Both the position numbers and the translations under genes were made by a program. Under the pieces are notes generated by a model, which did not search any database, had not been told where the DNA came from, and saw only the letters and a program-made list of their open reading frames with translations. Below are positions 1 through 64,000 of a DNA stretch of 64,000 nucleotides, one piece after another (within the stretch, counting starts at the first letter, position 1; every line of letters starts with the position of its first letter). Location: positions 480,001 to 544,000 of the forward strand of contig JBJBCN010000003.1 of the NCBI GenBank assembly GCA_047285805.1, read 5' to 3'. This DNA is from Synechococcus sp. (GTDB taxonomy: Bacteria > Cyanobacteriota > Cyanobacteriia > PCC-6307 > Cyanobiaceae).

Positions 1-1045
<1,045 letters not shown>

Positions 1046-1056
1046 GCCGGAAGAAT

Positions 1057-2184
1057 ATGCACGTCTCATTCTTTAAAAAGCCTCAAATTAACTCTCAATA
1101 TCGAAAAAAGTTCTATGAGTACCTAGATCAACTCATTACCGGTGATGATTCGCTAGTTTTGGGTCACTACTGTAAGGAGTTTGAAAAAGAGTTTGCTAGA
1201 ACTCTTGGTGCTTCTCATTGTAACTTTGTCTCTAATGGCTTAGATGCTCTTTCAATTGCACTGAGAGCCGTAGGTGTACAGGCTGATGATGTTGTTATTG
1301 TTCCCAACCACACTTACATTGCAACTTGGATCGCACCTCTCTCAATTGGCTGCAATTTGATAGTCGCACCTGTTTCTGAGATTGATCTATTACTTGAGCC
1401 CTCTACGATTGAGAAGTATATAACAAGCAAAGTTCGTTGTATTATTCCCGTTCACTTATATGGGAATGCGTGCCAAATGCAGAAAATCATGTGTTTGGGT
1501 GAAAAGCACTCCCTAGTTGTTGTTGAGGATGCAGCTCAGGCACATGGAGCTAGATCTGGTGACAAATATATAGGTAATTGGGGTGATGCAACATGCTTTA
1601 GTTTTTATCCAACTAAAAACTTAGGTGCTCTTGGAGAAGCGGGTGCTGTTACCACGAACGACCCTAGGATCGCATCATTTGTTCAAAGCTATAAGAACTA
1701 TGGACGCTCTTTGTCTGATCCGTCTCTTAATACTCTGCTAGGTTCAAATCATCGTGGCGATGAAATTCAGGCAGCATTCTTAACTATTAAGCTCATGGCT
1801 CTCGATAAAATCATTAAAAGGCGACACGAAATAATCCAAAGGTATGAGCAGCGTATTAATGGCTCTACACTACCTTTTAAGCTGCTTCCATATCATAATT
1901 GTCAGAGTTCTCCCCATCTAGCAGTTGTACGTACAGAGAACAAAGCAACCAGAGACTCTCTCGCCGCATATTTGCACGCTAAGCAGATAGATGCTCCAAT
2001 TCACTATAAAAGACCTTGCCACACACAGCCGTGTATTGACACACAAAGAATTTCGATCGACCAAGAGTGCAAAGAACAGGCTCTCAAGATTTCTGAGACT
2101 ATCCTCTCAATTCCAATGAGTGAAGTACATACTAATGAAGAAATCGACTATGTGATTGAGACTCTTTGCCAATATGAATCATAA
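1057..2184 (+). CDS. DegT/DnrJ/EryC1/StrS PLP-dependent sugar aminotransferase (FdtB/QdtB-like)
   Basis: SNGLDAL, IIPVHLYG, VEDAAQAHGA, SFYPTKNLGALGEAGA (PLP lysine). Confidence 0.92.
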   Translation: MHVSFFKKPQINSQYRKKFYEYLDQLITGDDSLVLGHYCKEFEKEFARTLGASHCNFVSNGLDALSIALRAVGVQADDVVIVPNHTYIATWIAPLSIGCNLIVAPVSEIDLLLEPSTIEKYITSKVRCIIPVHLYGNACQMQKIMCLGEKHSLVVVEDAAQAHGARSGDKYIGNWGDATCFSFYPTKNLGALGEAGAVTTNDPRIASFVQSYKNYGRSLSDPSLNTLLGSNHRGDEIQAAFLTIKLMALDKIIKRRHEIIQRYEQRINGSTLPFKLLPYHNCQSSPHLAVVRTENKATRDSLAAYLHAKQIDAPIHYKRPCHTQPCIDTQRISIDQECKEQALKISETILSIPMSEVHTNEEIDYVIETLCQYES

Positions 2185-2630
2185 CCCCCTTCAGCTGATA
2201 ATCGGATTCCTTTAGCTTGGTTCCCTGAAACAACTGTATGGCATGCTACTGACATTGTTGCAACGCTTAGTTGCTGAAACCATAGAGCCTTTGCTAATTC
2301 TGATACGTGGCAAGATCACAGCTGCAGCACTAATGCGGCACCCTTCTTCAACTAAGATTATCTCAGGCTGCTTGCAATATTAGCTCTTTGGTTTTAAGTC
2401 GTTGAAGAAAGGCACCCAAGGTCCTATTAAAATAGAATCAATAATGATTCCTCCTCGCCAAAGAGAGACTTTTTTGATAGCAACTAGGTCACCTGTAATA
2501 GCCACGCTCTCAACAAAACACCTGTCAGATATGCTGCGGTCAGCACCAATTATTGCGCCTGAAATCATACTAACATATGACAATAACCTTTGTCTTTCTC
2601 CTACAAGCAAAGTCTTGATCACAGGGTGAC
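2185..2630 (-). pseudogene. degraded hexapeptide-repeat sugar N-acyltransferase (FdtC/WxcM N-terminal-like)
   Basis: GAIIGADRSISDRCFVES...LIGPWVPFFNDLKPKS, in-frame TAA at 2382-2380, then YCKQPEIILVEEGCRISAAAVILPRIRISKGSMVSAT, a frameshift, and SVATMSVACHTVVSGNQAKGI; collinear with the family pattern TNDxxPRS...GASIGANATILPG...GNPAR. Confidence 0.75.
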
Positions 2631-2674
2631 GACCTTTGAAATACCCTTAAGCTGCAACCGCAAACTTATGAACA

Positions 2675-2683
2675 TGATACGAT
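2675..2683 (+). promoter_or_regulatory. possible extended -10 promoter element (TG-A-TACGAT)
   Basis: TGnTAnnnT about 24 nt upstream of the ATG at 2707; sequence match only. Confidence 0.3.
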
Positions 2684-2706
2684 GAGAATTACAAATAGTA
2701 ATCTTA

Positions 2707-4032
2707 ATGGATCAAGTCAAGGCAATAAAACTGCTTTCAGAAGGCGGAATTGAGAGGCTCTGCTTAGCTTTGATGGACTATGACTACGATCTTTATGCGC
2801 AGGCTAAAGAGAACGAAGGGCAGTTAAACTATCTTAGATATCAAGGCAAGATAGAGTGGGCCGTTCAAAACTATCTATACACTAATCTTTATGGCTCAGC
2901 GGAATCTGTAGCCACTTCGTTAGCGAAAAAAAATAGCCTGAACAAACAAACCTCCGTTGAATCTAAGTTTCTTGAAAAAACAATTCTTCTTCTTCATAAT
3001 CCAAGTTTGGCTGCACATATCTCTGTTCTCACATCTATGCAGGAGGCTTTCTTAGACTCATTCAGATCGGACGGTCTATACATAGCCGTTCTGTTTAAAG
3101 ATGTTGAATATGCTTGGTGGAAGGACGAGATTCAATCTAGAGGATTTACTTGCATTCCTCAACGTGACTGCTCTCCATTCCAAACACTGATGGAACTACG
3201 TGACGTATACCGACCTAAGCAATATATATGGTGGGGTCCTCCCGTCTACCAGTGGCTTAGTCCTCTAATTGATCCAGGTGCTATTCATCGAAGCGTCAGC
3301 TTTAAATACGATGTTCCTCAGTCGCCGCGCTTCAATTCACATCATATTGGCTATGGAAAAAACTATGCAAGCAAAATCAGTTCGGTGGTTCCAGTTTATG
3401 GCTTTCACCAACCAATCACTCTTTCATCGATGCCAGGTGTATTACCTTCTCAGCTTCAAGAAGCTGCATCTAAGTCTCAAATGTCGTTGAGAACTAACGC
3501 TATGTCAACTCGATCAAGAATAAATATAGGCGTACTTGCACGAGCCGAAAAAGTCGCACAGCCAAGCTATCTAGATGCGATTTTACAAATACTTCATCAA
3601 GACAATAGGCTTGTTTTTCATTGGACAGGACAGCACGAACGTGGCGATATATCTGCCGCTTTTGAAAAGTATGGCCTGGCAACCAGACACCATTTTCATG
3701 GTTGGGTGAATCCCTACGACTTTCTTTGCGAACTCGATCTCTACCTGGATACTTTTCCCTTTGGCACTGGTCAAAGCCTTGTGATGGCCGGATATATGGG
3801 ACTCCCAATCATTTCCTTAGTCTCACCTTATGAAGCTAGCTTCACTAACCTCTTCAATAACTTTCTGTTGGAAACTCTTACAGTGCAGTCAGCAAAGGAC
3901 TATGTAGCTCGCGTTCTTGACATATGTGCCGAAAGGCATGAAGTCCCTATTGGTAGTGAATTGCACGATCAATTCAGGCTATGCTTCGATCGTCAATCCC
4001 TAATTGACCTGCCGGCTCAACTTGCTCTGTAA
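2707..4032 (+). CDS. putative glycosyltransferase with GT41 (O-GlcNAc transferase/HMW1C-like) C-terminal domain
   Basis: C-terminal IGVLARAEK...FHGWV...LDLYLDTFPFGTGQSLVMAGYMGLPIISL resembles the SPINDLY/OGT pattern DxxLDTFPYNGxTTxxxALWMGVPVVTL; N-terminus unrecognised. Confidence 0.55.
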   Translation: MDQVKAIKLLSEGGIERLCLALMDYDYDLYAQAKENEGQLNYLRYQGKIEWAVQNYLYTNLYGSAESVATSLAKKNSLNKQTSVESKFLEKTILLLHNPSLAAHISVLTSMQEAFLDSFRSDGLYIAVLFKDVEYAWWKDEIQSRGFTCIPQRDCSPFQTLMELRDVYRPKQYIWWGPPVYQWLSPLIDPGAIHRSVSFKYDVPQSPRFNSHHIGYGKNYASKISSVVPVYGFHQPITLSSMPGVLPSQLQEAASKSQMSLRTNAMSTRSRINIGVLARAEKVAQPSYLDAILQILHQDNRLVFHWTGQHERGDISAAFEKYGLATRHHFHGWVNPYDFLCELDLYLDTFPFGTGQSLVMAGYMGLPIISLVSPYEASFTNLFNNFLLETLTVQSAKDYVARVLDICAERHEVPIGSELHDQFRLCFDRQSLIDLPAQLAL

Positions 4033-4802
4033 TGGCCTTTAACGGACACTTCCTGGCGATCGTTAAAGCATATATCGACCTGATCAACAATAGAAATGAA
4101 CCAATGCATCCAACGCGTACTCTTTTTAGTGTAGGCTTTCCTGATATCGTTTCTAAGCAAGGCTCCCTCGATCCTCACATTGATCAGCACTTAAAACCCT
4201 TTGAGATACATAGCCCAGAAACGCTGAGCTGGCATAATCTTCCCAACGATAATACATATACTACTTATAGCATGTCAAAATTTTGTGCTAGTGAAGGATG
4301 GGACTGTAAATACCTAGACATTGCGCCGGGCACCGGTGGCAATTCTTCATCATTTCACCATGTAGATCTTAACAACGACCTGGATCAGTCATTGTACTCA
4401 TCTTGTGACATACTTATTGACAGCGGCACTGCCGAGCACTGCTTTAATATAGGCAAGGTATTCGAAAACTACTTTCATATATTGCGACCCGGAGGTTTTG
4501 TATTGCAATATATTCCCTTCTTGTCGCCAAACCATGGATTCTGGAGCGCCAATCCAACTGTTTTTTATGATTTGGCAAGCTGTAATCCAATCAAGGTATT
4601 CTTGTGTGAAATGCAGTCATTTGCCAGCTACCGAGACTATTTCGTCGGCGACTATCAAAGCATTCCCTTTTCCCCGGTTTCTCGGTTTAAATTGCCTGCC
4701 GAGCTAAGCCTTGATATGACAGTGCTCATGTTCGCTGTATACAAAAAGTACAAGAAAAGTACTTTCAAGTATCCCATTCAGGCCAAATATCGCCCACTGT
4801 AG
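4032..4802 (+). CDS. class I SAM-dependent methyltransferase-like protein
   Basis: YLDI...VDLN...DILIDSGTAEHCFNIGKVFENYFHILRPGG; TAATG overlap with the upstream gene. Confidence 0.7.
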   Translation: MAFNGHFLAIVKAYIDLINNRNEPMHPTRTLFSVGFPDIVSKQGSLDPHIDQHLKPFEIHSPETLSWHNLPNDNTYTTYSMSKFCASEGWDCKYLDIAPGTGGNSSSFHHVDLNNDLDQSLYSSCDILIDSGTAEHCFNIGKVFENYFHILRPGGFVLQYIPFLSPNHGFWSANPTVFYDLASCNPIKVFLCEMQSFASYRDYFVGDYQSIPFSPVSRFKLPAELSLDMTVLMFAVYKKYKKSTFKYPIQAKYRPL

Positions 4803-5098
4803 AGTTCACTTATTGCGTCGACCATGTAGAATATGCTTCATCTCACCTTCTGAGGTTACATTACGTTAATAGTATATCTTTCTTGGGCCTTAGACAAGCC
4901 GCATCCCTATTCCTGACTTCCACTCGATATGGGAACTAGTTGTTTCCCTAATTAATGGAACCCTGACCCGTTGTTTGCTCCTTATTTGCGTGGGGTGGGG
5001 TGCTGGCGTTCTTGCTTTCCTGTTGGTCTCACGGTCTTCGCCGTATGAAAGCAATGCTCCCAGTAGTATGGTCGCTTATTAGCGACCATACTCGTTCC

Positions 5099-5107
5099 TG
5101 CTATGAT
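5099..5107 (+). promoter_or_regulatory. possible extended -10 promoter element (TG-C-TATGAT)
   Basis: near-consensus TGnTATAAT about 26 nt upstream of the GTG at 5133. Confidence 0.35.
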
Positions 5108-5132
5108 TCGTCTACGTTATTGATGTGTCAGT

Positions 5133-5714
5133 GTGAGTGTCATTACAGATGCATACCTCAAAGAGCAGCAAGAACTACACAAGAATCCTAAGTATGGTAT
5201 TGCCTCCACAATATATGCTCCAGTTGTAACTGAGGTAATTAAACAGCTAAAAATATCTACACTAACCGATTATGGTGCCGGGAAGCAAAGACTTTATCAA
5301 GCCTTGGTTGATAACGGCATACACCTAGAAAAATATAATCCTTATGATCCAGCTTTTCCTGAGTATGGAAATCCAAAGCCTGCGCAGCTAGTTTGCTGCA
5401 TAGATGTGCTTGAGCATGTTGAATTAGATTGCCTGGATGACGTGCTATCTGAAATTCATAGAAATATGCAAGGCTATTGTTTTCTGACTGTTCACATTGG
5501 GCCAGCAGCGAAGCATCTCTCTGATGGTCGCAATGCTCATATCACTCAGGCTCCATCATCATGGTGGCTAAAAAAGTTGACAGACTACTTTGAAGTCCTA
5601 CAGCTTCAAACAACTACTGCGCTTGGTCGAGGTTTCTGGATCATAGGTAGCAAGAAAAAAGGTGAGTTGAAGATAAACTCACATGAACGGCTTAAGAATT
5701 CTCCTCCTTCGTAA
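5133..5714 (+). CDS. class I SAM-dependent methyltransferase
   Basis: TDYGAGK motif I, YDPA, LVCCIDVLEHVE, GRNAHIT..SWWL. Confidence 0.8.
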   Translation: MSVITDAYLKEQQELHKNPKYGIASTIYAPVVTEVIKQLKISTLTDYGAGKQRLYQALVDNGIHLEKYNPYDPAFPEYGNPKPAQLVCCIDVLEHVELDCLDDVLSEIHRNMQGYCFLTVHIGPAAKHLSDGRNAHITQAPSSWWLKKLTDYFEVLQLQTTTALGRGFWIIGSKKKGELKINSHERLKNSPPS

Positions 5715-6130
5715 ACCCGTTGCTCGTTATTAACTAAATTGACTTTCTGCTGTCAGTGAGTTGATTCTCTGTTTCCTGCCTAGTCTTTTTTGGTTATTGC
5801 TTTGAATACACTTCGTTCAGCTGTTCGTCGAGTGGGGAGCTGGCGAGCCTTATATGTTTCTGACTAATGTCCCAGATGCTTTCGACTGACTGGGCGGTTT
5901 CAAACCTTTTTGCGATCCTCGCGGAATGCTTTCTTCTGACATAGACAAACATGCTGAACTCATTCATCTACACATAGTACCTTCGTTTTCTATATGAAGC
6001 TTGCAAAAGGCCAGTCTTTGCTCCCCATTCAATGGAAATATCGAAAGAACCGACTATGAAAAGTACAGCTACTATATCTACGGGAGGCCAGATCAACTTA
6101 CCCGCTTGCTTCATGGAGGGTATACACTTC

Positions 6131-7282
6131 CTAGGCTGAAACATTAGCCATCGCAGCGAGGGCATCCTGAATCCATTTCTGCTCTCTTAATCTAAGCTGT
6201 TCAGACTTGCGGCTTAATAGCATCTCATCATCACGAAAGCGTTCTGTTAGCCTAGTTGCAATATAACGTGTAAGATCTAGCTGATAAATAGAATCAGCTT
6301 TCAGATGTTCAATTAGCATCTTTTCAACTCTTGCATAACCAATGGCCATATCACTTAAGCCATGAACTGCAGCACCTAATCCAAATAGCTTGAGATAAGG
6401 CTGGCAAAGCTCTCCCATTACAGCGGCATCATGATCAGTAAGTCTGTAGCCCTTCTTAGCCTTTGCTGAGGCAAAGCCCTGAATACCTACACTTCGTGTT
6501 GTCAAAGGAGTCGTAAAACTAGATCCACAGAATGTAGACTGATGCAATGATGAATGATAGCTAATACCAAGGTATGAACATATTCTGTTCAGTGAACTGA
6601 GTGTATCTGTCTTCAACTCTTCAAGCGTAATCGTCATAGCATTGTGGTGAGCCTTAAAGGCTATTGCGTCACTCATGGAAAACATCCAAAAGAACGAGAA
6701 AATCTTCGCCGGATCAGCCGAAAGGTCGGCAACCCATGTTGTAAGAGACTCAATATTATCCTTAAGCCCCCTTCCCTGCATAATCACTTTAAAACTAGAA
6801 TCTACCGAATACCCCACTGCCTCTTTAACGCTACCAATTGGGTCAATTACATCAGCATTGAGCAGTAGGTTGCCGTTACTTGTTTTTATATCTAGGCAAA
6901 GGTTGTGCACAAGTGCCAGGGATCTTAATATAGTCTCCTGAGAATCACCCGCTCCAAGGCTCTTATGTAAATATCCTTGCTCTTCTGCACATCTTGTTAA
7001 TCGTGACAACGTTAGATTATATGGAAGCCTCGAAGGGCCGGCTTTTATCGCGTCTAAGCCACCCATTCGAACATGCACCGGTGAAAATTGTTCTGAGTGA
7101 AATACTTTTAAAACTTCTTCAAATGTAATGCTGCTACGCTCTTCATATACTGTCTGGTTAAGCCACTGCCAAGTCCGAAATAGTCCCGAGCCGGGCACCG
7201 TAATGATGTCTGGATGGTCGCTCAAAAGGCTTTGATGAAAGTAACAACCGCATCGTCCTTGAGGCAAGATAATATAAATCAT
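6131..7282 (-). CDS. divergent sulfotransferase-fold protein; candidate phosphoramidate transferase
   Basis: N-terminal QGRCGCYFHQSLLSDHPDI resembles the sulfotransferase 5'-PSB region GRSGTTLLQSLLDGHPEI; ITLEELKTDTLSSLNRICSYLGISYHSSL resembles (Y)EDLxxDPxxxLxxICxFLGI; ATGA-coupled to the cytidylyltransferase. Confidence 0.55.
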   Translation of the reverse strand: MIYIILPQGRCGCYFHQSLLSDHPDIITVPGSGLFRTWQWLNQTVYEERSSITFEEVLKVFHSEQFSPVHVRMGGLDAIKAGPSRLPYNLTLSRLTRCAEEQGYLHKSLGAGDSQETILRSLALVHNLCLDIKTSNGNLLLNADVIDPIGSVKEAVGYSVDSSFKVIMQGRGLKDNIESLTTWVADLSADPAKIFSFFWMFSMSDAIAFKAHHNAMTITLEELKTDTLSSLNRICSYLGISYHSSLHQSTFCGSSFTTPLTTRSVGIQGFASAKAKKGYRLTDHDAAVMGELCQPYLKLFGLGAAVHGLSDMAIGYARVEKMLIEHLKADSIYQLDLTRYIATRLTERFRDDEMLLSRKSEQLRLREQKWIQDALAAMANVSA

Positions 7283-8043
7283 CTTTCTAGTGAAGAGGAA
7301 GTCTTAAAGGCACCGGCAATCATCTCCATTGAATTGTAAAGAAGCAAGTCTGCTTCTTCGTCTACTTCACCCCATCCGTCTGAGTAAGGAACTCCGTAAA
7401 TAGTGCCTGAATCAGACTTCGCTATGCAATTTAAGATGTCGGTCATAAACATCTTATCAACTTTCTTGTTGGACGTCCTTGAAAGCTCGTCCTTGATAAT
7501 GCCCCAACCTTCAGCCGTAAACTTCATCAATCCCATATACTGACCCATAATCCTGTCAAGAGAAACACCCTTTTCGCCCAGCTCGACTACGCGCCTATCT
7601 CTATCGATAATAAAAGACTCTGCATCACTGAGAGGATTCTTAAAGCGTCTCGACCATAGATCGAGCCAGTTCTCATCATACAAGATGGCTATATCATGAA
7701 GAGATCCGATGAGGCTCTCGATAGCAGATGCCTGATAAAATATATCAGAATAACTGACAACTGTAGCGCTCGTAGAAAGCCATTCTGAAGCCGCAAGCAA
7801 CGATCTAACCATATTACTATGCTCCCAACATCTATTTTCGAATGTCACTAATCCTTTATCGGTAAGCATGTCAGCTCTATAGCCAGTAACAATCGCTATC
7901 TCCCGAATGCCAGCCTGATTCAGCGAATTAATCTGTCTATCCAAAAGAGATACTCCTTTAACTTCTACCAAGCACTTTGGCCGATTAAGTGTATGCTTTC
8001 CCATCCTCGAGCCGCGTCCTGCTGCTAAAATCAATCCCTTCAT
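7279..8043 (-). CDS. nucleotidyltransferase of the LicC/phosphocholine cytidylyltransferase family (Cj1416-like CTP:phosphoglutamine cytidylyltransferase)
   Basis: LILAAGRGSRM...RPKCLV, NMVRSL, VVSYSDIFY, PLSDAESF, GQYMGLMKF, WGEVDEEADL. Confidence 0.85.
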   Translation of the reverse strand: MKGLILAAGRGSRMGKHTLNRPKCLVEVKGVSLLDRQINSLNQAGIREIAIVTGYRADMLTDKGLVTFENRCWEHSNMVRSLLAASEWLSTSATVVSYSDIFYQASAIESLIGSLHDIAILYDENWLDLWSRRFKNPLSDAESFIIDRDRRVVELGEKGVSLDRIMGQYMGLMKFTAEGWGIIKDELSRTSNKKVDKMFMTDILNCIAKSDSGTIYGVPYSDGWGEVDEEADLLLYNSMEMIAGAFKTSSSLER

Positions 8044-8624
8044 AAAAATAGGCTCTGAATACGGTCAAGCACAAAAGAGTCTAGTTGAGGTTCTCTCTCT
8101 GGATGCCACATCCAACCTTCCCATGGCAAAGCCATATGCCTGATTGCTTCGATCTCCATATCTTCAGATCGCGCAATAACTTTAAAACCTATCGGGCACG
8201 ACTCAAGAGCATATTCGTGGAAACTATTGACGTTCCAACAGATATCCCCCGATAGTACATGCCTAACTTTGACGTGTGCGGCGACCCTATGCAGCGCAAC
8301 ACCTCCCCATTTACCCATGAGCTGCATTCCTCGACAAATGCCAAGAACGGGAAGCCTTTCTTCACTTGCTATATCTAGTATAGAGATCTCTGTATCGTCG
8401 CGCGATTGAGACTCTCCAAGATTATTTCCACCGGTCAACAAGAAACCACACGGCTTTACATGCCTAATCCACTCCTTGGTGTAAGGCCCCAACACATTGG
8501 GTATTGGCACTGGTAAAAAGCCGAGCCTTAAAACCATTTTACTAATCTTCTGGTCAATCGCGTCACGAGTCTCTTCTCGTGACGCGATTGTATCAACACG
8601 CTGAGTGACTCCTATAACTCTCAT
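8040..8624 (-). CDS. class I glutamine-amidotransferase-fold hydrolase (Cj1417-like gamma-glutamyl-CDP-amidate hydrolase)
   Basis: IGVTQRVD...ETRDAID, LLTGGN, PVLGICRGMQ (catalytic Cys), VNSFH, MWHPER (His-x-Glu); start at 8624 by ATGA overlap. Confidence 0.85.
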   Translation of the reverse strand: MRVIGVTQRVDTIASREETRDAIDQKISKMVLRLGFLPVPIPNVLGPYTKEWIRHVKPCGFLLTGGNNLGESQSRDDTEISILDIASEERLPVLGICRGMQLMGKWGGVALHRVAAHVKVRHVLSGDICWNVNSFHEYALESCPIGFKVIARSEDMEIEAIRHMALPWEGWMWHPEREPQLDSFVLDRIQSLFL

Positions 8625-10936
8625 GGAAGAATCGTCACCTTCTTCTTGGCGCAATCGAGGTGAACTCGATCAGCCATCGAAATCTTTCTGTAGAGAACTT
8701 CTCCAGTACCTATAACAGCCGGAAGCCCCAGCTCACCCGCACGAATAGCCATATGTGAATTAACCCCGCCCCAAGCTGTTACTAATCCCCCAATCCCGTA
8801 AGCAAAAAGCCAGTCATAACCCGGGTCTGCATGTGAAATGCATACAATCTTTCCTTCTAAAGCATTTGAATTATCTGCAAAGCACACTGATGAGACTATT
8901 TCTTTTTGACTTATAAAGTTTGGAATCGTTTCAGGCCACTCAAACTGCCATACATCTGAATGATCGACTATTAGGGGTGGAAGAGTCGTTCTGAGCGCTG
9001 CCTCATACTGGACACGCCCTTGTTCAATCGAAGTATTCAAAAGCTTGACGGGATCTGTCGCTGAAACTGCTAGTTCCTGGAAGGCCCTTATCTCACAGAA
9101 TGCAAGATCTTCACGACTGAAACCGTAGCTTTCTCCTACCTGCGAGACTAACTCAAGCGCATCTGAAAGATTCTTTGAAAATTCAAACTTTGCCAGTTCC
9201 CGCATCTCAATACCTGTTTGCATAAAGTCAAATAGACTCACTGCATCGATATCTAATTCATGAGTTGATAAAAGATGATTTAACTCTTTCATCTGATCTA
9301 AACGCAGAGAAAACGATTCTTCCTGATGGTTCTTGCCTATGTCAGCGTCCCAGTTAAAATAACGGTCCGGAGCTTGGTCGTATCGTGGCGACGTTATGTC
9401 ATAAGTCCCAGGTCTTAAATGACCATAACGACGCAGAAAATTGGATCGATCCAGAGTTGTCCGATCGCGAGTCAACTTCTTGCTAACAGTTGACAGAGAC
9501 TCCATGAACCTATCAGCATCTGATCTGGACAATATTCCCGTTGTCACTAGGGATTGCAACATCTGAACAGCTATAAAGCCAGCCCGAGCTAGTCCTGCGA
9601 ATGGTAATGTCCCATAACGTTTGCCGTCTTCAAGTAGCCAATATATTTTTTCTATGGGATGAGCATCGCCGTGCAAAATTTGATCCCGTCTTTCCTTAAG
9701 TCTCCCAATCTTCTTAGAATCATTTAGCCATAGCCCCTTTTTGGGGTGAACAATGGCATTAGTCAGATCCTTGAGACTTTCAGAAATCCGCAGACAATCG
9801 TCTTTCGAAAAACCGCTTTCGCTGAGAACATCTAATCGAGAATCAAGGTCAAAAGTATAGCACGAAAAAACTATCTCAAACTCGATCTTGTCGTGCAGTG
9901 CCGGTTGCTCAAGAAGCTTCCCGAGGTAGTAGTCAGCCAACCTTGTTGCAATATGCTCTTCTAGCGACGCAGGTATGAACGAGTTAAAAGATAGTCTTAC
10001 ATCTATGTACGGAAGTCCATAGAAATTAGGCATCAGGGGGAAGCTACGAAGGTTCCTATACCCATAGTTATGACGTTGGTAAGCCCATATTGAATCCGTT
10101 ACCATATCTCTATATAGGGACAAAGCTAAAGGCTGAGGACGCAGGCCAACTATTTCAGCCGGATTCCAGTCAGGCATTACTCCATAAACAGTTCTACTTC
10201 CTAGCAAGAAGGAATGCTTTTTCATTCCATCTCTTACCTTATCTTCAATAGACTTTAATCGCTTCTCCTGGCTCTCTTCAGATTCGGGGGTTCTAGCTAA
10301 GACCAGTGGTCGAACCTGAAGTAGCCAAGTCTCAGATTCCTCACGCTCTTGTGTAACTGCAAACTCGCAATCAATAGGCGAATCGTTGAATAGGTGAAGT
10401 AGCTCTTTGAGTAGACTTATTATTGGTGCTAAGGCCGGTAATGGCGCCAATTGGCTCTTAGAAGCCTGTTGCCATATACGACCTCCTTGCCCGCTAGTGA
10501 CAAACTCAGTATCATCTGAATCTGACCAGTTAACTACTCTATATGCTGATCCGTTCGCTGGATCGTGAGAAAAAGCAACACCGGAGCGTATTACATTCTT
10601 TAGCATCGGCTGTATTAGTACCTGATCAGCGTCATTCTCTCGACCATATGAGCTGAAAACATTATCTACCGACTCTTCTAGGTCCTTTCTCTCCACATTG
10701 GGCACTGACAGAAACGCACCAGCGTTAGAGGCGATGCGTGTGTCTTCAAGTCTGCAGCTAGACCGGACAATAAAGCTATTTGATCCATTCAAGGCCTTCA
10801 CTGCCTCATTGATCACGCTTTTCTTATTCTCTTTCCAGCTCTTTAGCGTCAATATATATGATTCCGGGACTCTCGCCGACATTAGTCGTGATCTGACGAG
10901 CTCCAGGTTGTCAGCTTTCGTAGAAAAGCTCACCAT
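8621..10936 (-). CDS. PEP-synthase/PPDK-like swivelling-His kinase (Cj1418-like L-glutamine kinase)
   Basis: N-terminal ATP-grasp IVRSS..ED...SNAGAFLS and LQVRPL; central GVMPDWNPAEIVGLRP, WAYQR.NYGYR, KRYGTLPFAG; C-terminal phospho-His domain GGVNSHMAIRAGELGLPAVIG. Confidence 0.9.
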   Translation of the reverse strand: MVSFSTKADNLELVRSRLMSARVPESYILTLKSWKENKKSVINEAVKALNGSNSFIVRSSCRLEDTRIASNAGAFLSVPNVERKDLEESVDNVFSSYGRENDADQVLIQPMLKNVIRSGVAFSHDPANGSAYRVVNWSDSDDTEFVTSGQGGRIWQQASKSQLAPLPALAPIISLLKELLHLFNDSPIDCEFAVTQEREESETWLLQVRPLVLARTPESEESQEKRLKSIEDKVRDGMKKHSFLLGSRTVYGVMPDWNPAEIVGLRPQPLALSLYRDMVTDSIWAYQRHNYGYRNLRSFPLMPNFYGLPYIDVRLSFNSFIPASLEEHIATRLADYYLGKLLEQPALHDKIEFEIVFSCYTFDLDSRLDVLSESGFSKDDCLRISESLKDLTNAIVHPKKGLWLNDSKKIGRLKERRDQILHGDAHPIEKIYWLLEDGKRYGTLPFAGLARAGFIAVQMLQSLVTTGILSRSDADRFMESLSTVSKKLTRDRTTLDRSNFLRRYGHLRPGTYDITSPRYDQAPDRYFNWDADIGKNHQEESFSLRLDQMKELNHLLSTHELDIDAVSLFDFMQTGIEMRELAKFEFSKNLSDALELVSQVGESYGFSREDLAFCEIRAFQELAVSATDPVKLLNTSIEQGRVQYEAALRTTLPPLIVDHSDVWQFEWPETIPNFISQKEIVSSVCFADNSNALEGKIVCISHADPGYDWLFAYGIGGLVTAWGGVNSHMAIRAGELGLPAVIGTGEVLYRKISMADRVHLDCAKKKVTILP

Positions 10937-10940
10937 GTTT

Positions 10941-11714
10941 CTACTTCTTAACTCTTGCTGACCAGGCTCGAGTTAGGTATGTAGCATTTATGCATTCTAA
11001 GCTACTAACCTTTTCCTCTACATACTGCATGAATTCCTCGAATGAGTTGGGCCCTAGCTGAACTCTTAGGTCATTAACAGATCTCCACGCTGTCAAATAT
11101 CTTTCAGTGCTCATCGCAATCTCATGAGTGGCTTCCATGTAGATAACATCCTCAAAGAGTCGAGACTCCCTAAGTCTTTGCGTCAATGACTCGGTCATGC
11201 CTGATCTGCCAGATGAAACGCGTCTCACAGAAGGCTTGATGACTTTGATCTGTGCTTCAATTTCGACTAAAAGTGGGTTGGCTTCAATGAGTCGTGGGTT
11301 CCAAACAGCTGTGAAAACACCTTCTGGTTTTAAAACCCTATAAAATTCTTGTGTTGCAGTTTCAAAATCTGCCCAGTGAAAGCTTGACGCCATACTCACC
11401 CAATCACTACTTGATGACGGCAGCCCTGTATGCTCGGCAGAGCCTTTAAGCCACTGAATCTGCTTACCTGCGCTATCTAAGATCCCTGCATCTCTCATAT
11501 CATCATTTGGCTCGACAGCCGTGGAGGAATAAACACCCTTAGAGGCAACCATCCGTGTCCATATTCCAGTCCCTGCACCAATATCAGTAAAAGCAATATC
11601 TGACACCTGCTTACCTGTATATCCAATTATGGAACTGATTACCGAATCGCTGTAGTTGGGGCGGCTAGATGAGTAACTGGAGGCAAGCCCAGTGAAATCA
11701 GCATGCTTTAGCAT
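10941..11714 (-). CDS. class I SAM methyltransferase (Cj1419-like candidate phosphoramidate O-methyltransferase)
   Basis: DFT.LA..Y..RP.YS, DIGAGTG, AVEPNDDMR, MASSFHW, FTAVWNPR, RVSSG, AWRSVND, RAWSAR; ATG at 11714. Confidence 0.85.
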   Translation of the reverse strand: MLKHADFTGLASSYSSSRPNYSDSVISSIIGYTGKQVSDIAFTDIGAGTGIWTRMVASKGVYSSTAVEPNDDMRDAGILDSAGKQIQWLKGSAEHTGLPSSSSDWVSMASSFHWADFETATQEFYRVLKPEGVFTAVWNPRLIEANPLLVEIEAQIKVIKPSVRRVSSGRSGMTESLTQRLRESRLFEDVIYMEATHEIAMSTERYLTAWRSVNDLRVQLGPNSFEEFMQYVEEKVSSLECINATYLTRAWSARVKK

Positions 11715-12297
11715 TGTGCGATTTAACCCAACGTTCAATTGACTTTATCATTGATTCTGCGACCTTTACTGCGTTGCTCTCTGCATTGAACTCAAGCTCC
11801 CAGTTTGGATGCTTGGGTTCATCTACAGGCAGGTCCAATCCTGCAACATTGGATAATTCACCAGATCGGAAGCGTTTGTATATGTCTTTGGGATCCCTCT
11901 CTTCTAGTTTCTGGAGCGGGACCTTTAGGTACGCCTCGAAATAATTTGCAATATTCTCCCTGTTCCATGAATATACTTCTTCGAACATAGATATAGTCGC
12001 TATTATCACAACGACTCCTTGGGAGGCTAGGAGCCTGCACAGCCGCGAATAGCTTCTCGCTAGCGACAATCTCTCTGATCGCATGTGTGCATCGCCTGTG
12101 TCTGTTGATCCAAAGACCTCTCTGAGCTCGTCGCCATCGAGGCGCACCACGCATTTCCCTAGTCCAATGTAGTGATCGGCTACTAGCTTTGCCGTTGTTG
12201 ACTTTCCAGCACCTGATAATCCTGTTATCCAAATCACGAGGCCTTCCTCCTTCTCTGAACTCGGACTTGTTTCCTTCTTTGTTTTTAGTGCTTTCAT
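11698..12297 (-). CDS. adenylyl-sulfate-kinase-fold P-loop kinase (Cj1415-like cytidine diphosphoramidate 3'-kinase)
   Basis: IWITGLSGAGKST, LDGDELRE, ATISMF (instead of the usual APS-kinase ISP motif), ERDPKDIY. Confidence 0.8.
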   Translation of the reverse strand: MKALKTKKETSPSSEKEEGLVIWITGLSGAGKSTTAKLVADHYIGLGKCVVRLDGDELREVFGSTDTGDAHMRSERLSLARSYSRLCRLLASQGVVVIIATISMFEEVYSWNRENIANYFEAYLKVPLQKLEERDPKDIYKRFRSGELSNVAGLDLPVDEPKHPNWELEFNAESNAVKVAESMIKSIERWVKSHNAKAC

Positions 12298-13301
12298 GCT
12301 GTGGTTTGCCCAGGTTTTCCTGCTGTCGAATAGCTGATTGGCGCATACTAACGTCTAGCGGTGTCAAGTTAACTTTCAATCTTGGTTTGTCGCCATCTTT
12401 ATTCTTCTCTGACCCAGTGGGTGTGTTGCATAGTTGCTGTGCTTGTCGTTACTAGCATTCAAGGTTATGAGTATGTTTTACTTGGGCTTTCTCATTGATC
12501 GTGATATTAGCGTGTCTATGTGCTTAAGCCCTTTTGAGCTTTGCCTCTACGCCTTTATCCGTATTGACGCTCTTTGAACATATGACTTTCGCTTTCGAGC
12601 AAAGTATGTCGTCAAGAGTTCTTGTGTTTATCTCCGTCTGTCTCCATGAGCATGCAAATAGTTCCTGATGTTTTTACCTCAACTTCCAGGCTGAGCAGAC
12701 TTTGTCACTGATTGAGCGACTTGCCTTGACTCCTTGGTTGATTTAGTGCCTTGTTGTGTGATCTGTGTTTGTTGTCGCAAGTGTCTAGGCTAAAAGCATC
12801 GGAACTTCTGTTTCTTGACCAACAGCATTGTATAGACACGGAGAGCTTTGGCTTGAGCGATGTTGGTGCTTAGTCAGTGTGTGACTATCCCCTGCGCCGC
12901 ATTAGTTGCTTTGCTGCCTCAATCTCTTCATTCCCAGTCGCAAGGTGGAGCTGATGTATTATTTATGCAATCGCCCTTGTTAGAAGTCTTCCCTAGTATT
13001 TCTGCGGCCATCCGTTCAGCATTTGCATCCTGCGAGATCGCTTCTCACTCTTTGCTTAAGCAAGCAGTTTGAACTTACACTAATCCTGGTTGGGCTTGTG
13101 GGCGTCACCACAAAGCACTTCCTGCTGATATCTACAAGTAGTCCGAGTCACTATGTGTGGCCGCAAGTACTGATGCATGCAGATCAAGATCACGGTGCGG
13201 GATCTTGAAGGATTCTAGTAAGTTCTGGCTGAGCAGCAGCGCAACAGACCATTGCAGCCGCTTAAGCTCAAACACCTCTTTCAGCTAAACATTCTGGGCA
13301 T

Positions 13302-13328
13302 TAGGCCGGCTCTTTTAGTGCCGGCCTA
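13302..13328. repeat. inverted repeat/hairpin near the island right edge
   Basis: TAGGCCGGC-9 nt-GCCGGCCTA perfect 9-bp stem. Confidence 0.6.
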
Positions 13329-13364
13329 CCAATGTTGTCTGACACAGGAGCGGTTGAATTGCTC

Positions 13365-13391
13365 AAAAAAAGCCCCGCCATTGGCGGGGCT
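13365..13391 (-). terminator. rho-independent terminator of tktA
   Basis: AGCCCCGCC/GGCGGGGCT stem followed by a T-run on the minus strand. Confidence 0.85.
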
Positions 13392-13420
13392 AGAGGATAC
13401 CAACGCTTTGATCTAGTAGA

Positions 13421-15424
13421 TCAGTCCAGAGCTTTCGCTTTGGCAACCACGTTCTCGACGGTGAATCCGAACTTCTCCATGAGGAGAGGACCAGGAGCGG
13501 AAGCTCCGAAGCGATCGATGGAGACGGTGTCGCCTTCGAATCCGGTGAACTTGTGCCAGCCGAAGCTGCTGGAGGCTTCGACCACCAGGCGTTTGCGGCA
13601 GGAGGTTGGCAGCACGCTCTCGCGGTAGGCGGTGTCCTGCTCTTCGAACAGATCCACGCAGGGCATAGAAACGACGCGGACGTTCTTGCCTTCGGCGCGC
13701 AGCTGGGCAGCAGCCTTAACGCAGAGGTCGAGCTCGGTACCGGTGCCGATCAGGATCAGTTCAGGGGTGCCGTTGCTGTCCTCAAGGATGTAACCACCCT
13801 TGGCGACGTGGTCAGCGTTTGAGTTGGCCTGGTTGGCCATCGCCTGACGGCTAAGGAACATCACGGTCGGGCGGTTACGGTTTGCCACGGCAACCTTGTA
13901 GGCACCGCTGGTTTCGTTGCCGTCACCAGGGCGGATCACCAGCATGTTCGGGATCGAACGCAGGCTGGCAAGGGTCTCGATCGGCTGGTGGGTGGGGCCG
14001 TCTTCACCCAGACCGATCGAGTCGTGGGTCAGGACATAGATCACGCCCAGTTCACTCAGGGCGGACAGGCGCATCGCGCCCATCATGTAGCCAGCAAAGA
14101 CGCAGAAGGTGCCTCCGTAGGGGACTAGGCCGCTGCCGTGATAGGCGAGGCCGTTCAGGATGGCTCCCATGGCGTGCTCTCGCACACCGAAGTGCAGGTA
14201 GCGGTTGCTCTCGGCACCCTTCTGGAAGCCAGACTCACCCTTGATGTCGGTGAGGTTGGAGTGGGTCAGGTCTGCGGAGCCACCGATCAGCTCGGGCAGG
14301 TTGGGGCCGATTGCATTCAGGCAGTTGTAGGAATGCATGCGGGTCGCCACACCCTTGTCGTCAGGGGTGTAGCTGGGCAGATTGGAGTCCCATCCCTGGG
14401 GCAGCTCACCACGCAGCTGACGCTCGAACTGAGCGGCTTCAGTGGGGTACTTGCTGCGGTAGTCAGCCAGGGTGGCGTTCCATTCGGCTTCAGCGGTTGC
14501 ACCACGCTCGATGGCCTTACGCCACTGCTCGTAGGACTCCTGGGGAACTTCGAATTCGCCGTAGTTCCAACCCAGGTTCTGGCGGGTCGCGACGGCTTCC
14601 TCAGCACCGAGAGCGGCACCGTGTACACCAGCGGTGTTGGCCTTGTTGGGGGAGCCGTAGCCGATGGTGGTGGTTACCTTAATCATCGAGGGACGATCGG
14701 TGACGGCCTTGGCTTCTTCAATGGCCTTGGCAATCGCACCCAGGTCGGTGTTGCCGTCGGTGACGTGGATGGTGTGCCAGCCGTAGGCCTCGTAGCGCTT
14801 CAGCACATCCTCGGTGAAGGAAACGTTGGTGTTTCCGTCGATGGTGATGTGGTTGTCGTCGTATAGGGCGATCAGCTTGCCCAGGCCCAGGTGACCGGCC
14901 AGCGAAGCGGCTTCACCGCTGACACCTTCCTGGTGGCAACCGTCGCCCATGATCACGTAGGTGGTGTGATCAACCAGCGTGCAATCGGGCTTGTTGAACT
15001 TGGCCGCCAGGTGTGCCTCGGCCATGGCCAGGCCGACAGCGTTGGCGATGCCCTGACCTAGAGGACCGGTGGTCACTTCGACGCCGGCGGTCTCGAAGGT
15101 TTCGGGGTGACCCGGGGTCTTGGAGCCCCACTGGCGGAATTGCTTGATGTCCTCGATCGTGACCGAGTCGTACCCGCTCAGGTGCAGCAGCGCGTACAGC
15201 AGCATGCAGCCGTGGCCGGCGGACAGCACGAAGCGGTCACGATTGAACCACTTGGGGTTCTTCGGATTGTGCTTGAGGAACTTGTCCCACAGGGTGTAGG
15301 CCATGGGAGCGCAACCCATGGGCAGGCCGGGGTGACCGGAGTTGCTCTTGTTGATCGCGTCGACGGCCAGGAAGCGAATGCTGTTGACGCAAAGCGTGTC
15401 GACGGAAGCGGGAGCGACGACCAT
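13421..15424 (-). CDS. tktA: transketolase
   Basis: [31 protein letters not shown] motif, [16 protein letters not shown]. Confidence 0.98.
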
Positions 15425-15468
15425 GGGTTACGGGTAAGGGAATGGTGTACGGGCGGGCAGACCGCGGG

Positions 15469-16716
15469 TTAGTGGAACCGGCGGAATGCCAGGCAAACGT
15501 TGTGTCCGCCGAACCCAAAGGAATTCGAGAGCACCACGTTCAGTTTGTGTTCCCGAGCCTGATTGGGAACGACATCCAGATCACAGGCAGGATCCGGATT
15601 TTGGTAATTGATCGTAGGCGGGACCAGATTGTGGCCAATCGCCAGGACCCCAGCAACGGCTTCAATGCCTCCGCTGCCGCCCAACAGATGTCCTGTCATC
15701 GACTTGGTCGAGCTCACAGGAATCTGTTTGGCCCGCTCCCCAAGGGAGGACTTGATGGCGGAGGACTCGTTGGAGTCGTTCGCCGGGGTGCTGGTGCCGT
15801 GGGCGTTGACGTAATCGACCGCTTCCGCCTCGATGCGCGCGTCCTGCAGGGCAAGGCGCATTGCATCAGCGCCGCCCACGCCGCCTGGGGTGGGGGAGGT
15901 GATGTGGTGGGCGTCGCAGGTCATGCCATAGCCCACAACCTCCGCGAGGATCGCGGCGCCGCGGGCCTTGGCGTGGTCCAGGCTTTCGAGGACGAGCACA
16001 CCGGCACCCTCGCCGATGACAAAGCCATCCCGTTCCGCGTCGAAGGGGCGACTCGCTGTCGTCGGATCATCGTTGCGGAAGGACAGTGCCTTGGCGCTGG
16101 CGAAGCCGGCGACGCCTAGTGGGGTGATGGCTGATTCGGCGCCACCGCAAACCATGGCGTCGGCTTGACCCAGCTGGATCAGGCGAAAGGCATCACCGAT
16201 GGCGTTGGAGCCTGCGGCACAGGCCGTTGCCACGGTGCTGCTCGGGCCCTTCGCGCCGATGGCGATCGCCGTCAGGCCGGTGGCCATGTTCGGAATCATC
16301 ATCGGCACCGTGAAAGGGCTGACCCGTGAAGGGCCCTTGCCTTCGAGCACGTGGGCCTGGGTCTCCATCATCAGCAGGCCGCCCACGCCCGAACCGATGG
16401 CGGTTCCAATGCGGTGTGCGTTGCTGTCATCAATGGTCAAACCGGCTTGGGCAATGGCCTGCTTGGCGGCAACGACGCCGAACTGACAGAACCGATCCCA
16501 GCGCTTGCTTTCTTTGGGCTCGATGTAGGCGGAGGGATCGAAATCCTTCACCTCAGCCGCAAAACGGCAGGCATGGGCAGATGCATCGAACAGGGTGATC
16601 GGTGCCACCCCGTTGCGACCACTGCTTAGTCCTTCCCAATAGGAAGTGACGTCATTCCCAATCGGTGTGACCGCGCCAAGGCCGGTGACGACGACGCGGC
16701 AGAGACCCTCCACCAT
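15469..16716 (-). CDS. fabF: 3-oxoacyl-ACP synthase II
   Basis: RVVVTGLG, TACAAG (Cys), NAHGTST, STKSMTGHLLG, SNSFGFGGHN. Confidence 0.97.
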   Translation of the reverse strand: MVEGLCRVVVTGLGAVTPIGNDVTSYWEGLSSGRNGVAPITLFDASAHACRFAAEVKDFDPSAYIEPKESKRWDRFCQFGVVAAKQAIAQAGLTIDDSNAHRIGTAIGSGVGGLLMMETQAHVLEGKGPSRVSPFTVPMMIPNMATGLTAIAIGAKGPSSTVATACAAGSNAIGDAFRLIQLGQADAMVCGGAESAITPLGVAGFASAKALSFRNDDPTTASRPFDAERDGFVIGEGAGVLVLESLDHAKARGAAILAEVVGYGMTCDAHHITSPTPGGVGGADAMRLALQDARIEAEAVDYVNAHGTSTPANDSNESSAIKSSLGERAKQIPVSSTKSMTGHLLGGSGGIEAVAGVLAIGHNLVPPTINYQNPDPACDLDVVPNQAREHKLNVVLSNSFGFGGHNVCLAFRRFH

Positions 16717-16727
16717 CAATTCCTTCC

Positions 16728-16970
16728 TCAGGCCTGCTTGTCCTGGATGTACTTGACGGCGTCGCCCACGGTGGCGATGCCTTCAGCGGCCTCGTCAGGG
16801 ATCTCGATATCGAAGGCCTCTTCCAGGGCCATAACGAGTTCAACGGTGTCGAGGGAGTCAGCGCCCAGATCGTTCTGGAAGTTGGATTCAGGCTTGACCT
16901 CGCCGGCATCAACGCTCAGCTGCTCAACAACGATCGAGCGGACTTTCTCGAAGATCGCTTCCTGGGACAT
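16728..16970 (-). CDS. acpP: acyl carrier protein
   Basis: [18 protein letters not shown]. Confidence 0.98.
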
Positions 16971-17037
16971 GGCCGGAGTGACGGACGCCGCATCCTACGG
17001 GTATGTGTGCCAGGCGGCCCCGTATGAACAAGGGTGA

Positions 17038-17352
<315 letters not shown>

Positions 17353-17372
17353 GCCCGCCTCCCATAAGCTCG

Positions 17373-17396
17373 AGCCCGGCCCAGCCGGGCTTTTTT
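17373..17396 (+). terminator. rho-independent terminator after psaC
   Basis: AGCCCGGC-CCA-GCCGGGCT plus T-run. Confidence 0.85.
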
Positions 17397-17412
17397 ATTG
17401 GTTCCAGACGCT

Positions 17413-19305
17413 ATGTGCGGCATCGTTGCGGTGATTGGTTCGCGCGAAGCGGCACCGCTCCTGTTGGAGGGTCTGCGTCAGCTCGAATACCGGGGCTACG
17501 ACTCCGCCGGCATTGCCACAGTCACTTCGGAGTCTGGGTTGACTTGTCTGCGTGCTGAGGGCAAGCTCGCGAACCTCACCGCCCGTTTTGATGGCCAAGG
17601 GGCCCAAGGGCAATGCGGCATCGGTCACACCCGCTGGGCGACCCACGGCAAGCCGGAGGAGCGCAACGCCCACCCGCATCTCGACGGTCCAGGCCGCCTT
17701 GCGGTGGTGCAGAACGGGATAATCGAGAACTACCGAAGCTTGCGTGAAGAGCTCAATGCCAATGGGGTTGTCTTCCGCTCGGACACCGACACTGAGGTCA
17801 TTCCCCATCTGTTGAGCCAGGAGCTCGATGGCCTGGAGGCATCTGGCCAGACCCCTTCTCCGCAGCTCTTGCTTGCGGCAGTGCAAGCCGTGTTGCCTCG
17901 CCTTCATGGGGCCTATGCCCTCGCTGTGGTTTGGGCGGCCCTTCCTGGGGCGCTGGTGGTGGCTCGCAAGGCGGCGCCCCTACTGATTGGCCTTGGGGAA
18001 GGGGAATTCCTATGTGCCAGCGACACCCCCGCCCTGGCCGGCTTCACCCGCACCATCTTGCCGATGGAAGACGGGGAAGTGGCCCTCCTGACCCCCTTGG
18101 GGATTGAGCTCTATGACGAAGCCAGAGAGCGGGTTCAGCGGGCGCCGACGCTTCTGAGTGGGAGTGACCATGTGGCGGACAAGCGCAGCTTCCGTCACTT
18201 CATGCTCAAGGAAATCCATGAGCAGCCCGAGACCGCCGCGCTGTGGGTCGCGCGCCATCTGCCGGAGGCTTCAGCGCGGGTGGCTCTGCCCCTGGATGAG
18301 AGCGTCTTCGAAGGAATCGAACGCATCCAAGTCCTCGCCTGTGGCACCAGCCGCCACGCCGCCCTGGTGGGGGCCTATCTCCTGGAGCAGCTGGCCGGAA
18401 TCCCCACCAGCGTCTTCTATGCCAGCGAATTCCGCTACGCCCCGCCCCCGCTCGCGCCGAACACTCTCACCATCGGTGTGACTCAGTCGGGCGAAACCGC
18501 CGACACCCTGGCGGCCCTGGCGATGGAGCAGGAAAGGCGCCGTGCCGTCGTCGATCCGGCATATGCACCTCGCCTGCTCGGAATCACCAACCGCCCGGAA
18601 AGCTCCCTGGGCCGGATGGTCGATCAAATTCTCGACATCGGCGCCGGCATTGAGGTGGGTGTGGCGGCCACCAAGACTTTTCTCGGTCAGCTCTTGGCCT
18701 TCTACGGAGTGGCCATTGCTTTTGCCGAGCGCCGCTCAGGCCGGCCTGGAGTGCTGGGCGCGGATGCCGCGCAAAAGCTGATCGCTGGTCTGCGGGAGCT
18801 ACCCCAGCAGCTGCGCAGCTTGGTCGATGACCACGACAGCCGCTGCGAGCAGATGGCCCATCTGTTCGCGGACACCCAGGACATGATTTTCCTGGGACGG
18901 GGAATCAACTACCCGATCGCCCTCGAGGGAGCCCTGAAGCTCAAGGAAATCAGCTACATCCATGCCGAGGGTTATCCCGCCGGTGAGATGAAGCACGGCC
19001 CGATTGCCCTTTTGGATGCTCGGGTGCCAGTCGTCTCGATCGCCGTGCCGGGGACTGTCTTCGAAAAGGTGCTCAGCAATGCCCAGGAGGCCAAGGCCAG
19101 GGATGCCCAGTTGGTGGGGGTTGCCCCGAACTGTCCCGATGCTGAGCTCTTCGACACCCTGCTGCCCGTGCCGGAGGTCGACGAGCTGCTGAGCCCGCTG
19201 CTGACAGTCCTGCCGATGCAACTGCTCAGCTATCACATCGCAGCCCACCGTGGGCTGGATGTCGATCAGCCCCGCAACCTCGCCAAGAGCGTGACGGTGG
19301 AGTAG
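17413..19305 (+). CDS. glmS: glutamine--fructose-6-phosphate aminotransferase
   Basis: MCGIV start, GHTRWATHG, SIS domains, PRNLAKSVTVE end. Confidence 0.98.
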   Translation: MCGIVAVIGSREAAPLLLEGLRQLEYRGYDSAGIATVTSESGLTCLRAEGKLANLTARFDGQGAQGQCGIGHTRWATHGKPEERNAHPHLDGPGRLAVVQNGIIENYRSLREELNANGVVFRSDTDTEVIPHLLSQELDGLEASGQTPSPQLLLAAVQAVLPRLHGAYALAVVWAALPGALVVARKAAPLLIGLGEGEFLCASDTPALAGFTRTILPMEDGEVALLTPLGIELYDEARERVQRAPTLLSGSDHVADKRSFRHFMLKEIHEQPETAALWVARHLPEASARVALPLDESVFEGIERIQVLACGTSRHAALVGAYLLEQLAGIPTSVFYASEFRYAPPPLAPNTLTIGVTQSGETADTLAALAMEQERRRAVVDPAYAPRLLGITNRPESSLGRMVDQILDIGAGIEVGVAATKTFLGQLLAFYGVAIAFAERRSGRPGVLGADAAQKLIAGLRELPQQLRSLVDDHDSRCEQMAHLFADTQDMIFLGRGINYPIALEGALKLKEISYIHAEGYPAGEMKHGPIALLDARVPVVSIAVPGTVFEKVLSNAQEAKARDAQLVGVAPNCPDAELFDTLLPVPEVDELLSPLLTVLPMQLLSYHIAAHRGLDVDQPRNLAKSVTVE

Positions 19306-19310
19306 CGCCC

Positions 19311-20741
19311 TTAGGCGCTTCGTCCGTAGAGGTCCTCGAAGCGGACGATGTCGTCCTCGCCGAGGTAGGGGCCGCTTTGGACCTCAATCATTTCGACGGG
19401 GATCTTCCCGGGGTTCGAGAGACGGTGCTTGCAGCCTAGGGGGATGTAGGTGCTCTGGTTCTCGCCCACCAACTCCTCGATGCCGTCTTTCTCGACGACG
19501 GCGGTGCCTTGGACCACGATCCAGTGCTCCGCCCGGTGGTGGTGCATCTGCAACGACAGTGACGCACCGGGGTTCACGCTGATCCGCTTCACCTGCCAGC
19601 GGTCGCCTTCCGTGATGCCGTCGTAGGCGCCCCAGGGCCGGTAGATCTTGCGGTGGGCCTTGCTCTCAGGAGCGCCGTTTTGCTCGAGCAGCCCGACAAT
19701 GCTTTTGACGTTTTGGGCCTGATCCCGCTTTGCGACGAGCACCACGTCATTGGTTTCCACCACCACGAGGTCCTCGACGCCCAGGCCCACCACCAAGCGG
19801 TGCTCGCTGCGCAGGTAGCAGTTGCGGCTGTTCTCGCTGATGACCCGGCCCCGCAGTACGTTGCCCTGGTCGTTGTGATCAGCGGTTTCCCAGAGGGCGC
19901 TCCAGCTGCCCACATCGCTCCAACCGGCTTGCAGCGGTAGCACGGCGCCTCGGTCAGTTCGCTCCATCACGGCCACGTCGATGGCGATGTTGGGGCACTG
20001 GGCAAAGGCGTCCTTCTCGAGGCGTTGGAAGTTCAGGTCTGAGCCGCCTTTCGCGAGGGCACTGCGGCAGGCCTGGACCACCTCGGGAGCGAGTCGTTCT
20101 AGTTCCGCCAGGATCACGCTGGCCTTGAACAGGAACATCCCGCTGTTCCAGGTGAAGCGGCCGGTGGCCAGGAAGCCTTCGGCGGTGGCGCGGTCGGGCT
20201 TCTCCACGAATCGGGCGATCGGCGCCGGGGTGTCCGCATCCCCCAGCGGTTGGGCGGCTTCGATGTAGCCGTAGCCGGTCTCGGGCGCGGTAGGGACGAT
20301 CCCGAAGGTCACCAGTTGGCCCGCGTCCGCGGCCTGGACTCCGGCTTGAACCATTCGTCGGAAGTCAGCGCCGTCGCGGATCACGTGGTCGGCAGCGAGG
20401 ATCAGCAGCAGTGGGTCATCTCCCTCGGCCATGGCCTGGAGGGCGGCAATGGCCACTGCCGGCGCGGTGTTGCGGCCCACAGGCTCCAGCAGGATGGCTG
20501 AGGGATCCACGCCGATCTGGCGCATCTGCTCGGCCACAATGAAGCGGTGGTCTTCGTTGCAGATCAGTAGCGGCGGCTGGAGATCAGCAATTCCCTCCAG
20601 ACGTTGCTGGGTTTGCTGCAGCAGAGTCTCTTCGCCTTGGCCCGCGAGGGCCCAGTACTGCTTGGGGTAACTCGCCCTGGATAGGGGCCAGAGGCGGGTT
20701 CCAGTCCCACCGCAAAGAATGACTGGAACCAGGGCCGCCAT
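19311..20741 (-). CDS. manC: mannose-1-phosphate guanylyltransferase/mannose-6-phosphate isomerase
   Basis: PVILCGGTGTRLWPLSR, EPVGRNTAPA, WSDVGSW, C-terminal cupin RPWG...HHHRAEHW. Confidence 0.95.
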   Translation of the reverse strand: MAALVPVILCGGTGTRLWPLSRASYPKQYWALAGQGEETLLQQTQQRLEGIADLQPPLLICNEDHRFIVAEQMRQIGVDPSAILLEPVGRNTAPAVAIAALQAMAEGDDPLLLILAADHVIRDGADFRRMVQAGVQAADAGQLVTFGIVPTAPETGYGYIEAAQPLGDADTPAPIARFVEKPDRATAEGFLATGRFTWNSGMFLFKASVILAELERLAPEVVQACRSALAKGGSDLNFQRLEKDAFAQCPNIAIDVAVMERTDRGAVLPLQAGWSDVGSWSALWETADHNDQGNVLRGRVISENSRNCYLRSEHRLVVGLGVEDLVVVETNDVVLVAKRDQAQNVKSIVGLLEQNGAPESKAHRKIYRPWGAYDGITEGDRWQVKRISVNPGASLSLQMHHHRAEHWIVVQGTAVVEKDGIEELVGENQSTYIPLGCKHRLSNPGKIPVEMIEVQSGPYLGEDDIVRFEDLYGRSA

Positions 20742-20810
20742 GGAGTGCACTCCTCTTGCGTACCATTTCAAACCAAGCCCGGTCGCTTTGCCTTCGGTCG
20801 TGGTGCTGGT

Positions 20811-21392
20811 TTAGCTCTGTCCTTGCTCGACCTTGGTTTCGGCGAGCTCCAGCAAGCCCGGCGGCGGGGTGATGCCGATCCAGCCCTCCTGGAGCTCCAC
20901 CCTCGGAACAATCGATTCGACAAAGGGGATCCAGAGGGTCTGCTTTTTGCCGTCGAGTTGCACTTCCAGTAGGTCGTTGCCGGCATGGAGCAGGTCTTGC
21001 ACGTGGCCGATGGGGGTGCCGCTCTCAAGCAGCCTGACCTCCAGGCCCACCAGATCCAGGAGATGGAACTCGCCCTTCGCCAGTTGTGGCCGTTCATCGC
21101 TGGGGACCAACAGCTCATGGCCGACGCAGGCTTCAGCACGGCTGCGGTCGTTGATGCCCTCGAGCCGAATCGCAAACAGCTCTTTCCCGGGCAGTCGCCT
21201 GCCGGAGACCAGCTGAATGACTTTGGGCTCTGCTGCGGGCCCGCTCTTTTGGGCTGGAGGGCGCAGCCAGCGGGGACCGGCCTTGGTGAAACGTTCGGGG
21301 AAATCGCTGAGGGGATTTACGCGGAGTTCGCCGCGCAGGCCTTGGGCGGCAACGATCTTTCCGACCACCAGCAGCTCGGGTTGTTGCTCCAT
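20811..21392 (-). CDS. rimM: ribosome maturation factor RimM
   Basis: [16 protein letters not shown]...[23 protein letters not shown]. Confidence 0.93.
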
Positions 21393-21446
21393 TAGCCCAA
21401 GGGCCACACCTCAGCCTCGATAATGATCGGACGACTGGGCCTTCCT

Positions 21447-21629
21447 ATGGCTGATTCCCTGCCGATACTGCCTGGCTCCACCGTGGTCGTACGCGATGGC
21501 CGCTCCATCTACAACGGCTACCAGGGCTTCGTGCAGCGCATCAGCGGCAGTAACGCGGCCGTGCTGTTTGAAGGCGGCAACTGGGACAAGCTCGTCACCA
21601 TGCCCCTCAAGATCCTCGAGCAGGCCTGA
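21447..21629 (+). CDS. ndhS: NDH-1 subunit S
   Basis: ILPGSTV...IYNGYQGFVQRIS...AAVLFEGGNWDKLVT. Confidence 0.92.
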   Translation: MADSLPILPGSTVVVRDGRSIYNGYQGFVQRISGSNAAVLFEGGNWDKLVTMPLKILEQA

Positions 21630-22317
21630 TCTGCTTCATGGCGGAGCGGGCGGCCTCCTGTTCGGCCTGCCGGCGGGACCTGCCCCAGCCTTCGCCAAGG
21701 ACCTTCTCCCCCAGATTCACTCGGCAGTGGAAGCGCCGGGGATCGGCGTGGATCTGATTGATCTCCTGGCAGCGGTAATCGGGCAGTCCGCGTTTTTGGC
21801 CCTGGCTCCACTCCTGCAGGGCTGATTTCCAGTTGTGCAGATGGGGGTCGGCTTCAAAAGCCTTGGCGGTGGTTTGCCAGTGGGGGGTCAGCCAGCGAAG
21901 CACGGGCGTCAGGTCCCCCCAGAGCCGGTAGAGCGCCCCAATGCAGGCTTCACAGGCTTCCGCTCTGAGAGTGCCCCGGGCGCTGGAATCTCCTGCGGCC
22001 ATTGGCCCAATGCGCAAGAAGGCCTCGATGCCGATCGTTTGGCCGAGTTCGCCGAGCCAGCGGTCACTGACCAGTTGGGCCCGCAGTGCGGAGCTCTGCC
22101 CCACGCTCAAGTTGGGGTAGTGCTGCTCCAAAAATTCCGAGGCCGCCAGCCGCAGGACGGCATCCCCCAGAAATTCCAGTTTTTCGTGGTTAGTGCTGAG
22201 TCCCGCTGAGGTGTGGGTCAGGGCCTCATCCAGCAGCTGGAGGTCCATCCCGGCTAGGGGGGGCAGCCCCAGGCTTTCCAGGAACTGAAGCAGTTGGGCG
22301 TGGCGCTCAGCGTTCAT
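21607..22317 (-). CDS. rnc: ribonuclease III
   Basis: EKLEFLGDAVL signature; dsRBD NWKSALQEW...AEQEAA. Confidence 0.93.
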   Translation of the reverse strand: MNAERHAQLLQFLESLGLPPLAGMDLQLLDEALTHTSAGLSTNHEKLEFLGDAVLRLAASEFLEQHYPNLSVGQSSALRAQLVSDRWLGELGQTIGIEAFLRIGPMAAGDSSARGTLRAEACEACIGALYRLWGDLTPVLRWLTPHWQTTAKAFEADPHLHNWKSALQEWSQGQKRGLPDYRCQEINQIHADPRRFHCRVNLGEKVLGEGWGRSRRQAEQEAARSAMKQIRPARGS

Positions 22318-22323
22318 TGGGGT

Positions 22324-22717
22324 GAAAGCAGGACGTAAGCCGGGTTCTGTTCTCCTCTCCGAAGAAAGGGGGCGATCATCTGTCTGGGACCACCGTTACC
22401 GGTGGCCTCAAGCGGCGCAAGAAAAGCGGAACGGGTGTCATGGCCAACCGTTGTTCCTAGGCCTTGCTCCCAGCCGGGGTTTACCGAGCCAGCACCTCTC
22501 GATGCTGCTGGTGCGCTCTTACCGCACCTTTGCACCCTTACCTGATCCCCGAGGGGCCATCGGCGGTGTGTTTCTGTGGCACTCTCCTCACGGTCACCCG
22601 CACTGGGCGTTACCCAGCAAGCCTGGCCATTGGGGAGCCCGGACTTTCCTCAACCGGTCCGTTCCACCAGCCCGAGGGCTTGGGCGTCTCCCGGTCGCGA
22701 TCACCTCGCCTGCTTTC
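22324..22717 (-). ncRNA. rnpB: RNase P RNA (type A)
   Basis: GAGGAAAGTCCGGGC near the 5' end, ACAGAACCCGGCTTA near the 3' end, and a terminal GAAAGCAGG/CCTGCTTTC helix. Confidence 0.96.
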
Positions 22718-22739
22718 AAACCCCATAATGGCGACTTGG

Positions 22740-22813
<74 letters not shown>

Positions 22814-22899
22814 TTCTCGATTCCCACAGGGGTATCCACCGCTACCAGTAGTGGCGTGCTGGACGTTGCCACTGCCGCTAGCGTGTATTCAATCGCCAC

Positions 22900-23220
22900 A
22901 TGGCCATGGCACAGCTGCATGATCTCAGGCTGCGGCTACTGGTGCAACAAGAGAGTGAGCGCATCGTCGACAGCCTTCCTGACGGCCTCGACCTTTCGGT
23001 GATCCAGGCTCGCTGCCTCTGCTGGCTGGCCCTCTTGGCCGAGGCCCATGAGGACAGCGCCAACGAAGCCGTCCGCGAAGGGGATACCGATCAGGCCATG
23101 GCCTGGTTTGCCGATTCGATGCGTCTGCGTGACGTCATTCAGGTGGTCAGCTCGATCGAGATCCCCATCCCGGGAGCGATCGACGACGCCAGTGACTCCG
23201 GCGACTCCTTGGCCGCTTGA
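22900..23220 (+). CDS. hypothetical protein (picocyanobacterial type)
   Basis: 106-aa ORF with host codon usage; alternative start at 22906. Confidence 0.75.
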   Translation: MAMAQLHDLRLRLLVQQESERIVDSLPDGLDLSVIQARCLCWLALLAEAHEDSANEAVREGDTDQAMAWFADSMRLRDVIQVVSSIEIPIPGAIDDASDSGDSLAA

Positions 23221-23297
23221 GCCAACACATTCAGAATCTCTTTATTTCTGAGTCGTCCTGGTGTCATGATGGGATTTGACCCACGAAGGGGACTGCG

Positions 23298-23756
23298 GTG
23301 CCGGAAGAGCCCTGCCAATGCCCTGACTGTCAGCGGTTCTATCGAGAGCACGACCGACTGATTCGGGAAAATCCCACGCTGCGTCAGCAACAGGAGCTCA
23401 GCTGGGCTGCCCTGCAGTCATTCCGGACCTTGGCCGGAAGGGTTCTCGAAGATCTGCAAAAATCCACGCCAGAGCCTGCCGCTCAGCCTCCGGCTGCCGC
23501 CGCCGCTGGTGTGGCTCCCCAGGAAGACTCGGCTCACGAGGCTTTGCAGCAGGCCGTCAGCGACCTCGAGAACATCAACGCTCATCTCTTCTCGATCGAG
23601 GCACTCATGGAGCGCATCTTTGATGTGCGTGTTCCCGAGCCCGTGGAGCACAAGTTCCGTGAGATTGCCGGTGAGCTCGCCCCCGATCCGCTTAATGCGG
23701 ATCGCCTGCGCCTCAACCGCCTGCTGCACCAGACTCCCGATCTCCCTGATCGCTGA
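23298..23756 (+). CDS. hypothetical protein with N-terminal CxCxxC motif
   Basis: PCQCPDCQRFYREHDRLIRE; GTG start; host codon usage. Confidence 0.75.
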   Translation: MPEEPCQCPDCQRFYREHDRLIRENPTLRQQQELSWAALQSFRTLAGRVLEDLQKSTPEPAAQPPAAAAAGVAPQEDSAHEALQQAVSDLENINAHLFSIEALMERIFDVRVPEPVEHKFREIAGELAPDPLNADRLRLNRLLHQTPDLPDR

Positions 23757-23791
23757 TCATGTGATTAGCTCCCCGATTTCTTGGAGGGGGG

Positions 23792-26317
<2,526 letters not shown>

Positions 26318-26895
26318 CAGGCCAGCTCGGGTGGGACTGCAGCGCTCTACTGCTGGTTGTCGATCGTCAGGGCGTCCATCTCGTGCTCCTGTGAGGAGAA
26401 ACGGCTGCCAGGAATCCCATCGAGAAAGTCCTGGCTTGGGAGGTCAGAACAGCTGTTCCTTTCTCACTTCACCAAGACGTTGATGGAGCTTGTGTTCGTT
26501 GCTTCAGGAGATGCAGAACGCAGCGTGACAGCAGAGCCGTTAAGGCAATCAGGGGTAACCGTTTCTTTGTAGAGAGTTCAGCGATTTCTGGTGAAGAGTG
26601 TGTCGAAATCCCGATCGCCTGAAACAACGGAACACCCTGTGGTGGCAAGGCCCGTGGACTCAATCTCCATCAGTTCCGTTGGTGAATTCGGCTGAATGGT
26701 CGGCTGCGGTGGCTTGATGGATCTTCGAAGCGGGGTGGATTGCTCAGTACAACGGTTCACATCCCTTGCCTGCCAAAGGATTGGCGGAATCTTTCGCCGT
26801 GGCTTCCGCCGATTTTGCCCCGGTGAAACGTAGCCGTTGTCACAAGGGATGACCCCGTCGGGCGAGACTCTCGTCTGGAATCACTCACGACTGCT

Positions 26896-28233
26896 ATGCC
26901 GGAGATCGGCGCCCACCAGCTCGAAGTGGTCGAAACCCTGATTGGGGTCGGTCGCTTCCTGGTGATTTTTGTGGCGGCTCGCCTGTTGGCGGAACTGCTG
27001 GTGCGCTGGCAGTTGCCCACCATCCTCGGTGAGCTGATCGCCGGCGTGATCATCGGCGCCTCGGGCCTGCACCTGATCGTGCCGCCGGAGACCCAGGCGG
27101 CAGTTGCGAACTGGGCCCTCCAGCTGATGGGTTCCCTTGCGGATGTCCCGCCCCAGCTGGTGGGCCAGGTCTACAACGAGAGTTTCCCCAGCCTGCAGGC
27201 TGTGGCCACCTTGGGTCTCTTTGCCCTGCTCTTCCTCACGGGCTTGGAAAGCGACCTCGATGAGCTGGTCGCCGTGGGTGCCCAAGCGATCACCGTCGCC
27301 GTGGCCGGCGTCGCGGTGCCCTTCGCCCTCGGCACCGCCGGCTTGATGGCGATCTTCCACGTGGAGGTGATCCCCGCCGTCTTTGCTGGAGCGGCGATGA
27401 CGGCTACGAGCATCGGTATCACGGCCAGCGTCTTTGGCGAGCTCAAGATGCTGCGCTCCCGGGAGGGGCAGATCGTGATTGGCGCCGCTGTTCTGGACGA
27501 CATCCTGGGCATCGTCATCCTTGCGGTGGTGGTGAGCATTGCCGGAGGCGGCAGCCTCGAGTTGGGACCGATCCTGAAGCTGTTGGCTGCCGCCGTGGTC
27601 TTCGTGATCGCCGCCATTGGCCTGAGTCGAACTGCCGCTCCTGGATTCGACTGGTTGATTGACCGCCTCAAAGCCCCCGGTGATGTGGTGGTTGCCTCGT
27701 TTGTCGTGTTGACACTCTGCTGCTTCGCGGCCACGGCCATCGGCCTGGAGGCGGCCCTGGGAGCCTTCGCCGCCGGTCTGATTCTGAGCAAGTCGGACCA
27801 CACCCATGCCATCGAGGCGGCGGTGAAGCCGGTGGTGGCACTCTTCGCCACGATCTTTTTTGTGCTGATTGGCACTGGCATGGATCTGTCGGTGCTCAAT
27901 CCCCTGGACCCCGACAACCGTGCGGGTCTGGTGATCGCCGCCTTCCTGCTCGTGGTGGCGATCCTGGGCAAGGTGGTCTCCGGCTGGACCTTCGTCTCCA
28001 AGGAACCCACGAACCGTCTGGTGGTGGGCCTCGGGATGATGCCCCGCGGTGAAGTGGGCCTGATCTTCCTGGGGCTGGGGACCCAGGCAAAGCTGCTCAG
28101 CCCGGCCTTGGAAGCGGCAATCCTGTTGATGGTGATCGGTACCACCTTCTTGGCCCCGATCCTCCTCAGACTGGTCTTGGCTGGAAAGAGTGATGGACCC
28201 GACCTCGACCCCCTCGCCGAAATCCCCACTTAA
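26896..28233 (+). CDS. cation:proton antiporter, CPA2/NhaS3-like
   Basis: multiple TM helices, TATSIGIT, GAAVLDDILG, GMMPRGEVGLIF. Confidence 0.9.
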   Translation: MPEIGAHQLEVVETLIGVGRFLVIFVAARLLAELLVRWQLPTILGELIAGVIIGASGLHLIVPPETQAAVANWALQLMGSLADVPPQLVGQVYNESFPSLQAVATLGLFALLFLTGLESDLDELVAVGAQAITVAVAGVAVPFALGTAGLMAIFHVEVIPAVFAGAAMTATSIGITASVFGELKMLRSREGQIVIGAAVLDDILGIVILAVVVSIAGGGSLELGPILKLLAAAVVFVIAAIGLSRTAAPGFDWLIDRLKAPGDVVVASFVVLTLCCFAATAIGLEAALGAFAAGLILSKSDHTHAIEAAVKPVVALFATIFFVLIGTGMDLSVLNPLDPDNRAGLVIAAFLLVVAILGKVVSGWTFVSKEPTNRLVVGLGMMPRGEVGLIFLGLGTQAKLLSPALEAAILLMVIGTTFLAPILLRLVLAGKSDGPDLDPLAEIPT

Positions 28234-28744
28234 GGGCTGGCAGTTCTGTTGGGGCGGTTGGCTCGACAACCGCCACGGCGAGTGGTGGCTGCTGGCGCAG
28301 CTGCTGCTGATCGCGGCCACCCTATTTCCCACTTGGCCAGTCCCCGGCAGCTGGGGCTATGCCTGGCCCCTCCCCCTCGCCCTGTCCGGTGCGTTGCTCT
28401 TACTGGTGGGCTTGCTCTTGGCTGCCCAAGCCTTCTGGCGTTTGGGTCCCAGCTTGACGCCCTTGCCCGATCCCAAGCCCGGTGCGGCCTTGGTCACGAG
28501 CGGGGCCTATGGGCGCTGCCGCCATCCGCTCTATCAGTCCGTTTTGCTCTGTGAGCTCGGGGTGGCTATCGCCCTCGGCAGCCTGTTCCACCTTGGGCTC
28601 TTCCTGGCCTTGGCCGCGGTGTTGGGAGGCAAGGCACGGCGAGAAGAGCGCTTACTTGTCCCGCTTCATCCGCAGTACGTCAACTATCGCCGGACGACTC
28701 CGGCGATCTTGCCAGGTCTGCCTTGGTTGGATTGGCGGAGCTGA
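28190..28744 (+). CDS. isoprenylcysteine carboxyl methyltransferase family membrane protein
   Basis: LTPLPDPK...LVTSGAYGRCRHPLY...KARREE; start 28190 or 28193. Confidence 0.8.
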   Translation: MMDPTSTPSPKSPLKGWQFCWGGWLDNRHGEWWLLAQLLLIAATLFPTWPVPGSWGYAWPLPLALSGALLLLVGLLLAAQAFWRLGPSLTPLPDPKPGAALVTSGAYGRCRHPLYQSVLLCELGVAIALGSLFHLGLFLALAAVLGGKARREERLLVPLHPQYVNYRRTTPAILPGLPWLDWRS

Positions 28745-28745
28745 G

Positions 28746-29744
28746 TTAAAGCCCGCGCTCTTCCAATTGCTGGGCGGCCCGCTCGAGGACCTCCGGCCCG
28801 GCGTCCCGTTGGCCAGCGGCTTGGCCCAGATTCCGGCGCCAATGGCGGGCGCCGCTGACCCCTTCCACCACCTGCACCAGGTGTCGGGCGATCGACCACA
28901 GTCGCCCACCGCTGCTGCACCAGCCTTCGGCATAGGGAATTAAGCCCCGTACCACCGTGGATGCCTTCGCCACCGCCTGGCTGTCGTCCCCGAAGAGATC
29001 GCGGTCCACCCTGGCCCAGCGCAGCGGGTGGTCGTAGGCGGCACGGCCCACCATCACCCCGTCCACCGCCTCCAGTTGTTCGAGGCAGCTGCTCAGCTCC
29101 AGGAGGCCGCCGTTGAGTTCGATGGTCAACTGGGGGCGGTCGGCCTTGAGCTGATGCACCAGCTCGTAGCGGAGGGGTGGGATGGTGCGGTTTTGCTTGG
29201 GGTCCAAGCCTTCGAGCCAGGCCTTCCGGGCATGGACGCTGAAGCGCTGCGCACCGGCCGCGGCCACTGTGTCGACAAAGGCCAGCAGCTCCTCATAGGA
29301 ATCCCGCTCATCAATGCCGATGCGGTGCTTCACCGTGACCGGTAGCGCCGAGGCCGCGGCCATGGCGCTGATGCAACGCGCCACCTGCTCGGGCTCGGCC
29401 ATCAGGCAGGCCCCAAAGCGCCCCTTCTGGACCTTCTCACTGGGACAGCCGACGTTGAGGTTGATCTCGTTGTAGCCGCGGTCGGCGGCGATGCGTGCGG
29501 CTTCAGCCAGCAAAACGGGGTCGTCTCCCCCCACCTGCAGGGCAATGGGGTGCTCCATCGGGTCGAAGTCGATCAGCCGGTCTCGTCGTTCGCTGTGGTG
29601 GAGGGCCTGGGCCACCACCATTTCGGTGTAGAGCAAGCTGCGACGGCTGATCTGCCGCATCAGCACCCGGAAGTGCCGATCGGTGTAGTCCATCATCGGA
29701 GCCACACTGAAGCGGTAGGCCCCGTTCAGCAGCGAATCGGGCAT
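28746..29744 (-). CDS. dusA: tRNA dihydrouridine synthase DusA
   Basis: FSVAPMMDYTDRHFR, INLNVGCPS, TVKHRIG, VHARKAWLEGL. Confidence 0.93.
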   Translation of the reverse strand: MPDSLLNGAYRFSVAPMMDYTDRHFRVLMRQISRRSLLYTEMVVAQALHHSERRDRLIDFDPMEHPIALQVGGDDPVLLAEAARIAADRGYNEINLNVGCPSEKVQKGRFGACLMAEPEQVARCISAMAAASALPVTVKHRIGIDERDSYEELLAFVDTVAAAGAQRFSVHARKAWLEGLDPKQNRTIPPLRYELVHQLKADRPQLTIELNGGLLELSSCLEQLEAVDGVMVGRAAYDHPLRWARVDRDLFGDDSQAVAKASTVVRGLIPYAEGWCSSGGRLWSIARHLVQVVEGVSGARHWRRNLGQAAGQRDAGPEVLERAAQQLEERGL

Positions 29745-29769
29745 CACCCCATGCTCGCCTTTCACGCTG

Positions 29770-31020
29770 ATGCCCCCCCGTTCTGAGCACTGGTCCTTGG
29801 TGGTGGCGGGCGGCGGTCCCGCCGGCTTTATGGCGGCCATCGCCGCAGCCGAGGCGGGTCAGCGGCGCGTGTTGGTCCTGGAGAGCACCCCCGAGCCCCT
29901 GGGCAAGGTCTTGATCAGCGGCGGCGGCCGCTGCAATGTCACCCATGCCTGCTGGGATCCGCGTGAACTGGTGGGCTTCTATCCCCGGGGGGGCAAGGCC
30001 CTGAGGGGACCCTTCAGCCGCTTTGCTGCCGGTGATGCCATCGCTTGGTTTGACGACCACGGCCTGACCCTGGTGGAGGAGGCCGATGGCCGCATGTTTC
30101 CCCAGGCCAACCGCTCCACCGCTGTCATCCAGTGCCTGCGGCAGGCCGCGGAACAGGCGGGGGTGACCCTGCGCAGCAGTGAGGCGCTGCAGCAGGCAGG
30201 CCAGCGGCCCACGGGTGGTTTTGAGCTGACGCTCCGCAGTGGCACCCAGCTCAGCGCCGATTGCCTGGTGCTCGCAACTGGCAGCCACCCCAGCGGCCGT
30301 CGTTTGGCCTCAGGTTTGGGCCATGGCTTGGTGGCGCCGGTGCCCTCGCTGTTCACCCTCGCTTTGAAGCCCAATCCCCTGGTGGGCTTGGCCGGTGTGG
30401 TGATGGATCCGGTGGACCTGGAGTTGGAGGCGGGGGGCCAGCGCTTCCGCCAGAGCGGCCCGGTTCTGATCACCCATTGGGGCCTGAGCGGTCCGGTGAC
30501 CCTGCGGCTGACCGCCTTTGCCGCCCGGACCCTCCATGGCGCGGGGTACAGGGGCAGCTTGCAGGTGGATTGGAGCGGCGGCCGTTCCCTGCAGCAGCTG
30601 GAAGAGCTCTTTGCGGACTGCCGCAGGGATCAGGCCAAGCGTCAACTCAGCAACGCCCGCCCGTGGCCGGGTCTCAGTCGCCGCCTCTGGCAGTTCCTGC
30701 TGAGCCAGGAGGGGGTCGAGCCCGACCGCCGTTGGGCGGATTTGGCGAAGCGTCAGCAGCTCGGCTTGCTTGAGTCCCTGCGTCGTAGTCGTTTCCTGGT
30801 GGCTGGCCGCGGCCCTTTCGGCGAAGAGTTTGTGACCGCCGGTGGCGTGCCGCTGGGGGAGGTCAACCTGGCCACGATGGAGAGTCGGAAGGTAGCGGAG
30901 CTTTACTTGGTGGGTGAGCTCCTGGATGTGGACGGCGTCACTGGCGGCTTCAACTTCCAGCACTGCTGGAGTTCCGGCTGGCTGGCTGGTCAGGCGATTG
31001 CGGCGGCCGGAGCTAGTTGA
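29770..31020 (+). CDS. NAD(P)/FAD-dependent oxidoreductase, HI0933/BaiN family
   Basis: GGGPAG, KVLISGGGRCNVT, LITHWGLSGP, VTAGGV, GELLDVDGVTGGFNFQ. Confidence 0.93.
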   Translation: MPPRSEHWSLVVAGGGPAGFMAAIAAAEAGQRRVLVLESTPEPLGKVLISGGGRCNVTHACWDPRELVGFYPRGGKALRGPFSRFAAGDAIAWFDDHGLTLVEEADGRMFPQANRSTAVIQCLRQAAEQAGVTLRSSEALQQAGQRPTGGFELTLRSGTQLSADCLVLATGSHPSGRRLASGLGHGLVAPVPSLFTLALKPNPLVGLAGVVMDPVDLELEAGGQRFRQSGPVLITHWGLSGPVTLRLTAFAARTLHGAGYRGSLQVDWSGGRSLQQLEELFADCRRDQAKRQLSNARPWPGLSRRLWQFLLSQEGVEPDRRWADLAKRQQLGLLESLRRSRFLVAGRGPFGEEFVTAGGVPLGEVNLATMESRKVAELYLVGELLDVDGVTGGFNFQHCWSSGWLAGQAIAAAGAS

Positions 31021-32248
31021 TCTGGTCGAAGATCGAAAACATCGGTAGGTACATCGCCAGCAGGATCGAGCCGACGATGCCGCCCACAATCCCGATCATG
31101 GCGGGCTCCAGCATTGGGGTCAGGGCCTTGACGGCGGCCTCCACCTCGTCTTCATAGAAGTTGGCCACCTTCGAGAGCATGGCGTCCATCTGGCCGGTTT
31201 CTTCGCCGATGGCGAGCATGCTCAAGCCCACCTCCGGAAACACCCTTTGGCGGTCCAGGGCGACGCTCAAGGGGATTCCCTCCTGCACGTCCTGAAGTGA
31301 GCCGACGATGGCCTCGGCAATGACGGCGTTGCCGGCTGTTTCCTGCACGATCTCGAGGGACAGCAGGATCGGCACCCCCGCACGGGTCAGGAAGCTGAAG
31401 GTGCGGCAGAACTTGGCTGTGGCGGTTTTCTGAATCAGATCACCAAAGAGCGGCAGTTTGACCAGCAGCCCATCCACGCGTCTGCGGCCGCTGGCCGTGG
31501 CGTAGACGCGGCCGAACATCCAGACCCCCACGGCCATGGCCAGGCCCAGAAACAGTGAAAACGAAGACCGCAGCAACTGGCTGAGGTCGACCATCGTTTG
31601 CGTGAATAGCGGGAGTTCAGCCCCCAGGTCTTCGAAGATTCCGGCGAAGGTGGGGATCAGAAAGATCGTTATCCCCAAGAAGACCAGGAACGCGATGGCC
31701 AGCACGGCCACGGGGTAGCCCATGGCGCTTTTGATCTGGTTCTGCAGCCGGGCATTGCCCTCAAGCAACTTGGCCAGCCGGCGCAGGCTCTCGTCCAGGA
31801 CGCCCCCCGCTTCGCAGGCCTCCACCATGGCGATGGTGAGCTTGTCGAAGACCCGCTGCCAAAGGCGCAGTGCCGCCCCCAGGCTTCCCGCCTGGTTCAC
31901 TTCCGTGCTCACCGGCTGTCAGGGCCGTTTGAGCAGCCGCATGCGCTGCTGGCGGGTCATCACATCGAGGCTGCGCACGATCGGGCCCCCCGCATCTACG
32001 AGGGCCGCCGGCTTGTTGGCAAAGAGAGCCTTCTCGCGGATGCCGGGCTTGGCCTCGAGGAGGCTGGGGATATCCATCCCAAAGACTGTGCTGGCAGCCG
32101 CTGGATTGCTCTTCACCAGCTCCAGGTGCTGTGCATGATGCCCCGGCGCCGCAGCTCCCGCCGTGCACGGGTTGGATCGCAGGCCTGCAGCTGCAGCGTG
32201 CGGGTTTGACCGGAAGCAGTTCATGTAAGTCGCGCTGAAGTTGGGCAC
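31013..32248 (-). pseudogene. pilC: frameshifted type IV pilus inner-membrane platform protein PilC
   Basis: T2SSF repeats (EAGGVLDESL, IGEETGQMDAMLSKVANFYEDEV, LAMYLPMF); the N-terminal part is split over frames, with TGA at 31921-31919. Confidence 0.85.
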
Positions 32249-32436
32249 TAGCCCTTCAGGAGCCGCATCAGCTCGTCTGGCTTGCTCGCCTTGGCGAGGG
32301 CTTCACTGCGATCCACGGCGCCAGCCTGCACCAGGTTGGCGAGGGCGCGCTCCAGGGTTTGCATGCCCTGCTGGCCGCCCGTTTGGATCTGGGAATAGAG
32401 CTGCGCGGTTTGTCCCTCCCGGATCAAGTTGGCGAT
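32248..32436 (-). pseudogene. pilT: C-terminal remnant of pilus retraction ATPase PilT
   Basis: IANLIREGQTAQLYSQIQTGGQQGMQTLE...AKASKPDEL; ATPase core absent. Confidence 0.85.
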
Positions 32437-33171
32437 GTCCAGGTCCGCCATGATTTTCAGGCGAGAGGTCACTGCGGGGGTGAGCTTTTTCGGCAGCTTG
32501 TCCAGCTGTTCGAGAACCCCGTCCTGGCGTAGGCGAATGAGCATCCATCCTCCTGGGGTTCCAGGTGGATGTCGCTGGCACTGCGCTCCAGCGCTTGCAC
32601 CAGGATGCGATCGACCAGCCTCACCACCGGTGAGGCATTGGAGGCCTCCAGGCTGGCCTCGACTCCAGTTCATTCAGGTTGTCGTCAGGTGCATCCTCGA
32701 GCCGCCCCTCGAGTTTCAGCTCATCGACCAAGGACACCCGACTGACGGGGGGGGCTGGTTGTGTTGGCTTGGCCTCATTGGGTGTTGTGGAGGCTGGATC
32801 CGCGCTGGGGCTCTGCTCCAGCACCGCCTGAAGGTCCCCCTGGAGGGCCAGCCGCAGTTCCAGGGGCGGTCGGTCCCTCGGAAGCGGCGTCGCAGAGGTT
32901 CTGGCGCTGTTCTGCGATCCAGTGGGTGGGGTCGGCCACCCCCAGACCCCCAGGTGGTTGGGATTCAGCTGGACGGGAAGACAGCCCAGGGTTTGGCAGC
33001 TGACTGGGCTGAGTTGGGGATGCCAGCTCCAGCGGTCGCGTCCTGCGGCTGCTAGATCCGCGCTGCTCAAGACGGCTGCCTTGAGAGTAATTCGACCTCA
33101 AGCCGCTGCTGCTCAGAGGTTTGGGCCTCCGCCACCGGTCGCTTGGGGATGGTGCTGGCGCTTGCTGTCAT
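32431..33171 (-). pseudogene. pilB: N-terminal remnant of pilus assembly ATPase PilB (GspE family), frameshifted and truncated
   Basis: SPVVRLVDRILVQALERSASDIHLEPQEDG then, in another frame, IRLRQDGVL...AVTSRLKIMADLDIA; no Walker A/B motif remains. Confidence 0.82.
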
Positions 33172-33266
33172 CAGCCGCTCCGCCGAGGAGGTGCGGGCTT
33201 CCGCCGCTTGTGGGGTGGCGCCCCTTCACATCAACATGTCTAGATCAGATCTCCGGTTCGGTCAGC

Positions 33267-33941
33267 ATGAGCGGCGACGTGACTCCGTTTCCCCAGGACT
33301 CCGCCCCGGCCCCAGCTGAGGCCGCGGCAGCCTCAGAAGCCAGTACTGCGGTGAATTCGGCGCCGGCTGAGGTGGCTGCTGAACCCAGTGCCGACCCTGA
33401 GCAGCGTGTCCGGGAGCTCGAGGCCGAACTAACGGCCCTGAAGGCTGAGCACGAGAGCGTCCGTAGTCAGTACATGCGGATTGCGGCGGATTTCGACAAC
33501 TTCCGCAAGCGCCAGAGCCGCGATCAAGAGGATCAACGCACCCAGATCGCCTGCTCCACCCTGAGCGAAATCCTGCCCGTGGTGGACAACTTCGAACGGG
33601 CCCGACAGCAGCTGGATCCTCAGGCTGAAGAAGCCCAGGCTATCCACCGCAGCTACCAGGGGCTCTACAAGCAGCTAGTGGATGTGTTCAAGCAACTGGG
33701 CGTTTCGCCGATGCGGGTCGAGGGCGAGCCCTTTGATCCCACCCTCCATGAGGCGGTGCTGCGGGAACCCAGCGATGAGCACGCGGAAGACCTGGTGATC
33801 GCCGAATTGCAGCGGGGTTATCACCTCAACGATCGAGTTCTGCGTCACGCCCTGGTCAAGGTCTCGATGGGTCCTGGTCCCAGCGGCGATGCTGCACCGG
33901 CCAGCTCTACCGAGGACGCTGCACCCTCTGAAGAGGCCTGA
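33267..33941 (+). CDS. grpE: nucleotide exchange factor GrpE
   Basis: [48 protein letters not shown]. Confidence 0.97.
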
Positions 33942-33943
33942 GG

Positions 33944-35071
33944 ATGGCCGACTTCTACGACCTCCTAGGGGTTAGCCGTGATGCTGACGCGGACACGCTG
34001 AAGCGTTCCTATCGCCGTCTAGCGCGCCAGTACCACCCGGATATCAACAAGGACCCCGGGGCCGAAGACAAGTTCAAGGAGATCGGCCGTGCCTATGAGG
34101 TGCTGAGCGATCCCCAGACCCGGTCCCGCTACGACCAGTTCGGTGAAGCCGGTCTGGGCGGAGCCGCCGGGATGCCCGACATGGGCGACATGGGCGGCTT
34201 TGCTGACCTGTTTGAGACCTTCTTCAGTGGATTCGGTGGCGGCGTGGGCGGTCCCTCCGCTGGGGGCGCACGCCGGCGCGGTCCCAGCCAGGGAGATGAC
34301 CTGCGCTTTGACCTGACCATCAGCTTCAGCGAAGCGGTCTTTGGTCAAGAGAAGGAGATCCAGATCCGGCACCTGGAGACTTGCAACAGCTGCAGTGGTT
34401 CAGGCGCCAAGAGCGGCAGTGGCCCCACCAGCTGCGGCACCTGCGGCGGTGCTGGTCAGGTCCGGCGTGCCACCCGCACCCCCTTTGGCAGCTTCACCCA
34501 GGTGGCGGCCTGCCCCACCTGCGAAGGCACCGGTCAGGTCATTGCCGATCCCTGCGGCTCTTGTGGCGGCCAGGGCTTACAGCAGGTTCGCAAGAAGCTG
34601 CGCATCAACATCCCGGCGGGTGTCGACACCGGCACTCGCCTGAGGGTCGCCGATGAGGGCAACGCTGGGCAACGGGGCGGCCCCGCGGGTGACCTCTACG
34701 TCTTTCTGACGGTTCAGGCCCATCCGCACCTGCGCCGTGATGGGATCAATATCCACTCGGAGGTGACCGTCAACTACCTCCAGGCGATCCTCGGCGACAC
34801 GATTGAGGTGGAGACCGTGGATGGCCCGGAACAACTGGAGATTCCTGCTGGCACCCAGCCCGGAGCGGTCCTGACCCTGACGGGTAAGGGGGTGCCGAAA
34901 TTGGGCAATCCCGTGGCGCGGGGCAACCACCTGATCCAGATCAAGGTGCAGCTCCCGACCAAGGTCAACCGTGAGGAGCGCGAGCTGCTCGAGCAATTGG
35001 CGGGTCACCACACCGCCAAGGGGCAGAAGCATCCCCACAAGAGCGGGTTGTTCGGCGGTTTGTTTGGCTAG
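33944..35071 (+). CDS. dnaJ: chaperone DnaJ
   Basis: J domain with HPD, G/F-rich region, four CxxCxGxG repeats. Confidence 0.98.
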
Positions 35072-35078
35072 GTCAGTG

Positions 35079-35300
35079 ATGACCCAGCTCGACCTCCGCG
35101 GGACTCCTTGCCCGCTCAATTTCATCCGCACCAAGCTCGCCCTTGAGAAGCTCTCCGCCGGCGAGTGGCTGAAGGTGGATCTCGATGCCGGTGAGCCCGA
35201 GGAGATGGTCGCCAGCGGCTTGCGGGAGGCTGGACATCGCGTTGAGCTGGAGTCCTTGGAGGCTGGGGTGGTGCGCTTGTTGATCTGTCGCTGTGGCTGA
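35079..35300 (+). CDS. TusA/SirA-family sulfurtransferase
   Basis: LDLRGTPCPLNFIRTKL. Confidence 0.85.
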   Translation: MTQLDLRGTPCPLNFIRTKLALEKLSAGEWLKVDLDAGEPEEMVASGLREAGHRVELESLEAGVVRLLICRCG

Positions 35301-36297
35301 CGCCCTGGTGATGGCCCTCGAGGCCAACTTTTGCCGGGTGCAACTGGATCGGCCGGGCCCTGGAGGCGTTCATGAGCTCCTCTGCGTGCGCCGGACTCGG
35401 TTGGGCAAGACCGGTCAACAGATTTGTGTGGGTGATCGGGTTGAGGTGGAGGGCATCGATTGGCCTGAAGCCCGGGCCGCGATCGCGGCGGTGGGGCCCC
35501 GCAGCAGCCTGCTTGAGCGTCCCGCGGTTGCGAACTGCAGTCGCGTCGTGGTTGTGGGTGCCCTGGATCAGCCGGAGTTGGACCCGCTGCAACTCACCCG
35601 CTTTTTGCTGACCGCTGAGCGCACGGGCGTCGCCGTGGAGCTGGTCCTCACCAAGGCCGATTTGCTGAGCGAGGCCGAGCAGCAGCGGTGGCGTGAGCGG
35701 CTCATGGGTTGGGGTTACTCCCCTCTCCTCGTCTCCTCAAAGTGCGGCGATGGCCTGGCCGCCCTCCGTGATCGCTTGGTGGCACCAGGGATTTCTGTCC
35801 TTTGCGGCCCTTCCGGGGTGGGCAAGAGCAGCCTGATTAATGCCCTGTTGCCGCAGCTGAGCTTGCGGGTGAGTGCGGTTACCGGGCGTCTACAGCGGGG
35901 GCGCCACACCACGCGCCACGTGGAGCTATTCCCGCTGGCGTCGGGTGCCCTCTTGGCGGATTCTCCCGGCTTTAATCGGCCCTCCTTGCCCGCGGATCCT
36001 GCGGAGCTGGGGATGCTCTTCCCAGAGATCCGCCAGCAGCGCGAGGCTGCGGTTTGTCAGTTCAAGAATTGCCTGCACCAGGGCGATCCCGGCTGCGCCG
36101 TTGGCAGAGATTGGGATCGCCATGGTCTGTATCTCACTTGCCTGGAGTCGGTTCAGCAGCAGGTGGAGCGGCAACCCCGGCTGCGCACGGCAGGGTTGAA
36201 GCAGCGCGGAGGCAAAGAGGAGCCCTTACTCGATAAGCGCCTGCGCCAAAGCTCGAGGCGCAGGCTGCGGCAAGTGGAGCCGGACGAAGAGGCTTAG
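35293..36297 (+). CDS. rsgA: ribosome small subunit-dependent GTPase
   Basis: [41 protein letters not shown]. Confidence 0.95.
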
Positions 36298-36632
36298 CCC
36301 ATGCCGGGCAGGTTCAGGTTTAGGCCGCCGGTGAGCTCTTCCATCCGATCCTTCATCGTCCCAGTGGAGTTTTCATAGGCCGATTTCAGGGCCTCGAGGG
36401 TGGCGTTTTCGGTGCTGGAGGCACCCTCGGCGAGCAGGGCAGGGTCCAGGCGCACCTTCAGGGGCTGCTGGTTGCCCGAGAGCCAAACACTGGCGCGGCC
36501 GCAGATGCTTTGGCCTTCGATTTCCATCGCATCCAGCTCTTCCTGAAGCTTGGCGGCGTCCTGTTGGATTTGTTGGGCCTTTTTGAAAGCTTCGGTGAGC
36601 TGGCCGAAGTTGGGGAGACCGAAACCGGCCAT
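36294..36632 (-). CDS. YbaB/EbfC nucleoid-associated protein
   Basis: [20 protein letters not shown]...MEELTGGL. Confidence 0.9.
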
Positions 36633-36658
36633 GCCTGCACTGCTGAAGTGTGCGCAGG

Positions 36659-37576
36659 CTACGCCGCCAGGGCGATGTCTTCGAAGGGGCCGAGCCGTTT
36701 CACCTCGGTGTGCAGGGTGATGGCGTGGCGCTGCATCACGCGCTCCTGGACCAGGGCGATCAGCTGGTCAATTTCCCCTGCGCTGGCGGCGCCGGTGTTG
36801 ACGATGAAATTGGCGTGGATCGGCGAGACCTGGGCGCCCCCAATGGCGAGGCCCTTGAGGCCCAGCCCCTCGATGAGTGGCCCTGCTTTTTGCGGGTCGG
36901 GGTTGCGAAAAACGCTGCCGCAGCTTGGTTGCTGGTAGGGCTGGCTGCTGGTTCTGCTATGGAGATTGGCGCTGGTTCGTTGGCTCACGGTTTTCGGGTC
37001 ATGGCCCGGCGAGAGCCGAAAGTGCGCCGAGAGGACCACCAGGGGCTCGTGTTGTAGGCGGCTGTGGCGATAGGCAAATTCCAGCTCTCTGCCCGGGATG
37101 GTGTGGGTTTGGCTGGGCTGGTTGGGGTCCACCACCGTGACGCTCTCCAGGACCTCGGCCGTGCAGCCCCCCTGGGCCCCAGCGTTCATGACGGCCGCTC
37201 CACCGACGGTGCCTGGAATGCCGACGGCCCACTCCAGGCCAGCCAGGCCAGCACGGGCTGCCCGCCGAGCCAGGGTGGGTATTGGCTCGCCAGCTTGGGC
37301 CTCAATCAGGCCGCTTGCGTTCTCCAGTTCTGCTCCTTGGATGTGGCGGGTGCAGAGGGTGAGCCCCTCGAGGCCTTGATCGCTGATGAGCAGGTTGGAG
37401 CCGGCGCCGATGACCTGCTGCCCGCAGCCCTCTTCCTGCGCCCAGCGCAAGAGGGCCAGCAGCTCTTCCGTGGATTCGGGTTCGGCGAAGAACGCCGCAG
37501 GCCCTCCCACTTTCCAGGTGGTGTAGTCAGCGAGAGCGACCGAGCGGCGTAGACCTTCGGGAAGGGATGGGGCCAT
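36659..37576 (-). CDS. murB: UDP-N-acetylenolpyruvoylglucosamine reductase
   Basis: [48 protein letters not shown]. Confidence 0.96.
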
Positions 37577-37578
37577 CG

Positions 37579-39021
37579 TTAGGCCACAAGGGGAAGGTCG
37601 GCAGCGAGGAAACTGCGGCTTTCTAGGCGGCTCCAAAGGCTGTTCACGTCTCCAGCCCCCATGGCAAGGACCAGGTCGCCGCTGTTGCTGCTGTTGCTGA
37701 TGGCATCGGTCAGGGCGTCCAGCGTGTCAAAGGCGCACACGGGCAGAGCGGGTGCCAGTCGTTGGATTTCGGCGGCGAGGGCAGCACTGGAGATCCCGGG
37801 GAGCGGCGCTTCACCGGCGGCATAGAGCGGGGCCAGAAGGACGGCGTCGGCCTGGCTCAGGGCCTCGGCAAAGTCCGTCAGGAATTCAGCGGTTCGGCTG
37901 TAGCGGTGGGGCTGGAAGACCGCCAGCAGCCGTTGGGGGGGCTCCGGCAAGGGGCTGCGGCCGCTGCTGACCATCAACCGCGCCATCGCCAGGGTCGCCT
38001 TCACTTCGCTCGGGTGGTGGGCGTAATCGTCCACCACTTGCCGGCCAAACCATGTGCCGCGGTAGTCGAAGCGGCGTCCAGGGGCTTGGAGCCCTTCCAC
38101 AGCCCGTTGCAGTTCGGCGAAGGACACACCGTGGAGGCGGCAGGCCCCCATGGCTGCTGTGGCGTTGCTCAGGTTGTGTAGTCCCGGCAGGGGAAGCCGG
38201 AATTGCCCCAGGGCCTCGCCGTGTTCGTAGAAGGTGGCGATGGTGCTGTCCCCGTGCAGCGCATCTGCGATGGCGGCGTAATCCACGCCTTCGCTGCTGC
38301 TGATGGACCACCAATGGCTGGCGTCAAAGTGCTTGAGCAGCACGGGACAGTCCCGATTGGCCAGCAGATTCTCACTGCCCTTGGCAAAGCGCTGCAGGGT
38401 CGTGATCAGGGAAGCGAGATCGCTGTAGTGGTCTGTGTGATCCAGCTCCAGGTTGGTGATCACCCCCAGCCAGGACTGGAATTTCACCAGGGAGCCATCG
38501 GATTCATCTGCCTCGGCCACCAGTAGGGGGCCATTCCCGTTGCGGCCGTTGCTCGCGAAGGCCGGCACGACACCACCAATCACGGCCGTGGGGTCGTGAT
38601 TGGTGGCGTGCAGCAGGCTGGCGACCAGGGCGCTGGTGGTGGTTTTGCCGTGGCTGCCGGCCACGGAGATTGACGGTTGGGCGGCAATCAAGGCCGCGAG
38701 GACATCCGAGCGGTGCCAGGTTTGCAGGCCGGCATGTTCGGCTTCCACCAGTTCCGGGTTGCTGGCTGGAACCGCAGAACTGACGACGACAGCCGGCGGG
38801 CAGGAGGTTCCGCTGCGGATCGCGTCGATGGTGGCGGCGCTTTGCTCGCGAAACACCCGGACCCCGCGGCTGCGCAGGTCCTGCAGCACGGCGTTGTCCC
38901 GCGGATCGGAGCCGCTGATGCTGTAGCCACGGTCCGCCAGGATCCCGGCTATGGCAGACATGCCGATGCCGCCAACTCCAATGAAATGGAGAGGTTGGTG
39001 GCGATCAAGCGTCAGGACCAA
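37579..39021 (-). CDS. murC: UDP-N-acetylmuramate--L-alanine ligase
   Basis: [45 protein letters not shown]; start (TTG 39021) approximate. Confidence 0.95.
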
Positions 39022-39200
39022 TGGCGTATCCAAGCCTGGCCAGAAACTAAGCCCGAACGGGTCGCTTGTCCGCTCCTGGCAGCGCATTTGAGCGATTTCG
39101 ACAGGTGGACCCTCGACGTCCAAAGATGGGGAGGGTCAACGAATTTCTGTATGATCGGCGGCCAAATACCTCTTATTAGCGGGTTTGCCCGCGATATGCC

Positions 39201-40223
39201 ATGACCCTGAAGGTTGCGATCAACGGATTCGGCCGCATCGGTCGCAACTTCATGCGTTGCTGGCTGAGCCGCGGAAGCAATACCGGCATTGAGATTGTCG
39301 GCATCAACGGCTCCGGTGACACCAACACCAATGCCCACCTGCTGAAGTACGACTCGATGCTCGGCCCCCTGCGCAATGCAGAGGTGACCACCACCGAGAA
39401 CACGATCGTCATCAACGGCAAGACGATCAAGACCTTCTACGACCGCAATCCCGCCAACCTCCCCTGGAAAGAGTGGGGCGTGGATCTGGTCATCGAATCC
39501 ACCGGTGTCTTCAACGACGATGTCGGTGCCAGCAAGCACTTCGAGGCCGGTGCTAAGAAAGTGATCCTGACCGCCCCTGGTAAGGGCGACAAGGTCGGCA
39601 CCTTCGTGGTTGGCGTGAACGCCGATCAGTACCGCCATGAGGACTACGACATCCTCAGCAACGCCAGCTGCACCACCAACTGCATGGCGCCTGTGGTCAA
39701 GGTCCTGGATCAGGCCTTCGGCATCGTCAAAGGCACGATGACCACCACCCACAGCTATACCGGTGACCAGCGCATCCTCGATGCCTCCCACCGCGACCTG
39801 CGCCGTGCCCGTGCCGCTGCGGTGAATATCGTTCCCACCAGCACCGGCGCTGCCAAGGCTGTGGCACTGGTCTACCCCGAAGTGAAGGGCAAGCTGAGCG
39901 GCATCGCCCTCCGTGTTCCAACTCCCAACGTTTCGGTGGTGGACATGGTGCTGGAGATGAGTCGCGAGACCACTAAGGACGAGGTCAACGCTGTCCTCAA
40001 GGCCGCTTCTGAAAACGGCATGAAGGGGATCATCAAGTACACCGATCTGCCCCTGGTCTCCAGCGACCACGCCGGCACCGACGAGAGCACCATCGTTGAC
40101 TCCGACCTCACCCTGGTGATGGGCGGCAACATGGTCAAAGTCATCTGCTGGTATGACAACGAGTGGGGCTACAGCCAGCGTGTTGTCGATCTAGCCGAAA
40201 TCGTCGCTAAGAACTGGAAGTGA
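39201..40223 (+). CDS. gap2: NAD(P)-dependent glyceraldehyde-3-phosphate dehydrogenase
   Basis: [33 protein letters not shown]. Confidence 0.95.
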
Positions 40224-40250
40224 TCTGAGCCTGGCTCAGTCTTTCCCCTC

Positions 40251-40274
40251 AGCCGCCCTAGGGGCGGCTTTTTT
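40251..40274 (+). terminator. rho-independent terminator after gap2
   Basis: AGCCGCCC/GGGCGGCT stem plus T-run. Confidence 0.85.
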
Positions 40275-40298
40275 GTGCTTGATCCGGCTTGCGTGGAT

Positions 40299-41276
40299 CT
40301 AGCTGAAGTGCCGGTAACCCGGGTCGTTGTCGCTTAGAGGCAGACCGCTCTTGCTCCAGGTCAGCTCTGGAGAGGTGGCCGCCACCAGCTCGCCGATCAC
40401 CTGGCAACCCGGAAGTGCGGCGCAGAGGCCTTCTGCCCAGGCCGGTTCCAGCGCGAGCACCAGTTCAAAATCTTCCCCTCCATTGAGGCACCAGCGCTCC
40501 CCTGAGCTCAGGGAGGCCATGGCTGGGTCGAAGGGCAAGGCTGTGCGCTGGAGCTGAGCCCCACAGCCGCTCGCGAGCACCAGGTTCAGGACGGCGCGCT
40601 GCAGCCCGTCACTGCTGTCTGTGCCGCAAACCCGCCATGGAGAGCCGTGGGGCTGGCTCGCTTCGAGGGCGCCGACGGCATCCAGCCGAGGCCTGGGCCG
40701 TTGATGGGCCTGGATGGCGCGTTGCCTTAGGTCCGCTGGAATGGGCTCCTCGAGTTGGTTCTGCAGCAGCGCTAGCCCGAGGCGGCTCAGGCCGTGGGGG
40801 CCGGTGCTCACCAGCCAATCGCCCGGTTGCCCATCCCCGCGGCGGATGGGGCCAGGTCCAAGGCGCCCCAGGGCCGTGATGGCCAGAAGGCGTTGCTGGC
40901 CGCTGCTGCAGTCGCCGCCCAGTAGCATCCCGCCATAGCGCTGCAGCGCCTCGGAGAGGCCCTGATAGACCCCCTCCACCCAGCTCCAGCTGGTCTCGCC
41001 CGGGGCTACGAGGCCAACGGTGAGCCCAAGGACGTCTCGGCACCCCATCGCAGCTAGGTCGGAGAGATTGGCTGCCGCCGCGCGCCAGCCCAAGTCCTGC
41101 GGCGACACGGTCGTGTCGCTGAAATGCACCGCGTCAACGAGGACGTCGGTGTTGACCACCATCGCACCAGATAGCGAAGGGCTCAGGATCGCGGCGTCGT
41201 CCGCCAGCTGGCCTGCGGGCGCATAGGCCGAGAGCCGTTCAATCAGCTCCCATTCCCCGAGCTGATCGAGCCGCAT
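40299..41276 (-). CDS. thiL: thiamine-monophosphate kinase
   Basis: GEWELI, DDAA, ANLSDLAAMG, GGD, DSSDGL, GGEDFEL. Confidence 0.93.
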   Translation of the reverse strand: MRLDQLGEWELIERLSAYAPAGQLADDAAILSPSLSGAMVVNTDVLVDAVHFSDTTVSPQDLGWRAAAANLSDLAAMGCRDVLGLTVGLVAPGETSWSWVEGVYQGLSEALQRYGGMLLGGDCSSGQQRLLAITALGRLGPGPIRRGDGQPGDWLVSTGPHGLSRLGLALLQNQLEEPIPADLRQRAIQAHQRPRPRLDAVGALEASQPHGSPWRVCGTDSSDGLQRAVLNLVLASGCGAQLQRTALPFDPAMASLSSGERWCLNGGEDFELVLALEPAWAEGLCAALPGCQVIGELVAATSPELTWSKSGLPLSDNDPGYRHFS

Positions 41277-42362
41277 TTAGGCGTGGGCTTTGAGGTTCTC
41301 GCCCCCGTCAATCAGGCGAGCGCGGACTATGCCGTCGTCGATCCCCAGTTCTTCGAGTACGTCGAAGCCGTCGACCACGTAGCCAAAGGCGCTGTAGCGG
41401 CCATCGACGAGGTTCAGCCCTGCCGGGGTGAGTTCGGCTTCGTAGAGGAAGAAGAAGAACTGGGAGGAGCCATTGGCGAGGGATTCGTCGGAGTGGGCCC
41501 AACCCATGGTGCCCAGGGTCGCGAATGGCAGCACCGGGGTGGCTTCAAAGCGGCCCAGATCCTCAAACGTCGCGTTGTAAAAGGGCTCGGTTTCCCCGGG
41601 GATCATGATTTCTAGCGGAACCTGACGCTCAGCTTTGGTTTTCGGGTCGATGTAGCCGGTTTCAGGCCCTTTGGGGTCGCCGGTCTGCAGGACGTAGAAG
41701 TCTTCGGCGCGGGTGAAGGGGAGGCCGTCGTAAAAGCCCTGCTTCACCAGGTCCACAAAGGCACCAGCGGTGAGGGGAGCGTTGTAGCCGTCCACCACTG
41801 CAGTGACGGCGCCTTTGGTTGTCTCGATCTCAACAGTTGCACGTCCTAGAAGCCGGGGGAGCGCATCAAAGTCGCTGGGTATGGCGAAAGGAAAATCACC
41901 CACCAGCAGGGCCTCCAGGTCTCCGACGGTGCTCAGGGCTGCACGTCGGTCGTCCAGGAAGCGGTCGCGGTCCGAACTCTCGCTGCTGGCCACCAGGGTG
42001 TCCATCTGGGCCTGCAGGTTGCTTATAAGGCTTTGCCCCTCGGCTTGCTTGGCGTCCGGCAGGCTCGCCACGATGGCGTCCGCGCGGGTGCTGAGCAGGG
42101 CCTGACTGCGTTTGACCGTATTGACCAGGGCGCTCCAGCGCTTGGCTCTGAGATCGTCGCTGGTGCTCTCCAGCTTGTGCTGCAGCGTTTGTAGATCCGA
42201 TTGTTCGATCGGCAGAGCGTTGCGAAGGATTGCGGCGGGATCCTTCACTGCATTCCCGGGCGGCAGGGCCGCTTGGATTGGAGCCGCCAGTGGGAAGGCG
42301 GCCAGAGCGATTGCGATCAGCAGGGCGGGTACCCAGCGATCCACCCAGCGCTTCAGATCCAT
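41277..42362 (-). CDS. cyclophilin-type peptidyl-prolyl isomerase (TLP40/CYP38-like)
   Basis: signal peptide, [43 protein letters not shown]. Confidence 0.9.
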
Positions 42363-42429
42363 GCTGCAGCCTTGTCTCTGCCCGGACTCTGCCACAGCCG
42401 TACAATCCCGCCTGAACCGTGATGCCGGA

Positions 42430-42990
42430 ATGATCTCGAGCAACGACTTTCGTACCGGCACGACGATCGAGATTGACGGACAGGTCTGGCGAGTCGTCGA
42501 GTTCCTGCACGTCAAGCCCGGCAAAGGCTCCGCTTTCGTGCGCACCAAGCTCAAGGCTGTCCAGTCCGGCAACGTTGTTGAGAAGACCTTCCGGGCCGGC
42601 GAGACCGTGCCCCAGGCGGTTCTAGAAAAAGCCGTGCTTCAGCACACCTACATGGAGGCCGATGACTTCGTCTTCATGGATATGTCCACCTACGAGGAGA
42701 CGCGCCTGACCGCCAAGCAGATCGGCGACCAGCGCAAGTATCTCAAGGAAGGCATGGAGGTGAACGTCGTCTATTGGAACGGGAAGCCTTTGGAAGTGGA
42801 ACTCCCGAACTCCGTTGTTCTCGAAATCACCCAAACTGACCCTGGTGTGAAGGGTGACACCGCGACCGGCGGCACCAAGCCCGCCATTGTCGAGACCGGT
42901 GCTCAGGTGATGGTTCCGTTGTTCCTATCGATCGGCGAAAAGATCAAGATCGACACCCGCACCGACAGCTACTTGGGCCGCGAGAACTGA
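42430..42990 (+). CDS. efp: elongation factor P
   Basis: [35 protein letters not shown]. Confidence 0.98.
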
Positions 42991-42994
42991 TCCC

Positions 42995-43471
42995 ATGCAA
43001 CTCGACCACAACCAGCTGCGTGAGCTGATCGCCCTGCTTGGTGACAGCGATATCCAAGAGCTCAAGCTCGAAGGGGACGACTTCCGTCTAGAGCTGCGTC
43101 GCAACCTGCCTGGCGTTCAGCCCCAGGTGGTGATGCAAGCCGCCGCCCCCGTGGCGGCCCCGGCAGCCCCCGCCCCTGCGGCGGCGGTTCCCTCCGCGGC
43201 TCCTCCGGCAGCCCCCGCAGTCCGGAGCGATCTGATTGAGATCACCGCTCCGATGGTGGCGACCTTCTATCGCTCCCCTGCCCCCGGCGAGGCGGCCTTT
43301 GTTGAGCTCGGCGCCAAGATCAACGTGGGTCAGACCGTCTGCATCCTTGAGGCGATGAAGCTCATGAATGAGCTCGAGTCCGAGGTGAGCGGCGAAGTCG
43401 TAGAAATCCTCGTGGAGAACGGCACCCCCGTGGAGTTCGGTCAAGTGCTGATGCGGGTGAAGCCCGCCTAG
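42995..43471 (+). CDS. accB: acetyl-CoA carboxylase biotin carboxyl carrier protein
   Basis: Ala/Pro linker, EAMKLMNE biotinylation motif. Confidence 0.97.
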   Translation: MQLDHNQLRELIALLGDSDIQELKLEGDDFRLELRRNLPGVQPQVVMQAAAPVAAPAAPAPAAAVPSAAPPAAPAVRSDLIEITAPMVATFYRSPAPGEAAFVELGAKINVGQTVCILEAMKLMNELESEVSGEVVEILVENGTPVEFGQVLMRVKPA

Positions 43472-44481
43472 CCCAGTTCCTGAGCCGCTTCGAGGGCCGC
43501 GATCATGCTGTCGGAGCGCGCCAGGCCTCGCCCGGCAATGTCGAAGCCTGTTCCGTGATCCGGTGAGGTCCTGAGGAACGGCAGCCCCAGGCTGGTGTTG
43601 ACAGCCTGGTCAAAAGCCAACAGTTTTACGGGGATGAGCCCTTGGTCGTGATACAGCGCCAAGAATCCATCGGGTGCGTCCCCCCCCTGCCGCCAGGCCA
43701 GGCCCGCACTGAGCCAGCAGGTGTCCGGGGGTAGTGGCCCCAGGAGTCGAACGTCTGGGTTGCGCGCTGACCAGTCCTGGAGAGCCGCTTCAAGCCAGGT
43801 CGCCTCCTCCTGGCCCAGGCGTCCGGCTTCCCCCGCATGGGGATTGAGACCCGCCACAGCCAGGATTGGGTTCGGGCGAAATCGGCGGCAGAAGCCCAAC
43901 AGGACATCGAGCTTTGCCTGCACCCTTTCCGCGTTTAAGGCCTGGGGTACCTGCTGGAGAGGAATGTGGGTTGTGGCCAGCAGGGTGTTCAGTCGCCAGC
44001 CGCTCTGGGGCGAGCGGGCGGTGAACAGCATGGATGCGTTCTGGACACCGGCCAGTTCAGCCAAGCGTTCCGTTTGCCCGGGGTAGTGGTGGCCAGCGGC
44101 GTGCCAGTGCTGCTTGGCGATGGGGGCGGTCACCAGGGCCGCGCCCTGGCAACGCTGCACAAGCGCGACGGCTTCGCTCAGCCAACAGAAGCTGGCATCA
44201 CCGCTCAGGGCATTCGGAGCCCCTGCTTGGACGGGTTGCTCGAGCGGGCAATCCAGCAGGTCGAGCCCGGCGGGGTCGGCCAGGGGGGCGTCGCTGCAGC
44301 GTTTGAGCTGCTGGTAGCTCTCCTCGAGCCAACGGCGGCAACCGACCAGCAGCGGTGGCTCCGCCTCACTGCTCCAGTGCGCCATGGCCTTGAGCACGAC
44401 CTCGCCACCGATGCCGGCGGGATCGCCCAAGGAGATGATCAGGCGAGGGCTAGCGTTGCTGTCGCTTGGCAGATCACCCAT
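43468..44481 (-). CDS. pdxA: 4-hydroxythreonine-4-phosphate dehydrogenase
   Basis: GDPAGIG, GLNPHAGE, YHDQGLIPVK, RTSPDHGTGFDIAG. Confidence 0.96.
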   Translation of the reverse strand: MGDLPSDSNASPRLIISLGDPAGIGGEVVLKAMAHWSSEAEPPLLVGCRRWLEESYQQLKRCSDAPLADPAGLDLLDCPLEQPVQAGAPNALSGDASFCWLSEAVALVQRCQGAALVTAPIAKQHWHAAGHHYPGQTERLAELAGVQNASMLFTARSPQSGWRLNTLLATTHIPLQQVPQALNAERVQAKLDVLLGFCRRFRPNPILAVAGLNPHAGEAGRLGQEEATWLEAALQDWSARNPDVRLLGPLPPDTCWLSAGLAWRQGGDAPDGFLALYHDQGLIPVKLLAFDQAVNTSLGLPFLRTSPDHGTGFDIAGRGLARSDSMIAALEAAQELG

Positions 44482-44644
44482 GTTGCGTTGGCTCTTGCTG
44501 ATCGGGATGGGCTTCGTCCTTGTGAAAGGGGTGCAGAACGGCTGGGTGGAGTTGCACTGGAACCGTCTCTTCCACGATGCCGGGGTGCCCTTCGTGCCGG
44601 AGCCAGATCAAGACCCGGCGGGCTCGGATGCGAAGCGCATCTAG
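44480..44644 (+). CDS. small putative membrane protein (54 aa)
   Basis: MLRWLLLIGMGFVLVKGVQNGWVELHWNRL hydrophobic N-terminus; fills the pdxA-SDR gap. Confidence 0.6.
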   Translation: MLRWLLLIGMGFVLVKGVQNGWVELHWNRLFHDAGVPFVPEPDQDPAGSDAKRI

Positions 44645-44654
44645 CGTTATTCCA

Positions 44655-45530
44655 TCACTTGGGACGGCTCCGCTCTTCGTCCCAGCTGGCGGCAAACCCC
44701 TCGCGGTAGGTGGGGTAGCGCAGGCGATAGCCCAGTTCTTGGCAGAGCAGTGCATTGCTGACCCGTCGGTTGTCCGCCCAGAAACTGAGGGCGATGGGAC
44801 TCATCGCAGCCTGGGCTTCCTGGAAGGTCCGTACGGCGGGCAATTTGCAGTCCAAGAGGTGGGCGGCATAGCCCAGGGTTTCGCTGGAGGGACAGGGCAG
44901 ATTGTCGCTGACGTTCACCACCGTTGGTCTGGCCTCAGCCGGTAAGTCGCAGCAGTGCAGCAAGGCGCCAACAATGTCATCTACATGGATCCTGCAGAAC
45001 ACCTGCTGGGGTTTGTAAATCACGCGAGCTGTGCCCTGTTTCAGTTGCTGGAAGGGACAACGGCCCGGGCCGTAGATCGCGGGGAGCCGAAAGCTTTGGA
45101 GCGGCAGAGCGCTGGCCAGCCAGCGTTGCTCGCACTGGAGCCGGGATTGGCTGCGACGTAGCCCAGGTTGAGTGGGGCTCTCTTCATCGGCCCATTGGCC
45201 TTGGGTGTCGCCGTAAACACCCGTGGTCGAGAGGTAACCCACCCAATCGAGCGGTTGTTGCTGCAGAGATGCACCGAGCAGGTTGTAGGCGTCGTCCTCG
45301 CCGTCCCCATTCGGAGGCAGCGTGATCAGGACATGGCTCAGGGCCTCGGGCAGTTCGGGGATGGTGCCCGAGGCCGCATTGAACCGGAGCCAGTACCGCT
45401 CCTCCTGAGCTGACCGTGAGGTCAGCCAGACCTGGGCTCCCCGGGCCCTTGCCGCTGCAGCAAAGCGCTGACCGGTGTATCCACCGCCGATGACTAGTAC
45501 GCGGGAGGAGGGCTTGACACCACGACTCAT
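44655..45530 (-). CDS. extended SDR/NAD-dependent epimerase-dehydratase family protein
   Basis: IGGGYTG, YLSTTGVYGD, RLPAIYGPGR, RIHVDDI. Confidence 0.88.
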   Translation of the reverse strand: MSRGVKPSSRVLVIGGGYTGQRFAAAARARGAQVWLTSRSAQEERYWLRFNAASGTIPELPEALSHVLITLPPNGDGEDDAYNLLGASLQQQPLDWVGYLSTTGVYGDTQGQWADEESPTQPGLRRSQSRLQCEQRWLASALPLQSFRLPAIYGPGRCPFQQLKQGTARVIYKPQQVFCRIHVDDIVGALLHCCDLPAEARPTVVNVSDNLPCPSSETLGYAAHLLDCKLPAVRTFQEAQAAMSPIALSFWADNRRVSNALLCQELGYRLRYPTYREGFAASWDEERSRPK

Positions 45531-45534
45531 TATG

Positions 45535-45548
45535 AGTACACCTGTATT
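45535..45548. promoter_or_regulatory. candidate cyanobacterial LexA box
   Basis: AGTACA-CC-TGTATT imperfect palindrome in the 34-nt gap between divergent genes; TTGACA at 45514-45519. Confidence 0.5.
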
Positions 45549-45564
45549 ACTCGCTGGCTGATCG

Positions 45565-45795
45565 GTGGCCTCATCCTGCTTCCCCGCCCCCCTCGTGTCC
45601 TCCTTCGTCGCTCAGGCGCCCGTGCGCGTGCGCCCCAGGCGGCGTCCGCGGGTGGGTGTGGAGCGTCGTCTGGTCGGCTTTTCGGCTTTTGCGCTGATGC
45701 TGGTTTCGGCGCTGCTGCTCGCTCCGGATCAGCCCGAGGCCCAGGCGGAGATCTGTCAGCGCCACAACGGTGCGGCGGCTTGTCGGATCTGGTGA
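45565..45795 (+). CDS. small hypothetical membrane/secreted protein
   Basis: 76 aa, TM segment then C-terminal ICQRHNGAAACRIW with two cysteines. Confidence 0.65.
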   Translation: MASSCFPAPLVSSFVAQAPVRVRPRRRPRVGVERRLVGFSAFALMLVSALLLAPDQPEAQAEICQRHNGAAACRIW

Positions 45796-45796
45796 A

Positions 45797-46210
45797 CTAG
45801 GCCGCCTGCAGGTAAGGCTGGATGGGGTTGAATCCGGAGTCCGTGGCGGCTGACTTGGGAATAGCCCCGGGGCTCGCCCACTGCAGCAGGCGCAAGGCCA
45901 GGCGCAGATCGCCGTCGGTCCAGGCACGAATGGCCATGGCTCGCCGAGGGTCATAAAACCGCTGCTGCCGGTACCACTCGAAAGCGTCGGCGTCGCTCTT
46001 GCGACCGTTGCAGGCCAAGCAGGCGGGGACGCAGTTCTCGGTCACGCTCAGTCCGCCGCGACTTTGCGGAAAGACATGATCAATGGATTCAGAAGGTTTG
46101 CCGCAGTAAATGCATGTTTTCCCTGTGTAAGTGTGGAGGGATTGTCTCCACCGACGAACTCGAAGTTTGGGGCACAAGTCTTCAAGGAAAACGGCATCCC
46201 TGCTGTGCAT
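45797..46210 (-). CDS. HNH endonuclease domain protein
   Basis: CIYCG...SIDHVFPQSRGG...NCVPACLACNGRK. Confidence 0.9.
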   Translation of the reverse strand: MHSRDAVFLEDLCPKLRVRRWRQSLHTYTGKTCIYCGKPSESIDHVFPQSRGGLSVTENCVPACLACNGRKSDADAFEWYRQQRFYDPRRAMAIRAWTDGDLRLALRLLQWASPGAIPKSAATDSGFNPIQPYLQAA

Positions 46211-46378
46211 CCGAATAATTCGGTTGCTGCGAGTCTGGCCTGAGCGGCTTGGATGTCAATGTGTCGAACGATGCATTTTGCAAGGCTTATTGCAAGTGTT
46301 GCGCCGGCTCCACTCTTCGCTAAATTATGAGTTGCTGCCCCAGCTGCGACGGCCCAGCAACGCACCGCGCGCTGTCTG

Positions 46379-47953
46379 ATGCGGCTGGGAGCATCGGGCT
46401 CCATCGAGTTAGTGCTGCCGTTTGATGCGGTGACCCAGGCCCAGCTGCGGGCGGTGCGTCCGCGCGGGCACTGGCGCTCCAGGCAAGGCTGCTGGGAGTT
46501 CCCCCTGGAAGCGGCTCTGGTGTTGCGTCAGCACTTCGGCCAGCGTTTTGCGATGGAGGAGCCGCTGCCGCAGTGGTGCCGCTGGCTGGAGCAGCCTCTG
46601 CCCCCATTGCCGCCCCACCGTGAGCTGATTGCCATCGCTGAACTGGCGGATCCCCTGCCAGATGGTCGGGTGCTCTTCGCGCATCAGCGCGCCGCGGTGC
46701 GTTGGTTGTTGGCTCGGCGTGGAGCCGTGCTGGCGGATGCCATGGGGCTCGGGAAAACCTTGACCGCCTTGGTTGCCGCTCGCGCGATGGTTCGGGCGGC
46801 GGATTGCCACGTGGTGGTCATCGCCCCATCGGGCCTGCATCGCCATTGGAGGCAGGAGGCGGCGGCCCTGCAGCTGCAGATCACCTTGCTCAGTTGGGCG
46901 TCGTTGCCGGACGACTTGCCTGAGGCGGGTACGGTCCTGATTGCCGATGAGGCCCATTACGCCCAGAACCTGAACGCTGCGCGAACCCATGCGTTTCTGC
47001 GCCTAGCGCGCCATCCGCGGCTGCGGGTGGCCTGGCTTTTGAGTGGGACGCCGATGAAGAACGGCCGACCGGCCCAGTTGTTTCCCCTGCTCGCCGCCAT
47101 TGGGCATCCGCTGGCGAAGGATCAACGGGCCTTTGAGGAGCGCTACTGCCTCGGCCATTGGCATGAACGCTCTGGCACACGGCAGTGGAGTGCCACCGGG
47201 GCGACCCATCTCCCTGAGCTGCAGCGTTTGGTGAGGCCACTGCTGTTGCATCGGCGCAAGCGGGATTGCCTGGATCTCCCCCCAAAGCGGCGGCAGATGC
47301 TGCCCGTCACCCTGACCGAGGCGGAGGGACAAGGGTTCCAGCACCGTCTGCAGCTCAAGGTCGAGGACTATCGCCGTCGGGCGGCGGCGGGCCTGGTGCG
47401 CCGGGATGCGGAGGCCTTGGCCGTGCTGACTGCCCTTCGGCAGATCGGCGCGGAATACAAGCTCCCTGCCGCTACGGCCCTGTTGGCGCGCTTGCAGGCC
47501 GAGGGGCAAGCGGTTGTGGTCTTTACCGCTTTTGTGGCGGCGGCCCAATTGCTGCAGCAGCACGTAGGCGGTGCCCTGCTGACCGGACGTCTGGCGGCGG
47601 CCGAGCGGCAGGGTGTGGTCGATCGCTTTCAGGCGGGGGAGGAGCAGCTCTTGATCAGCACCTATGGGGTAGGGGGCCTGGGCTTCACCTTGCATCGCGC
47701 CAGGCATGTGGTCCTCCTAGAGCGCCCATGGACCCCCGGTGACGCCGAGCAGGCGGAGGATCGCTGTCACCGCATTGGCATGCAGGGCACCCTGGAGTGC
47801 CATTGGCTTCAACTTGGGGTGGTTGATCAGTTAGTAGACGGCTTGATCGCCGATAAAGCCGAGAGGATTGCCTTGTTGCTTAGTCGCGGTCAGGCCCAGT
47901 TGGATCGCCAGCCGTTCCCGCGGATGGTGCAGCAGCTGCTCGATCACTGGTGA
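46379..47953 (+). CDS. SNF2-family (SF2) helicase/ATPase
   Basis: LADAMGLGKT, IADEAH, LSGTP.KN, GLGFTL, QAEDRCHRIG. Confidence 0.9.
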   Translation: MRLGASGSIELVLPFDAVTQAQLRAVRPRGHWRSRQGCWEFPLEAALVLRQHFGQRFAMEEPLPQWCRWLEQPLPPLPPHRELIAIAELADPLPDGRVLFAHQRAAVRWLLARRGAVLADAMGLGKTLTALVAARAMVRAADCHVVVIAPSGLHRHWRQEAAALQLQITLLSWASLPDDLPEAGTVLIADEAHYAQNLNAARTHAFLRLARHPRLRVAWLLSGTPMKNGRPAQLFPLLAAIGHPLAKDQRAFEERYCLGHWHERSGTRQWSATGATHLPELQRLVRPLLLHRRKRDCLDLPPKRRQMLPVTLTEAEGQGFQHRLQLKVEDYRRRAAAGLVRRDAEALAVLTALRQIGAEYKLPAATALLARLQAEGQAVVVFTAFVAAAQLLQQHVGGALLTGRLAAAERQGVVDRFQAGEEQLLISTYGVGGLGFTLHRARHVVLLERPWTPGDAEQAEDRCHRIGMQGTLECHWLQLGVVDQLVDGLIADKAERIALLLSRGQAQLDRQPFPRMVQQLLDHW

Positions 47954-48326
47954 GGCGCAGGCAGTTGCGCCGGCGCAGGTCGATTTCATCGCGCATCAGC
48001 GCGTCGACCGGGTGCTTGCCTTGCTTCACCAGGGCGGCGGCCTTAAGGCTGTCGCGGCAGGCTTCCTGAGGCATGCCGGCCAGCTTGAGCAGTAGGGCCC
48101 GTTCGTTCCGCGGTTGAGGATGAGCGGGGAACGCCTCGACCACGGCATCGCAGTGCTTGAGCAGTGCGGGCAGACGATCGAGATTGACGCCACGCAGGCA
48201 GTCGTCGACCCTCGTCTGGGTTTCGCCAGGTTCAGGTGGAGAACTGCAGCTGCTCAGGGCGATCCAGAGCAAACCCGCCCCCAGGGACGGCGGTAGCCAA
48301 GAGCGGCCCTGGGATCGGGTTGCCAT
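47880..48326 (-). CDS. hypothetical lipoprotein-like protein
   Basis: LLWIALSSC lipobox-like segment, Cys-rich; 3' end overlaps the helicase by about 70 nt. Confidence 0.55.
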   Translation of the reverse strand: MATRSQGRSWLPPSLGAGLLWIALSSCSSPPEPGETQTRVDDCLRGVNLDRLPALLKHCDAVVEAFPAHPQPRNERALLLKLAGMPQEACRDSLKAAALVKQGKHPVDALMRDEIDLRRRNCLRLTSDRAAAAPSAGTAGDPTGPDRD

Positions 48327-48331
48327 CAGCC

Positions 48332-48814
48332 TTAGTAGGCGTAGCGATTCACGTTGCCGCCACCGGTGTTGCTGGTGCCACTGGTGATCCCCGTGCTGGC
48401 GCCGGTGCGGTTGGTGCTGTCGGGATGGGTGGACTGGCTCTTCTCCTCAGCCGTATCAACAGCTTTGACGTAGAGGTCGCCGAGGTAGCGCCCGCAGTCG
48501 TTGTATTTACCTGGATCGGCCACGATGGCTTCAGTGATCATGACGGCCGCGTGCTCTGGGGAGGTCTTGAACACCGACGCGCTCTGGCGCTTGATCACGG
48601 CATAGGCAGCTTTCCAGCTCACCTCGTGGTTGTTGCCGCTGCTGCGCATGAAGCAGTAAATCTGCGCGCCTTTTGCGCCGGTTTCGTTGCCAGCCAGGGC
48701 AGCGCTCGGCAGTGCGGACCAGCCCAGGGCAGCAAGCGGAAGGGCTGCAGTCAGCCGAAGCAGCCGGCCGTTGCGGGACAGGGGGAATCGCATGCCGAAG
48801 CAGGAGAAAGGCAT
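48332..48814 (-). CDS. hypothetical exported protein (picocyanobacterial type)
   Basis: signal peptide then GAKGAQIYCFMRSSGNNHEVSW...TSPEHAAVMITEA; start 48814 or 48793. Confidence 0.75.
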   Translation of the reverse strand: MPFSCFGMRFPLSRNGRLLRLTAALPLAALGWSALPSAALAGNETGAKGAQIYCFMRSSGNNHEVSWKAAYAVIKRQSASVFKTSPEHAAVMITEAIVADPGKYNDCGRYLGDLYVKAVDTAEEKSQSTHPDSTNRTGASTGITSGTSNTGGGNVNRYAY

Positions 48815-48865
48815 TTGGTTACCCACCGTATCGATCGTTTCCCTCTGGATCCAGGGGCCGATCAA

Positions 48866-49390
48866 TCAGCTGGCAGGGGGTGGAATCTCCCCGTGGCCCA
48901 GCAGCAGCCGCACCGCCAGGGGAAGCACCAGTAGCACGGTAATCAGACGAACAGCGTGGAGGGCGGCGACGGCGGCGCCAACGCCAAATTCCGCGCCCAC
49001 CAGGCTCATCCCACTGATGCCCCCTGGCGCTGCCCCGAGGAGGGCAATCAAGGGGTCCATGCCCAGCAGCCGGCTGCACCAGAGCCCCACCACTAGCCCT
49101 GTCATGACCAGGGTGAGGGTGATCAAGAGGGCCGGTCGCCAGAGCTGTTTCAATTCACTGAAGGCCGTCGCGGTCAAGCTGGTGCCGATCACTGTGCCGA
49201 TGCCTATTTCGAGTGCTGTTCGCGTCCCCAGGGGCCAATCGGCGGCCTCGAGCTTGCCGCTCATGCTGACGAGCCCCGCTCCAAGGAGCGCGCCAGCGAG
49301 GGGTGCCGCAGGTATCTCCGTGCGCAGAGCGAGCAAGCCGCCACCGATGCCCGCGATGAGGTAGGCCAACAGGTGGAGGCTGGACGGCAT
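48866..49390 (-). CDS. AbrB-family (ammonia-monooxygenase-like) membrane protein
   Basis: IPAAPLAGALLG, IGIGTVIG, LLGAAPGGISGMSL, HAVRL. Confidence 0.85.
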   Translation of the reverse strand: MPSSLHLLAYLIAGIGGGLLALRTEIPAAPLAGALLGAGLVSMSGKLEAADWPLGTRTALEIGIGTVIGTSLTATAFSELKQLWRPALLITLTLVMTGLVVGLWCSRLLGMDPLIALLGAAPGGISGMSLVGAEFGVGAAVAALHAVRLITVLLVLPLAVRLLLGHGEIPPPAS

Positions 49391-49486
49391 CGCTGGGCTG
49401 CCTCGGTGTGTCCTCAGTCTGCTTGCTGGCTTGGACTTGAGAACTGCCCAGAGCTGTGGTGTCATCGGGCCAGTTGAACCCTGGGT

Positions 49487-49777
49487 ATGGCTGGCGAATC
49501 GGTCTCGTTTCGCATCACTCGCACCACCGAGGACCTGGCTCAAACCGTTGCTGCCCTCTCGCAGCGATTGGTCAAGCTGGAACAGCGCCTCAATGCGATG
49601 GAGATGCAGCTCGATCAGGTCTCCGTTGGTGAGACGCCTGATCCTGAGGAGCTGAGCCGTCTCGACCATGTGGAGACGCTTTTGGCGGACTGCCGCAGCC
49701 TGCTGGAGGACGGTGCAACCGAGGAGGAGTTCCCCGCGTCGCTGAATGCTCACGAGGACGACGTGATGGCTGCATGA
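49487..49777 (+). CDS. hypothetical coiled-coil protein
   Basis: VSFRITRTTEDLAQTVAALSQRLVKLEQRL; host codon usage. Confidence 0.75.
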   Translation: MAGESVSFRITRTTEDLAQTVAALSQRLVKLEQRLNAMEMQLDQVSVGETPDPEELSRLDHVETLLADCRSLLEDGATEEEFPASLNAHEDDVMAA

Positions 49778-49797
49778 CCCCTTGCGCTGGGGCCACA

Positions 49798-50034
49798 ATG
49801 GAAAGAAAGCGAACTATGGCCTTCTCCAACAGCCATCGCTCTACTCCAGTTGCCCCGGCTGCTTCCGGAACGCCTGCCTGCAGCACCCGGTCGTTCGCCG
49901 AGGGCGATCATCAACTCGAGAAACTCGAGTTCGCCCTCGCCGTGGCCATCACCCGCGGGGATGCCTCAAGGGTGATGCAACTCCGCGATCAAATCGCAGC
50001 CCTGGGTGGCAATCGCGAGGAGCCAGGTACGTAG
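49798..50034 (+). CDS. small hypothetical protein
   Basis: QLEKLEFALAVAITRGD...GGNREEPGT; start uncertain (49774, 49798 or 49816). Confidence 0.6.
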   Translation: MERKRTMAFSNSHRSTPVAPAASGTPACSTRSFAEGDHQLEKLEFALAVAITRGDASRVMQLRDQIAALGGNREEPGT

Positions 50035-50133
50035 TCCTCGCTCGTGTTAGAGCGTTCGTTGTGTCAGAGCTGACCAGTTCTTTGGGGCTCGCTCAACGTG
50101 GCTACTAATATTTATTCGAGCAAGAGCGAATAA

Positions 50134-50340
50134 ATGCAAATGAGCCAGCAGGTTCCCGTAGCTGAGCGACGAGATGACTTGATGCGCGAAGCTGCGGCAT
50201 TTTCTGCTGCAGCTGAGCAGTCAGCTTCGAGCGGCGAGATTGAACAGTCAGCCCGTGAGATTCTGCGCTCCCTGGATTGTGAGCGTCGGGCCGGAAGTGT
50301 TGGCCCCCAAGTGATGCAGTTGATCAAGCCTCGTAGCTGA
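50134..50340 (+). CDS. small hypothetical protein
   Basis: ILRSLDCERRAGSVGPQVMQLIKPR. Confidence 0.65.
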   Translation: MQMSQQVPVAERRDDLMREAAAFSAAAEQSASSGEIEQSAREILRSLDCERRAGSVGPQVMQLIKPRS

Positions 50341-50376
50341 GGTACGCGCCTCTGCAGGCCTAACGATCAGAAAAGA

Positions 50377-50448
50377 AGCGGATGACCGGGCTCGAACCGG
50401 CGACGTTCAGCTTGGGAAGCTGACATTCTACCACTGAATTACATCCGC
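50377..50448 (-). tRNA. tRNA-Gly (anticodon CCC)
   Basis: GCGGATG/CATCCGC acceptor stem, TCAGC-TTCCCAA-GCTGA anticodon arm, GGTTCGAGCC T-arm. Confidence 0.96.
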
Positions 50449-50502
50449 AAATTGATAGTTAACCTCCAAAATTTGGACGCTAACTAACTTGAATCATCGT
50501 AG

Positions 50503-50530
50503 CAACGGAGCCCCGAGCGGGGCTCCGTTG
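50503..50530 (-). terminator. strong hairpin just downstream of the aminotransferase (no clear U-tract)
   Basis: CAACGGAGCCCCG-AG-CGGGGCTCCGTTG perfect 13-bp inverted repeat. Confidence 0.6.
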
Positions 50531-50542
50531 TGGTCGGCTGCT

Positions 50543-51694
50543 TCAGCTGGCCAGGGCGGCGGCGCAGGCGGCGACACCGGCACCTGGGGTGCCGGTGTTC
50601 AGACCGAGCTCATGGAGCGTGGCTTCAATCGCGGCGACGGCGGTCAGTACGTCCCGATCACAGACGAAGCCCAGGTGGCCGATGCGGAAGACCTTGCCCT
50701 TGAGGTGGTCTTGGCCGCCGGCTAAGAGGATGTCAAAGCGATCTTTGACCTTCTTGCGGAGGCTCTCGGCATCGATCCCGTCGGGAGCCACGGCGGTGAT
50801 GGCGGGGCTCCCGCAGCCTTCGGCGGCATAGAGGGGCAGTCCAATGGCCTTCATACCTGCTTGGGCGGCAGCCTGATGGCGGGCATGGCGGGCAAAGATC
50901 CCTTCGAGGCCCTCGGCCTCCATCATCTCAAGCGCAGATTCGAGCGCGAAGTAGAGGTTGATCGCTGGGGTGAAGGGGTTGCTGTTGGCCTGGGCCGATT
51001 TCCGGTACTTGCCTAGATCCAGATAGAACTTTGGCAAATCCGAGCGGCCGTATGCCTCCCAGGCCTTGTCGCTCATGGCCACGAAGGCCAAGCCCGGGGG
51101 CATCATGTAGCCCTTCTGGGAGCCTGATCCAACGATATCGATCCCCCAGGCATCCATGGGCACATTGCAGGCCCCAAGGCTGGTGACGCAGTCGGCGATG
51201 GTCAGGGCCGTGCCGTGGGCCTTGACGTGCTTGGCGATGGTCTCCAGGTCGTTGATGACCCCGGTGGAGGTTTCCGAGTGGGTCAAGATTACGGCCTTGA
51301 TGGCCTTGCTGGAGTCCGCCTCCAGGGCTGTGCGGAACGCTTCGGGATCCAGGGGAGAGCCCCACTCGGCCTTGATCACCTCCACCTTCAGGCCGTAGGC
51401 CTGGGCAACCTTCACCCAGCGCTCGCCAAACTTGCCGTTATCGCCGCAGAGGACCTTGTCCCCTTTGCTCAGCACGTTGATGATTCCGGCTTCCATCGCG
51501 GCGGTGCCGCTGCCGGTGATCACCAGAACGTCGTTGGTGGTCTGATGCAGCCACTTCAGCTGGGCGGTGGTGCGCTCGACGATCTTTTGGAAGTCCGCGC
51601 TGCGGTGGCCAATGGGGTGACGCCCCATCGACTGCAGGACGCTTTCCGGCACCGGTGTGGGGCCGGGGATCATCAGAGTCAGCTTGTCCTGCAT
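50543..51694 (-). CDS. class V aminotransferase (alanine--glyoxylate/serine--pyruvate family)
   Basis: LMIPGPTPVP, HSETSTGVINDL, DCVTSLG, GSQKGYMMPPG. Confidence 0.93.
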   Translation of the reverse strand: MQDKLTLMIPGPTPVPESVLQSMGRHPIGHRSADFQKIVERTTAQLKWLHQTTNDVLVITGSGTAAMEAGIINVLSKGDKVLCGDNGKFGERWVKVAQAYGLKVEVIKAEWGSPLDPEAFRTALEADSSKAIKAVILTHSETSTGVINDLETIAKHVKAHGTALTIADCVTSLGACNVPMDAWGIDIVGSGSQKGYMMPPGLAFVAMSDKAWEAYGRSDLPKFYLDLGKYRKSAQANSNPFTPAINLYFALESALEMMEAEGLEGIFARHARHQAAAQAGMKAIGLPLYAAEGCGSPAITAVAPDGIDAESLRKKVKDRFDILLAGGQDHLKGKVFRIGHLGFVCDRDVLTAVAAIEATLHELGLNTGTPGAGVAACAAALAS

Positions 51695-51791
51695 GGTGGT
51701 TGCCGAGGCGTGGGCGGAAGGCGATCGCTGCCCGTTGGATCGACAGCGCAATCGACCAACATAAAAAACGGACCTCATCCTTCTCTGCCCC

Positions 51792-52910
51792 ATGTCTGAG
51801 TGCGGCTACACCCTTCCGGTGTGGGTGGCGGCCGCAGCCGTGGCGGCCGTTCGGGAGCTGCGGGGGCAGCCCTTCGAAGCTCAGGTCCAGCTGTTCCTGG
51901 AGCCCGCTGTGGGCTGCTCCGAGACGGCGATTCCCGTTCAGGCGGCGGCGAGCTTAAGCCCAGAGCGGGCCTTGGCCACCAGTTGCTGTGATCCCGGGGA
52001 GCTTTTGGATCTCACCCGGGGGTTGCAGGTTTGGGTGGAGGCCAGCTGGACTGCGCCGGGTGCCGATGGGGATTGGTTGCATCTGCTGCCCGGGGCTGGT
52101 ATCGGGGTTCATGCGGCCTCTGGGGAGGCGTGCCTCTCGGCCTATGCCAGGCAGGTGCTGGAGGCCAATCTGCTGCCCCTGATGCCGGAAGGGCGGGGGC
52201 TGCGGCTGACGATCACCCTGCCGGAGGGGCGCCGACGGGCTGAGCGCACCAGTAACGCTGCCTTTGGTGTAGTGGATGGTTTGGCGCTTATTGGTACGCA
52301 GGCCTTGGTGCAGCGCAGTGCCGCCCCCGATCAACTGGCTCAGGCCCGCGAGGAGTTGGAGCTGCGCAGCCAGGAGCCGCTTTGGCGCGGGGATCTGGTG
52401 TTGGTCTTGGGGGAAAACGGCCTGGATCTTGCTCCGCAGCAGGGGCTGCCCCCGGCGCTGTTGTTGAAGGCGGGCAATTGGATTGGACCTTTGCTGGTGG
52501 CCGCGGCTGAGCTGGGAGTGAAGCGCCTGCTGTTGTTCGGCTACCAGGGCAAGTTGATCAAGCTGGCTGGGGGCATCTTTCACACCCACCACCATTTGGC
52601 CGATGGTCGCCTGGAGATCCTTGCGGCCCAGGCCGTCTACCACGGATGTTCGCTGGAGCAGATCCGATTGCTGCTGAAGGCTGCCAGCGTCGATGAGGCT
52701 TTATCGGCCCTAGCGGCGGATGACCCTGAACTGGCGGCGGGCCTGCAGCAGCGCTTGGCTGCCGTGATTGAGCAGCGCGCCTGCGCTTACCTGGCGAAGC
52801 ATCATCACAATCCTGAGCTGAAGCTCGGTGCGGTGCTGTTTGACCGCAGCCGGAGCATTTGCGCCCGCGGCCCTGTCGGGGCAGAGCTTCTGGAGGGCTT
52901 TCGGGCCTGA
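51792..52910 (+). CDS. cbiD: cobalt-precorrin-5B C1-methyltransferase
   Basis: GYTLPVWVAAAA, RTSNAAFGVVDGLALIGT, GKLIKLAGGIFHTH. Confidence 0.93.
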   Translation: MSECGYTLPVWVAAAAVAAVRELRGQPFEAQVQLFLEPAVGCSETAIPVQAAASLSPERALATSCCDPGELLDLTRGLQVWVEASWTAPGADGDWLHLLPGAGIGVHAASGEACLSAYARQVLEANLLPLMPEGRGLRLTITLPEGRRRAERTSNAAFGVVDGLALIGTQALVQRSAAPDQLAQAREELELRSQEPLWRGDLVLVLGENGLDLAPQQGLPPALLLKAGNWIGPLLVAAAELGVKRLLLFGYQGKLIKLAGGIFHTHHHLADGRLEILAAQAVYHGCSLEQIRLLLKAASVDEALSALAADDPELAAGLQQRLAAVIEQRACAYLAKHHHNPELKLGAVLFDRSRSICARGPVGAELLEGFRA

Positions 52911-52956
52911 GATCTAGGGTGATCTGAATGCCCGGGCCACAGATGCTGGCCGCTCC

Positions 52957-54552
52957 ATGTCAGACGTGACTCCAACCTCGATCGGTGAAACCAATCGTCA
53001 TCCGGCGATTGTGATCCTTGATTTTGGTTCTCAATATTCTGAGTTGATCGCCCGTCGGGTGAGGGAAACCGAGGTGTATTCCCTGGTGATGGGGTACTCC
53101 ACTAGTGCGGCTGAACTAAAGGCGCTTAATCCCAAGGGGATCATCCTCAGTGGTGGTCCCAGTTCGGTTTATGCGGACCATGCCCCGAAGTGCGATCCCG
53201 GAATTTGGGATCTGGGTATTCCGGTGCTGGGTGTCTGCTACGGCATGCAGCTGATGGTTCAACAGCTGGGTGGCTCTGTGGTGGCTGCCGGCCGCGCTGA
53301 ATACGGCAAGGCGCCTCTGTTTGTCGATGACCCCACCGACCTGCTCACGAACGTGGACGAGGGTTCGACGATGTGGATGAGCCATGGCGACTCCGTGCAG
53401 CGCCTGCCCGAGGGCTTTGTCCGCTTAGCCCACACCGACAACACGCCTGAAGCGGCGGTTGCCGACCATCAGCGCCGTCTCTATGGCGTTCAGTTCCACC
53501 CGGAGGTGGTGCATTCCGAGTGCGGAATGGCCCTGATCAGAAACTTCGTCTATCACGTTTGCGGTTGTCTGCCGGACTGGACCACGGCGGCCTTTATCGA
53601 TGAGGCGGTCGCGGATGTGCGCCGTCAGGTCGGGGATAAGCGCGTTCTGCTCGCCCTCTCCGGTGGTGTCGACTCCTCCACCCTCGCCTTCCTACTGCAC
53701 AAGGCGATTGGTGATCAGTTGACCTGCATGTTCATCGACCAGGGCTTCATGCGGAAGGGTGAGCCCGAGTTCTTGATGGACTTCTTCGACAAGCAGTTTC
53801 ACATCCGGGTCGAATACATCAATGCCCGCGAGCGCTTCATCAACAAACTCGCGGGTGTCACTGACCCCGAGGAAAAGCGCAAGTTGATTGGCACCGAATT
53901 CATTCGGGTCTTCGAAGAAGAGAGCAAGCGCCTGGGCCCCTTCGACTACCTGGCCCAGGGCACGCTCTATCCGGATGTGATCGAGAGCGCTGGCACCAAC
54001 GTCGATCCCAAGACGGGTGAACGGGTGGCCGTGAAGATCAAGAGCCACCACAATGTGGGCGGCTTGCCCAAGGACCTCCAGTTCAAGTTGGTGGAGCCCC
54101 TGCGGCGTCTGTTTAAGGACGAGGTCCGAAAGGTGGGCCGCACTCTGGGACTTCCCGAGGAGATCGTCGGCCGCCATCCCTTCCCCGGTCCTGGTCTGGC
54201 GATCCGCATCCTTGGTGAGGTGACCGACGACAAGCTCGACATTCTTCGGGATGCCGATCTGGTGGTGCGCGAGGAAGTCAAGGCCGCGGGGCTGTATCAC
54301 GACATTTGGCAGGCCTTCGCGGTGCTGCTGCCGGTGCGCAGTGTCGGCGTGATGGGTGACAAGCGCACCTATGCCTTCCCCGTTGTTCTGCGCTGCGTCT
54401 CCTCGGAAGACGGCATGACGGCCGATTGGTCCCGTCTCCCCTACGACCTGCTGGAGAAGATCTCCAACCGGATTGTCAACGAGGTGAAAGGGGTTAACCG
54501 GGTCGTGCTTGACATCACCAGCAAGCCCCCCGGCACGATCGAGTGGGAATAA
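52957..54552 (+). CDS. guaA: GMP synthase (glutamine-hydrolysing)
   Basis: [39 protein letters not shown]. Confidence 0.98.
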
Positions 54553-54621
54553 TTACCGCGCGCTGAACCATGGCCTTGGCCGGGTGACTCCGTTACCCTC
54601 GGGGCCCCCGGCCCAGGAGCC

Positions 54622-55233
54622 TTGACCGCCGCCCCTCAGCAGGACATCCAGCTGCAGCGCCGCCTTCAGCAGGACAGCATTCAGCTGGCAGGGAAGGTGG
54701 TGTATCTCAACCCCTTTCTCTATTGGCGTCGTTTTGACGCCAATACCGACCGTTGGTTGAGGGAGCCTGGCCAACTGGCGGAAGACCAGATCACGACTAA
54801 CCGGGTGCGCTTCTACCCCGAGTTGGACTGGGAACTCCTCAGCGAGAACGACCGTGCCGTCAAGGACGGTGCCGTTGAGATGTTCCTGAAGAGCCTGGAG
54901 CTGATCAGCACCTTTAACCCTGAGCTCACCCCTGGTCAGCTGCTGGAGGTCGAGCGCAAGATGGCCGTCACGAAGAAAAAGGCCTTTGAGCGCTGGGTCT
55001 CAAGGTCCCTGAGGCGTCGCTTTCAGCAGGAAGCTAGCGAGCGTCGCCGCTTCGATCGCGAGCGCTTGGTGCGTGACTGGAGCGAGTGGATGGTGCTGCC
55101 GGTCACCCGCCAGGCCCTGCTCCCCCTCTCAGCCCTGATGGTGATCTCGGTCGGTGCGGGTTGGTGGCTGGGGTCCCAGCAGTTTTGCCGTCAGCAGATC
55201 GTCCAGCCCGCCATTTCGCGCAGCGCGCTCTAG
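54622..55233 (+). CDS. hypothetical protein with C-terminal TM segment
   Basis: 203-aa ORF, YLNPFLYWRRFDANTDRWLREPGQ; host codon usage. Confidence 0.8.
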   Translation: MTAAPQQDIQLQRRLQQDSIQLAGKVVYLNPFLYWRRFDANTDRWLREPGQLAEDQITTNRVRFYPELDWELLSENDRAVKDGAVEMFLKSLELISTFNPELTPGQLLEVERKMAVTKKKAFERWVSRSLRRRFQQEASERRRFDRERLVRDWSEWMVLPVTRQALLPLSALMVISVGAGWWLGSQQFCRQQIVQPAISRSAL

Positions 55234-55287
55234 GTCAGCCAGATCGCTGATCAGGCGCCAGACTGAGTGCACTCATTGCCTCGCTTC

Positions 55288-55647
55288 ATGGGCTCCGACC
55301 CCCTAGACAGCCTGCGCTTGACCCTGATGCAGGACGTCCTTCCCGTTGGGATGGCTGTGGTCGAGCGGGCAAAACGTGGCGGTGCCCGTGATGTGGCGGA
55401 TGCGTTCTCGAAAGGTCCAGATGGCCTGAGCGCACTTCGGGAGGAAGGCGCGGATGCGGCCCGTCAGGTCCGTGAGCGGCTCGATCAGATTCAGCCTGGC
55501 TTGGGCAACCCGGTGATGAAGGTGCAGGTGAGCGATGTGCCGGTCGAACCGGCCCTAGATGCCGGGGAAGAGGAGTTGCAGCTTGCCTTGACCAGGATCT
55601 CTGAGCGGTTGACGTTGCTCGAGGAACGGCTCACCGAAGGGAGCTGA
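55288..55647 (+). CDS. hypothetical protein
   Basis: LRLTLMQDVLPVGMAVVERA...PGLGNPVM. Confidence 0.75.
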   Translation: MGSDPLDSLRLTLMQDVLPVGMAVVERAKRGGARDVADAFSKGPDGLSALREEGADAARQVRERLDQIQPGLGNPVMKVQVSDVPVEPALDAGEEELQLALTRISERLTLLEERLTEGS

Positions 55648-55657
55648 ACCCTTGGCT

Positions 55658-57445
55658 ATGGCGTCCAATCCTCATCGCAGTGCCGGTCTACAGAGGCAGC
55701 CTGCGATCCTCTTGGGGTTGGTGCTCTTCTTCGCGTCGGCGATGGTCCTGCGCCTCGGTTGGCTGCAGCTCCTGCATGGCAGTGAAAACCGGGAGCGGGC
55801 CGACGAAAATCGCATCCGCTTGCTGGCTCGGAATCCCGTGCGCGGTCGGATCCTGGATCGCTATGGCCAGGTCCTGGTCTCCAGTCGTCTGATATACAGC
55901 CTCTATCTGCAGCCCAAGGATCTTCCGAAGGGGTCCTGGCCCGGGTTGCGGGATCGGCTCAGTGGCTTGTTGAACATCCCACAGAAACAACTGGAGCAGC
56001 GCAGGCGTCGGGGGCCTGGCAAGCAGGAATACCGAATAGAGCTTGCCAGTGAACTGACGCCAGAGCAGGTGCTGCGCTTCCGCGAGCAGGCCAGTGACTT
56101 GAGGGGCGCCCAGGTGGATCTGGACGTTGTGCGCAGCTATCCCCATGGCTCGCTCGGGGCCCACACCTTGGGCTACACCCAGCCGATCACCGAGCAGGAA
56201 TACAAGCTTCTGGCGAAGCGGGGCTACAAGATTCGCGACCGCATCGGTCGCATCGGCGTGGAGGCCGCCTACGAGAAACACCTGCGCGGCACCTGGGGCG
56301 GCCAGATGGTCGAGGTCAACGCCATGGGTGAGATTCAGCGTGTCCTCGGTGATCGACCCTCCAAGGCCGGCAAAGATCTGGTGGTGACCTTGGATCTGCC
56401 GCTGCAGAGGGCGGCTGAGGCCGCCCTCAAGGGCAAGCCGGGGGGAGCCATCGTTGCCCTCAAGCCCAGAACGGGGGCGATCTTGGCGCTCGCTAGTCGC
56501 CCAACTTTCAATCCCAACTTCTTCTCGAAGACCGTCACCACCCAGCGGGAGTACGACGCCTTATTTGCCTCGCCATCGAAACCGCTCTTCAGCCGGGCCA
56601 TGAATGCCTACGATCCCGGCAGCACCTGGAAGCCAGTGACCGCCTTCGCCGGGATGGCCTCCGGCAAGTTTCCGCCCAACATCAAGTTGATGACCCGCGC
56701 CTGCATCACCTATGGCGGGCACTGCTTCCCGGACCACAACGGCGCCGGGTTTGGCTTGATCGGCTACGAGGATGCCTTGCGCTTCTCGAGCAACACCTTC
56801 TATTACCAAATCGGCGTTGGGGTGGGCTCGATGCCGCTTTATGACGCCGCCGTGAAGTTGGGCTTCACGAAGTCCACCGGCATTGAGATCGGCTACGAGG
56901 AAAGCACCGGTCTGGTGGGCAACGAGCAGTGGGCCGCGAAGGGGCGGACCTGGGGCAAGCCCGGCACCACCCCCTGGATCCCCGAGGACATGGCGAGCAT
57001 GTCCATCGGTCAGTCCGTGGTTCAGGTCACCCCCCTGCAGCTGGCTCGGGCCTATGCCGTCTTTGCCAATGGCGGCTATTTGATCACCCCGCATCTCGTC
57101 GATCGCGGCTTGGATTGGACGGCACTGCCGCGGCGCACCAAGGTGGACATTAAGCCCTCCACCTTGGCCACGATTACGCGTGGTTTGCGCAAGGTGGTCC
57201 AAGAGGGCACCGGGTATGCCATGAACCAAGCGGCGGAGTTGCCTCCTGTCGCCGGCAAAACTGGCACGGCCGAGGACAGCACGGGAGGACCTGACCACGC
57301 CTGGTTTGCCTGCTTTGCCCCTTATCCGCATGGGGAGATCGTCGTGGTTGCCTTTGCCCAGAACACCCCAGGCGGTGGTTCAGTACACGCGCTCCCCATG
57401 GCCCGTCAGGTGCTGCAGGTCTGGGCTCAGCAACGCAGCCGCTAG
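55658..57445 (+). CDS. mrdA: penicillin-binding protein 2
   Basis: RGRILDR, PGSTWK (SxxK), SSN (SxN), KTGTAE. Confidence 0.93.
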   Translation: MASNPHRSAGLQRQPAILLGLVLFFASAMVLRLGWLQLLHGSENRERADENRIRLLARNPVRGRILDRYGQVLVSSRLIYSLYLQPKDLPKGSWPGLRDRLSGLLNIPQKQLEQRRRRGPGKQEYRIELASELTPEQVLRFREQASDLRGAQVDLDVVRSYPHGSLGAHTLGYTQPITEQEYKLLAKRGYKIRDRIGRIGVEAAYEKHLRGTWGGQMVEVNAMGEIQRVLGDRPSKAGKDLVVTLDLPLQRAAEAALKGKPGGAIVALKPRTGAILALASRPTFNPNFFSKTVTTQREYDALFASPSKPLFSRAMNAYDPGSTWKPVTAFAGMASGKFPPNIKLMTRACITYGGHCFPDHNGAGFGLIGYEDALRFSSNTFYYQIGVGVGSMPLYDAAVKLGFTKSTGIEIGYEESTGLVGNEQWAAKGRTWGKPGTTPWIPEDMASMSIGQSVVQVTPLQLARAYAVFANGGYLITPHLVDRGLDWTALPRRTKVDIKPSTLATITRGLRKVVQEGTGYAMNQAAELPPVAGKTGTAEDSTGGPDHAWFACFAPYPHGEIVVVAFAQNTPGGGSVHALPMARQVLQVWAQQRSR

Positions 57446-58587
57446 GCCAGGCTCGGGGCTGGGGCTTGCAGCACTTGCCAGTAAAAGCCACGCAGTTGCT
57501 CGGTCGCTCCCGCCCAGCCCCAACGCTCGGCTTCCTCTCGGGCATTCTGGCGCAGTTGCTCTCGCTCTCCGGGATCGCCGAGTAGACGTTGGGTGGCCGC
57601 GGTCAGGCTTCCGGCACCGCCATCGGCTCCATCGGGTTCATAGAGACAGCCGTTGACCCCATCGCTGACGATGTCGGGGATGCCGCCCCGGTTGGCGCCC
57701 ACCACCGGGCAGCCCGCCGCCATGGCCTCGAGCAGCACCAAGCCCAGGGTCTCGGTGCTGCTGGGGAAGAGGAAAGCATCGGCGCTGGCATAGGCACTGG
57801 CAAGCTCCTCGCCGGCCAGGTAACCCACGAAGTTGGTCGCACTGCCGGCGAACAGGGTCTCGAGCTGTTGTCGGTAGGGGCCATCTCCCACGAGCGCCAA
57901 GCGGGCATCGGGCATGGCATCCAGCACAGGGCGGATGCGCTCGATCTGTTTTTCGGCGGAGAGGCGACCGATGTAGAGCAGCAGCTTGCCGGTGTCGCTG
58001 CGACCCGCCAATAGCCGCTCACGCATGGCCTGGTTGCGGAGCTCCGGGCGGAACAGGTCCGTGTCGACCCCACGTTGCCAGAGATCGGTGTGCTGGATTC
58101 CCTTCTCGCTCAGCTCGGCCACCATCGCCGTGGAGGTGCAGAGGTTCAGCTGCGCCTGGTTGTGGGCCATCTTCAGCAGTTCCCACAGCACCGACTCAAG
58201 CATCCCGAGACCGTAGTGCTCCAAGTACTTGGGCAGGTGGGTGTGATAGCTGGCCACCAGGGGATAGCCCTTGGTCTTGGCCAACCAGATCCCCCCCAAG
58301 CCCAGGACAGCGGGGTTGACCACGTGCACCAGGTCAGGCCCAAAGGCCTCGAGTGCCTCGGAGACCGATGGGCGAGGGAGCGCCAGCTTGAGCTCCGGAT
58401 ACAGGGGCATGGGCATGGCCGGAACGCCCACCACCTGTGCGCCCATGTAGCTCTCGGGTGCCCCCTCGGGGCAGAAAATCATTACCTCATCACCGGCCGC
58501 CACCAGGTGCTGCACCGTTTTGGTGAGCCGGGTGACAATCCCATCAACCTTCGGCAGGAAGGTCTCGGTGAAGAGGGCGATTTTCAA
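57442..58587 (-). CDS. sqdX: sulfoquinovosyltransferase (GT4)
   Basis: FTETFLPKVDGIV, ETLGLVLLEAMA; adjacent to sqdB. Confidence 0.92.
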   Translation of the reverse strand: MKIALFTETFLPKVDGIVTRLTKTVQHLVAAGDEVMIFCPEGAPESYMGAQVVGVPAMPMPLYPELKLALPRPSVSEALEAFGPDLVHVVNPAVLGLGGIWLAKTKGYPLVASYHTHLPKYLEHYGLGMLESVLWELLKMAHNQAQLNLCTSTAMVAELSEKGIQHTDLWQRGVDTDLFRPELRNQAMRERLLAGRSDTGKLLLYIGRLSAEKQIERIRPVLDAMPDARLALVGDGPYRQQLETLFAGSATNFVGYLAGEELASAYASADAFLFPSSTETLGLVLLEAMAAGCPVVGANRGGIPDIVSDGVNGCLYEPDGADGGAGSLTAATQRLLGDPGEREQLRQNAREEAERWGWAGATEQLRGFYWQVLQAPAPSLA

Positions 58588-58592
58588 GGCAA

Positions 58593-59786
58593 TCAGGCAG
58601 CCTTAATTGCTTGCTCCTGGGTTTTGGTCCAGGCCGAGGTGCAGAGTATGCGGTTGCGGTCGCAGCGGTCCGCGTAGCGGGTGGCGATGTCCACCACTTC
58701 CTTCAGCAGACCGTCATCAAGGGTGGTGGGGTTGAGGCCCAGCTCGATAAAGCAGCGGTTGTCGACGATCAGATCGTTCTCCACAGCCTCGTTGCGGGGG
58801 TTGGGGAGGTTGTTGACCTGGGCACCGGTGAGGGCGGCGATCTTCTTGGCCAGTTCACCCACCTGATGGCTTTCGGTCATCTGGTTAAAGATCTTGACCC
58901 GTTCGCCCTTGGTGGGGGGGTTCTCGAGGGCCAGTTGGACGCACTTCACCGAGTCACGGATGTGAATGAAGGCCCGGGTTTGGCCGCCCGTGCCATGCAC
59001 GGTCAGGGGGTAGCCGATGGCCGCCTGCATAAGGAAGCGGTTCAGAACCGTGCCGTAGTCCCCGTCGTAGTCGAAGCGGTTCGTCAGGCGAGGGTCACGG
59101 TCGGTGGCATCGGTGTTGGTGCCCCAGACGATGCCCTGGTGCAGGTCGGTGATGCGGACCTGGTCGTTCTTGTTGTAGTAGAGGAAGAGAAGTTGATCCA
59201 GCGTCTTAGTCATGTGATAGACGCTGCCTGGGCTCGCCGGGTGGAGGATCTCCTCCTCGAAACGGCTGCCGTCGGGCTGGGGAACCTCAACCTTCAGGTA
59301 GCCCTCTGGGATGGTGGCGCCGCGGTGGGAGCCATAGCCGTACACGCCCATGGTGCCGAGGTGCACCACGTGACAATCCAGGCCGCTCTCGACGATGGCC
59401 GCCAGCAGGTTGTGGGTGCCGTTGACGTTGTTGTCGACGGTGTAGCGCTTGGTCGCGCTGCTCTTCATCGAGTAGGGAGCGGCCCGCTGTTCGGCAAAGT
59501 GAACGACCGAGTCAGGACGCTCAGCTACCAGCAGATCGACTAATCGCTGATATTCGTGGGCGATGTCCATGTGCACGAAGTGCATGGGCTTGCCGCCAAT
59601 TTCTTCCCAGGCCTTCAGGCGCTCGCCAATGCTGGAGATGGGAGTCAAGGACTCCACCTCCAAATCAATATCGATCTTGCGGCGGCTCAGGTTGTCGACG
59701 ATGACCACATCGTGGCCCTGGTCGGCCAGGTTCACGGCACAAGGCCAGCCACAGAAGCCGTCACCGCCGAGAACGAAAACCTTCAC
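58593..59786 (-). CDS. sqdB: UDP-sulfoquinovose synthase
   Basis: GGDGFCGW, HFAEQRAAPYSM, HLGTMGVYG, YHMTK. Confidence 0.96.
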   Translation of the reverse strand: MKVFVLGGDGFCGWPCAVNLADQGHDVVIVDNLSRRKIDIDLEVESLTPISSIGERLKAWEEIGGKPMHFVHMDIAHEYQRLVDLLVAERPDSVVHFAEQRAAPYSMKSSATKRYTVDNNVNGTHNLLAAIVESGLDCHVVHLGTMGVYGYGSHRGATIPEGYLKVEVPQPDGSRFEEEILHPASPGSVYHMTKTLDQLLFLYYNKNDQVRITDLHQGIVWGTNTDATDRDPRLTNRFDYDGDYGTVLNRFLMQAAIGYPLTVHGTGGQTRAFIHIRDSVKCVQLALENPPTKGERVKIFNQMTESHQVGELAKKIAALTGAQVNNLPNPRNEAVENDLIVDNRCFIELGLNPTTLDDGLLKEVVDIATRYADRCDRNRILCTSAWTKTQEQAIKAA

Positions 59787-59842
59787 CGCTGGACTCCTGC
59801 TGAACGAGCACTTGCTCCGTCAGGGCAAGCTACTACAGGGAT

Positions 59843-60010
59843 TCAGCTGATTCCTACCGCAACGGCCATCATCAGGATCACCAGCAGCGCGCCGCCGATC
59901 AGGAGCACTTTGCTGTTGGCGCCACGGGCTTCACCGGCCTCGATCACCTCCATCCGGGGTTCTTTGGCAAAGGCATTCAGCCGGCCGCCGTCCTCTTCTG
60001 TGACCTGCAT
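59843..60010 (-). CDS. psb34: photosystem II assembly factor Psb34 (Ssl1498 family), 55 aa, missing from the ORF track
   Basis: own translation MQVTEEDGGRLNAFAKEPRMEVIEAGEARGANSKVLLIGGALLVILMMAVAVGIS. Confidence 0.85.
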   Translation of the reverse strand: MQVTEEDGGRLNAFAKEPRMEVIEAGEARGANSKVLLIGGALLVILMMAVAVGIS

Positions 60011-60079
60011 CGCCGTAGCACGTGGTTCAGGCGACAGTAAGGACGAAGTGGCGGATTGAATCGCCGCTTTGCAGAAGCT

Positions 60080-60892
60080 TTATGTGCCGATGCGTCCGCC
60101 CGTCGGTGAACTGGGGCTGGCTTCCCCACGCACGGGGAGACGGCCGGCATGGAAGGCGGTGCGTCCGGCTTCACAGGCCATGGCCATCGCCCGGGCCATT
60201 GCCGCTGGATTTCCTGCCAGGGCTATGGCGCTGTTGATGAGTAGTGCATCGGCCCCCATCTCCATGGCCTGGGCGGCTTCGCTGGGGACCCCTAAGCCCG
60301 CATCGACGACCACGGGAACAGAGGCGTTCTCAATGATCAGAGCGATGTTGGCGGCATTACGGATCCCTTGCCCGGAGCCGATGGGGGAGCCCAGCGGCAT
60401 CACGGTGGCGCAGCCGGCCTCCTCAAGGCGCTTGGCCAGCAAAGGATCGGCATTGATGTAGGGCAGCACGGTGAAGCCTTCCTTCACCAGCTGTTCTGCC
60501 GCTTCCAAGGTCCCGATCGGATCCGGCAGGAGGTGCTTCGAGTCTGGGATCACCTCGAGTTTCACGAAGGTGTTTTCCTCCTGACCGGCCAATTTCGCCA
60601 GTTCGCGCCCCAGCCGGGCGACGCGGATGGCTTCTTCGGCTGTGGCGCAACCAGCGGTGTTGGGCAGCATCCAGATGCGGCTCCAATCCACCGCTTCCAT
60701 CAGACCTTCATGGCCTGCGGCCTGGGACTGCACCCGCCGAACCGCCACGGTCACGATCTCGCAGGCACTGGATTCAAGGCTGGCCTGCATCGCGTCCAGG
60801 CTGGGATATTTGCCCGTGCCCGTCATCAAGCGGCTGCTGAAGTGTCGACCGCCGATGATCAGGTCGTCAGCGTGCAGCGGCTCTGCAGACAA
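60080..60892 (-). CDS. thiG: thiazole synthase
   Basis: [36 protein letters not shown]; start uncertain (TTG 60892 or ATG 60955). Confidence 0.96.
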
Positions 60893-60983
60893 GGGGATGC
60901 GATCAGCTGTGCTGAGACCGTACCGCGCAGGCCTGTTGTTTTCAGCCTGGATCATTAACGTGGGACTACTTGATGGCGCGACC

Positions 60984-61487
60984 GTGATTCCGTTGCTGTT
61001 GGCTGCGCTGCCGTTGTCCACCGAGGCTGTCGCTCCCAGTCAGAGCACCCCGCTGCAGGAAAACTTCGGAATGGCGGCCATCGTGCGCCAATTCGATCCC
61101 TTAGCGCGAGCGGAGCAATTGGTGCAAGACCTCCCTCGGGCTTGGTCTGGGAGCTACACCCCCTTCGGCCCTGGCGAGGCGGCCAGTGTCCGCCTGACCC
61201 TCTCGTCTCTCAAGGCCCTCGGCCAGATGGTGGATGTGCGGGGTGAGATCACTCTCGGCTCCACCAGGATTCAGGTTCAGGGCAACTTGAATGCCGCCTC
61301 GGATCAATTGGATTTGCTGCTGCTGGGCGACTACCCCGGCTCTGATCTTCAGAGCGGTGGCTACTTCAATGGCCTTCAGGGGTTCACGCTGGTTGGCTGG
61401 TCGGCTCCTCGGTTGACCAATCCCGGTGGTCAGCTGGTGATGACTCCAGACACCACCGCAGCTCCGGCAATTAGCGGTCTTTGGTGA
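60984..61487 (+). CDS. hypothetical exported protein
   Basis: GTG start, signal-like [11 protein letters not shown], beta-rich body. Confidence 0.7.
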
Positions 61488-61488
61488 C

Positions 61489-62010
61489 CTAGGCGGCGGT
61501 GCGTTCCAGACGCTTGAGCCGTCGCTTGGCTGTCTTGTTGGCCGCGTCGATTTCAAGGACCTTGGCGTAGGTCTCTATGGCCTCGTCGCTTTTCTGCTGT
61601 TTTTCCAGCGCAAACGCCAGGTTGTTGAGGGCGACGGGGTAGTCCGACTTCGCCCGCAGGGCAGCGCGGTAGTGCTTGATCGCGCCGTTGTAGTTGCTTT
61701 GGGCCGCTAGGGCGAAGCCCAGGGCGTTCTCGATTAAGGCCTGCGCCTCGCTCGGCTCACCGCTGGCGCGTTTGGCGGCCAACTTCAAATTTTCAGTGGC
61801 CTGGCCATAGAGGCGCTTCCGCAGCTGGACGGAAGCCAGTTCGTAGAGATCGCCGGCACTCTTCTCGCTTCCCTTCGCTTGGGCTTCGAGTCGCGCGAGG
61901 GCGGATTCGTCGCGGCGGACCCGCAGGATCTGGCGGGCGACAAGGACCGAGGCCGTGCCCAGCAACAACAAAAGCCCAACCAGGTAGGCCTGTGGGAGTG
62001 AAACATCCAT
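61489..62010 (-). CDS. TPR protein, Ycf37-like photosystem I assembly factor
   Basis: N-terminal TM helix plus TPR repeats; lies next to rplT. Confidence 0.8.
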   Translation of the reverse strand: MDVSLPQAYLVGLLLLLGTASVLVARQILRVRRDESALARLEAQAKGSEKSAGDLYELASVQLRKRLYGQATENLKLAAKRASGEPSEAQALIENALGFALAAQSNYNGAIKHYRAALRAKSDYPVALNNLAFALEKQQKSDEAIETYAKVLEIDAANKTAKRRLKRLERTAA

Positions 62011-62051
62011 GGACCGACCGGGTTGGGCTTAGTTGTGTTTGAAGGGGGCGA

Positions 62052-62399
62052 TCAGCTCTTGGCGGCGCCTACGACAGTGGCGAAGCTGGTGGGATCCAGT
62101 ACAGCCAGCTGGGCCAGCATCTTGCGGTTCAGCTGCACGTCAGCCTTCTTGAGGCCACCGATCAGACGGCTGTAGCTCACGCCGTTCAGGCGAGCAGCGG
62201 CGTTGATACGGGCGATCCAGAGGCGCCGGAAGTCGCGCTTCCGGCGCCGACGGTCGCGGTAGGCGTTGCAGAGCGCCTTCATCACCCGCTGGTTGGCGGT
62301 CCGGAACAGGGTGCCGTTGCCACCGCGGAAGCCACGCGCCAGGCGAAGGATCTTGTTGCGGCGTTTGCGGGCGACGTTGCCCCTCTTAACGCGGGCCAT
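62052..62399 (-). CDS. rplT: 50S ribosomal protein L20
   Basis: MARVKRG...[14 protein letters not shown]. Confidence 0.99.
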
Positions 62400-62445
62400 G
62401 AATGGTTCTCAGTAAGTGTTGAAACAGCTAGGGAAGTGAAGCGAT

Positions 62446-62643
62446 TCAGCTGTAGGGGAGCATCGCCTTCACGTTGTCCGCGTCGCGCTCGTCGACCACG
62501 GCCATGGTGCCGAGGAAGCGCTTGCGCTTAGGGCTCTTGTGATCGAGCAGGTGGTTGCGGAAAGCGTGGCGGCGCATGAACTTCCCGCTGCCGGTCGCTT
62601 TGAACCGCTTGGCGGCTGCTTTGCGGGTCTTGAGCTTCGGCAT
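62446..62643 (-). CDS. rpmI: 50S ribosomal protein L35
   Basis: [15 protein letters not shown]. Confidence 0.99.
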
Positions 62644-62735
62644 TTTCTACGCGCTCGTGCACAAACGACGACAGTAAGACTTCAGAGTGCCTTCCGCCAA
62701 CTCCCCCTAGGGTTTGTCCTGGATCAAGTCCGGTC

Positions 62736-64000
62736 ATGCTGCGTACCCTTACGGCGGCACTCGCCGCGTCCTGTCTGCTGGCCGGATGCCAAGGAACGGA
62801 CGCCCAGGCCCTGACCCACCGGCCCGTGCCGGCACCGCCGGCCGTCGACGGAGCCCAGCCCGTGCTCTGGGTGGCCCTTGAAGACCATCTAGGGAAAGCA
62901 CAGCTTCAGTTGGTGGCCGCCGGCTCTGCCCTGGAGCTCAGCGATGCGTCCGGGCGGCTTGGCAGTGCTCAGCGGTTCTCCTTTCGTTGGAGAGCTCAGC
63001 CCTTGCCTGAGCCCTTGACGCTTCGGCGTCGGGTTTTGGGGCCGTTCTCCAGTTTTGAGACAGCGGAGCAGGCGGCTTTGGCTTGGCGGCGTCTGGGGGC
63101 GGACGCCGTCGTGGCTCACCCCGGAGAGTGGGAAGTCTGGGCGCCTCCTGAGAAGGCCGCGCCAGCGGGGTACAGCTCGAGACTGGAAGAACAGGTCATC
63201 AGCGAGGTCTTGACCTTGCAGGTGCAACGGCCGGAGGGATGGAGGACGCTCCAGGCACCGGTTCGTATTGAGGCACCCGGCGGTCTGCGCTGGGAGGGCG
63301 GGGTCTTTCAGGGCCCGTTCCGGCTGCAGCCGGATGCCTACGGGAGCTGGACGCTGGTGGAGCAGGTGCCACTCGAGCGCTATCTCCAGGGCGTGGTTCC
63401 CCATGAGATTGGGGCGGCTGCGCCGGCGCCGGCCCTGGCGGCCCAAGCGATCTTGGCCCGCACCTGGGCCCTGGGCAACCAGCACCGCTTTGCCCTGGAT
63501 GGCTATCACCTCTGCTCCGATACCCAATGTCAGGTCTACAGCGATCCACGCCTGGCTAGGGCAGGGGTGATAGCGGCGATTCGAGCGACGCAGGGCCAGG
63601 TGTTGGCCTGGCAGGGCAAGCCGATCCATGCCGTGTATCACGCCAGCAACGGTGGAGTGAGTGCCAACGAGGACGAAGCTTGGTCCCTGCCTGATCTGCC
63701 CTATTTGGAGCCCGCCTTAGACCGAGCGGGTGAAGCGCCGCAGGGGTTGGCCTTACCGCTGAGCCAGCGCCAGCAGGTGCGCTCGGTCTTGGCGGCGACT
63801 GCTGGGGTCTATGGCCAAAACCACCACTACTTCCGTTGGCAGCGGGTCTTGGGTCAAGAGACCTTTGTCCGTGCCCTTGGTTCCGGCGCCGCTGCCATTG
63901 GATCGCCGGTGCAACCGGTTGTGCTGGAACGGGGCCCCAGTGGTCGCGTGGTCCGCTTGGCCCTGCGCGGTCCCTTGGGGGATCGGGTGCTGGTCCGTGA
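62736..64000 (+). CDS. SpoIID/LytB-domain lipoprotein (runs off the window end)
   Basis: MLRTLTAALAASCLLAGC lipobox; same frame contains YLQGVVPHEIG...AQAILARTWA...HLCSDTQCQVY. Confidence 0.88.
   Translation, partial: MLRTLTAALAASCLLAGCQGTDAQALTHRPVPAPPAVDGAQPVLWVALEDHLGKAQLQLVAAGSALELSDASGRLGSAQRFSFRWRAQPLPEPLTLRRRVLGPFSSFETAEQAALAWRRLGADAVVAHPGEWEVWAPPEKAAPAGYSSRLEEQVISEVLTLQVQRPEGWRTLQAPVRIEAPGGLRWEGGVFQGPFRLQPDAYGSWTLVEQVPLERYLQGVVPHEIGAAAPAPALAAQAILARTWALGNQHRFALDGYHLCSDTQCQVYSDPRLARAGVIAAIRATQGQVLAWQGKPIHAVYHASNGGVSANEDEAWSLPDLPYLEPALDRAGEAPQGLALPLSQRQQVRSVLAATAGVYGQNHHYFRWQRVLGQETFVRALGSGAAAIGSPVQPVVLERGPSGRVVRLALRGPLGDRVLVR

Follow-up and report, generated by a model that had tools for sequence, protein, structure and literature searches.

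Which enzyme passes the phosphoramidate group from its activated nucleotide donor to a sugar? The final step of O-methyl phosphoramidate (MeOPN) assembly, in which the P-N group is attached to the sugar, is known only genetically through Cj1421 and Cj1422, and a 2025 paper from the donor-pathway laboratory describes this transfer step as still to be elucidated (PMC12409886). A literature search returned no relevant link of cj1421 or phosphoramidate with a sulfotransferase. The question arises anew at a Synechococcus sp. locus, here called the window (the whole stretch of 64,000 nucleotides that was analysed), where a predicted soluble, sulfotransferase-fold protein of 383 aa, encoded at 6131–7282 on the minus strand, is a candidate phosphoramidate transferase according to its ORF, fold model and motifs.

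The gene is part of a low-GC island of about 12 kb (1001–13000), which was delimited by composition and Pfam between thiC and tkt and has a GC content of 0.40–0.46 vs. 0.57–0.65 in the flanks. Apart from the phosphoramidate operon, the island carries an FdtA-like gene (524–1045), a DegT aminotransferase gene (1057–2184) and a GT1-like gene (2707–4032), all assigned via Pfam, as well as two weak methyltransferase-like genes, and Kdo genes adjoin it. The six operon genes are located on one strand in the order Cj1415-like kinase, methyltransferase, Cj1418-like glutamine kinase, Cj1417-like hydrolase, Cj1416-like transferase and sulfotransferase-fold gene, with ATGA overlaps at 7282–7279 and 8624–8621. 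The ORF 6131–7282, which closes the operon, is intact and of full length. As the first-pass annotation had stated, it overlaps the cytidylyltransferase stop: its ATG (7282–7280) shares an ATGA (7279–7282, minus strand) with the TGA (7281–7279) of the 254-aa NTP_transf_3 gene at 7279–8043, an overlap which points to translational coupling of the two genes. No run of at least six identical bases was found within 6131–7282, and scans for promoters and terminators yielded sites no commoner than in shuffled sequences (12 vs. 13.9 and 6 vs. 5.9).

The genes upstream resemble the MeOPN donor pathway of Campylobacter jejuni (Cj1418, Cj1416, Cj1417 and Cj1415), whose enzymology was reportedly worked out by Taylor, Raushel and co-workers in 2017–2018. 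All four enzyme types and a methyltransferase are present in the window operon, but here they are carried on the 12-kb low-GC island of a GC-rich 2.37-Mb genome, probably that of a marine picocyanobacterium. The Cj1418-like L-glutamine kinase (PRK05849; 8621–10936, minus strand) matched NF004508 with an E-value of 7e-293 and 973 bits (cut-off 501). A search of genome contigs yielded 306 relatives of it, and no glutamine kinase was detected in the same-genus genome and the 29 same-family genomes searched. The Cj1416-like CTP:phosphoglutamine cytidylyltransferase (7279–8043, minus strand; Pfam PF12804, E = 2e-19) has homologues at 76 loci among 80 glutamine-kinase loci and the window. For the Cj1417-like gamma-glutamyl-CDP-amidate hydrolase (8040–8654, minus strand), a class-I amidotransferase fold was assigned (Peptidase_C26/GATase); its score of 97.8 bits against NF045546, the gamma-glutamyl-CDP-amidate hydrolase model, is under the cut-off of 250. 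Translation of this gene more probably begins at the ATG at 8624, as this would form an ATGA with the kinase stop at 8623–8621. The SAM-dependent methyltransferase (10941–11738, minus strand; Methyltransf_11, E = 3.8e-15) is homologous to the methyltransferases that adjoin the glutamine kinase at the cj1419/cj1420 position of Campylobacter/Helicobacter loci, with phmmer E-values of 5e-57 (L054:8352-9164) and 4e-59 (L058:8397-9188). Finally, the Cj1415-like kinase of the APS-kinase fold (11698–12297, minus strand; NF004041, 186.7 bits) is, judged by its sequence, likely a CDP-amidate 3'-kinase. It reached 113.6 bits with the true apsK model TIGR00455, which is under the cut-off of 138.7, and shares 50–54% identity with kinases adjoining glutamine kinases elsewhere, which in turn are 29–31% identical to the CysC of the Synechococcus sp. 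genome itself. The true apsK/CysC of this genome is a separate gene (G000:C3:750449-751003, 269.7 bits). By analogy with the C. jejuni enzymes, the five upstream products would make CDP-amidate from glutamine, ATP and CTP and then phosphorylate its 3'-OH, yielding a cytidine analogue of PAPS.

Pfam analysis of the protein encoded at 6131–7282 gave a sub-threshold match to Sulfotransfer_1 (PF00685; residues 203–244, E = 0.011, 15.6 bits vs. a cut-off of 22) and no match to Sulfotransfer_3 (PF13469), and no hydrophobic 19-mer exceeded 1.14 on the Kyte-Doolittle scale. The AlphaFold2 model was obtained with a pLDDT of 79.4 and a pTM of 0.82, the pLDDT being 57–71 over residues 151–210. Foldseek returned 11 matches at E ≤ 0.001, sulfotransferases throughout among the matches listed, with the CurM ST 4gbm as best match (E = 1.4e-5) and CurM ST, OLS ST and TPST at the top with a probability of 1.00. 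According to VIA-align the model superimposes on CurM ST with Z = 13.2 (rmsd 4.8, 243 residues aligned), and 50 of the 50 listed chains were sulfotransferases (Z 13.2–8.0). A profile of the protein family matched CurM/OLS ST with E = 1e-14 and TPST with E = 1e-12 in the PDB, and the protein atlas placed the protein with sulfotransferase clusters at 0.97. The alpha/beta sulfotransferase fold, which had first been proposed from the letters of the sequence, is hence confirmed at the level of the predicted structure by the agreement of AlphaFold2, Foldseek and VIA-align.

The PAPS-dependent sulfotransferases (CurM ST 4gbm, OLS ST 4gox, TPST1/2 and heparan-sulfate 3-OST/NDST) share with the window protein this fold (Z 13.2–10.6), an N-terminal strand-loop-helix with an Arg, an Arg...Ser 3'-phosphate motif and an 'EDL' segment. 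In contrast to them, the window protein remains under the Pfam gathering score with 12–16% identity, carries Cys in place of the loop hydroxyls and an extra C-terminal helical tail (residues 316–382), and its gene is genomically coupled to the synthesis of a cytidine-based donor rather than to the activation of sulfate. Residues 8–15 read QGRCGCYF, and in G9-R10-C11-G12-C13, at the place of the 5'-phosphosulfate-binding (PSB) loop of PKxGTT/PRSGTT type, the Arg and the Gly are kept, while both hydroxyl positions are Cys. The first-pass annotation had correctly noticed this altered loop, which is nevertheless not exceptional but the norm of the glutamine-kinase-associated, Sulfotransfer_3-like family, which we aligned in 34 (A1) and 10 rows (A2): G-R-[SC]-G-[SA]-x-F occurs in 26–32 of 34 aligned members, and the family loop, GRSGS, corresponds in the alignment to PRSGST/PRSGTT in CurM/OLS ST and TPST. 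Of the full N-terminal pattern (G-R-[SC]-G-[SA]-x-F ... H-P) the window protein keeps G9, R10, G12, F15 and H23. For the 3'-phosphate-binding site, which the first-pass annotation had suggested looking for, we found a predicted Arg/Ser pair with R171 invariant and S179 present in 9/10 rows of A2. Their spacing of 8 is canonical for this motif, and in the AlphaFold2 model R171 follows directly after strand 164–170 and S179 lies within helix 173–185. Furthermore, E221 of the 'EEL/EDL' motif ('rlEDLk'; 33/34 in A1) and the S-T-F-x-G motif (S249-T250-F251-x-G253) are kept.

We regard it as probable, with some reserve, that the protein is a phosphoramidate transferase with 3'-phospho-CDP-amidate as donor and a surface-glycan hydroxyl as acceptor. 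As PAPS enzymes do, the protein would bind the 5'-phosphate with its N-terminal strand-loop-helix (G9-R10-C11-G12-C13) and the 3'-phosphate with R171/S179. A sugar hydroxyl would receive the terminal PO2(NH2) by in-line transfer, with release of cytidine 3',5'-bisphosphate, and the methyltransferase (10941–11738) would make the O-methyl ester before or after this step. The FdtA, DegT and GT genes of the island and the adjoining Kdo genes make an LPS-like glycan the probable acceptor.

In a forward survey, the 10-kb neighbourhoods of the best 80 of the 306 glutamine-kinase loci were searched with the family profile, which matched an ORF in 17/80 loci (domain E ≤ 1e-5) or 19/80 (full-sequence E), mostly 0–3.8 kb from the glutamine kinase. 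These loci belong to Pseudomonadota, Bacillota, Bacteroidota, Campylobacterota, Candidatus Daviesbacteria (L059) and a Nanoarchaeota MAG, and Pfam contributed one more linked locus (L008). One locus from SAR116 (L005) has a six-gene order identical to that of the window operon, and in another (L040) a single ORF fuses NTP_transf_3 (residues 204–328) to Sulfotransfer_3 (527–698). In 59–63 of the 80 clusters, i.e. about three quarters, no family member was detected; other clusters carry DUF2972, LtaS/sulfatase-like, TagF-like or LicD genes, as judged in part from a Pfam census which covered 85/172 candidate ORFs (25/50 loci) of the clusters without a detected transferase. The Cj1415-like kinase does not discriminate between the two groups, being present in 16/19 loci with the family, where the three exceptions have cut flanks, and in 49/61 without it. 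In the reverse survey, which was built on one N-terminal pattern from the 10-row A2 and is biased to that motif, 14 of 43 metagenome loci carried a glutamine kinase, and four further loci on cut contigs had an adjacent Cj1416-like or Cj1415-type gene. Among 401 genomes of the phylum, kin among them not being independent, a family match was found in 11/12 kinase-positive and 31/389 kinase-negative ones; at genus level, 6/7 kinase-positive genera had a match, and four genomes with family genes away from the kinase carry the kinase on another contig. The co-occurrence of homologues with glutamine-kinase clusters proposed by the first-pass annotation was thus borne out at locus and genome level, whereas a consistent presence was not (17–19 of 80). 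It is purely from this linkage that we infer phosphoramidate transfer for the family as a whole.

A comparison with the genetically defined MeOPN transferases, which carry DUF2972 according to a published report (PMC5808241), bears on the same question. The island had been said to lack a Cj1421/Cj1422-type gene, and the whole genome (100% complete) proved to lack one as well, with no match to DUF2972 (PF11186) at E ≤ 1; in the protein encoded at 6131–7282 neither DUF2972 nor the N-terminal PF28160 was matched at E ≤ 0.1. Like the window gene, Cj1421/Cj1422 of C. jejuni adjoin Cj1415-1418-type genes and a methyltransferase, and they share the predicted sulfotransferase fold, an Arg-led 3'-phosphate motif of the R-x-P type and presumably the reaction. 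They differ in length, with roughly 590–600 aa (592 and 603 in PMC13317227) vs. 383 aa of the soluble window protein, in a predicted transmembrane segment (PMC5808241), and in G(9) phase-variation tracts (PMC13317227), which are lacking from the window gene with its absence of homopolymer tracts. The DUF2972 loop reads N-G-x-S-A vs. GRCGC in the window protein, and DUF2972 proteins contain an invariant R227-x-P229 inside an RDPIS motif; one protein (P0099) is a fusion of DUF2972 and APS_kinase. A DUF2972 protein whose gene takes the place of cj1421 in a locus from Campylobacter was itself modelled as a sulfotransferase fold (pLDDT 89.8, Z = 12.4 to NDST1), so that this scaffold is probably the rule and not a replacement. 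The contrast with Cj1421/Cj1422 implied earlier, namely that a scaffold had been newly repurposed, is consequently abandoned, and on the models the window family would represent a second family on a scaffold common with DUF2972 rather than a new scaffold. Kinship at the sequence level was considered but not supported: profile-profile comparison gave a probability of 54% with E = 1.3e-4 for 6 rows and 11.9% with E = 0.0025 for 38 rows, only the R-x-P...S and EDL segments being aligned. As this comparison is not significant, the relation to DUF2972 is claimed by fold only.

The retained motifs fit PAPS enzymes equally, and the protein might be an ordinary PAPS-dependent sulfotransferase which sulfates the same surface glycan and is placed in the operon since both decorations serve one polysaccharide. 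It shares its fold and motifs with PAPS enzymes, including the family loop GRSGS that aligns with PRSGST, and PAPS is presumably available, given the true apsK (CysC) in the genome. Furthermore, there are family members without a glutamine kinase within 10 kb, one of them in G258, a genome of the same taxonomic family that lacks the kinase, and the member at L088 adjoins a CysC-like kinase. This explanation, however, leaves unaccounted for the ~20–30% linkage to a rare pathway (12/401 phylum genomes), the fusion to a cytidylyltransferase (L040), the genome-level association of 11/12 vs. 31/389, and the sulfotransferase fold of DUF2972 proteins, which are genetically tied to MeOPN transfer. It also provides no transferase for the operon product, and neither in the island nor elsewhere in the genome was another one detected. 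We consider sulfation from PAPS rather unlikely.

A further alternative concerns the position of the protein within its family. A word-index homologue search over 3970 candidates returned the protein itself as the single match, and an exhaustive HMMER search revealed a single relative with >30% identity among 1.8 billion representatives. In the tree, the window protein is an outlier on an end branch of 1.92, and nine rows fused to tetratricopeptide repeats (TPR) form an unlinked clade; two of the 38 'linked' tree labels (L088 and L117) rest on a kinase threshold found unspecific, and the surveyed loci contain neither the closest relative, P0002, nor its sister group (P0003, 5, 6, 7, 8, 15, 16 and 32). 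The family-conserved His after the third strand (30/34 in A1, 8/10 in A2) is Asp144 in the window protein, and Leu replaces Pro in the R-x-P motif. These exchanges, the Cys at both loop hydroxyls, the long branch with its single close relative and the pLDDT of 57–71 over residues 151–210 would suit a catalytically altered or non-catalytic member with a donor-binding, scaffolding or hydrolytic role, or a gene that is decaying within a newly acquired island. The ORF is nevertheless intact, of full length and apparently translationally coupled, and R10, G12, R171, S179, E221 and the STFxG motif are retained. P0002 likewise has no His but Ser at this position, which indicates an inherited state instead of a lone lesion, and the Asp could act as a base. 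An altered or decaying protein thus appears very unlikely. Transfer of the phosphoramidate from the 3'-phosphorylated donor to a non-glycan acceptor (protein, lipid or small metabolite) is, in spite of polyketide-intermediate (CurM ST) and protein-tyrosine (TPST) enzymes among the closest structural matches, highly improbable, as the remaining island genes serve sugar modification (FdtA, DegT, GT) next to Kdo genes and linked loci elsewhere are glycan loci.

With phosphoramidate transfer to a surface glycan as the preferred reading, a broader picture can be drawn, whose chances we judge to be evenly balanced: 3'-phospho-CDP-amidate would be a general PAPS-like cofactor well beyond Campylobacter, its transferases, both the DUF2972 proteins of the Cj1421/22 type and a second, widespread family which resembles Sulfotransfer_3 and to which the present gene belongs, would all be sulfotransferase-fold enzymes, and a marine picocyanobacterium-like genome would have acquired the kit on a 12-kb island and decorate an LPS-like glycan with (methyl) phosphoramidate. 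If the transferases of 3'-phospho-CDP-amidate are all sulfotransferase-fold, the need of the pathway for a 3'-kinase would be explained. If small soluble proteins of this fold do perform the transfer, the puzzling 3'-phosphorylation of the donor would follow from the analogy to PAPS, the reaction could be assayed without the membrane-associated, phase-variable Campylobacter proteins, and the annotation of many 'sulfotransferases' adjoining PRK05849 kinases would need revising. Hypervariable glycan islands in marine and environmental bacteria are thought to shape phage susceptibility. In Campylobacter, P-N surface decoration is described in two reports as phage receptor and immune modulator (PMC3907429, PMC3417653), and the present assignment, if true, would extend this rare decoration to marine and other environmental bacteria.

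The terminal gene of a six-gene operon, which the first-pass annotation had put forward as a candidate phosphoramidate transferase, lies at 7282-6131 on the minus strand and encodes 383 aa. The operon is tightly packed and entirely on the minus strand, starting with a Cj1415-like kinase of APS-kinase fold (12297-11698), a SAM methyltransferase (11738-10941) and a Cj1418-like glutamine kinase of 771 aa (PRK05849, 10936-8621; NCBIfam NF004508, 973 bits, cut-off 501), followed by a Cj1417-like hydrolase of class-I amidotransferase fold (8654-8040, likely ATG start at 8624) and a Cj1416-like cytidylyltransferase (NTP_transf_3, 8043-7279). The ATG of the terminal gene overlaps the cytidylyltransferase TGA in an ATGA, and a second ATGA combines the glutamine kinase stop with the likely hydrolase start at 8624. 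The gene itself, its ATGA overlap and the motif QGRCGCYF at residues 8-15 were all found as originally described. According to NCBIfam, the operon kinase belongs to the NF004041 subfamily (187 bits) and misses the true apsK cut-off (113.6 vs 138.7 bits), and the best model for the hydrolase is gamma-glutamyl-CDP-amidate hydrolase (97.8 bits, under the cut-off of 250). A genuine apsK is separately present 260 kb away (269.7 bits). Kinases adjoining glutamine kinases elsewhere share 50-54% identity with the operon kinase and only 29-31% with the genome's own CysC. From the published C. jejuni enzymology we infer that the operon yields 3'-phospho-CDP-amidate. The terminal protein would probably bind this donor in the manner in which sulfotransferases bind PAPS and would move PO2(NH2) from it onto a glycan hydroxyl.

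For this protein Pfam returned only a sub-threshold Sulfotransfer_1 segment, and a word-indexed homologue search matched the protein to itself alone. When 1.84 billion representatives were searched exhaustively with HMMER, 65 proteins appeared at E <= 1e-3, a single one of them close, P0002 (E 1.8e-33, 33% identity); Sulfotransfer_3 or Sulfotransfer_1 was present in 20 of the 25 hits scanned with Pfam, many of them preceded by TPR repeats. An AlphaFold2 model computed from the 34-row family alignment (pLDDT 79.4, pTM 0.82) agrees with the proposed P-loop sulfotransferase fold: the Foldseek matches listed were sulfotransferases (CurM ST, E 1.4e-5, OLS ST and TPST1/2, each with probability 1.00), and all 50 chains listed by VIA-align were sulfotransferases covering residues 1-310 (CurM ST: Z 13.2, rmsd 4.8, 243 residues). 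The model adds a helical tail at residues 316-382. No hydrophobic segment was detected in the protein, whose Kyte-Doolittle mean over 19 residues peaks at 1.14, nor any homopolymer tract in its gene. With such a fold the protein might also be a genuine PAPS sulfotransferase, which we regard as unlikely. The only other sulfotransferase of the genome is an ordinary Sulfotransfer_1 protein on another contig (G000:C2:157277-158107, 61 bits, over the cut-off).

In the closer 10-row alignment no sequence departs from G9, R10, G12, F15, H23, R171, E178 or E221, and nine of the ten keep S179. R171 and S179 delimit the segment RGLKDNIES; in the model R171 terminates strand 164-170 and S179 falls within helix 173-185. 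Their place is that of the Arg/Ser pair by which sulfotransferases bind the 3'-phosphate, with canonical spacing, and the predicted site is in line with the earlier proposal. This region was read from the closer alignment, the larger MAFFT alignment being offset there by three residues in the window row. A PDB profile search aligned the N-terminal loop of the family, G-R-[SC]-G-[SA]-x-F, with PRSGST/PRSGTT of CurM/OLS ST and TPST. Consequently, the alteration of the nucleotide-binding loop is real but a trait of the whole family rather than peculiar to this protein, in which it goes slightly further, with Cys at both hydroxyl positions. A departure that matters is Asp144, which replaces a His present in 30 of 34 and 8 of 10 members of the two alignments (Ser in P0002). 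That the protein is an altered or inactive family member is nevertheless rather improbable, the putative 3'-phosphate pair being retained.

The operon lies in a low-GC island of 12 kb (about 1001-13000, GC 0.40-0.46; flanks on both sides 0.57-0.65), bounded by thiC (63-629) and tkt/fabF. thiC is immediately preceded by Kdo-pathway genes (SIS+CBS, HAD, CTP_transf_3 and DAHP_synth_1, KdsD/C/B/A-like; L174, G000:C3:460001-480000). The island FdtA-like gene (524-1045) and DegT aminotransferase gene (1057-2184), accompanied by a weak GT1 match (2707-4032) and two weakly methyltransferase-like ORFs, suggest a 3-amino-3,6-dideoxyhexose; beside these genes, action on a non-glycan acceptor is very improbable. 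The island is lineage-specific, since the kinase was found neither in a same-genus genome nor in 29 other same-family genomes searched, and the family was not found in 28 of those 29.

For the forward survey, one genome per species was scanned, giving 306 stretches with glutamine-kinase relatives, and the best 80 were taken together with at most 10 kb of flanking sequence and their ORFs of >= 90 aa searched with the family profile. Matches occurred in 17 of the 80 loci (domain E <= 1e-5) or 19 (full-sequence E <= 1e-5), lying 0-3.8 kb from the kinase in 18 of the 19; a later Pfam scan added L008 (Sulfotransfer_3, E 1.8e-13). Among the hosts are SAR116, Holosporales, Gammaproteobacteria, Brevundimonas (on a plasmid), Lachnospiraceae, Oscillospiraceae, Selenomonadales, Flavobacteriaceae, Helicobacteraceae, Daviesbacteria and a Nanoarchaeota MAG. 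Locus L005 has exactly the gene order of the window, and on the Brevundimonas plasmid (L040:12500-15607) cytidylyltransferase and sulfotransferase-like domain form a single ORF (Pfam 204-328 and 527-698). In the reverse survey of 43 metagenome loci, chosen by the family N-terminal motif, 14 held the glutamine kinase and the remaining pathway set; four more, on contigs ending early (L093, L101, L104, L123), have an adjoining Cj1416-like or Cj1415-type gene. The kinase of L088 is CysC-like, while L117 could be read either way. Among 401 evenly drawn genomes of the phylum (closer-alignment profile for the family, cut-off for the kinase), 12 had the kinase and 42 a family match, the latter in 11 of 12 kinase-positive vs 31 of 389 kinase-negative genomes; counted by genus the former is 6 of 7. 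The genomes in these counts are kin and not independent of each other. The expected co-occurrence with phosphoramidate genes was thereby observed. The single exception is 64% complete, and most of the 31 are ordinary 300-350-aa sulfotransferases or partial matches within PKS-sized ORFs. Four genomes, all from a single genus, have their family genes >10 kb from any pathway gene, yet carry the kinase on another contig. One glutamine-kinase match of this sample (G013:C236:2865-5174) contains an in-frame TGA.

In a quick LG+G4 tree of 119 domain rows (13 of 132 hits, covering <180 profile positions, were dropped), 38 linked, 5 unlinked and 76 rows of context not known were placed, the labels of L088 and L117 among the 38 resting on a kinase threshold since found unspecific. 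Linked members spread across the entire family; the label requires 17 changes, vs 32.4 on average after shuffling, and none of 500 shuffles reached so low a value. There is one coherent unlinked clade, made up of 9 TPR-fused rows. The window protein pairs with P0002 (SH-aLRT 96), its branch being long (1.92).

The family is the commonest single partner of glutamine-kinase clusters, yet far from universal. It recurs in clusters lacking Cj1421/Cj1422-type genes, but without the consistency that the first-pass annotation asked about, other clusters carrying other genes: LtaS/sulfatase-like (7 loci and L041), TagF-like Glyphos_transf (L004, L009, L011, L042; weakly L015) or LicD (L044), with no nameable transferase candidate in the remainder by a Pfam scan covering 85 of 172 candidate ORFs. 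In the Lachnospiraceae-type loci L032, L033, L035, L036, L037 (8192-9982), L046 and L051, and in L041 (8705-9988), a protein of ~596 aa with a weak Sulfatase/LtaS-type match immediately precedes the glutamine kinase, accompanied by a formyltransferase-like and an unknown 190-aa protein; it may be a different transferase solution. TagF-like and LicD families use CDP-activated donors; their genes lie in or beside several clusters (L004:7832-9064, L009:13277-15109, L011:6999-8216, L042:6659-8329, L044:8575-9441), that of L004 in the position of the sulfotransferase-fold gene of the window. An uncultured Prochlorococcus contig (L006:6781-8283) encodes near its glutamine-kinase set a protein of 500 aa that has TPR repeats at its N-terminus, whose RDPIDRIAS segment weakly matches the family 3'-phosphate motif (E 0.023) and which may be an additional sulfotransferase-fold partner beyond detection. 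Furthermore, inositol-monophosphatase-family (CysQ-like) genes occur in 10 of the 80 loci (L017, L022, L028, L029, L031, L034, L043, L058, L059, L074; e.g. L058:13658-14473) in company with DUF2972 or the sulfotransferase-like family; none is present in the window. CysQ clears PAP, and by analogy these genes would fit a phosphatase clearing cytidine 3',5'-bisphosphate.

Cj1421/Cj1422-type MeOPN transferases are described in PMC5808241 as combining an N-terminus that is conserved with a predicted transmembrane segment and with DUF2972. Among the 80 loci, DUF2972 is confined to Campylobacter/Helicobacter (L029, L030, L054, L058), and the reported lack of such a transferase in the island extends to the whole genome. 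In L029, L030 and L058 as many as six DUF2972 ORFs stand in tandem; several are broken into pieces of 140-330 aa, which is what one expects of phase-variable genes. The protein at the cj1421 position of the Campylobacter locus L054 (DUF2972, E 5e-30) has a 97% identical full-length relative of 528 aa, P0066, whose model from 38 sequences (pLDDT 89.8, pTM 0.84) gave heparan-sulfate 3-O-sulfotransferases and NDST1 as best Foldseek matches (probability 1.00, E only 6e-3, nothing at E <= 1e-3); in VIA-align all 50 listed chains were sulfotransferases over residues 132-513 (NDST1: Z 12.4, rmsd 4.0, 235 residues). R227 and P229 of the RDPIS motif are the sole invariant residues of the DUF2972 alignment, and hhalign pairs this segment, without significance, with the family R-x-P...S motif. 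In P0099, precomputed Pfam places DUF2972 in fusion with an APS_kinase domain. Our literature search found no statement that Cj1421/22-type transferases have a sulfotransferase scaffold. The analysis established directly how the genes are ordered and overlap, the predicted fold, its motifs, the linkage, the fusions and the genome's lack of DUF2972. Judging from the predicted models, the sulfotransferase scaffold appears to be common to the genetically proven MeOPN transferases too.

Follow-up and report, generated by a model that had tools for sequence, protein, structure and literature searches.

The window, by which we mean the whole 64,000-nt stretch of DNA analysed, belongs to a Synechococcus sp. 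genome of 2.37 Mb and 61% GC, and the phototrophic host proposed by an earlier sequence-only reading is borne out by PsaC at 17053–17352, which with the genome's size and GC suggests a picocyanobacterium. Between thiC and tkt, which lie no more than about 600 bp apart in four of seven same-genus loci, lies a low-GC island (630–13060; GC 0.437 against 0.61 for the genome) whose third-position GC is 0.37–0.47, compared with 0.75–0.79 in two host genes. Its right border is marked by a degraded duplicate of the 3′ end of thiC (13061–13240, plus strand), which carries stops and gaps and is 74% identical to window positions 470–562 over 93 nt (E 1.4e-12) and 71% identical over 184 nt to the thiC of a relative. 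The cassette described below resides on this foreign island of ~12.5 kb and 44% GC, inserted into thiC.

The left half of the island begins on the plus strand with genes for an fdtA-like sugar 3,4-ketoisomerase (626–1045; Pfam FdtA, 3e-34), whose ATG at 626, Met35 of the ORF 524–1045, overlaps the thiC stop, and an fdtB-like sugar aminotransferase (1057–2184; Pfam DegT_DnrJ_EryC1, 1.3e-88). An fdtC/WxcM-like acyltransferase remnant, broken by an in-frame stop and inverted (2272–2643, minus strand), was detected by tblastn with 35–39% identity (E down to 2e-20) to fdtA-adjacent genes in 10 related loci. A glycosyltransferase-like protein of 441 aa (2707–4032, plus strand; Pfam Glyco_trans_1_4, 1.2e-4) weakly resembles protein N-glycosyltransferases, its top PDB match being 8p0q (E 0.0055), which we take to be such an enzyme; a pairwise test against a GT41 protein gave no significant match and so did not support membership of GT41. 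Two plus-strand ORFs are methyltransferase-like (4032–4802, 256 aa, weak Pfam Methyltransf_12, E 0.028; 5133–5714, 193 aa, Pfam Methyltransf_23, E 8.6e-4), and the island has no long G/C tract of the kind used in phase variation.

The sequence-only reading described a unit of five minus-strand genes, which are indeed all open where it placed them, with all eight quoted motifs located, the ATGA overlaps at 8621–8624 and 8040–8043 verified, and the domain calls upheld by Pfam (APS_kinase, Methyltransf_11, PPDK_N with PEP-utilizers, Peptidase_C26/GATase and NTP_transf_3). It overlooked a sixth ORF of 383 aa (6131–7282), coupled by a third ATGA overlap at 7279–7282, so that the unit comprises six genes, the final four of them linked by overlaps. 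None of the six ORFs is truncated. The five proteins tested are only 53–65% identical to their best relatives, and comparison with the nearest relatives from 80 related loci revealed that they keep 38/39, 75/79, 248/260, 45/48 and 65/67 of the columns with a conservation of 90% or more, which excludes chance resemblance. Promoter and terminator scans were both at chance level (11 vs 11.9 and 4 vs 5.6, respectively).

Candidate genes for an activated phosphoramidate donor

In C. jejuni NCTC 11168, Cj1418, Cj1416, Cj1417 and Cj1415 build the donor CDP-phosphoramidate 3′-phosphate, as given in the available part of the source (PMC11800397), with all four steps reported there as demonstrated with the C. 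jejuni enzymes. The L-glutamine kinase-like protein of the Cj1418 type (8621–10936, minus strand, 771 aa) has a PPDK-like architecture of N-terminal ATP-binding and C-terminal phospho-His domains, and its candidate phospho-His, His728, is invariant in nine aligned sequences. It scores 973 bits against the NCBIfam equivalog model PRK05849 (cut-off 501), which we take to contain Cj1418. The PEP synthase and Rph models, whose cut-offs are 598–1700, give it no more than 42.6 bits. A 60%-identical relative carries the JGI name ‘glutamine kinase’; the glutamine-kinase tree, made with FastTree only, has long branches. For the gamma-glutamyl-CDP-amidate hydrolase-like protein of the Cj1417 type (8040–8624, minus strand, 194 aa), the best NCBIfam model is NF045546 (GCDPHdlase), with 98 bits, below the cut-off of 250, against 52.5 for the runner-up; two further cassette hydrolases likewise score below this cut-off. 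Its Cys97, His174 and Glu176 are conserved, leaving the triad intact. The nucleotidyltransferase (7279–8043, minus strand, 254 aa; Pfam NTP_transf_3, 2e-19), assigned to the Cj1416 type by position, is above cut-off in no curated NCBIfam model, and is a candidate CTP:phosphoglutamine cytidylyltransferase by fold and conserved position only. Relatives of the kinase, hydrolase and nucleotidyltransferase each occur in 74 of the 80 loci.

The cytidine-diphosphoramidate 3′-kinase-like protein of the Cj1415 type (11698–12297, minus strand, 199 aa) reaches 186.7 bits with NCBIfam PRK05541 (cut-off 127), presumably the model containing Cj1415, and 113.6 bits with the apsK model (cut-off 138.7). APS kinases are its nearest solved structures, and it retains Asp56, Arg59, Arg76 and Lys137. 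Both APS adenine-stacking Phe sites (M. tuberculosis Phe492 and Phe576) are occupied by other residues, His71 and Val151; Phe/Phe is present in all three CysC rows of the alignment, and among the 74 other rows Phe appears at the two sites in four and one. In a quick tree the 3′-kinase falls outside the CysC clade (75 rows vs 3, SH-aLRT 100), and a distinct CysC is encoded elsewhere in the genome. We rejected the identification of this protein as a true APS kinase, since it has lost both stacking Phe residues and the genome encodes CysC separately. Loss of the adenine sandwich is consistent with a pyrimidine nucleotide.

No Campylobacter locus was present among the 80 loci kept for comparison, nor among 14 plasmid records and one phage record, and PDB searches with the kinase, 3′-kinase, methyltransferase and nucleotidyltransferase returned no Campylobacter entry; the Cj assignments were made by models, residues and gene order. 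Best matches to PEP synthase, rifampicin phosphotransferase or true APS kinase, named by the sequence-only reading as evidence against itself, were not what we found; the Campylobacter-type route to an activated P–N donor that it proposed is backed by the family models, by the active-site residues and by the order in which the genes are conserved. A Cj1418/1416/1417/1415-type route to 3′-phospho-CDP-amidate is very probably encoded here.

The sixth gene and its relatives

The protein encoded by the sixth gene (6131–7282, minus strand, 383 aa), a candidate phosphoramidate transferase by virtue of its fold and ATGA coupling, has a predicted structure with a pLDDT of 77.7. Of 48,161 chains compared with this model, the 18 best all belong to sulfotransferases, the first with Z 14.3 and an rmsd of 4.1 across 225 residues; Foldseek TM-scores are modest (0.32–0.43 by query for the top ten), and a profile built from 30 relatives matches the CurM sulfotransferase (7.7e-20). 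Arg10-x-Gly12 and Arg171...Ser179, which we take to be the 5′-phosphate loop and the 3′-phosphate motif, respectively, are conserved and aligned with the CurM motifs; a His kept by 90% of the family is missing. The closest relative is only 33% identical. A word-index search retrieved no relative, HMMER over representatives retrieved 65 family members including the protein itself, and the genome holds no second member. On the question of the transferase, the sequence-only reading passed over the best candidate, the coupled sixth gene; the chances that its protein transfers phosphoramidate appear to be even.

Among the 80 related loci, a sulfotransferase-fold gene lies within 3 kb of the cassette in 29 and a TagF-like gene in 30, with both in one locus and neither in 22 (9 of the 53 well-covered loci). 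The local detectors, which were seeded from cassette neighbours and are biased toward near matches, placed 25 of 31 sulfotransferase-fold genes no more than 500 bp from the cassette, a density of 38 per 100 kb that drops to at most 1.6 further out. In the reverse test on 300 alphaproteobacterial genomes, the cassette was present in five of the nine that carry the sixth-gene family and in 6 of the 291 others (p 2.8e-6); in each of the five co-occurrences the family member is physically linked to cassette genes. CysQ-like 3′,5′-bisphosphate nucleotidase genes, found in 13 of the 80 loci, are without exception (14/14) no further than 500 bp from it. In one locus (L147) a member of the sixth gene's family flanks a cassette that has no 3′-kinase in the 10.8 kb retrieved, and cassette variants with formyltransferase-like genes occur; an apparent sulfotransferase-kinase fusion in another (L054) was rejected, the two parts being in different frames.

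Alternatively, the donor pathway works and the sixth gene encodes an ordinary PAPS-dependent sulfotransferase acting on the same glycan, while another enzyme attaches the phosphoramidate. The family is indeed present without the cassette in two genomes (G041 and G230), and the four remaining alphaproteobacterial genomes that have it contain no kinase; among 400 relatives from the host's taxonomic family, two of the three other matches lie in glycan loci adjoining a pyruvate-kinase-like gene. The genome's own CysC could supply PAPS, and the nine well-covered loci without a recognised transferase also fit. The close adjacency, the near-exclusive alternation with TagF-like genes and the reverse enrichment speak against an ordinary sulfotransferase, as does the failure to find a TagF-like gene in the genome by a search that detected 3 of 14 controls, and we consider this explanation unlikely.

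Proposed mechanism and its rivals

The remaining gene of the unit encodes a class I SAM methyltransferase of putative role (10941–11714, minus strand, 257 aa; Pfam Methyltransf_11, 3.6e-15), most likely starting at ATG 11714 with a 17-nt overlap with the kinase stop. Relatives are found in 68 of the 80 loci and form two subtypes, co-occurring in three. A search of the genome for DUF2972, presumably the family linked to Cj1421/22, gave no match, and detected none of the controls either. In C. jejuni, MeOPN is attached via Cj1421/Cj1422, on evidence from knockouts only, and Cj1419 and Cj1420, which the sequence-only reading took for the MeOPN methyltransferases, have no functional assignment in the available part of the source, their knockouts causing no capsule change (PMC11800397). 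No Cj1421/Cj1422 counterpart having been found here, complete O-methyl phosphoramidate biosynthesis, as the sequence-only reading had it, is no more than a possibility.

We propose that the horizontally acquired six-gene operon both makes and uses activated phosphoramidate, a full mechanism that we judge to be evenly balanced between right and wrong. Judging from family, residues and gene order, four enzymes would produce 3′-phospho-CDP-amidate, a putative PAPS mimic. The sixth protein would bind this donor via its 5′- and 3′-phosphate motifs and move PO2-NH2 onto a surface-glycan hydroxyl, with cytidine 3′,5′-bisphosphate as the by-product, and the methyltransferase may then O-methylate the transferred group, in perhaps half of the cases with transfer. 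The acceptor is probably an amino-sugar-containing glycan or glycoprotein made by the enzymes of the island's left half, although this is suggested weakly.

A somewhat less probable rival than the sulfotransferase is that the operon is silent or that its product never reaches a surface polymer, the locus being an island in early decay or the product a soluble metabolite. The broken acyltransferase remnant and the decayed thiC copy point to an old island, cj1416-1418 are present yet no MeOPN signal was seen in 4 of 13 Campylobacter strains in the part of the survey available (PMC3907429), and related kinases yield small molecules such as phosphoramidon (PMC6482885, available part). Set against these are the six full-length ORFs, the conserved columns kept by the five tested proteins despite their divergence, the adjoining glycan genes and the absence of a TalE-type peptide-ligase partner. 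It is quite improbable that the cassette yields a different activated group, through another amide or amine phosphoryl acceptor or a non-cytidine nucleotide: the kinase scores far above its equivalog cut-off, gamma-glutamyl-CDP-amidate hydrolase is the hydrolase's top model by a wide margin and the lost adenine sandwich is compatible with a pyrimidine, even though the hydrolase falls below the Cj1417-type cut-off, the nucleotidyltransferase has no curated model, the Cj identities come from models rather than C. jejuni sequences, and formyltransferase-like variants exist. A chance neighbourhood of PEP synthase or rifamycin phosphotransferase, true APS kinase and sulfotransferase serving sulfation only, as generic homologue annotations and the structural neighbours of the 3′-kinase would have it, is already largely refuted by the low PEP synthase and Rph scores, the loss of both stacking Phe residues and the separate CysC.

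Known systems and biological meaning

As in the C. jejuni MeOPN pathway, the four donor enzyme types are encoded next to a methyltransferase among surface-glycan genes; unlike it, the operon has one methyltransferase rather than two and a coupled sulfotransferase-fold gene in place of any Cj1421/22-type gene found, and sits in a phototroph, on a thiC island without a long G/C tract rather than in a capsule locus. It shares with the PAPS pathway (CysC, sulfotransferases, CysQ) an APS-kinase fold that would 3′-phosphorylate an activated nucleotide, a sulfotransferase-fold partner and, in some related loci, the CysQ-like nucleotidase, but has no ATP sulfurylase and a kinase without the adenine sandwich, and would transfer phosphoramidate. 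Cj1418/1417/1416-like genes outside Campylobacter have been predicted in a surface-glycan region of the Cobalt Borg, an archaeal extrachromosomal element for which the available text names neither a 3′-kinase nor a transferase (bioRxiv 10.1101/2024.11.05.622173). TalE of phosphoramidon biosynthesis is also a PPDK-like kinase forming a P–N bond, but it phosphorylates a dipeptide amine, is <20% identical to Cj1418 and, in the available text, has no cytidylyltransferase, hydrolase or 3′-kinase alongside (PMC6482885). The phosphonate glycoprotein islands of Prochlorococcus SB are likewise low-frequency, island-borne phosphorus surface decorations, occurring in about 5% of genomes, compared with 5 of 400 relatives in the host's taxonomic family for the cassette; their NMR-proven chemistry is C–P, made by PepM, and ‘phosphoramid’ is absent from the available text (bioRxiv 10.1101/2020.11.04.368217).

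The donor pathway is already known, and the cassette is common in other bacteria, where it accounts for 7648 or more clusters at 90% identity; it is rare among the host's relatives. One partial kinase in viral contigs and one unannotated phage record gave no sign of phage carriage in the collections searched. An anti-phage surface role, as first suggested, is one option, but in C. jejuni MeOPN itself is a phage receptor, its loss or masking conferring resistance, according to the available part of a 2022 review that describes glutamine kinase as C. jejuni-specific (PMC9561416).

Tentatively, and at somewhat less than even chances, the sixth-gene family may consist of phosphoramidate transferases acting on a cytidine PAPS mimic, in a cassette that picocyanobacteria and marine alphaproteobacteria trade at low frequency to place P–N groups on surface glycans. 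No report of phosphoramidate transfer by a sulfotransferase-fold protein was found in the literature searched, and the compact six-gene unit offers one soluble candidate for this step. If the reading is true, the sulfotransferase fold would have acquired a phosphoryl-transfer function, many ‘adenylyl-sulfate kinase’ and ‘sulfotransferase’ annotations would be wrong, and picocyanobacteria would decorate their surface with phosphorus in a second unusual way. Besides the phosphonates, marine organic phosphorus would then include these P–N groups as a further class, acid-labile and so far unrecognised.

A probable phosphoramidate donor cassette

Five intact open reading frames were found on the minus strand of the window, encoding a 3'-kinase-like protein (199 aa, 11698-12297), a methyltransferase (10941-11714), a glutamine kinase-like protein (771 aa, 8621-10936), a hydrolase-like protein (194 aa, 8040-8624) and a nucleotidyltransferase (254 aa, 7279-8043). 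These five genes had been described by the sequence-only reading together with two ATGA overlaps and eight motifs, every one of which we located. Its five-gene unit held for the genes themselves and fell short in extent, since a third ATGA overlap (7279-7282) couples the nucleotidyltransferase gene to a sixth ORF of 383 aa (6131-7282). The host encodes PsaC and its genome measures 2.37 Mb at 61% GC; it was therefore taken to be a picocyanobacterium.

Against the NCBIfam equivalog PRK05849, which we take to include Cj1418, the 771-aa protein scored 973 bits, above the cut-off of 501; His728 was invariant among 9 aligned sequences, and a relative with 60% identity carries the JGI name 'glutamine kinase'. 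The 199-aa kinase scored above the cut-off on PRK05541 (186.7 versus 127), which presumably includes Cj1415. When the earlier proposal of PEP synthase, rifamycin phosphotransferase and apsK as competing assignments was followed up, no cut-off was reached, with at most 42.6 bits for the 771-aa protein on the first two models and 113.6 versus 138.7 for the 199-aa kinase on apsK. The 194-aa protein had gamma-glutamyl-CDP-amidate hydrolase NF045546 as its top model (98 bits, under the cut-off of 250) with Cys97, His174 and Glu176 conserved, and the 254-aa protein was assigned as a nucleotidyltransferase by family search, no specific curated model being matched in the NCBIfam/Pfam model search.

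In M. tuberculosis CysC, Phe492 and Phe576 are reported to flank the APS adenine, and Asp480, Arg483, Arg497 and Lys562 to hold the ribose and phosphosulfate (PMC4373884). The 199-aa kinase carries His71 and Val151 at the two Phe positions and retains the other four binding residues. Phe occupied both positions in all three CysC rows, and was found in 4 and 1, respectively, of the 74 other cassette rows. A quick tree set 75 cassette kinases apart from the three CysC rows, and a separate CysC is encoded elsewhere in the host genome. The four enzyme types of C. jejuni are reported to convert glutamine, ATP and CTP to CDP-phosphoramidate 3'-phosphate (PMC11800397, PMC6429109, PMC10971088), and by analogy with this biochemistry the cassette very probably makes the phosphoramidate donor.

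Relatives of the glutamine kinase numbered at least 7648 among 8000 scored candidates; the best among the matches listed showed 59-61% identity, and those with an organism name were proteobacterial. A scan of named genomes gave at least 574 confirmed kinase relatives, the best 80 of which served as the locus set, spanning Pseudomonadota, Verrucomicrobiota, Bacteroidota, Bacillota, Leptospira and others. Within these best 80 loci, the 3'-kinase, the hydrolase and the nucleotidyltransferase each had a relative in 74.

A candidate transferase and a putative methyl group

The sixth protein (top relative 33% identity; 65 matches counting itself) was assigned to the sulfotransferase fold. A profile of 30 relatives gave 44 PDB matches (best 7.7e-20), all but one of them named or known as sulfotransferases. 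Its structural model (pLDDT 77.7) matched sulfotransferases in Foldseek and reached Z 14.3 against 48,161 chains, the first 18 rows being of sulfotransferase fold, and the ESM Atlas was concordant (0.97). It retains the Arg-x-Gly loop and the Arg/Ser pair, which bind the 5'- and 3'-phosphates of PAPS, and lacks a His kept by 90% of its family. It is the sole member of this family in the host genome, where a Pfam search revealed one other, weak sulfotransferase elsewhere and a genome search found no TagF-like gene (CDP-glycerol glycerophosphotransferase family).

In a profile search of the best 80 of at least 574 loci, 28 had a sulfotransferase-fold gene no more than 3 kb from the cassette and 27 had a TagF-like gene near it (up to 3 kb or 5 kb away, depending on the TagF-like subfamily). 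Pfam analysis of 32 further proteins added one and three loci, giving totals of 29 with a sulfotransferase-fold gene, 30 with a TagF-like gene, 1 with both and 22 with neither; in the 53 loci with enough flank the counts were 21, 22, 1 and 9. Twenty-five of 31 sulfotransferase-fold genes lay within 500 bp of the cassette (38 per 100 kb, versus at most 1.6 further out), and as a rough yardstick from another detector, the genome-wide PF13469 rate in 50 of the 53 genomes was 121 matches in 234 Mb. CysQ-like genes fell within 500 bp in 14 of 14 cases. The partner label required 18 changes on the kinase tree, and the association is therefore not one inherited event.

Both partner profiles were seeded from cassette neighbours, which counts against this context evidence. 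In the reverse test, a family profile built without knowledge of context was applied to 300 alphaproteobacterial genomes with the centre left out; the kinase occurred in 5 of 9 genomes with the sixth-gene family versus 6 of 291 without it (p 2.8e-6, kin not being independent). Four of the five linked members adjoin the cassette and the fifth adjoins a cassette-type 3'-kinase. Against the linkage stand the other four of the nine, which have no kinase (in three the protein is a long form of 683-819 aa, and the fourth member is on a contig of 3.6 kb), as well as two of three other family hits among 400 host-family relatives, which sit in glycan loci with a pyruvate-kinase-like neighbour and no cassette, and the member at locus L147, whose neighbouring cassette shows no 3'-kinase in the fetched part. 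Among papers mentioning phosphoramidate, sulfotransferase and Campylobacter, none was, by its title, on sulfotransferase-type phosphoramidate transfer. The proposal that the sixth protein transfers phosphoramidate to a surface glycan stands at an even balance of probability.

A pyruvate-kinase-barrel gene adjoins the sulfotransferase-fold family gene in three glycan loci (L108:9096-11630, L109:8697-11204, L147:3139-6661), of which two have no phosphoramidate cassette, and this pairing is possibly another activated-group pathway. In two genomes elsewhere in the host phylum, sulfotransferase-fold genes lie between core cassette genes (L112:6521-8305, L113:4012-7604).

The sequence-only reading had proposed an apparently complete O-methyl phosphoramidate (MeOPN) set, of which the donor part is very probable and the methyl group is not established. 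In PMC11800397, Cj1419 and Cj1420 are left without an assigned function in C. jejuni because their knockouts did not alter the capsule. Methyltransferase relatives were present in 68 of the best 80 of at least 574 loci and formed two subtypes (26 genes with at least 45% identity, 45 genes below), which occurred together in 3 loci; redundancy of methyltransferases could explain the silent knockouts. The LPS of Xanthomonas and Shewanella is reported to carry phosphoramidate without methyl, and the MeOPN signal was absent in 4 of 13 Campylobacter strains despite cj1416-1418 orthologues (PMC3907429).

A low-GC island at the end of thiC

The region 600-13100 of the window has a GC content of 0.437 and is bordered at about 13061-13240 by a decayed copy of the thiC 3'-end (74% over 93 nt, E 1.4e-12, stops inside). 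Of 7 same-genus loci, 4 have tkt no more than about 600 bp after thiC, and none was found within 1.5 kb in the other three (L117, L120, L121); the thiC-tkt junction is possibly a hotspot for insertions. Given the decayed copy at the right border and the thiC-tkt adjacency in relatives, we infer that the island inserted at the thiC end, bringing a new 3' end. No integrase was seen among the island ORFs. Genes resembling fdtA and fdtB occupy its left half, together with a disrupted acyltransferase gene, one glycosyltransferase-like gene and a pair of methyltransferase-like genes. This half is probably read as part of the thiC transcript, since the fdtA-like start overlaps the thiC stop (ATGA, 626-629). 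An fdtA-like gene is found with the cassette in 9 of the best 80 of at least 574 loci.

Low GC also marks a small contig of the host genome (G000), C1, of 6832 bases, and further islands at C3:112000-138000, 260000-354000 and 394000-406000, with three additional DegT-type aminotransferases in or near the C3 islands.

Distribution and proposed surface decoration

MeOPN is reported to serve as a phage receptor in C. jejuni (PMC9561416), a phosphonate decoration has been proposed as a defence in Prochlorococcus SB (bioRxiv 10.1101/2020.11.04.368217), and an archaeal Borg element is reported to carry a predicted phosphoramidate cluster (bioRxiv 10.1101/2024.11.05.622173). Near the host the cassette is rare, occurring in 5 of 400 other genomes from the same family and 0 of 29 from the genus. 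Three of these five have all five genes together, one is missing the 3'-kinase from the fetched region, and the kinase of the remaining one is interrupted, on a contig of 2.9 kb; a Prochlorococcus locus (L057), left out of this count, has the same five genes in the same order. A phylum-wide draw found the kinase in 11 of 400 other genomes, confined to three families, and it was present in 11 of 300 alphaproteobacterial genomes.

Several loci depart from this layout. Two picocyanobacterial cassettes (L009:6155-8206, L010:10474-12132) combine a divergent kinase (31-33%) with long flanking TagF-like genes, one of which has TPR repeats by Pfam. G279:C10:40577-45871 carries a pair of cassette-type 3'-kinase genes, of which one contains a stop, the glutamine kinase being on a different contig. 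On a Vibrio plasmid (L012:9278-13583), an N-terminally extended glutamine kinase accompanies the hydrolase, nucleotidyltransferase and a TagF-like gene, adjoining cysDN and PEP-CTERM genes. Fused 3'-kinases occur at L011:6638-9178, L083:6642-9173, L059:1399-2922 and L078:564-1640; the Azospirillum fusion has an N-terminal part of 650 aa that belongs to no Pfam family, that of Thiobacillus a GT2 domain, and that of an actinomycete a C-terminal part of no family. The cassette follows flgK/flgL-like genes in five Pseudomonas loci (L063, L064, L067, L068, L074), four of which have a formyltransferase-like gene and no methyltransferase, and near a flagellin-like gene in L029, L049 and L076 (names from sequence likeness), which suggests phosphoramidate on flagellin glycans at these flagellar-gene loci.

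In a FastTree phylogeny the window kinase grouped with three alphaproteobacterial and two picocyanobacterial kinases (98% local support, long branches), and two further picocyanobacterial kinases were placed far from it. Because the picocyanobacterial kinases split between distant places in this weakly resolved tree, the cassette would appear to have entered the host family at least twice.
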